Assembly (NCBI GenBank): GCA_002269645.1
Contig: NIVC01001726.1
Span: 149,925-213,924 of the forward strand
Direction of reading: 5' to 3'
Source: Macrostomum lignano
Taxonomy: Eukaryota
Length of the DNA: 64,000 bases
In this document: positions 1-64,000 of the stretch, one piece after another
Numbering within the stretch: position 1 is the stretch's first letter
How the letters are laid out: each line of letters begins with the position of its first letter
Notes under the pieces: generated by a model
Told to the model about the DNA's origin: nothing
Databases searched by the model: none
Seen by the model: only the letters and a program-made list of their open reading frames with translations
Position numbers and translations under genes: made by a program

Positions 1-2449
1 TACTGGTAAAACTTGTATTTGAATCTGGTTCATAGAAAATGCAATGTTAATATAAATTAATTAAAAAGCTATCAATACATTGGCAAACAAAAAATGCTAA
101 TAACAAGAAATTTTATATACTAATTTTCTGTCAGAGAAAATATTGTCTTATTGGAAGCTTTTTTACATCAAATTGTGCTATTTTTGTCTTGCACCATATT
201 GCACCAGATTTTTTCCCTTGCTTGCTTTTGCACATTCTAGCACAATGCATGTCTAACCCTCTTTTGCATTGGAATTTTCTGTGAAAAAGGCCATTCTCCT
301 GACTGTGGCTTGCATCTATTTTAATTAGTTTTATCCTTCTTAATCTTGTTTTTTATTTTGTAATTTTTTAACTGGAACCTAGTCTTTAACCAAATTGTTC
401 AATTGCTTTATGATATACCATAGCAAATGGTATATCATAAAGCAAAAACATTTGAGACTTGAAAGAAACAAGAAAAACAATTTTTTGTATGTCTAATAAG
501 GTCCCTTCTATTGGTTACAATGTTGGTAAAGGGATTTGCAAAAATATGCCATGCAAAAAAATGACCAAATCTAAATATGCATCCATGCACCAAATGGTCC
601 CCATGCACCACATACCACATTCTCAAATATGCAAGATGTCCAATTTAACAACACACTTTTCAGTTATTTTAACACACTTATATGGCCATTATTTTACATT
701 TATAAACTTTTATGGGCATTTTAAGAAAGCGTTTATTATATATAATTTGCTTTAACTTGTCTTTAGCTATAAAAAGATATGTTGCCAAATTTGAATTTGC
801 CAAATTTGTCCATGTTAAATTTCTGTCATAGAATTTGTTTATTGCCAAATTTGCATGCACCCATATAATGGATACCAAATGCCTAGCTAACATTGTATTG
901 CTATTAATAAGATAGATATTTGTTAACATTATATAATAAAGAAAAAATGTTGATCCTTTAGTTTCCCACTCTAAATTATTTGGTCCCTGGACATTTCGAT
1001 GACAAGACGTTTTGGTGACAGCCTTTTCAATGACAATTTAAGACATTTTGGTGACAAATTTAGACAATTTGGTGACATGTTATAAAAATGAAAGTTAATT
1101 TAGTCTATAAGATAATAAGCTCATGAACAAGACTTAATACTCAAAACTTGTTATATTTTTGCACCATTTTTTGTCGCCATAGGCCTAAAACATGCAAAAA
1201 TTATTGATTTCCATATAACAAGTTAACAAATTAAAGTGGGGTCGGGGTTCAGGGGGATAAAGCAATGGAATGTCCCAGCTTCCTCTCCATAGCCTTGATA
1301 GTGTAGATAACAAACTATAGGCCTAACCACAACTTTTGTTTGCATCAATACAGTAGATTGATTAGGCGACTCATGAAAATATGCTACATGTACATTTTTT
1401 ACACAAATTGCCTTGAACACAGTTATTTATCCAGATAGTGTCACAAAAATAATGCCACTATAATATGTAAAATAAGCGACTTGATGTGTTGCGTCAGCTG
1501 ACTGACATTATCTAGAAATGCAGATGGGTCTGTATAAAAGCTGGACACATATTGGATACTGGACACACATCCAAAACTTGAATAAAAATACTTAGTATTA
1601 AATCTAACTTTGAAAAATGAACATTTTAAATTCATGTTCTTTGATCGGTTTTATGATTGGAAGAAAGTCTAGAATGTTATTGTAACAGTTTTTGCTATTA
1701 CACTTTTAACTGTAGTTACTTACATCACCCATCCAGATTGTGTGAGAAAAATTTTGTTTTGACATTTTAATACGCGTTGCCTCTTTGACCTGATGATCTC
1801 GTATGACCACGAATAAACTGACTCTAAAGTCAGTACCAAAATAAATTAGTAGGCCCTAGCGTGTCGTTTTCATGTGCAAGCTATTAAAGATTAAACAGTG
1901 ACACAATAATGACAAGAAACAAGTGGAACTTGCAAAATCAATTTTTATAACTTTTATCAGCCAATAAAAAACTAAACTACCAACTTAGAACCATATCTCC
2001 AACGATGATCTGACTATCGGTACGTACGATCGATCGAACCGAATTTGTCTCTTCGAAGCATTTGAACGGAACCCATGCTTAATGAAAGACAAAATGTTAT
2101 TAATTGGATAAAACAACGAAGTTTTGTCACCTATTTTATTTAAAGCCGAAAACTTTCCTTTGATTTTTTAGTTAGATTTATTTAAGAACTTTTAATATGT
2201 CTTTTGTTGAGACGAACCAGAGTAATTAAACTCGGAAGCTTATAAATCCTAAATCTGATAGCATTCGCTATTTTAGAGTCAATCAATATTTTTTCTTAGC
2301 AGAACACTAAGAAGTCGGTCACGCATCGGGCATCTCGATCATTATATATAGCCAAAAAATTCATATCATTTCGCAATAGTTCCTACAGCTGGATTAATAT
2401 GTAACTACACTGTCACTGTCTGGCTCAAGTCTTATTCTCTAGGTGCCCT

Positions 2450-2567
2450 GGGGCCCGTTCTATAAAGCCATCGTAAGATAAAATCGTTCTTAGCTCCTAT
2501 CTCCGCCGTGTAAAAGTTCCGACGTACAATCCAACTTACGCTACGACAGCTTTATAGTACGACCCCC
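2450..2567. mobile_element. Small MITE, PIF/Harbinger-like
   Basis: Imperfect TIRs GGGGCCCGTTCTATAAAGC (2450) versus revcomp GGGGGTCGTACTATAAAGC (2567), 16/19 identical; ~118 bp, no ORF; 3-bp TSD only partial (ctg/cta). Confidence 0.55.
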
Positions 2568-2694
2568 TAGAGCTCACTCCCTAATTCTCAGGCAATCCAG
2601 CATTAGTAATGCTGATTTAGATAGGTGACAGTAGAGTAGTGGTATCGATCAGTCACTCCAAACCTAGCTACTGTGTGTCACGACGTATACCCCA

Positions 2695-2881
2695 CAGTAT
2701 AGCGCAACCAGAAAATTGCTGAGGGGGGCAGATTCTCGAGGGTAAAGACCCAAGGGGGCGGAGGGATGCGGCTCTGTATTTTGGCGAAAATTCGCTTTAT
2801 CCCTCCATTGCTTTTTTTCTGGTCTCCCTCCGCCTAAGGGGAGCGACCCCTCGCCCCCCGCCCCCGCTGGTTGCGCCACTG
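2695..2881. mobile_element. Small MITE, hAT-like
   Basis: Left end CAGTATAGCGCAACCAG versus revcomp of right end CAGTGGCGCAACCAG; G-rich/C-rich subterminal tracts; TSD degenerate (atacccca / cgtaccca). Confidence 0.45.
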
Positions 2882-3324
2882 CGTACCCACGTAATTAATC
2901 GAGTCCCTGCATGCATGAAGGCATGACTTATAGCTACATGTACTTTCGAGGCCAAGTACACAATGACCAAAAGTTTGAGCTGAATTCTGTCCTGGAGCTA
3001 CATGTATGTAGAAAACGACAAATTTAACCAGCACACTACTACTAGCTGCATATCGATTGTGTGACATTTCGTATACCCTTACATGTATCTAGGGGTGTCG
3101 GAACCCGGGGGGGGGGGGCTGGAGCCCCCCACTTTTTAGCATGATCCTACAAGTGCCCATTTTGAATTTCAAGCAAGTGTCGGCCGGTTTTCGGCTTTGG
3201 CTTTTCTGAGTCTTGGAAGCTAAGGGTACCACCAGCTGATATACATATGTATAAGTTCATGTTGTTTTCAAACCCATTCTACTACAGTTTTTATCTAATG
3301 TGCCTAAGCCTAGTGCTTTTAGTG

Positions 3325-4104
3325 CAGGGGTCAGCAAACTTTTTACCTCAAGGGCCAGATTGAGAACAGAGCATAACTGCCCTTCTGGGTCCGCTTCGAT
3401 GGGCCCCCTAAGCAAAACGCGCGCCCAGGAGTCCCTGATCGATGACTGCTGGCTATAGGGAGAGAGGATAGGGAATAGAGAAGAGAAATACGAGCGCAGG
3501 AGAAAGGAGAGGCGAAGGAATAAAGGAGAAGAGAGTAGACGAGAAGAGAGATAAATAGGAGAGGAGAGTGGTGAGGAGATGAAAGGAGAGGAGAGGATAG
3601 GAAAGGAGAGGAGAGAGGTGAGGAGATGAGAGGCGAGGAGAGGAGAGGAGAGGAGAGAGGTGAGGAGATGAGATGAGAGGCGAGGAGAGGAGAGGAGAGG
3701 AGAGGAGAGGAGAGGATATGAAAGGAGAGGAGAGAGGTGAGGAGACGAGAGGAGAGGATAGGAAAGGAGAGGAGAGAGCTGTGAGGAGATGAGAGGCGAG
3801 GAGAGAGGTGAGGAGAGGTGAGGAGAGAGGTGAGGAGAGAGGTGATGAGAGGTGAGGAGATGAGAGGACAGGAGAGGAGAGAGGTGAGGAGAGGTGAGGA
3901 GATGAGAGGAAAGGAGAGAGGAGAGGTGAGGAGATAGAGGAAAGGAGAGAGGAGAGGAGACGAGAAGAGATAGGTGAGGGAAGAGAGCTGAGAAGGGACA
4001 CAAACATCGAGCAGGCTATTGTGAAGATTCATAGAAGCCAAGGGCCGGATAGAGAGGCTTTGCGGGCCACATTTGGCCCTCAGGCCGGAGTTTGCCAAGC
4101 CCTG
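3325..4104. mobile_element. Non-autonomous hAT (Charlie-like) element nested in the outer element
   Basis: TIRs CAGGGGTCAGCAAACT / CAGGGCTTGGCAAACT; 8-bp TSD TTTTAGTG / TTTTAGTA (7/8); subterminal GCGGGCCACATTTGGCCC motif typical of hAT MITEs. Confidence 0.8.
3450..3990 (+). repeat. (GGAGA)n-type purine microsatellite inside the nested MITE
   Basis: Direct reading; explains the S/P/L-rich minus-strand ORFs 3257-4098. Confidence 0.95.
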
Positions 4105-4883
4105 TTTTAGTATTCAGCCCTTTTACTTTGGTATCTCTGATCAATAGATTGATAGTGCAGTGCAGTTGCGCAATGTTTGAATTAGTTGAAAATTCGAACA
4201 TTATTCAGATTTTTGGCCACTTCCAACACAGAATTGAATATCGGCCTGGTTGTCACAATTAATGTCACAAACTGACATAACAGCAGGAGTTTGGGTGCCC
4301 TTAGACTAGAACAAAATCATGTGCAATGTGCCCTCCGACCAATAAGCCCCCCCCCCACTTTGAAATATGTTCCGACACCGCTGCATGTATCTGTCTTCTA
4401 ACGATTCCTGTAAACAGTGCGATGTACGATTACATACTGTATAGCATTTTATATGTTAAATATGCATTATATAGTAATAGCACATGTACATATCATGTAG
4501 GACCAGAGTTGCTTTCCTAAACCATTGATAAAACATAAGTTAGTTGCATAAATAAGTAAAAAATGCGTACTGTGTATTTATTCGATAAATAATAAAAAAT
4601 TGTTTAATAAACAGTTTTAGCCGCGGTGTACGTGCAGTTCGGCTACCAGACGCGTGCATTGTTGTGTAAGCTAATAAATAAATACATTAATAGATGTGTC
4701 ATTGCATGCTTAAAATAAAAAAGTAGAAATAGATATGACAAAAAATCGCCGCGGTAAGACAGCGTTAGCACTAAAGACTTGCGGTGCGTACGGTATAACA
4801 GATTAGAACACAGCGTGTAACAGATGCGGTGCCTGTCTGGCTCACATGTATAAGCAAGTGGAGTTACTGAGTGTCTGATTGCT

Positions 4884-6659
4884 TTACTGGACTTGAGCAG
4901 TTCCATCAGACACAAGCGGGTCATCCAATTTTGTAGATGCTGTTGTTGCTGCTGCTGCTTCTGCAGAGTCTGATTGTTGCTTCGAGTAATGAAGGGCCGG
5001 TGACGCTGGCTGAGGCGCGTCTGAATTTGTTGATTTGAATTGCACTTTTATAGTTTTAGCGGGTTTGATCTTATTGCCTATAATGACTCCCGCATTTTTT
5101 ATTACTTTGGCTTTTATTATTGACACACTGAGGCATTCCTGACACTAATACTCTGATACTAGACGCTTTCCTGACACTGTTACGCGACACTAGAGGCTTT
5201 CCTGACACTAACACCCTGACGCAATGAGACTTTCCTGACACTAACACCCTGACGCAATGAGACTTTCCTGACACTAACACCCTGATACACTGACTACTGA
5301 TGCCCCTGATACACTGACTACTGATGCCCCTGATACACTGACTACTGATGCTCCTGACACACTGACTACTGATGCCCCTGATACACTGACTACTGATGCC
5401 CCTGATACACTGACTACTGATGCTCCTGACACACTGACTACTGATGCTCCTGACACACTGACTACTGATGCTCCTGACACACTGACTACTGATGCTCCTG
5501 ACACACAGACTACTGATGCTCCTGACACACTGACTACTGATGCTCCTGACACACAGACTACTGATGCTCCTGACACACTGACTACTGATGCTCCTGACAC
5601 ACAGACTACTGATGCTCCTGACACACTGACTACTGATGCCCCTGATACACTGACTACTGATGCTCCTGACACACTGACTACTGATGCCCCTGATACACTG
5701 ACTACTGATGCTCCTGACACACTGACTACTGATGCCCCTGATAAACTGACTACTGATGCTCCTGACACACTGACTACTGATGCCCCTGACACACTGACTA
5801 CTGATGCTCCTGACACACTGACTACTGATGCTCCTGACACACTGACTACTGATGCCCCTGACACACTGACTACTGATGCTCCTGACACACAGACTACTGA
5901 TGCTCCTGACACACTGACTACTGATGCCCCTGACACACTGACTACTGATGCTCCTGACACATTGACTACTGATGCTCCTGATACACTGACTACTGATGCT
6001 CCTGACACACTGACTACTGATGCTCCTGACACACTGACTACTGATGCTCCTGACACACTGACTACTGATGCTCCTGACACATTGACTACTGATGCTCCTG
6101 ACACACTGACTACTGATGCTCCTGACCATACAGACTCTTGTTCCTTCTGACGTGAGAACTTGGGTGTCAAGTGTTTACCGCCCCGCAATGAATTGAAATA
6201 CAAATTTAGCTGCATTCGCACCTGCGTCCGACTGTCGCTCAGCTACGGCCGGTCGCGAGATGCAGAGCCGTTTGCGCAAATAACGAATTTCCATCTGCAG
6301 CAGCTTGTTCTCCTGCAATTATTAGTTTAAAGCTTGTTGAGAATTTAATTTCTCCACAGTAATACCAAACATTCTTTTTAGACTACTGATGCCGCTACTG
6401 AGTAGCATCATGTGCATTTTATGTCTCAGAGTATACGAAACCAAACCTGCGTCAGATCGGCGATCATTCGCTCCATCGCTGCGTCGTTGAGTCGGCGCTT
6501 CTCTCGACTGCGCCTGGCCGCCTCGTTGTTCTTCATCCGTCTGGCCAGGTACTTCGCCTTGTCCGGCCCCTGCTCCTCCTCGGTGTACGTGGCGGCCCCC
6601 TCGCTGGTGTCTACGCTTTGAACATCATCGGCACTTGAAGAAGTTGGCTGAGTTGCCAT
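4884..6659 (-). CDS. nfil3: NFIL3/E4BP4/vrille-like bZIP transcription factor, 146 aa, 3 coding exons
   Basis: Exons 6659-6447, 6312-6222, 5020-4884 (441 nt; phases 0 and 1 consistent; GT-AG). Basic region YLARRMKNNEAARRSREKRRLND and zipper MERMIADLTQENKLLQMEIRYLR resemble the NFIL3/vrille signature KNNEAAKRSREKRRLND. Probable 5'UTR exon ends at the GTGAGT donor near 7107. Confidence 0.85.
5165..6126. repeat. Intronic minisatellite, 24-bp unit CCTGACACACTGACTACTGATGCT, preceded by related 33-bp units
   Basis: Direct reading; lies in the bZIP intron 5021-6221; source of the RSISSQCV / VVSVSGAS artefact ORFs. Confidence 0.95.
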
Positions 6660-6687
6660 CAGCCTGAGGGGATTGAGAAATGATAGC

Positions 6688-7105
6688 TGACAGACTGACT
6701 GACAGACTGACAGACAGACAGACAGACTGACTGACTGACTGACTGACTGACTGACTGACTGACTGACTGACTGACTGACTGCCTGACTGACTGACTGACT
6801 GACTGACTGACTGACTGACTGACTGACTGACTGACTGACTGACTGACTGCCTGACTGACTGACTGACTGACTGACTGACTGACTGACTGACTGACTGACT
6901 GCCTGACTAAATGACTGACTGACTGACTGACTGACTGACTGACTGACTGACTGACTGACTGACTGACTGACTGACTGACTGACTGACTGACTGACTGACT
7001 GACTGACTGACTGACTGCCTGACTGACTGACTGACTGACTGACTGACTGACTGACTGACTGACTGACTGACTGACTGACTGACTGACTGACTGACTGACT
7101 GACTC
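6688..7105. repeat. (GACT)n microsatellite in the 5' intron of the bZIP gene
   Basis: Direct reading; flanked on the minus strand by a GTGAGT donor (~7107) and a CCTCAG acceptor (~6664). Confidence 0.95.
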
Positions 7106-7976
7106 ACTCCACACGATGACAACCAAGCAATCCTGACTGAGTGTATCAATATGGGAACAACTAAAGAGGAACTGCGGGATTCCATGATGACGCATTCTCA
7201 TGCGCTCTCCCTCTTTTAATGTATCAAGCCCGCCCAGCATCCCGCACTCTGTGTTCTGTTCAAATTACATGCATACAACAACATCCAGGCTATAATAAAA
7301 TTAAGCAAAAATATTCCCTTACTGTCGGCTCGGCAGTATCCTAGCCCATGGACGCCTGAAGGATTAAATCTGGACAGGCACCACCTGGGCTCGGTCTAAG
7401 CCAGGCTTTGACTGTGTTTAACTGCCGAAAATGTTTGACAGTTCAGAATTAATTCACATTTTACTACTTAAATTTTTAATAAACCTGTTCCAGAATTCCC
7501 GGTGAGAGATCAGGAATTTGGTGCTAGAAAGCTGAAAACTTTCGGAAAAAATTCAGAGTTTGTGTGCAAATGACTGAGAGTTTCCTGAAAAAAACAGTGA
7601 GCCTTCCAATCCAGATACCGTCTCCCTCTCTAGAAGTCCCTGGCCCGCCTAGCGACGCGACCCATAGGAATTAGAAATTAGAACTGAGGGAATATTGGTG
7701 TAGAATCGGATTCAGCGTGAGAAACGGATGTAGGAAACGGCTGCATGGCTAACTTTGGCCGGGGGAGGGGGTTCCAGCGAAACCGCGCGGAGGTCAGAAG
7801 GTGCGCAGGAAGTGGAGCACGCAAGCCGCACACATACGCTGCTTCACCTCAAAAAGTTTACAATGTTTTTTCACCACAAAAGTCGCCCCTTGTATATAGA
7901 TAATAATAGCAGCTGAGGCTGTGACAACTGCAAGCTGGGCTCAAACAAAGGACGAGGAGCCATGCAGGTCGCGATT

Positions 7977-9760
7977 GTTACGCAATCGATCCGATTGTAA
8001 AAAACGGCCCCCGCATTGCCTCATCAAATATTATCCAGCAGACAGAGAGATTCTCACTTTTTATTTTATGTCATCGGCAAGTCAACAATCCATGCCTGCT
8101 TATTATACTCAACTGTCTCGCAGACTTAATTATTTGGGGAACCCGGGGAGTCCGGGCTCACCCAGTTCTCGCCCGGCAAAAGACGCAAAGGCACAAAGAC
8201 TGTAAAAAACTTGACAGAAAAAAAGCAATTTTTCTACTTTTGCTTTTTTCTATAAAGATGCAAGACTTCTTTCTGTGAATCTATCTACATAAAAAGCTCA
8301 AATCCCCACACTGTGGGAAGTGCATGACGTCATATGAGGTCTTTGTCTGGAACGGGCTTGCTTGATTTTTCTCCGGGAGAAGCTTATTTGGCAGAAAAAA
8401 TCACTTGAATTTATTATTTAACTTTTTTCACTTAATCAGAAAAATGACAGCAGGCAAGTCTCATTAAGTTTCCTTGGTCGCAAAAAAATATTTTCAAATC
8501 TTATTACTGATTTTTTGTCTCCAAGAGAGTAGGGGTAAACACTGTCAAGAGACTTCTCCCCCGTTTTTTAGGTCTCACAGATTACGTAATGCCTTTCTGG
8601 GCCTGTCCTCTCTCTCTCTCCTAGCCGGCTGAGGTCATCCCGTGTCAAGACAGGCTCTATTTTTCTCCCTTAGCTGCGCCTCCCTTGCCTCATCTGACCG
8701 GCTGCATGGAGAGCTCTACTAATCCCTGGAGACGACCTGCATGGCAGCATGAGGGTTGCGTAACTCTCATTCGCAATAGGAGGTCGGCCACTCGAGGTCA
8801 TCTAGGCACTTCTTTTTCCTGGAATCTTTCTTTTTTGCGACTGCCTCGTTCTCCGTTTTAATTGCGTCTAATCTATTGTAGCATAGTGGGCGGGAGCCGA
8901 TCCATATGTTATCGATAGCTAAAGATTTCCCCTGCCGCTCTGCAGTGGCGGCGCAAACTACGCTCGTGTGGTCAAACTGCATTGAAAACTGCCACATGAG
9001 GCTGTTGTACGTGTGATTCTACAGTTAATCCGGCTGATTCCTGTGGCCTCTTCTCTTCAGACTGCCGTGATCTGCTTACCCCAGGATTGCTAATATAGCC
9101 TACATCAATGATGAAGGAATAGAATGGATGGCTAATCTAGCCTAAATCAGTAAGGAATAGAATGGATTGCTAATCTAGCCTACATCAATGAAGGAATAGA
9201 ATGGATTGCTAATCTAGCCTACATCAATGAAGGAATAGAATGGATTGCTAATCTAGCCTACATCAGTGAAGGAATAGAATGGATTGCTAATCTAGCCTGC
9301 ATCAGTGAAGGAACAGAATGGATTGCTAATCTAGCCTACATCAATGATGAAGGAATAGAATGGATTGCTAGTCTAGCTGACATCATCCGAGTACGTACCG
9401 GTGTTCGTGTTGCAGAGTCCCAGATGCAGCAGTGCTTTAATCAGCAGAGGCAGGCATATTTTTGCCTTCGCTTAAGGAATCTGCGATGAGGAAGGTGGGA
9501 GTGCCGGTGCAGTCGGGATGACAGGTAGAGGTGGGCATAATAAACAAGTGACCTCTTTTCCTCTGTTCCACACCCCGCGTTGCCCAGCCAATCAGCTTTG
9601 AGCCGTGACCGACGCCAATTGCAAAGCATTGCGTAATCACTTTGGCCCAAAAAACTCTCAATGCTTTTTCTCGTGACCTCAATCAATCCAGACCCCTAGA
9701 GAGTAAAATCTGTGCCGGCCTACAGAAATACAGAAATTGCAGCGTTGAAGGTTGCGCAAT
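7977..9760. promoter_or_regulatory. Cluster of PAR/C-EBP-type bZIP sites plus a CRE, upstream of the NFIL3-like gene
   Basis: RTTRCGYAAY matches: GTTACGCAAT 7977, ATTACGTAAT 8581, GTTGCGTAAC 8755, ATTGCGTAAT 9628, GTTGCGCAAT 9751; palindromic CRE ATGACGTCAT 8324. Confidence 0.6.
9085..9385 (+). repeat. 39-42 bp minisatellite family A (GGAATAGAATGGATTGCTAATCTAGCCTACATCAGTGAA), copy 1
   Basis: Direct reading; same unit at five other loci in the window. Confidence 0.95.
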
Positions 9761-9965
9761 CATTATTGGCGCATATCTATCCATGCTTTGTCGAGCGAGT
9801 AAAACTGTCGCTGCCAAACTGACTTGGATGCCGGATAACTGCCAGCGGTTCCTTCTACAGCCACTTGGCTCTTGACCTGCCTGTCAGTAGGTAATTGCTG
9901 CTGAACAATGGACTACAGCTGCCTCTTTGTCCGATTGGGTAGGCAGGGACCCCAGGCATTGGCAC

Positions 9966-10020
<55 letters not shown>

Positions 10021-10026
10021 GTGTCT

Positions 10027-10122
<96 letters not shown>

Positions 10123-10140
10123 TTGTTTTTTGTCTGTCTG
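9966..10140. repeat. (TCTG)n/(TG)n compound microsatellite
   Basis: Direct reading. Confidence 0.95.
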
Positions 10141-10361
10141 TACCTAAGTTTACGTGACACAAATATATTTTTTCGTTGAATTTAGTTTTTCGTCAGTTGA
10201 TATGTATATTTGAAAGATTCCAATCAATGCGAAAATACGATAAATGGGGTTCGCAAGTTTAAAACATGCTTGCAGTCAATTGCAGATGCTTTCTTTAAAA
10301 CTCCTAGAAGTTTCCAAGAAATGCACATTTTGGTCTCCTGGCCCGGAGAAGACAGGAGAGT

Positions 10362-12246
10362 TCAGCGCAGCGACAGAGTGGACTGCTGACCCCCGCAGTA
10401 AGCCAGGCCTCGGCGGCGCTCTTCCCATTCACCCGGGTCGCTGGGCCACCGGCGGCTCAGCCGGCGCTGCCCCGCATAGCAACAGCCGTCCTCTGCCAGC
10501 AGGCGCTCAACGGCAGCCCGCAGCCTCGTCGCTGTCGGGCAGGCCAAGCCCAGGAGTCCTTGAACTGGCCTGCCGGTGTCCTTGTCCAAGCCGGCGAACT
10601 GCAGCACGAGGCAGCCGGCGTTCACAACGCCGAACCCGACGATGCACCTCGGCGGGCAGACCAGCCGGCTGGTTGAATTGACGTCGATGAGCTCCAGGCC
10701 GGCCCGGGTGCTCAGGCGGAGGCCGTGCAGGTGACCCGGCGGCAGGCCGAGCATTTGAGCGGTGAAATTGCGGACCGGCCGGACTGTCCACACTGTGCAT
10801 GCTGGCTGCTCGTCTGGCGCGGCAGCTGAGCAGATGTCGGGGGAGATGAGCACCTGAAAGCGGTGGTGATGAGCTGGTTGAGTTAACAGTAGCTACTCTT
10901 ATTAAAAAGGAATAATAATAAATAAATAAATGGTAACAGTTTATTAGAATAATTTTACATTGGAGAATAAATATTTAAAAAATTAACTATGATTGCTCAT
11001 ACATAGTAATAGTACTAATAGTTATATGGTAAAAATAGTAACAGTAATCATAACAAAAAATAATGTATATAATACGTTAGCGCAGTGTTTTAAAAAATGA
11101 GCAAGTATTCGCAACTTTAAATACAAATATATGCAATTTAATAAAATCTTCAATAAAAAACGAAGGTAAAACAACAGCATGATTCATGCACAAAAAAATT
11201 AAAGCTGTTATCAAATATAACGTTAAAAGAGAAACAAATTAATATTTTCTTTTTGTTTCTTAATTTGCTTAAAACAATTATTTTGTTTATCAGAATTTGT
11301 ATTCAAATCTCTGTTCTTTGCGTTTTTTATAAATTACTTTTTAAATTTAAATAATACAATGCAATTATATTCTATAGATTTGAAGGTATTTTATATTTTG
11401 TATATTATATTCTAATTTAATAGCGCAGCTCTTTTTGAGGCTTTCACATTACCAATTCCAGAACCAGAAAAAAGAAGTATAATTGTTTAACCTTGTTGAA
11501 TGACTGTTTGACTGCCTTAACAGCCTCAATTTGCACAATGTTTCACTTTCTTCTTGGCGATTGCCATTCAATAACTACAACTTTAGAGCACCTATATCCC
11601 CCTAGTTTGGGAGACAGAAAGTTGTACTTCACAAATTGAATCTGGTTCTAGAACCAGAACTAAAACAAGCAATTTGAAAATGCCATTCGAAAGGTCAAAA
11701 ATGCAGCAAAAAATCAGAAGAAAATATGCTCACCTTAGCAACAGCACCGCAGGCGGCCGCCTCGATCAGGCAGCACAGTTTGTCGATCTGCCCGGCACCG
11801 CTGCTGTACAAGCTTAGCCAGCGCCGGCCAATCAGCGGCGCCGGCCGGCCGCAGCGTAGTCTGAGGGCGAAGACGCCGGCTCCAATTTCGACAAGCCGCA
11901 TCCTCGGTCGCCGCGGCAGCGACAGCTGCACTTCCGAAGCATCCTCGTCAAGCTGCCAGCCGTCGCCACATCGGCGGCATTTTTTTCGACGCGCCTGGCA
12001 AAAAAGTCGACATCCTCCAGCCGACTGTCGTTCGAAGGTCGCCGATATGTCGCCGCCGAGTCGACGGAATCGACGCGCTTCGCGCAGTCCCGGCAGCGGC
12101 GGCGGCGGAGTCAGTCGAAGTTTCGGCGTCGCCCTGCGGCCGCTGAGCACGACGCTGGCTCGGAGCAGCTGGCAACTGGCGAGGTCGGCACTGCAGGAGG
12201 GCCTCCCGACTCGTCCCCGCCTTGCGTAGACCAGCGCGGCGTCCAT
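10362..12246 (-). CDS. Divergent PH + PTB-like adaptor protein (Dok/IRS/FRS2-like), 2 exons
   Basis: Exon 12246-11734 (ATG; AAG|GTGAGC donor) joins in phase 0 to exon 10853-10362 (TTTCAG| acceptor). Both exons are GC-rich islands around an AT-rich intron. Exon 2 (TVRPVRNFTAQMLGLPPG..LRLSTRAGLELID..PPRCIVGFG..LVLQF..LRAAVERLL) recalls the IRS-type PTB fold; family assignment is by eye only. Confidence 0.5.
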
Positions 12247-13009
12247 CAAGATAAAATTACTCACGCCAGTTGTACTGCTTTTTCTTTCTTTTTGTGTCTT
12301 TTAGAAGAAGAAATTTCCTTGGGCAAGCTCGGAGCTGAAACTACACGAGTGCAAACAAGAGCGCTTCTGCAATCAGGGTTTCGCTCACCTGAGCTTGAGC
12401 CTGGCTCTCAGTGCCTGAGACTGCAAATTTCTTTCTTTTAAAATGTCCATCTTCTTCTTTTTTGGGGCAGAAATTTTTCTGCTATTCTGCTATTCTGTGA
12501 GCGAGAGAGATAAAACAATTAAGTTTCGAGCTTCACACACTGGCTAGGCAGTTAAGAAATGGCTAGCAACTCTCAATTCTATGAACACAAAACTTTTAAG
12601 TTTTAATAATCAAAATTTTCCTAATCCGCTGGGATTGAAATCCAGTTTTCCAAAGTCAATTCTGATCTGGTTCGTCAACATTTTGTTTTTCATAGAAAAG
12701 TTGCTGTATATCAATATGCTACTAGCTACTTAACTGGAGTAGTATAGTTGGCATTTTTATATTATGCAATAGAACAATTTTAGCTATTCATTTGGAGTTG
12801 CAGTCGGAGTCTCAATTAGCTATTAATCATTTAACTATAATTAGAAATGTTATGGTGAAACTAAAACGCAAACGAACTACTTTCAGTTGCGTATCAATTA
12901 ATTGGACAAACTATGAACGACCCTTGAACATTACTTAAAGCATTATATTTTCGACCAGAAAAGTGCGTTTAAATTCGTAACTGGGGAGTTATGAGTTTAT
13001 GGCATTTAT

Positions 13010-13248
13010 GTAAATAATAACTATGATAATAATCGATTACACCTGCCCCAATTGGGCCAGATGTGCAACCGACAGCTCAGCCGCTGCGTACGGCTGTTCA
13101 GTCCACAGACTGAGGGACAGTGTTGGGAACTGAAGCAAGAGTTCAGTGTCTTGCTCAAAGGACACAAATTGTTCCAAGTGGGTGGAGAATCGAACCCCCG
13201 ACCTTTCAGTCGTGAGTCCAAAGCTCATAACCACTAGGCTTACAACCT
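13010..13248 (-). mobile_element. tRNA-derived SINE family 1 (CORE-SINE-like)
   Basis: Minus strand: A-box-like TAGTGGTTA, B-box GGTTCGATTC, then GTGTCCTTTGAGCAAGACACTGAAC resembling the CORE-domain start, and a TTA-rich tail; related copy at 58367. Confidence 0.7.
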
Positions 13249-13473
13249 CAAGTACGAAATTTTGAATGTACGAGCGTAGCTAACAGAAAGGTGTGCAGCT
13301 GATGTAACAAAATATTGGACGCCGCAGTGTCTGGTGTCAGCGAATGCCGCGATGCTTAGCGCCGGCTTGTTCCATCTCTCCTTCACGATCGGTTGATATT
13401 TGGCTATGACGTTGAATTCGTCGCCAAATGATCGACAAAACCAGGCGAAGGAGTGACCTAAACAAGCGAAAGT

Positions 13474-14016
13474 TCAACGCTTGGCATTGCGTTTACGATG
13501 CCTTAGAAAGTTATGCCAGAGCTTGCGGCATTCTACTGGCATCTTGCAGAGGTCCGAGAGGGCCGTGATGCCCAGAGTGCGGCGGTCCACTTCCGTAGCC
13601 GGGCAGTCGAGAAGGACGTGCTGGAGGTTCTCTGGTTCGTCACCGCACCTCCGGCATGTCGGATCCGCTGTCCAGCCAATACGATGGGTATTCACTCGCA
13701 GCCTTGCGTGTTTTCCTGAGCGGAATTGTGCGTAGTCCGCCCGCTCGGCTCTCGTCCAGGTGGCCGTCCGCTGTCGGTTGGATTTGCTGCGCACCGCGGC
13801 GTTGCCCAGTGTTGTAATTGACGCGGCGGCGAGTAGTCGCTGATGCGAACGCGACGTCACTTGATTTACAGTCGCATCAGACATCTGCTCGCGAGCTGGT
13901 AATTGCCGGTCTTGATTGTTAAGACTCGACCCAGCGGTAGTCTGATTTAAAAAATCAATGATTTTTGACTGTCGACCGCGAGACCTGCTCGACTTTGGCG
14001 TAGGCGCTCCAGCCAT
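13474..14016 (-). mobile_element. 180-aa ORF carrying the C-terminal CCHC zinc knuckle of non-LTR retrotransposon ORF2
   Basis: YAQFRSGKH..L..HRIG..PTCRRCGDEPENLQHVLLDCP = C-x2-C-x8-H-x4-C preceded by the AQLRTGH-like motif of I/Jockey/R1-type LINE ORF2 C-termini; no RT or RNase H upstream in the window. Confidence 0.7.
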
Positions 14017-15043
14017 GCTAAAGCCTGACGATTGTGATAAAGCTAAGTTGATAAATTAGTATTGAATATGAATGCCAATCATTTTACTTATTAACAGACA
14101 GCCGCAGAGTAGGTTGGGCATAGACGATTGAATCAAAAACTGTACACATCAGCTTCTTAGCTTGCGAGCGCCTAAGGTGCGAGCTAACACTCAGGAGCTA
14201 GTGGAAAGCCAGAGTCACGTGACCATAGACTTAGCGGTACTTTTCAAGTCAATCACCGAGGCATACGGAATGGGGTTTTAACGTAGGGAGATTCTTTATG
14301 GGGATTGATTTTATATATCAACCTAAAACTTGAATAGAGGCATAGAGACCTATTCAAAATGACGTAATATTTATTCTGACTTCATTAATTTTTTCAGTTA
14401 CAAGTTCTTATGAGTATGAAAAACAATTATAAATAGCAAATAGCAGAAGGAATTAATTTTTTGTAGTTTTTTTATTCTATATCATATTGAAGATCCACAT
14501 TCACTTAGACTCGCAGGAAAATCCAAATTCTTTTATCAAACCCAAACGTCCGATAACGGATGCTCAAAGTTGATCAACACCAACAGAATAATGATGTGAA
14601 AATATGAAATATGAAAAGAATAAAATATTTCATAAAATACAGAATATGAAAAGCTGCAGAAAGTGGCAGATCTCCATAAAGGTACTATTGTGTCTCTTTA
14701 TTCATCTACACGGGGTCTTGAGAAAAAGTGTGTAACAAACCGTGTGGGGATATTATTAGCTGTCGGAGTTTCCACATGCTCTGCGTGAATCTTGAGCGTC
14801 ACTATAGCTAACAAACTTTTATTGTCTTTCAATGCATAGTTAATAAATTGAAAACAGCCCTAGTTCAGTTGAATTTGGAAGCAGGCGTGCTTTTTCTGCT
14901 TGCAGAAGCAACAATTGGACAATTTGCATTGCTAGATTTTCATTGGCTCACCTCCATCAGGTCATATTAAAGACCTTAGAAATGTTGCAAAGTTCTGAAT
15001 TCTGAAATCTCACACATGTACGACACTGAGCATTTCGGAAGAG

Positions 15044-18000
15044 ATGGAGCAGCTCAATCTGCTGGAGGCAGCAACAGAAACTGTGCAAACTTTTGATCGA
15101 ATCACCTGGGACACCTTGGCAACGGCCCAGCAACCACAGCAACCGCCACCAGTTCCTGCATGCAGCTATGCGCAAGACCTTGTTGCCCCAGCTTGCCAGC
15201 TTCATCTAGGACGGACCCAGCTTCCAGCAGTGGGATCGATGGAGCAGCTCAACCTGCAGCTGGAGCATTTTGTCGCTGTCCAAAATCAGGAGCTGGCCAA
15301 GCCGCCGTATTCCTACATTGCTCTGATCAGCATGGCTATCACTGCTCAGCCTGAGCACAGGGCCACCCTCAGCGGTATCTATCAGTTCATCAAGGACCGG
15401 TGCGTATCTAGCCTGCATGATATGAAGGAATAGAATGGATTGCTAATCTAGCCTACATCAGTGAAGGAATAGAATGGATTGCTAATCTAGCCTACATCAG
15501 TGAAGGAATAGAATGGATTGCTAATCTAGCCTACATCAGTGAAGGAATAGAATGGATTTCTAATCTATCAATCGAGGATAAAATGGATCGCTAATCTAGT
15601 TCTAATACAGTTAATGTGTCTTTGCTCTGAAAGCAACTCCCTCTTTATTGAATGCTTCGATCTCACTTCGCTTTCTGAGTAATTTGGGGGTGCAGAAGGT
15701 CGCAGCTTTAAAATAGAAATAGCTGTCTATTCGAGGCACTCAGAAAGAACAGCTGCAAATGCGCAAGCCTACTCAATGCCAGCCTACTTTGCGCGAATTA
15801 GTGGCCTTACAGCAGCACATTATACTGCTGGGTCTGCAACTCAGTTAGAAAGCGCAAAACTCGAATAATGAAAAAAATACCCCCATCATCTTCACTTTGA
15901 GGCGTCATTTCTGACAGGTGCGTCAGTTGATGAATGTCACACAAGCCGGAGTACAATAGCCTGAGAGCAGGGTGGGTTCGGGTTTATCGTGATAAAGTGG
16001 AAACCACAGCAGACCGCCTTTTTTAAGAGACGATACCAAACTGTTTTGCTAAAGTTGGCAAATATTGCCGCGGTTGCTTCCACACCTCTCTTGGCAATTA
16101 AGAGGCCGCCTGCTAGAAGCTGAGACGCTCCTTTGACGATATACCGCTTCATAGACGTTTCGAATGAATCAAAGTGCTTAATTAGTTAAATTAGGCAAAA
16201 CGTTGGTTCAACGAACACTATCAGGGTCTATTCTCTGATAGTGTTCAAGTAGTGCTTGGGTTCCAGAAGTAGAAAAATGAATCTAAAGTACATTAGATAT
16301 GGAATTAGATCAGAGATAAGAATGTACTCAGGATCAGAGATAAGATAGTACTCAGGATCAGAGATAAGATAGTACTCAGGATCAGAGATAACAATGTACT
16401 CAGGATCAGAGATAAGATAGTACTCAGGATCAGAGATAAGAATGTACTCAGGATCAGAGATAAGATAGTACTCAGGATCAGAGATAAGATAGTACTCAGG
16501 ATCAGAGATAACAATGTACTCAGGATCAGAGATAAGAATGTACTCAGGATCAGAGATAAGATAGTACTCAGGATCAGAGATAAGATAGTACTCAGGATCA
16601 GAGATAACAATGTACTCAGGATCAGAGATAAGATAGTACTCAGGATCAGAGATAAGATAGTACTCAGGATCAGAGATAAGAATGTACTCAGGATCAGAGA
16701 TAAGAATGTACAATGGATCAGAGATAAGAATGTACAATGGATCAGAGATAAGATAGTACTCAGGATCAGAGATAAGATAGTACTCAGGATCAGAGATAAG
16801 AATGTACTCAGGATCAGAGATAAGATAGTACTCAGGATCAGAGATAAGATAGTACTTAGGATCAGAGATAAGAATGTACAATGGATCAGAGATAAGAATG
16901 TACTCAGGATCAGAGATAAGATAGTATCAGGATCAGAGATAAGAATGTACTCAGGATCAGAGATAAGAATGTACTCAGGATCAGAGATAAGATAGTATCA
17001 GGATCAGAGATAAGAATTTACTCAGGATCAGAGATAAGAATGTACTCAGGATCAGAGATAAGAATGTACTCAGGATCAGAGATAAGATAGTATCAGGATC
17101 AGAGATAAGAATGTACTCAGGATCAGAGATAATAATGTACAATGGATCAGAGATATTAATGATATGAAAATGACACAGATCCACTGCACTTGACCGACTC
17201 TGGCCCGCAGCTTCCCTTACTATCGGGACAACAAGCAGGGCTGGCAGAACTCCATCAGGCACAATCTGTCATTGAACGAGTGCTTCGTGAAGGTGCCGCG
17301 AAGCGATTCAACTAAGGCGGGCAAAGGCAGCTACTGGACGCTGCACCCGGAGGCCTACAGCATGTTCGACAATGGCAGCTACCTGCGCAGGCGGAAGCGG
17401 TTCAGACGGCAGCGTCAGGACAAGACGGTCACAGAGGAGGGAGCGAGGAAGTCGAACGACAAGGCGGTTTGTTTTTTTGATATTGCCACTGCTGGTTATG
17501 AAAGTCAACAATAATAAGAATAAGATTCACAGGAAGGCACCCTGGCGACATGGTCCCACAGCCAGCGCTGAGGCAATTCTGCCCGTTCCGCTGACTCCTG
17601 AGCTGACGCAGGCACAGCACTCATACTCACATGCTCACACAGGGTGTACACTTTCTAATCGTCAGGCATGTACACTCTCTGTGTCTTGGGGGTTGGAGCA
17701 CATTGGTGTGAATCGCATGACAAGGCCCCTGCAAATTCTTATAGACGCACAAGCCCCAAATTGATGTGACCGAGTACGGAATTGAACCAGAGGGGTCGTG
17801 GCGCGCGAGTCTGGCGCTTTACCGCTCTGCCACTGTCATCACCGTCAGATTCAATTTAGATGTCATTCGGTCTGGGCTATAGATATCCAATTGATAGTTC
17901 TTCTTCAGGAATAAATATGCTTGAATTTTTTTAGGAAGCATCGTCTGCCGCGTCGGACGCGATGGAACCGGCCGCTGCAACCACACCGATGCCGACGAGC

Positions 18001-18315
18001 GCTGCAGGCACAGGCGCATGCGGTTACAACACAGACTGCTTTGACGATCAAAAGCTAAAGCGCGATCAGTATGGGTTTCATTCAAGCACGCAGCAGCATC
18101 CCAACTACTATAATGAATCGAAACTGCTTGAACAGGAGTTTCCCTCACAGGGCGAGCATCAAATGTACTTTTATCCTCAGCTGCAACCGCAGCAGAATCT
18201 GACGCAGCAGCAGCAATTTCCGTCCTTCGATACAGGATATTACTACAATTATTACTACGACACAGCGGGTGGTTGCAGTACCTATTCCCCGGCAATGCAA
18301 AATACAAGCTTCTGA
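15044..18315 (+). CDS. foxC: FoxC-like forkhead transcription factor, 330 aa, 3 exons
   Basis: Exons 15044-15399, 17211-17466, 17935-18315 (993 nt, in frame). Forkhead domain [26 protein letters not shown]|[52 protein letters not shown]; [19 protein letters not shown] best fits FoxC (FoxL1 not excluded). Confidence 0.85.
15407..15600 (+). repeat. Minisatellite family A, copy 2 (Fox intron 1)
   Basis: Starts a few bases after the donor at 15400. Confidence 0.9.
16305..17160. repeat. 24-bp minisatellite GGATCAGAGATAAGATAGTACTCA (Fox intron 1)
   Basis: Direct reading; source of the ISDPEYYL artefact ORF. Confidence 0.95.
17505..17835 (-). mobile_element. tRNA-derived SINE family 2, apparently full length (Fox intron 2)
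   Basis: Minus strand: A-box TGGCAGAGCGG, B-box GGTTCAATTCC, body with a GTGTACA..TGTACAC palindrome, TTA-rich tail; body matches four other loci. Confidence 0.7.
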
Positions 18316-19930
18316 TTTCCATCTGTACATGTACATATACTCAACTAAACGAGATTTACTTATAGAAAATCGCAACAGTTACCATTTTTGCATGGACTGC
18401 ATGTAAATTAAAACGTACACTCTAATTTAGCATTCGCACTTTTTACGGATTTTTGTTACATACGAGGTTCGTACATGTGATTAGGTTGACATTTTTATAA
18501 ATAAATATTTTTTTCTTTAAATAAATGTATCCAAAAAACATCGCTAAATGCTCATTTAGGCCCATTACCATTTATGAAATAAAATATCTATTCACATATA
18601 CGTCATTTGTGTTACATGAGCAATGCAAAAGTTGTCTGGTGTAGGTTAATGAGCTTCTAAAATGCAATAATTTTTTTTTCTTTTTTCCAAAAAATCTACA
18701 GTATCATGTAGATTTTATACGTGTTATGGGTATAGAATCGGTACCCTCACTCTGAGAAAAATACTATATTTCCGACACTTTAAATTGCGTTTGATTTAAA
18801 ACGCTTTAAGGCTTCGATTTGAACAATAAAAGAGAATTAGGGAGCCCACGTTTGGAGGTACATGGTCATGTATGGATACATTACGCCAACACGTCTTTGC
18901 GTCAATGTTCCCTAGCAGTCCTAGCACGATGATGGAAGGTTTGACAGGATGGCCTCACTCTGGCAATTTTGAAGAATAAACAAAAAGCTTTTTTCTGCTT
19001 AGTATCCACAGAATATTCTGTGGTAGTTTAGATCTACTGCCGGCAAATCAACAACACAAACAAGTTCGCGTTTTCGAACGGTCTGAAATATCATACTTTT
19101 ATTTTAGTGCATGTAAAATTAACTATATGAATTCAAATAAAAATACAGAATAATGAGGTACAATGGCAAAATGATTCACTTTTTTGTTATTTCATTACAA
19201 AAATGAACGTTGATTGACTCGCTTCGTTAAAGAATTCAACTTGTCATTTTACTGCCGTTTTTTATCAACACCATGCCTAAGGCGCATCCTCTAGATTTAA
19301 ATTAAATAACAAAGCAATGAATTATATTTTATTCTTTTTAATGTTTCGTTTTAATTTTCAAATCTTTCTTTAATTCTATTCTTTAATAAATTGTTCATAA
19401 TTTCAATAGCAAATTAATTAAAATTGACATTGCCACATTGGCGAAAACTAAAATAGCTGCATGGACGTCATTTTCTATTAAATTCTTTCCAAGCGAATCC
19501 AAGGACCACTGTATAGCTATATACAGTGGTCTTTGATTCTTTCTAGTTCTCATGACAATTAATATATCATTATGCGAACAGGTTGATGTGATTAATATTA
19601 ATTGAATGAATATTTATCGGCTTCTAGCCTTTTCAAGGCAAAGAAGAAATTATTCAATATTTTTCAGTGTTGTGTAGAAACGAAACTAATTTTTTTGCAA
19701 TTTAAAAATATTATTCCTAAAGAATCTATTTAATTACATAATTTCTAGAGTTATGACTGAGAATACTACCTAAAGTATAAATAATTCCTTACCAAACATT
19801 GTAAACTCTTATCAGTAATAAGATATTGGATATAAATGATATAAATTAGTCAAGTAATTTAAGTCTTTAGAAACGTCTATTAATCTCATTACTTTACCGA
19901 ATATATAAAACTTTCAGATCACAATTCTAC

Positions 19931-26900
<6,970 letters not shown>

Positions 26901-27994
26901 TGCTGGAGGAGACGCTCGTGCAGAGGCGGGGGGTTCACCCATAGACAACTCGAAGAGATCATTCTGTACCATGGAGTTCTATAAATAACTTCCAGTCCAG
27001 ATGCTGAAAATCTGAAATTCTAGGACTGATGAAATTTTCGGCAGGAAAAAACAGTTCGCCAGCAACAATGGGCTATTGGCAAAATAGGATTTTTTGTTAT
27101 TCTTAACTAGATTTTTAAATAACCGATCCATGAACACCTTGACTAAGCGGCCTCCAGCATAACATATACGATTTGCGTCCGTAGTTCTACTTCAGCTGCC
27201 ATGGTAAATTGCTAAAAAAAATCAAAACGATTTTAGAAGATTTTTTAAAGATTTTTATATATTTTTACCTTTATGTACACAGCTGTTTACTGACAGTAGA
27301 AATGATAGCTTTTTTTCGCCTGTTTCCTGTTTCGATACCCGAGGGTATCCTCTCTTGGATTCGTTTTGGCTATACAGCTGCATGTTAAAGGCTGAAACCA
27401 GCTGTGTTTGTACACTCGTAACCATGACAACGTTTACAGATAAAATAAACTGTTTATTGAAATCAGTCTTCGACTGACTCGAGAATTACCTCAGTAATTT
27501 ATTTTAGCCGCTTTGTTAGTTTCAATTTATTTTAGCTTTTAATGTTCCAACTGATCTTACTTCAGTACGAGTATCTGTGGGACTCCCCTGAGCAAATCTC
27601 AGCTCCAAAGGAATCTCACCCACAAGACTCCACTGAGAAAATCTCTGCATAAACGAATCTCACCCATGAGACTCCACTATGAGACTTCATTAATTTCACT
27701 TAGTAACTCGTTTAGTACAAGTGTTATATAAACTTGTACTTTTCCTTCGCAATATAACTTTGTACAGATATTTTGCTTATATTCAAAATTAGCTTTGAAT
27801 ATCATCGCCTTTGAAAATTATCACCGAACAGAAAAGCAAGGACACATGGTGTAAATAAAAAAGATTTAAAAAAATTAAAAAATAAAACTACTACTCTTAA
27901 TATACTAATTACTTGTCTCCCATGACTACTCCTAGAGGGTTACTTAATTCACTACACTGATTACCCTGTTGCAGGGTACATCTTAGGGGCTTAA

Positions 27995-29955
27995 TCTGTG
28001 AGTCACACCATTAACCCATCTGTGAGTCACACCATTAACCCATCTGTGAGTCACACCATTAACCCATCTGTGAGTCACACCATTAACCCATCTGTGAGTC
28101 ACACCATTAACCCATCTGTGAGTCACACCATTAACCCATCTGTGAGTCACACCATTAACCCATCTGTGAGTCACACTCCCTACCCCAGCCGAGAGTCACA
28201 CTCCCTACCCCAGCCGAGAGTCACACTCCTTACCACAGCCGAGAGTCACACTCCCTACCCCAGCCGAGAGTCACACTCCCTACCACAGCCGAGAGTCCCA
28301 CTCCCTACCCCAGCCGAGAGTCACACTCCCTACCACAGCCGAGAGTCACACTTCCTACCCCAGCCGTAAGTCACACTCCCTACCACAGCCGTAAGTCACA
28401 CTCCCTACCACAGCCGTAAGTCACACTCGCTACCACAGCCGTAAGTCACACTCCCTACCACAGCCGTAAGTCACACTCCCTACCACAGCCGAGAGTCACA
28501 CTCCCTACCCCAGCCGAGAGTCACACTCCCTACCCCAGCCGTGAGTCACACTCCCTACCCCAGCCGTGAGTCACACTCGCTACCCAAGCCGAGAGTCACA
28601 CTCCCTACCCCAGCCGAGAGTCACACTCCCTACCACAGCCGTAAGTCACACTCCCTACCCCAGCCGTAAGTCACACTTCCTACCCCAGCCGTAAGTCACA
28701 CTCCCTACCACAGCCGAGAGTCACACTCGCTACCCCAGCCGTAAGTAACACTCCCTACCACAGCCGAGAGTCACACTCCCTACCACAGCCGAGAGTCACA
28801 CTTCCTACCACAGCCGTAAGTCACACTCCCTACCACAGCCGTAAGTCACACTCCCTACCCCAGCCGTAAGTCACACTCCCTACCCCAGCCGAGAGTCACA
28901 CTCCCTACCCCAGCCGAGAGTCACACTCGCTACCACAGCCGTAAGTCACACTCCCTACCCAGCCGAGAGTCACACTCCCTACCACAGCCGAGAGTCACAC
29001 TCCCTACCACAGCCGTAAGTCACACTCCCTACCATAGCCGAGAGTCACACTTCCTACCCCAGCCGTAAGTAACACTCCCTACCACAGCCGAGAGTCACAC
29101 TCGCTACCCCAGCCGTAAGTAACACTCCCTACCACAGCCGAGAGTCACACTCCCTACCACAGCCGAGAGTCACACTTCCTACCACAGCCGTAAGTCACAC
29201 TCCCTACCACAGCCGTAAGTCACACTCCCTACCACAGCCGTAAGTCACACTCGCTACCACAGCCGTAAGTCACACTCCCTACCACAGCCGAGAGTCACAC
29301 TCCCTACCACAGCCGTAAGTCACACTCCCTACCACAGCCGTAAGTCACACTCCCTACCACAGCCGTAAGTCACACTCCCTACCACAGCCGTAAGTCACAC
29401 TCGCTACCACAGCCGTAAGTCACACTCCCTACCACAGCCGAGAGTCACACTCCCTACCCCAGCCGTAAGTCACACTCCCTACCACAGCCGTGAGTCACAC
29501 TCGCTACCCCAGCCGTGAGTCACACTCCCTACCCCAGCCGTGAGTCACACTCCCTACCACAGCCGTGAGTCACACTCCCTACCCAAGCCGAGAGTCACAC
29601 TCCCTACCCCAGCCGTAAGTCACACTCCCTACCCCAGCCGTGAGTCACACTCGCTACCCCAGCCGTGAGTCACACTCCCTACCCCAGCCGTGAGTCACAC
29701 TCCCTACCACAGCCGTGAGTCACACTCCCTACCCAAGCCGAGAGTCACACTCCCTACCCCAGCCGAGAGTCACACTCCCTACCCCAGCCGTGAGTCACAC
29801 TCCCTACCCCAGCCGAGAGTCACACTCCCTACCACAGCCGAGAGTCACACTCGCTACCCCGCCGTGAGTCACACTCGCTACCCAGCCGTGAGTCACACTC
29901 CCTACCCCAGCCGTGAGTCACACTCCCTACCCCAGCCGTGAGTCACACTCCCTAG
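27995..29955. repeat. Compound minisatellite: 24-bp GAGTCACACCATTAACCCATCTGT then 25-bp GAGTCACACTCCCTACCCCAGCCGA
   Basis: Unit switch near 28170; abuts the stop codon (29952) of the secreted-protein gene. Confidence 0.95.
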
Positions 29956-48929: not shown

Positions 48930-50100
48930 TGTTGTTGGGCCAGCCTCCCGGATCCTCAGTTGCTGGGCCAGCCTCCCAGATCCTCAGTTGCTGGGCCAGC
49001 CTCCCAGATCCTCAGTTGCTGGGACAGCCCCCAGATCCTCAGTTGCTGGACAGCCCCCCCCCCCCAGATCCTCAGTTGCTGGGCCAGCCTCCCAGATCCT
49101 CAGTTGCTGGGCCAGCCTCCCAGATCCTCAGTTGCTGGGCCAGCCTCCCAGATCATTCAGTTGCTGGGACAGCGCCCCCCCCCCAGATCCTCAGTTGCTG
49201 GGCCAGCCTCCCAGATCCTCAGTTGCTGGACCAGCCTCCAAGCTCCTCAGTTGCTGGGCCAGCCTCCCAGATCCTCAGTTGCTGGGCAGCCAGCCTCCCA
49301 GATCCTCAGTTGCTGGATCAGCCTCCCAGATCCTCAGTTGCTGGGCCAGCCTCCCAGATCCTCAGTTGCTGGGCAGCCAGCCTCCCGGATCCTCAGTTGC
49401 TGGGCCAGCCTCCCAGATCCTCAGTTGCTGGATCAGCCTCCCAGATCCTCAGTTGCTGGATCAGCCTCCCAGATCCTCAGTTGCTGGGCCAGCCCCCCAG
49501 ATCCTCAGTTGCTGGGCCAGCCTCCCAGATCCTCAGTTGCTGGGCCAGCCTCCCAGATCCTCAGTTGCTGGGACAGCCCCCCCAGATCCTCAGTTGCTGG
49601 GACAGCCCCCCCAGATCCTCAGTTGCTGGGCCAGCCTCCCAGATCCTCAGTTGCTGGGCCAGCCTCCCAGATCCTCAGTTGCTGGGCCAGCCTCCCAGAT
49701 CATTCAGTTGCTGGGACAGCGCCCCCCCCAGATCCTCAGTTGCTGGGCCAGCCTCCCAGATCCTCAGTTGCTGGGCCAGCCTCCCAGAGTGTCAGTTGCT
49801 GGGCCAGCCTCCTAGAGTGTCAGTTGCTGGGCCAGCCTCCCAGATCCTCAGTTGCTGGGCCAGCCTCCCAGATCCTCAGTTGCTGGATCAGCCTCCCGGA
49901 TCCTCAGTTGCTGGGCCAGCCTCCCAGATCCTCAGTTGCTGGGCCAGCCTCCCAGAGTGTCAGTTGCTGGGCCAGCCTCCCAGAGTGTCAGTTGCTGGGC
50001 CAGCCTCCCAGATCCTCAGTTGCTGGGCCAGCCTCCCAGATCCTCAGTTGCTGGATCAGCCTCCCGGATCCTCAGTTGCTGGGCCAGCCTCCCAGATCCC
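48930..50100 (+). repeat. Minisatellite family B, 1.2-kb array
   Basis: Direct reading; source of the PDPQLLGQPP artefact ORFs. Confidence 0.95.
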
Positions 50101-50569
50101 AGTCTGTCTATAAAACACTAAGAGCTTCGCCGCTTTGAAACAGCAATACTCCATCGACTTAACTCATAAGAAGTCTTCTCAATGAAATGAGTTAAACAAA
50201 AGCGTACATAACTGCTTATTTCATTGCAAACGGGTAGATGGGAATTATTCAATTAGCAGAGAAAACAGCTGCTATAGGTGTAATTAAAAGTACAAGTAAT
50301 GTAGAAAACAATTATATAAGTACAAAAGACGAAGTGGGGGCAGGTGATAATTAAGAATGAGCACATGCTTGAGTAGGGCTGAGCAGTGCAGCATACACAA
50401 AAAAGACTTGAAGAAAACCGGTTTAAACTGGTTTCAGGTACAGCACGTGGATTACAATAGTAGATGGGCACTGACTTTTGGGATAAAAAATGCCAACATT
50501 CATAACTGTTATTATTTAAATTTACTCTTTTCGTAATATTCAATCTAAAGTTTATCCAACATTTAAATC

Positions 50570-51750
50570 CCTAAACTACCTTACCTTAACTTGAATACCT
50601 AAACTACCTTACCTAAACTCGAATCCCTAAACTACCTGAACTCGAATCCCAAAACTATCTGAACTCGAATCCCTAAACTCGAATCCCAAAACTACCTGAA
50701 CACGAATCCCAAAACTACCTAAACTCGAATCCCTAAACTCGAATCCCAAAACTACCTGAACTCGAATCCCAAAACTACCTAAACTCGAATCCCAAAACTA
50801 CCTGAACTCGAATCCCAAAACTACCTGAACTCGAATCCCTAAACTACCTGAACTCGAATCCCTAAACTACCTGAACTCGAATCCCAAAACTACTTGAACT
50901 CGAATCCCAAAACTACCTGAACTCGAATCCCTAAACTACCTAAACTCGAATCCCAAAACTACCTGAACTCGAATCCCAAAACTACCTGAACTCGAATCCC
51001 TAAACTCGAATCCCAAAACTACCTGAACTCGAATCCCTAAACTCGAATCCCAAAACTACCTGAACTCGAATCCCTAAACTCGAATCCCAAAACTACCTGA
51101 ACTCGAATCCCAAAACTACCTAAACTCGAATCCCTAAACTCGAATCCCAAAACTACCTGAACTCGAATCCCAAAACTACCTGAACTCGAATCCCAAAACT
51201 ACCTAAACTCGAATCCCAAAACTACCTAAACTCGAATCCCAAAACTACCTGAACTCGAATCCCTAAACTACCTGAACTCGAATCCCTAAACTACCTGAAC
51301 TCGAATCCCTAAACTACCTGAACTCGAATCCCTAAACTACCTGAACTCTAATCCCTAAACTACCTGAACTCGAATCCCTAAACTACCTGAACTCGAATCC
51401 CTAAACTACCTGAACTCTAATCCCTAAACTACCTGAACTCGAATCCCTAAACTACCTGAACTCGAATCCCAAAACTACCTGAACTCGAATCCCTAAACTA
51501 CCTGAACTCGAATCCCAAAACTACTTGAACTCGAATCCCAAAACTACCTGAACTCGAATCCCTAAACTACCTGAACTCGAATCCCTAAACTACCTGAACT
51601 CTAATCCCTAAACTACCTGAACTCGAATCCCTAAACTACCTGAACTCTAATCCCTAAACTACCTGAACTCGAATCCCAAAACTACCTAAACTCGAATCCC
51701 AAAACTACCTGAACTCGAATCCCAAAACTACCTGAACTCGAATCCCGAAA
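50570..51750. repeat. 23-bp minisatellite AAACTACCTGAACTCGAATCCCT with 13-bp deletion variants
   Basis: Direct reading. Confidence 0.95.
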
Positions 51751-52068
51751 CCGCTAGCATTTTATTGGCAGAAACTAGAAGCAGATTATGCAGCTCATAG
51801 TAAGGAAATAGCAGATCCCGAGCTACAGTTTTAGGATTAAGAATTGAAAATCCCAAAAAGGTCTAATTAGATTGGATAATACAAGTTGGAAATGCCTTAT
51901 GCCTAGGCGTAGAAAAATAAAATGCAATGCAATAGAGATGCAACAACAGTACAGGGACAAATGAGATAAATATGCAAGCCTATAAAAGCATAAAATTGAA
52001 TAACTAAATGTATAATTATAAAAAATATTCGCGCAAACTTGAGTGATTTTGACAGCTTTAAAACCGCT

Positions 52069-54800
52069 TCACTTGTCCCTGGTGTGCCTGGTGACCGTGG
52101 ACACCCCATCCACCAGCTTAGTCTTGAACAGCACGTTGGCATTGTTGAACATGCCGTCCTTGAGCGAGACTACAATAAACTGAGACTGGCCGAAGTTCTC
52201 CTTAATCAGCTGGCCAATGTTCTGGGTGTGGCTCAGGTCAAGGGCGGCGTCGACTTCGTCAAGGATGTAAATTGGCGCCGGCTTGAACAGCAGCAGGGCC
52301 AGGATGAGCGACAGGGCCACCAGGGAGCGCTGGCCGCCGCTCAGCTCGCTTAGCGACTCCTTCCACTGCTGGCCGAACCCGATGCGAAACTCGATGCCCT
52401 CCAGCACCGACCGGCCCGCGGAGGGCACCAGCTTGGCGTTGGCGCCTGGCAGCATGGTGGAGAACAGCTTGCCGAAGTCTGCGTTCACCTGCGGCAGTGC
52501 ATGAATTGGCTGGCGTTCAACAGCTGGAGAGCTGGGATGGAGTTGGGGATGAATGGGGAGCTGGGATGGATATGAGGATAAAATGAGGAGCTGGGGCGGG
52601 GATGGGGATAAAATGGGAAGCTGGGACGGGAATGAGGATAAAATGAGGAGCTGGGGCGGGGATGGGGATAAATTGGGAAGCTGATACGGGAATGAGGATA
52701 AAATGGGAAGCTGGGACGGGGATGGGGATAAAATAGGAAGCTGGGCGGGGATGGGGATAAGATGGAGAGCTGGGGCGGGGATGAGGATAAAATGGGGAGC
52801 TGGACGGCGATGGGGATAATGCGGGGCTAAGATGGATATGAGGATAAAATGGGGAGCTGGGGCGGGGATGGGGATAAAATGGAGAGCTGGAGCGGGGATG
52901 AGGATAAAATGGGAAGCTGGGACGGGAATGAGAATAAAATGGGAAGCTGGGACGGGGATGGGATAAAATGGGAAGCTGGGACGGGAATGAGGATAAAATG
53001 GGAAGCTGGGCGGGAATGAGGATAAAATGGGAAGCTGGGGCGGGGATGGGGATAAAATGGGAAGCTGGGACGGGGATGGGGATAAAATGGGAAGCTGGGA
53101 CGGGGATGGGGATAAAATGGGAAGCTGGGACGGGAATGGGGATAAAATGGGAAGCTGGGACGGGAATGGGGATAAAATGGGAAGCTGGGACGGGAATGGG
53201 GATAAAATGGGAAGCTGGGACGGGAATGAGGATAAAATGGGAAGCTGGGACGGGGATGGGGATAAAATGGGGAGCTAGGATGAATATGAGGATACACTGA
53301 GGATATGGGGTGGAGATGGGGATAAAATGGGGAGTTCGGATGGGTATGTAATAAAATAGAAAGCGACTCAAACCTTTTTGTAAGCAGTCATCAGAGCTTC
53401 ATTTTTCTTCTTGTCCAGCTCGTCAATAATGCCCTGTATCTTGGCCTTGTCAGTCAGCACAATGTCCCGCTTGCCAACCAGATCAGCGTATTGCTGCTCG
53501 GCAGTGGTCAGCATGTTCATGGCTCGCATGTTCACAGACTTGCCCAATCGCTCCTTGCGTTCCTCCAGCTTGGTTAGCCGGGCTCGCTGCTCCTTGGGAT
53601 TGTTGCCCTGCGATGGGTGCGGTTGGGGAAATAGCGGGGCTTTAGTAGCAGAATCTGCCATCTGACCCTGAAGTAGCCGAATCTGCCATCTGACCCTGAA
53701 GTAGCCGAATCTGCCATCTGACCCTGAAGTAGCCGAATCTGCCATCTGATCCTGAAGTAGCAAAATCTGCCATCTGATCCTGAAGTAGCCGAATCTGCCA
53801 TCTGATCCTGAAGTAGTTTAACTTGTCACCTGAGGCTACCATCTGAACCGGCAATCCGGCACTTACCCTGGTAACTATCTGAATCTGCCAATTATGAAGA
53901 ATCAGGGATTAAAGATTGGGAAGATTCATGGTTAAGAAGATTGGGAAGAATTCGGGATTAAAGATTGGGAAGAATCTGGGATTAAAGATCGGGAAGAATC
54001 TGGGATTTGAAGATCGGGAAGAATCTGGGATTTGAAGATTGGGAAGAATCTGGGATTTAAAGATTGGGAAGATTCATGGTTAAGAAGATTGGGAAGAATT
54101 CGGGATTAAAGATTGGGAAGAATCTGGGATTAAAGATCGGGAAGAATCTGGGATTTGAAGATCGGGAAGAATCTGGGATTTGAAGATCGGGAAGAATCTG
54201 GGATTTGAAGATCGGGAAGAATCTGGGATTTGAAGATAGGAAAGAATCTGGGATTAAAGATTGGGAAGAATTCGGGATTTAAAGATTGGGAAGAATCTGG
54301 GATATGGAGATATGCGGAGACTAGGATTTGAAGGCCCGTGAATCCATGCACTTGTCGATCGGTCTCACCTGGAAGTCGAAATGACCGCCGGGCTGATTAA
54401 AGTGCCGCTTCTCCGACTCGATCCACGGGTGAGAGGCGAGCAGCTCGTTGACTTTGTGCTGCGCATCCGCTGCCTCCTTGGCCTGGTCGGCCAGCTGGTG
54501 CTGCAGGTTGGCCAGCCGCAGCTCTCGCTGGCTGACCTCCGACTGCAGCGCCTTCGCCTGCTCCTCCAGATCCCGGATAGCCTGATTGCGGGCCTTGATC
54601 TCGGCCCGTTTCTCTTCCAGCTGCCGCTTTGCCTCATCCAGGGCCTGCTTGAGCGCCTCCGCCTCGGCCTGGGGATCCAGGGGTTGTTATAGAGTTAATT
54701 AGAGAGATTAGAGAGCTTCCGGAGTACTCAAAGCGCTTAAGCTTCGATAGATCAGACGAGTATGGCAGGACAATACACTGCACAAAATAAATAGATAGCG

Positions 54801-54832
<32 letters not shown>

Positions 54833-54929
54833 GGCAGACAGACAGACAGACACAGGCAGGCAGGCAGGCAGGCAGACAGACAGACAGACAGACAGACGGA
54901 AAGACAGACAGACAGACAGACAGACGGAA

Positions 54930-54986
<57 letters not shown>

Positions 54987-57900
54987 CACTAGCAAGCGAC
55001 TCACCCGCTTCTCCTGAACCTCTCCAGAGCGGGCCTCGACGGACTCCTTGGCGGCGGCGATTTGCTCTTCGAGGCTGGCGGCCTCCTTGCGCAACTCCTC
55101 GATCTCCAGCTGCAGGGTGTCGTGCTGCGGCTGCCAGTTTTCCACATCGGCTCGTCGCGCCTCCCGTTCGTGTTGGGCCTTGGCTATGCGAGCCTGGAGG
55201 GGGCGATTGGGGTTCAAATTGAACCACTTTGAATTCAAGTCCCGATGCAAATAATGGGAGTAGAGCCCACGTAGAGCTTGATTGTTAGATTAACAATCCA
55301 TTGTATTCCTTCATCATTGATGTAGGCTAGATTAGCAACCCATTCTATTCCTTCATCATTGATGTAGGCTAGATAGCAATCCATTCTATTCTTTCATCAT
55401 TGATTTAGGATAGATTAGCAATCCATTCCATTCTTTCATCATTGATTTAGGATAGATTAGCAATCCATTCTATTCTTTCATCATTGATGTAGGCTAGATT
55501 AGCAATCCATTCTATTCTTTCATCATTGATGTAGGCTAGATTAGCAATCCATTCTATTCCCTCATTTATTGATGTAGGCTAGATTAGCAATCCATTCTAT
55601 TCCTTCATCATTAATGTAGGCTAGATTAGCAATCCATTCTATTCTATCACTGATGTGGGCTAGATTAGCAGCCCATTCTCTTTCTTCATCATCATCTTTG
55701 AGATTCCTTTTTTCATCTCCTATTGGCTAGACTAGCATTCTCACCTGCGCCGCCTTCATCTCTCGCTCCTGCACAGCGGCGGCATCCTTGACCTGCTCGG
55801 CCAGACTGGCCTCCCGTTCGCGCAGCCGCTTCAAGGCGGCGTTGGCCTCGGCTGCTGCAGTCTGCTCGCTGTCCAGCTCAGCCTGCAGCTCCTCCAGGTG
55901 CTTGGCCAGCTGCTGGTGATCCGTGTTGCCAATTCGCTGCTCCAGCAGAGCCAGCTCGTGCCGCTTCTGGTCCAAGTCCTGCCGCAGCTGCTGGTAGCGG
56001 CCGGCCGAGGCCTCCGCCTGCCTGACCGATTCGGCCACTTCGGCCAGCTGTCGCCGCGTCGCCTCGGCGCGCTCCCGCAGCTGGCGCAGCTTGGCGGCTT
56101 TCAGCAGCGTCGGCTCGCGGCTGCCGCGAAAACCGCCGGAGAGAGTGCCCTCGGGCTGTACACCTCGCCCTCCAGGGTCACCGCCCGGCGGCGGATGTCC
56201 CGATGGAAGGCCACCTGCGGGTGAGGATGGCCATGATCCCTTCAGGCTTTAGATCATTTAGATGGCGCAGTATGAGGATCTGGGAGGGTCAAAGAGATGC
56301 CCTGTATGAGAGTCTCATAGAGATGACCCTAATGACGATCTGGGAGGTCATAGAGATGACCCTAATGACGATCTGGTAGGTCATAGAGATGACCCTAATG
56401 ACGATCTGGGAGGTCATAGAGATGACCCTAATGACGATCTGGGAGGTCATAGAGATGACCCTAATGACGATCTGGGAGGTCATAGAGATGACCCTAATGA
56501 CGATCTGGGAGGTCATAGAGATGACCCTAATGACGATCTGGGAGGTCATAGAGATGACCCTAATGACGATCTGGGAGGTCATAGAGATGACCCTAATGAC
56601 GATCTGGGAGGTCATAGAGATGACCCTAATGACGATCTGGGAGGTCATAGAGATGACCCTAATGACGATCTGGGAGGTCATATGACCCTAATGACGATCT
56701 GGGAGGTCATAGAGATGACCTTAATGACGATCTGGGAGGTCATAGAGATGACCTTAACGACCTTCTGGGAGGTCATAGAGATGACCTTAACGACTTTCTG
56801 GGAGGTCATAGAGATGACCTTAAAGACTTTCTGGGAGGTCGTAAAGATGACCTTAATGACGATCTGGGAGGTCATAGAGGTGACCTAAATGGCGATCTAA
56901 GAGGATCAGAGATAACCTCAACAGTATGAGAAAAGACCATAGACATAAACCCAGGAAACGCACCTTCCTGCCGGCCTCATCATCCTGCACCACAAAGCTG
57001 GCGCCGAACACAAACTGAGCGGCGGCCTCAACGGATTTGTCCCGCCTAACCAGATCCAGGGCCGGATAAGCTCGGCCTTGTCCGGCCACCTGGACAGCCA
57101 AATCGGCCTGGTGTTTAGGCAGGCACCTGGCCGAGATCTTATTCAACGGTATAAACGTTGTCTTCTGCCTGAGCTGGCCCCGCTGCAGCAGCAGCTTGGC
57201 CGTGGCCTCGGTGTCGACCACAACGTTGAACAGCTTGGCGCCGGCGGTGACCTCAAGGGCCACGGCGAATTTCTCGTCAACAGCTTCGAGCAGCTGGCAT
57301 ACGGGTCCGAGCACGCGGCGGCGATCGAACCGCGGCTCTGGGTCCGTGTAGTCGAATCCCAGCCGGGGATTAGCGGATTGGAATTCCTCCAGATGGCGGC
57401 CCGTCTCATGCAGCTCGCGTTGCAGGGCCGACTGGCGCTCGAGCAGTCGCTGCTCGGCGGCCTCGTCGAAGCCGGTCTCGGCCAGCTGCTTCTGCGGGGG
57501 GGGGGGTGGAGGGCGAGTCACCGCGGTGACGGCTAGCCGCCTGCCTGACTGTCACTCTTCTATCGAATATCTGCCACTCTTCTATGCACTGCCTGTCACT
57601 CTTCTATACACTGCCTGTCACTCTTCTATCGAATATCCGTCACTCTTATATTAACTGCCTGTCAGTCTACTATGTACTGCCTGTCATCTTCTATTAACTG
57701 CCTGTCACTCTTCTATTAACTGCCTGTCAGTCTACTATGTACTGCCTGTCACTCTTCTATTAACTGCCTGTCAGTCTACTATGTACTGCCTGTCACTCTT
57801 CTATGCACTGCCTGTCACTTTTCTATTAACTGCCTGTCAGTCTACTATGTACTGCCTGTCACTCTTCTATGCACTGCCTGTCACTCTTCTATTAACTGCC

Positions 57901-60900
57901 TGTCAGTCTACTATGTACTGCCTGTCACTCTTCTATGCACTGCCTGTCAATCTATAAATTTTGTCACTTTTCTACTGAATGCCTGTCACTCTTCTATTGA
58001 CTGCCTGTCACTCTTTTTATGCACAGCTGCCTGTTACTCTTCTGCCGAATGCCTGTCACTCTTCTATCGAGTATCTGTCAGTCTTCTATCAATTTTTGTC
58101 ACACTTTTATTGGCTGTCTGTAACTCTTCTATTGAATGTCTGTCACTCTTCTATTGACTGTCTGTCACTCTTTTATTGACTGTCTGTCACTCTTCTATTG
58201 ACTGTCTGTCACTCTTCTATTGACTGTCTGTCACTCGCCTGTTGATTTTCTGTTGCTCTGTTATTGCATCTACGGTATATCACTACTACTAATAACTGTC
58301 TATCCCCCTTTTTGAATATCTGTCACTCTCGCACTGAAAGGCTGCCACTCGTTAAGGATTCAAATTGGAGATTGTAGCCTAGAGCGTCGGACTCACGACT
58401 CAGAATCGCGAACAGTTTGTGTCCTTTAGCAAGACACTCAGCTCTGCATTGCTTCAGTTCACCCAGCCAGCTGTAAAATGGGTGCCAGCATTAACTAGGG
58501 TAATTGAGGCTGTGTGGAGACCCCCCAGTCCTCGGACTAAAAGTTCAACCGACTCTCTATTATATCCGTTGATATTTCACTTGATGTACTTTTACCCACA
58601 CGTCTTCACGCTTCATCTCTGCACATCTTATCACCACATTTCTGCATCAGCAAACAAACCCGAAGTAATCCCGGCCTTTAGACGGAGGCGAATGCAGAGA
58701 TTAAAAACAATAAACTAGAATAATATTTTTGAGCACTTCTAGCAAAAATACGACGAATCCTGTTTGTTTTGCCTCACTTGTTGTTGAGGCTGAAGAGGAA
58801 CTGCGACTAAATAAGGTCTGAAAAAGATGCAGCTTCTAGCCAACTCACGCGAGCAAGATCCGGTCAAGGGCGTCAGTGCCCTCTGTCACCCATTGGACAG
58901 AAGCATGAATCGAAACACCCCTCTCCTCCTCCACGGGGAAAATAAACAGGGCATCAAGGCTTGCACTAACTAAGATCGAAGCTTACTAGAATCAGCCACT
59001 GTACTTTATTCTACTAAACGAAGTGAAGCAAGTAGCAAGTGAAGCGAATGCATACAGGGCTCATGCTTGCTACCAACACGCGGGCCGCTTACCTCAAGGT
59101 GAGCCACGCTACGCTTATAATTATCCAGCTGCTTCTGCTCCGTGCTGGCAGAGCTCTGCATTCGGCCTAGCTGAGATCTTTTCTCTTTGATCTCCGATTG
59201 CAGATGGCGCGACTTCAATTCGCTGCGCTTGATTCGGCTCTCCGCCTCGCTAATCTCGTTGCGAGTGGCTGAAAGGAAATTCAATTCACCGTGTCGTGGC
59301 TTTGCAATCCTTGGCTTTCGCTTATCTGTGCACCCCTTTACCCCTTGTCAGTGCACCCCTCTACCCCTTATCAGTGCACCCCTCTACCCTTGTCAGTGCA
59401 GTGCACCCCTCTACCCTTGTCAGTGCAGTGCACCCCTCTACCCTTGTCAGTGCCCCCCTCTACCTTTGTCAGTGCACCCCTCTACCCTTGTCAGTGCCCC
59501 CCTCTACCTTGTCAGTGCACCCCTCTACCCTTGTCAGTGCAGTGCACCCCTCTACCCTTGTCAGTGCACCACTCTACCCCTCATCAGTGCACCCTCTACC
59601 CTTGTCAGTGCACCCCTCTACCCTTGTCAGTGCACCACTCTACCCTCATCAGTGCACCCTCTACCCTTGTCAGTGCACCCCTCTACCCTTGTCAGTGCAC
59701 CCTAAACTACCCCACATCAGTGCACCCCTAAACTACCCCACATCAGTGCACCCAACTACCTATCTAAACAGACCACACTAGCTGGTAAGTGAACTCACTG
59801 CACAGCTGCATCTCAAGCGAGGCGGCTTCACCGCCCTCCTCATTAGCGGCCAGGCCGGAGCTGACAGCCTGCAGGTGCTTCTCAGCCGCAGCCATCTCGG
59901 CCTCGGCCGCGGCCATTCGCTGCTCCAATTCTTGGAAACTGTCGCGAACCGTTCGAAGTCTTTCTCCTTGCCGGCAAGGGCTTTCTGTCTGGCCAGCAAA
60001 GCTTTGTCCAGTTCGCGCATTCGTTTCTCTTCGGCTTTCACGGCGTCAGCGGCGGCCACCAGAGCCGACTGGGCCAGGGCCTCCTCCTGCAGGGCGGCCT
60101 TGTGCAGCTCCTCGCGCTCTTCCAGGCCTCGGCCGCTCTGCTCGTCGCGCTCCCGGCAAAGACGGTCGGCTTCTCTGACAGGGCCGACAGCTGCTTCTGG
60201 GCCTGCTGCTGCTCCTCCTTCGGGTGGCGCCGGCGAAATGGGAGCTCGGAATACCATCAGATTGTTCCCTTTTCCCCCCTCTACCTTCAGTGTCCCCCCA
60301 TTACCTTTAGATTGCCCTTCCCCACTACCTTCAGATTGTCCCCCCACCACCTTCAGATTGCCCCCCCTCTACCTTCAGATTGTCCCCCCACCACCTTCAG
60401 ATTGCCCCCCTCTACCTTCAGATTGTCCCCCCACCACCTTCAGATTGCCCCCCACCACCTTCAGATTGTCCCCCCACCACCTTCAGATTGCCCCCCACCA
60501 CCTTCAGATTGCCCCCACCACCTTCAGATTGTCCCCACCACCTTCAGATTGTCCCCCCACCACCTTCAGATTGTCCCCCTCACCACATTCAGAGTGTCCC
60601 CCTACTACCTTCAGATTGTCCCCTCCACCAGCTTCAGATTGTCCCCCTCACCACCTTCAGAGTGTCCCCCTACCACCTTCAGATTGTCCCCCCCACCACC
60701 TTCAGATTGCCCCCACCACCTTCAGATTGTCCCACCACCTTCAGATTGTCCCCCCACCACCTTCAGATTGTCCCCCTACCACCTTCAGATTGTTCCCCCC
60801 CCCACCACCTTCAGATTGCCCCGTAACAGAAATGAAGAATTCTATTCTCACAGTGAAGATAATTAAAAAAGACTTCGGATTTCAGGTATGAAAAATTTAA

Positions 60901-61670
60901 GACAGTAGAGCAAATAAAAACCTCACCTGCAGCAGGGCAGTCTTCTCCCGAGCCTCAACCACTTCAATATCGGCTTTCTCCTTAGTCTGCTCGTAGCAGT
61001 AGTACCTGTAGGCCACGGTGAAGTGCTGCAGGAACTCCACCTCGCGGCAAACCTGCTGATACTCCTGATACACGTGTCGCTCCTTGCGCAGCTTAGTCAG
61101 AGTTGGGAGAATCTCCGATGCTAGGAGCTGAGGAGGGATCATATGATGGGCAGAAGAGGCAAGGCTATTGGCATCTGATAGACTACTGCGAGAGGCATAT
61201 AGCGATTATATAAACAGAAATTCAATGCAATATAGGCGATTGAACTTATTAAGCACAAATTTAAGTGTCCGGTGGCACAATGGTGCACCGCCTTCGGTGA
61301 CATGGTCCCACAGCCAGCGCTGACTGCAATTCTGCACATTCCGTTGACTCCTGGGCACATGCCAGCGCGCCAATACTGTACTCAGGCACGGCACTCATGC
61401 ACACGCTCACACAGAGTGTACATCGGCCCTGGCTTTCTAATCATCAGGCCTGTACACTCTCAAAAAATACTCAAAAAAGATCAGATACTCAATATTTAAT
61501 TAACAGCTAGCTGGTAGCTTCTCAAAGCTAGAAAAATGTGAGCAATATTATAACTTACAGATTCAATTTCCCGCAGTTTAAAGTCCTTCTTCTCAATAGT
61601 CTCTCTGCGCCTGCTCCTTTTTGGTCTCGTAGAGTTTCGTGCCGGCCGCCTCCTCTAGTAGAGAGAGAAT
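52069..61670 (-). CDS. SMC2: Condensin subunit SMC2; 5' exons outside the window; four apparent 1-nt frameshifts
   Basis: Exons (minus) 61670-61559, 61127-60927, 60217-59799, 59268-59093, 57491-56964, 56214-55745, 55193-55005, 54668-54369, 53607-53374, 52488-52069. Motifs [11 protein letters not shown], hinge [79 protein letters not shown]. Frame breaks near 61601, 60173, 59949 and 56154. Confidence 0.95.
52530..53340. repeat. ~30-bp minisatellite GGATAAAATGGGAAGCTGGGACGGGGATGG (SMC2 last intron)
   Basis: Direct reading. Confidence 0.95.
53645..54305. repeat. Two adjacent minisatellites: 28-bp GTAGCCGAATCTGCCATCTGACCCTGAA and 23-24 bp AAGATTGGGAAGAATCTGGGATTT
   Basis: Direct reading; SMC2 intron 53608-54368. 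Confidence 0.9.
54800..54990. repeat. (GACA)n microsatellite in an SMC2 intron
   Basis: Direct reading. Confidence 0.95.
55280..55680 (-). repeat. Minisatellite family A in an SMC2 intron
   Basis: Same unit as 23290-25145. Confidence 0.9.
56270..56890. repeat. 33-bp minisatellite GAGGTCATAGAGATGACCCTAATGACGATCTGG with an internal palindrome
   Basis: Direct reading; each unit contains GGTCAT-AGAG-ATGACC. Confidence 0.95.
57540..58240. repeat. Degenerate ~22-23 bp minisatellite TGCCTGTCACTCTTCTATTAAC
   Basis: Direct reading. Confidence 0.9.
58367..58530 (+). mobile_element. SINE family 1 copy with CORE-like domain
   Basis: GGACTCACGACT shared with the 13010-13248 element, then GTGTCCTTTAGCAAGACACT..CTTCAGTT..CTGTAAAATGGG resembling the MIR/CORE consensus GTGACCTTGGGCAAG..CAGTTTC..CTGTAAAATGGG. 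Confidence 0.7.
59325..59760. repeat. 22-bp minisatellite CAGTGCACCCCTCTACCCTTGT
   Basis: Direct reading; SMC2 intron. Confidence 0.95.
60255..60825. repeat. 21-22 bp minisatellite ACCACCTTCAGATTGTCCCCCC
   Basis: Direct reading; SMC2 intron. Confidence 0.95.
61280..61460 (-). mobile_element. SINE family 2, 3' portion (SMC2 intron)
   Basis: GACATGGTCCCACAGCCAGCGCTG..CAATTCTGCACATTCCGTTGACTCCTG..CTTTCTAATCATCAGGCCTGTACACTCTC closely matches 17540-17680. Confidence 0.8.
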
Positions 61671-61909
61671 CTGCAGGAAAATAAAACATTTTTTCAATTG
61701 AGAGAAATGCGTTAGTAAAGCGACATATTTGGTATTGTGATTTCTCAGGATTTGGGATCAAAGACTATGATTTAAGGATTAAGGAATAATGACGATGAGG
61801 TCAAATACTTTTCAGACTTTGGATTGTGGTTTTAGGGTTGTAATGATTGATTGTAGGGTTTGAACATTTAGAGATGACAAACCTATAACCTTATAGCCAC
61901 ATAATACTT

Positions 61910-63990
61910 AGATCTTGATCTAGGGATTCGGGATCTTGATCTAGGGATTGGAGATCTTGATCTATTGATTCGGGATCTTGATTTATTGATTCGGGATCTT
62001 GACCTATTGATTCGGAATCTTGATCTATTGATTCGGATCTTGATCTAGGTGTTAAGATCTTAATCTAGGTGTTAAGATCTTGATCTAAGGATTTTGAGAT
62101 CTTGATCTAGGGGTTGGGATCTTGATCTAGGGATTGGAGATCTTGATCTATTGATTCGAGATCTTGATCTATTGATCGGGATCTTGATCTAGGTCCTAGG
62201 AGTTAGAGATCTTGATCTACGGATTTGGGATCTTTGATCTAGGGGTTAGAGATCTTGATCTAGGGATTAGGATCTTGATCTAGGGATTCGGGATCTTGAT
62301 CTAGGGATTGGATCTTGATCTAGGGATTGGAGATCTTGATCTATTGATTCGGATCTTGATTTATTGATTCGGGATCTTGATCTATTGATTCGGAATCTTG
62401 ATCTATTGATTCGGGATCTTGATCTAGGTGTTAAGATCTTAATCTAGGTGTTAAGATCTTGATCTAAGGATTTGAGATCTTGATCTAGGGGTTAGACATC
62501 TTGATCTAGGGATTGGGATCTTGATCTAGGGATTGGAGATCTTGATCTATTGATTCGAGATCTTGATCTATTGATTCGGAATCTTGATCTATTGATTCGA
62601 GATCTTGATCTATTGATTCGGGATCTTGATCTAGGTCCTAGGAGTTAGAGATCTTGATCTACGGATTTGGGATCTTTGATCTAGGGGTTAGAGATCTTGA
62701 TCTAGGGATTAGGATCTTGATCTAGGGATTCGGGATCTTGATCTAGGATTGGATCTTGATCTAGGGATTGGAGATCTTGATCTAGGGGTTATACATCTTG
62801 ATCTAGGGATTGGGATCTTGATCTAGGGATTGGAGATCTTGATCTATTGATTCGGGATCTTGATTTATTGATTCGGGATCTTGATCTATTGATTCGGAAT
62901 CTTGATCTATTGATTCGGAATCTTGATCTATTGATTCGGGATCTTGATCTAGGTGTTAAGATCTTAATCTAGGTGTTAAGATCTTGATCTAAGGATTTGA
63001 GATCTTGATCTATTGATTCGGGATCTTGATTTATTGATTCGGGATCTTGATCTATTGATTCGGAATCTTGATCTATTGATTCGGGATCTTGATCTAGGTG
63101 TTAAGATCTTAATCTAGGTGTTAAGATCTTGATCTAAGGATTTGAGATCTTGATCTAGGGGTTGGGATCTTGATCTAGGGATTGGAGATCTTGATCTATT
63201 GATTCGAGATCTTGATCTATTGATCGGGATCTTGATCTAGGTCCTAGGAGTTAGAGATCTTGATCTACGGATTTGGGATCTTTGATCTAGGGGTTAGAGA
63301 TCTTGATCTAGGGATTAGGATCTTGATCTAGGGATTCGGGATCTTGATCTAGGGATTGGGATCTTGATCTAGGGATTGGAGATCTTGATCTAGGGTTATA
63401 CATCTTGATCTAGGGATTGGGATCTTGATCTAGGGATTGGAGATCTTGATCTAGGGTTGGAGATCTTGATCTTGATTCGGGATCTTGATTATTGATTCGG
63501 GATCTTGATCTATTGATTCGGGATCTTGATCTATTGATTCGGGATCTTGATCTAGGTCCTAGGAGTTAGGGATCTTGATCTATGGATTTGGATCTTGATC
63601 TATTGATTGAGATCTTGATCTAGGGATTAGAAATCTTGATCTAGGGATTAGAAATCTTGATCTAGGATTCGGGATCTTGATCTATGGATTGGGGATCTTG
63701 ATCTATGGATTTAGGATCCGATCTATGGATTTGGGATTTTGGGATTTAGATCTCAAGGAGTTAGAGATCTTGATCTAGGATTTGGGATCTTGACCTATGG
63801 ATTGGGGATCTTGATCTATGGATTGGGATCTTGATCTATGGATTTAGGATCTTGATATAGGGATTGGGAATCTTGATCTAGAGTTTGAGAATATTGATCT
63901 GGGGATTGGGATCCTGATCTGGAGACTGGGAGAACAGATCTATGGACAGGTAACCTAGATCTATTAGATTCCTATGATCCTGAGCTTGGA
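61910..63990. repeat. ~20-bp GATC-rich minisatellite (GGATCTTGATCTAGGGATT..) with higher-order blocks, SMC2 intron
   Basis: Direct reading; marker blocks recur (see findings). Confidence 0.95.
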
Positions 63991-64000
63991 TTTTAGTCAC

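What the first reader, a model, noticed from the sequence alone, without database searches (positions are those of the whole stretch)
7977..9760. Dense cluster of PAR/NFIL3/C-EBP sites upstream of an NFIL3/vrille-like gene: candidate autoregulatory enhancer
Seen: five exact RTTRCGYAAY 10-mers (7977, 8581, 8755, 9628, 9751) and a perfect CRE (8324) in 1.8 kb of non-coding DNA, 1.3-3.1 kb upstream of the bZIP ATG. Under uniform composition the pattern has probability 16/4^10, or ~0.03 expected in 1.8 kb. By eye I saw only two others in the window (4165, 48089); this was not an exhaustive scan. Known: NFIL3/E4BP4/Vrille and PAR factors bind RTTAYGTAAY, and in the Drosophila clock Vri and Pdp1 compete for such sites. 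Inference: a bZIP feedback module (circadian, stress or regeneration) controlling this gene.
Basis: partly seen in the sequence, partly recalled or inferred. Interest (0 to 1): 0.7.

Follow-up and report, generated by a model that had tools for sequence, protein, structure and literature searches.

The report
Flatworm NFIL3-like gene's bZIP-site cluster
Five perfect binding sites for C/EBP/PAR/NFIL3-type bZIP proteins, far more than chance allows, lie in 1.8 kb just upstream of a small NFIL3-like gene of the flatworm Macrostomum lignano; this is most likely a control region through which that protein family, probably including the gene's own product, regulates the gene, which is a familiar kind of feedback circuit and is still untested here.

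Summary
No other pattern of the same shape clusters like this. The sites share no flanks and are not repeat copies. The window is from Macrostomum lignano or a very close relative. On the minus strand, 1.3 kb away, lies a two-exon, 116-aa bZIP gene. Its best structural relative is human NFIL3, and every NFIL3 DNA-contact residue is conserved. Published ITC data show that NFIL3 binds all three site types present within 20-fold of its optimum. However, four of the five sites fit the C/EBP consensus RTTGCGYAAY, and only one is a canonical D-box. Both families could therefore bind, and "autoregulatory" remains an inference. Mammalian NFIL3 is reported to bind and repress its own CREB-driven promoter. 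An abalone NFIL3-like gene has a similar cluster at its annotated start, whereas Trichinella and marmot relatives do not. The TSS, expression, chromatin state and cross-species conservation could not be tested here. Verdict: a real, statistically strong, probably functional bZIP module, and a new member of a known kind.

The parts
7977..7986 (.). Site 1, GTTACGCAAT (ATTGCGTAAC on the other strand). This is a hybrid PAR/C-EBP octamer, TTACGCAA = TTGCGTAA.
   Evidence: Exact match. It is the TTGCGTAA type, for which human NFIL3 has Kd 0.18 uM. It lies about 80 bp upstream, in the minus-strand sense, of a TATATA at 7893-7898.
8325..8332 (.). Palindromic CRE, TGACGTCA.
   Evidence: It is the only copy in the window, with 0.82 expected, so it is not enriched on its own.
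8581..8590 (.). Site 2, ATTACGTAAT, a perfect palindromic D-box and the NFIL3 optimum.
   Evidence: TTACGTAA is the highest-affinity NFIL3 site (Kd 0.042 uM) and is also bound by C/EBPbeta (0.018 uM).
8755..8764 (.). Site 3, GTTGCGTAAC, a hybrid site that fits the C/EBP consensus.
9628..9637 (.). Site 4, ATTGCGTAAT, a hybrid site that fits the C/EBP consensus. CCAAT boxes lie at 9588 and 9615.
9751..9760 (.). Site 5, GTTGCGCAAT, a palindromic C/EBP-type site. A reverse CCAAT lies at 9765.
   Evidence: NFIL3 binds TTGCGCAA with Kd 0.81 uM and C/EBPbeta with 0.069 uM.
4165..4174 (.). Outlying sixth site, GTTGCGCAAT, 2 kb 3' of the bZIP stop codon.
   Evidence: Of the nine TTRCGYAA cores in the window, seven lie within 4166-9759 around this gene.
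6447..6659 (-). bZIP gene, coding exon 1 (ATG at 6659). It encodes an acidic N-terminus and the basic region KNNEAARRSREKRRLND.
   Evidence: ORF and tblastn. The GT donor is at 6446.
6313..6446 (-). Intron of 134 nt (GT...AG).
   Evidence: Splicing keeps the leucine zipper in frame, and the spliced protein aligns without gaps to human NFIL3.
6175..6312 (-). bZIP gene, coding exon 2 plus the stop codon. The total product is 116 aa. The exon contains a coding TTGCGCAA at 6272.
6687..7108 (.). (CTGA)n microsatellite directly 5' of the ATG. A candidate cis- or trans-splice acceptor, cccctcag|GCTGATG, lies at about 6664-6671 on the minus strand.
   Evidence: TRF and the sequence view. The role of the acceptor is an inference.
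7893..7898 (.). TATATA, a candidate TATA box for a minus-strand TSS near 7865.
   Evidence: Inference only, with no transcript data.
9084..9385 (.). 39-bp minisatellite (7.6 copies) that splits the cluster. It belongs to a dispersed family.
   Evidence: TRF. Other arrays lie at 15406, 20421, 23299, 41627 and 55286.
9965..10141 (.). (CTGT)n microsatellite marking the far edge of the unique intergenic block.
10362..12246 (-). Upstream neighbour: a putative two-exon gene on the minus strand (exon 2 at 10362-10853, exon 1 at about 11735-12246). Its 3' end bounds the intergenic region.
   Evidence: ORFs. It has no relatives among solved structures. The gene model is unverified.

Best explanation
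The 1.8-kb segment is a genuine cis-regulatory module. It is a homotypic cluster of five perfect, high-affinity sites for bZIP dimers of the C/EBP-PAR-NFIL3 superfamily, plus one CRE. It controls transcription of the adjacent minus-strand gene, which encodes a 116-aa NFIL3-family bZIP protein in Macrostomum lignano. The gene's own product is one of the proteins that occupy these sites. Because it is little more than a bZIP domain, it most likely acts by competing with activating family members (C/EBP- or PAR-type factors, and CREB/ATF at the CRE). That would give negative feedback and pulse-like or rhythmic expression, as reported for mammalian NFIL3. Shown here: the cluster, its statistical significance, its uniqueness within the window, the gene model and the family assignment of the protein. 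Inferred: binding in vivo, the target gene, the sign of regulation and the biological context.
For: Statistics: 5 observed against 0.025 expected in the unique intergenic DNA (P 8e-11). RTTRCGYAAY is the only one of 2304 same-shape patterns to reach 5 hits in 1.8 kb. All five cores have the extended R...Y flanks. Only perfect sites are enriched. The sites are not repeat copies, the region is not a CpG island (CpG o/e 0.68 against 0.64 for the window), and there is no Rfam RNA. Seven of the nine TTRCGYAA cores in 64 kb surround this one gene. The gene is NFIL3-type (PDB 8k89, E 3.9e-11) and has the DNA-contact and dimer-interface residues that mutagenesis showed to be required for binding. Human NFIL3 binds TTACGTAA, TTGCGTAA and TTGCGCAA at 0.042, 0.18 and 0.81 uM, so the hybrid sites bind better than the textbook D-box TTATGTAA at 0.52 uM. 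Precedent: CREB induces Nfil3, and NFIL3 binds and represses its own promoter while competing with CREB and C/EBPbeta. In M. lignano, 1-2.5 kb of upstream DNA reproduces tissue-specific expression, so regulation is mostly proximal. Parallel: in the abalone NFIL3-like locus, the densest 150-bp window of TTRYRYAA sites in 37 kb (4 sites, including two TTACGCAA) sits exactly at the annotated gene start.
Against: Four of the five sites fit the C/EBP consensus better than the PAR/NFIL3 D-box. C/EBPbeta binds TTACGTAA and TTGCGCAA more tightly than NFIL3 does, so the sites do not point to this protein in particular. The protein lacks the REFIP-KKD extension and any C-terminal repression domain found in relatives, and its acidic N-terminus might activate rather than repress. 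The TSS is unknown and no transcript evidence for the gene could be obtained. The protein is absent from the searched collections. No orthologous or homeologous DNA was reachable, so conservation is untested. The comparative pattern is not general: the whelk is weak, and Trichinella and the marmot NFIL3-like gene have none.
Confidence: 0.5

Rival explanations
1. The cluster is a functional enhancer or promoter of the NFIL3-like gene, but it is read by a different family member, a C/EBP-type (or PAR-type) activator. This is a feed-forward C/EBP-to-NFIL3 connection with no meaningful self-binding.
For: The C/EBP consensus RTTGCGYAAY accounts for 4 of the 5 cluster sites and 6 of the 7 window sites, whereas the strict D-box accounts for one. 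C/EBPbeta binds TTGCGCAA about 12-fold more tightly than NFIL3 does (0.069 against 0.81 uM).
Against: NFIL3 still binds every site type present within 20-fold of its optimum, and the best site (8581) is the NFIL3 optimum. NFIL3 and C/EBP share targets by competition in mammals, so exclusive C/EBP use would be unusual. Whether M. lignano encodes a C/EBP was not established here.
Confidence: 0.3
2. The cluster is a real bZIP-bound module but serves another gene. Candidates are the FoxC-like gene 5.3 kb away on the plus strand, the minus-strand neighbour whose 3' end abuts the cluster, or an unannotated transcript. Alternatively, it arrived as part of a mobile or repeated element that happens to carry such sites.
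For: Enhancer-target assignment from sequence alone is uncertain. The unique block is bracketed by microsatellites in inverted orientation and contains a dispersed minisatellite. More than half of the M. lignano genome is repetitive. CCAAT boxes around 9588-9769 could mark a separate promoter.
Against: The nearest coding start is the bZIP gene's (1.3 kb), and further cores lie inside and 3' of that gene. Regulation in M. lignano is mostly proximal. No second copy of any unique part of the block exists in 64 kb. The Fox gene is separated from the cluster by another gene and a LINE fragment.
Confidence: 0.13
3. The cluster has no function and is a chance or mutationally generated concentration of palindromic CpG-centred decamers.
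For: There is no direct functional evidence. The pattern was defined after the sequence was seen.
Against: P is about 1e-10 locally. It is a unique outlier among 2304 equivalent patterns. The flanks also conform. The cluster lies beside a gene of exactly the family that binds the motif.
Confidence: 0.05

Closest known systems
Mammalian Nfil3 (E4BP4) locus: CREB-induced, self-repressing NFIL3 circuit
   Same: An NFIL3-family bZIP gene has binding sites for its own family plus a CRE in its 5' region. NFIL3 is reported to bind its own promoter, repress itself and compete with CREB and C/EBPbeta (review PMC4629104). The DNA-contact residues of the protein are identical (PMC10941009).
   Different: The flatworm protein has 116 aa, against 462 aa for human NFIL3 (from my own knowledge), and has no recognisable repression domain. 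There are five perfect sites spread over 1.8 kb. No binding or expression data exist. The protein is similar only across the bZIP domain (best HMMER E 1e-14), so orthology is unproven.
C/EBP response elements and C/EBP gene autoregulation (consensus RTTGCGYAAY)
   Same: Four of the five sites match this consensus exactly. C/EBPalpha and C/EBPbeta bind both TTGCGCAA and TTACGTAA. It is established knowledge, not tested here, that C/EBP genes regulate their own promoters through such sites.
   Different: The adjacent gene is not a C/EBP. It has Ala, not Val, at the discriminating basic-region position (NFIL3 A87 / C/EBPbeta V285), and it matches NFIL3 about 6 orders of magnitude better in E-value.
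Drosophila vrille / Pdp1 V/P-box loop and vertebrate D-box (PAR bZIP versus NFIL3) clock output
   Same: An activator and a repressor of the same bZIP superfamily compete at RTTAYGTAAY-like sites. The window protein has the NFIL3/Vri basic-region signature NNEAAxRSREKRR.
   Different: Only one site (8581) is a canonical D-box. No E-box CACGTG lies in the region. No clock connection is known for this gene or this animal. This resemblance is a lead from memory, not a test.
Haliotis cracherodii 'atf-2-like' (NFIL3-like, double-bZIP) gene promoter
   Same: A lophotrochozoan NFIL3-family gene has a tight cluster of the same class of octamers (TTGCATAA, TTACATAA and two TTACGCAA) at its annotated start.
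   Different: The sites are packed into 110 bp at the start and are mostly not CG-centred. The protein has 573 aa and two bZIP domains. It too is uncharacterised.

Membership tests
NFIL3/E4BP4/Vrille subfamily of bZIP proteins (the adjacent gene) | Basic-region signature NNEAAxRSREKRR(L/Y)ND, with DNA-contact residues R80, N83, N84, A87 and R91 (human numbering) | tested here: met
   The window protein has RRMKNNEAARRSREKRRLND. The alignment to PDB 8k89 shows all five residues conserved, plus zipper E111 and N112 (residue roles from PMC10941009).
NFIL3/E4BP4/Vrille subfamily of bZIP proteins (the adjacent gene) | Closer to NFIL3 than to any other bZIP family | tested here: met
   PDB phmmer gives NFIL3 at 3.9e-11, C/EBPbeta at 2.4e-5 and CREB at 5e-3. 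The named top HMMER hits are NFIL3 (Trichinella), atf-2-like (Haliotis) and 'NFIL3 like protein' (Marmota). PAR proteins were not compared directly.
NFIL3/E4BP4/Vrille subfamily of bZIP proteins (the adjacent gene) | Conserved extension N-terminal to the basic region (REF[IM]P[DE]xxKD..YW) and a C-terminal effector (repression) region | tested here: not met
   The relatives carry RKQREFIPE.KKD.YWEKRRKNN, whereas the window protein has TEEEQGPDKAKYLARRMKNN. The protein ends about 30 residues after the zipper. An upstream coding exon cannot be excluded, because the reading frame is open 5' of the ATG.
D-box / PAR-NFIL3 response element (RTTAYGTAAY) | Exact match to RTTAYGTAAY | tested here: not met
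   Only 8581 matches. The other four sites have a TTGC half-site. They remain measurable NFIL3 binding sequences (Kd 0.18-0.81 uM).
C/EBP response element (RTTGCGYAAY) | Exact match to RTTGCGYAAY on either strand | tested here: met
   Sites 7977(-), 8755, 9628 and 9751 match. Site 8581 does not, but TTACGTAA is bound by C/EBPalpha and C/EBPbeta.
Homotypic cluster of transcription-factor binding sites (cis-regulatory module) | Several sites for one TF class within about 1-2 kb of non-coding, non-repeat DNA, significantly above the composition-corrected expectation | tested here: met
Autoregulatory element | The gene's own product binds the sites | not testable with these tools
   The only support is inference from conserved contact residues and human NFIL3 affinities.
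Autoregulatory element | The sites lie in accessible chromatin of expressing cells, and mutating them or removing the protein changes the gene's transcription | not testable with these tools
   ATAC/multiome and RAMPAGE data for M. lignano exist but are not held here.
Conserved non-coding element | The sites are retained in orthologous DNA of related species | not testable with these tools
   No Macrostomum DNA is in the searchable collections.

The most novel reading that the evidence does not exclude
The 116-aa protein is a natural bZIP-only 'micro-NFIL3'. It has no effector domain and works purely by occupying a shared battery of C/EBP/PAR sites, including five on its own gene. That would make a self-limiting pulse generator, analogous to ICER or the LIP isoform of C/EBPbeta. 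It would gate a C/EBP/CREB-driven programme, such as wound or regeneration response or daily timing, in a flatworm, a lineage in which I found no published work on this bZIP subfamily.
Probability: 0.15. Interest if true: 0.55.

Novelty: new member of a known kind. Interest (0 to 1): 0.4.

Why it matters
If the module is functional, it gives a compact and very clean entry point into bZIP network logic in a regenerating flatworm that can be made transgenic. It offers five perfect sites, one CRE and one tiny gene. It would show that self- or cross-regulation of NFIL3-family genes through C/EBP/PAR-type sites, known from mammals, also operates in Platyhelminthes. The abalone parallel suggests it may extend more widely in Lophotrochozoa. 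It also illustrates that the textbook distinction between D-box and C/EBP site does not identify the binding protein. By the published affinities, hybrid TTGCGTAA sites bind NFIL3 better than the classical TTATGTAA. The circuit type itself is well known, so the finding is useful rather than surprising.

Tried and rejected
Repeat-family origin of the sites is rejected within the window. The flanks do not align, and BLAST finds no second copy of the unique DNA.

Low-complexity, CpG-island or composition artefact is rejected.

A gradient of weak sites is not present. One-mismatch variants occur at the background rate.

The CRE as an independently significant feature is rejected, with 1 observed against 0.82 expected.

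A structured RNA or tRNA in the region is rejected, with no Rfam hit.

A paralogous bZIP elsewhere in the window is rejected, since tblastn finds none.

Conservation test, attempted by four routes:
- A protein word-index search with the bZIP gave only a bat protein.
- Exact-protein look-ups of the GPCR ORF, the bZIP exon-1 ORF and the M. lignano Fox protein were not on record.
- The metagenome scan returned only distant relatives at 31-44% identity.
- Logan contigs for two relatives were transcripts without promoters.

A general rule that all NFIL3-family genes carry such clusters is not supported. The abalone locus does, the whelk locus is weak, and the Trichinella and marmot NFIL3-like loci do not.

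I considered identifying the upstream neighbour gene, but it has no relatives in the PDB.

I considered using the last large protein search to look for M. lignano C/EBP or PAR genes. I did not run it, because the top-120 listing would be swamped by vertebrate proteins and the result would not decide between the explanations.
Full report
**1. The observation**

An exhaustive scan of both strands finds exactly seven matches to RTTRCGYAAY, at 4165, 7977, 8581, 8755, 9628, 9751 and 48089. Dinucleotide-preserving shuffles of the window give 0.36 expected, and none of 100 shuffles reached seven. The palindromic CRE TGACGTCA is at 8325-8332, one base off the stated position. It is the only copy in the window, but 0.82 is expected, so it is not significant by itself.

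The 8-bp core TTRCGYAA occurs nine times in 64 kb. Seven of those lie between 4166 and 9759, around one gene.

**2. Is it more than chance?**

The window is 43% tandem repeat (27,845 bases masked by TRF) and moderately CpG-depleted (o/e 0.64). The cluster region has o/e 0.68, so it is not a CpG island.

I took only the 2554 bp of unique intergenic DNA (7109-9083 and 9386-9964) and ran 20,000 dinucleotide shuffles.
- The 10-mer is expected 0.025 times and occurs 5 times (Poisson P 8e-11).
- The 8-bp core is expected 0.15 times and occurs 5 times (P 6e-7).
- Independently, all five cores carry the R and Y flanks (P about 1e-3).

Because the pattern was chosen after looking at the sequence, I scanned every palindromic 10-mer of the same degeneracy shape, 2304 patterns in all, on the masked window. 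RTTRCGYAAY is the only one with five hits in any 1.8 kb. The next best have three, and most of those are low-complexity patterns.

One-mismatch variants occur at the background rate (14 against about 13 expected) and none lies in the cluster. The enrichment is therefore confined to perfect sites.

**3. Not a repeat**

The 70-bp contexts of the seven sites share nothing beyond the motif. BLAST of 7100-10200 against the whole window finds other copies only of a 39-bp minisatellite (9084-9385) and of the (CTGT)n array at 9965-10141. The depth at every motif is zero.

The unique block is bracketed by microsatellites in inverted orientation. Such arrays are everywhere in this window, so I read that as coincidence. 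No Rfam family matches anywhere in the window.

**4. Organism and gene**

A forkhead exon pair at 15.0-17.5 kb is 99% identical to a Macrostomum lignano protein, UniRef A0A1I8HL26. The window therefore comes from this regenerating free-living flatworm or a very close relative.

The bZIP gene is on the minus strand.
- Coding exon 1 runs from 6659 to 6447.
- A 134-nt GT...AG intron follows.
- Exon 2 runs from 6312 to 6178, followed by the stop codon.

The product has 116 residues: an acidic N-terminus, the basic region RRMKNNEAARRSREKRRLND and a short zipper. Against all solved structures the best match is human NFIL3 (8k89, E 3.9e-11). C/EBPbeta follows at 2.4e-5 and CREB at about 5e-3. In that alignment the residues that the NFIL3 structure paper identifies as DNA contacts (R80, N83, N84, A87, R91) and as needed at the dimer interface (E111, N112) are all conserved.

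A full HMMER search of 1.84 billion representative proteins gives 545 hits, the best at 1e-14. All of them match only across the bZIP domain. The named top hits are NFIL3 (Trichinella), 'atf-2-like' (Haliotis) and the small mammalian 'NFIL3 like protein'. So the protein belongs to the NFIL3 family by its DNA-binding domain, but it is divergent. It lacks the REFIP-KKD extension and any C-terminal effector region. It also has no detectable ortholog in the collections.

**5. The 5' region of the gene**

A (TCAG)n microsatellite sits directly 5' of the ATG. A good acceptor, cccctcag|GCTGATG, lies at about 6668, and the reading frame stays open upstream of the ATG. An upstream exon is therefore possible. 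So is trans-splicing, since 38.8% of M. lignano genes are trans-spliced.

A TATATA at 7893-7898 lies about 80 bp downstream (minus-strand sense) of site 7977. Three CCAAT boxes interleave with sites 9628 and 9751. The TSS is unknown.

**6. Who could bind?**

Published ITC values for the human proteins (PMC10941009):

| Site | Kd NFIL3 (uM) | Kd C/EBPbeta (uM) |
|---|---|---|
| TTACGTAA | 0.042 | 0.018 |
| TTGCGTAA | 0.18 | not measured |
| TTATGTAA | 0.52 | not measured |
| TTGCGCAA | 0.81 | 0.069 |

The cluster contains one TTACGTAA site (8581), three TTGCGTAA-type sites (7977, 8755, 9628) and one TTGCGCAA site (9751). Every site is thus within 20-fold of the NFIL3 optimum. Three of them bind NFIL3 better than the textbook D-box TTATGTAA.

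The signal is nevertheless carried by the C/EBP consensus. RTTGCGYAAY fits four of the five cluster sites and six of the seven window sites. The strict D-box RTTAYGTAAY fits only 8581. The sequence alone cannot say whether the NFIL3-like product, a C/EBP or a PAR protein is the physiological binder. All are plausible, and in mammals they compete for the same sites.

**7. Precedent and comparison**

A review of NFIL3 states that phosphorylated CREB activates Nfil3. It also states that NFIL3 represses CREB and C/EBPbeta targets by competition, and that NFIL3 binds its own promoter to repress itself (PMC4629104). The primary paper was not held. This is the architecture proposed here.

To see whether other NFIL3-family genes look similar, I fetched four genomic loci.
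- **Abalone (Haliotis cracherodii):** the only strict 10-mer in 37 kb lies 10-19 bp upstream of the annotated gene start. The densest 150-bp window of the relaxed octamer TTRYRYAA (four sites, two of them TTACGCAA) is exactly at that start.
- **Whelk (Babylonia):** a TTGCGTAA lies 200 bp upstream and a GTTACGTAAT lies in the first intron, with no overall enrichment.
- **Trichinella:** only two TTGCATAA octamers about 1 kb upstream.
- **Marmot NFIL3-like gene:** none.

Two of four distant metagenomic relatives have one 10-mer 0.6-1 kb upstream of the bZIP exon. The parallel is therefore suggestive, strongly so in abalone, but it is not a universal hallmark.

**8. What could not be done**

No Macrostomum DNA is in the searchable collections. 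ATAC/multiome data and transcript-boundary tracks for M. lignano do exist and would settle several points quickly.

**9. Verdict**

The best reading (confidence about 0.5) is a functional homotypic cluster of C/EBP/PAR/NFIL3-class sites that regulates the adjacent NFIL3-like gene. In this reading the gene's own bZIP-only product competes there with activating relatives, giving negative feedback.

The main rival (about 0.3) is the same module read only by a C/EBP- or PAR-type factor. Less likely rivals are another target gene or a repeat-borne origin (about 0.13) and no function at all (about 0.05).

The circuit type is known from mammals, so this is a new member of a known kind. It is a clean, readily testable prediction in a transgenic-capable flatworm, of moderate interest.

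Noticed in passing
window 9084-9385, 15406-15567, 20421-20961, 23299-25154, 41627-42138, 55286-55692: A dispersed minisatellite family (core GGATTGCTAATCTAGCCTACATCA..GAAGGAATAGAAT, with periods of 39, 42, 109 and 170 bp) occurs six times in 64 kb, often in introns or intergenic DNA. Around the one array examined (9084-9385) the flanks have no other copy in the window. One array splits the bZIP-site cluster.
   Followed up: partly
whole window: 43% of the window (27.8 kb) is tandem repeat. This includes 1-2 kb (CTGT)n/(TCTG)n arrays (25554-26638, 38955-40954) and many 18-42-bp minisatellites. A 35-copy 24-bp array (5281-6126) lies directly 3' of the bZIP gene.
   Followed up: partly
window 6687-7108 and 9965-10141: The unique 2.9-kb intergenic block that holds the cluster is bracketed by (GACA/CTGA)n and (CTGT)n microsatellites in inverted orientation (up to 88% complementary over 51 nt). 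This is probably coincidental, given how common these arrays are here.
   Followed up: partly
window 5217 and 5250 (33-bp repeat 5121-5293): Two copies of a 33-bp tandem repeat 3' of the bZIP gene carry TGACGCAAT, a CRE/C-EBP hybrid half-site combination. The other copies have TGACACAAT.
   Followed up: no
window 7790, 8631, 8794, 9549(-), 9674(-); 7741, 7960(-), 8702, 8737; 9588, 9615, 9765(-): Other short motifs are modestly over-represented within the cluster region. GAGGTCA (a nuclear-receptor-type half-site) occurs 5 times. CTGCATGG occurs 4 times. Three CCAAT boxes interleave with sites 9628 and 9751. None survives multiple-testing correction on its own.
   Followed up: partly
window 15044-15400 and 17212-about 18300 (+): A FoxC-like forkhead gene with an intron inside the forkhead domain. 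It is 99% identical to M. lignano UniRef A0A1I8HL26, which identified the organism. It lies 5.3 kb from the cluster on the other strand.
   Followed up: partly
window 13474-14016 (-) and about 13130-13230: The C-terminal tail of a non-LTR retrotransposon ORF2-like protein, identified by eye from the ORF translation. Next to it is a tRNA-like stretch (possibly a SINE) that ARAGORN does not call.
   Followed up: no
window 10362-12246 (-): A putative two-exon, GC-rich, Arg-rich gene directly upstream of the cluster, with no relatives among solved structures. Long ORFs on both strands make the model uncertain.
   Followed up: partly
L005 9916-10033 (Haliotis cracherodii, JAJLRC010000004.1): The abalone NFIL3-like ('atf-2-like') gene has TTGCATAA, TTACATAA and two TTACGCAA octamers within about 120 bp spanning its annotated start. 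This is the densest such window in the 37-kb locus.
   Followed up: partly
proteins P0002-P0016: Many invertebrate relatives of this protein carry two bZIP domains: an N-terminal NFIL3-type domain and a C-terminal KCRxNRR-type domain. The flatworm protein has only the first.
   Followed up: no
window 48089-48098 and 55087-55094: The only strict site far from the bZIP gene (GTTACGCAAT at 48089) lies in intergenic DNA between a GPCR gene and SMC2. The core at 55087 lies within the span of minus-strand ORFs (54634-55250) in the 52-60 kb stretch I took by eye to be SMC2, so it is probably a coding coincidence.
   Followed up: no
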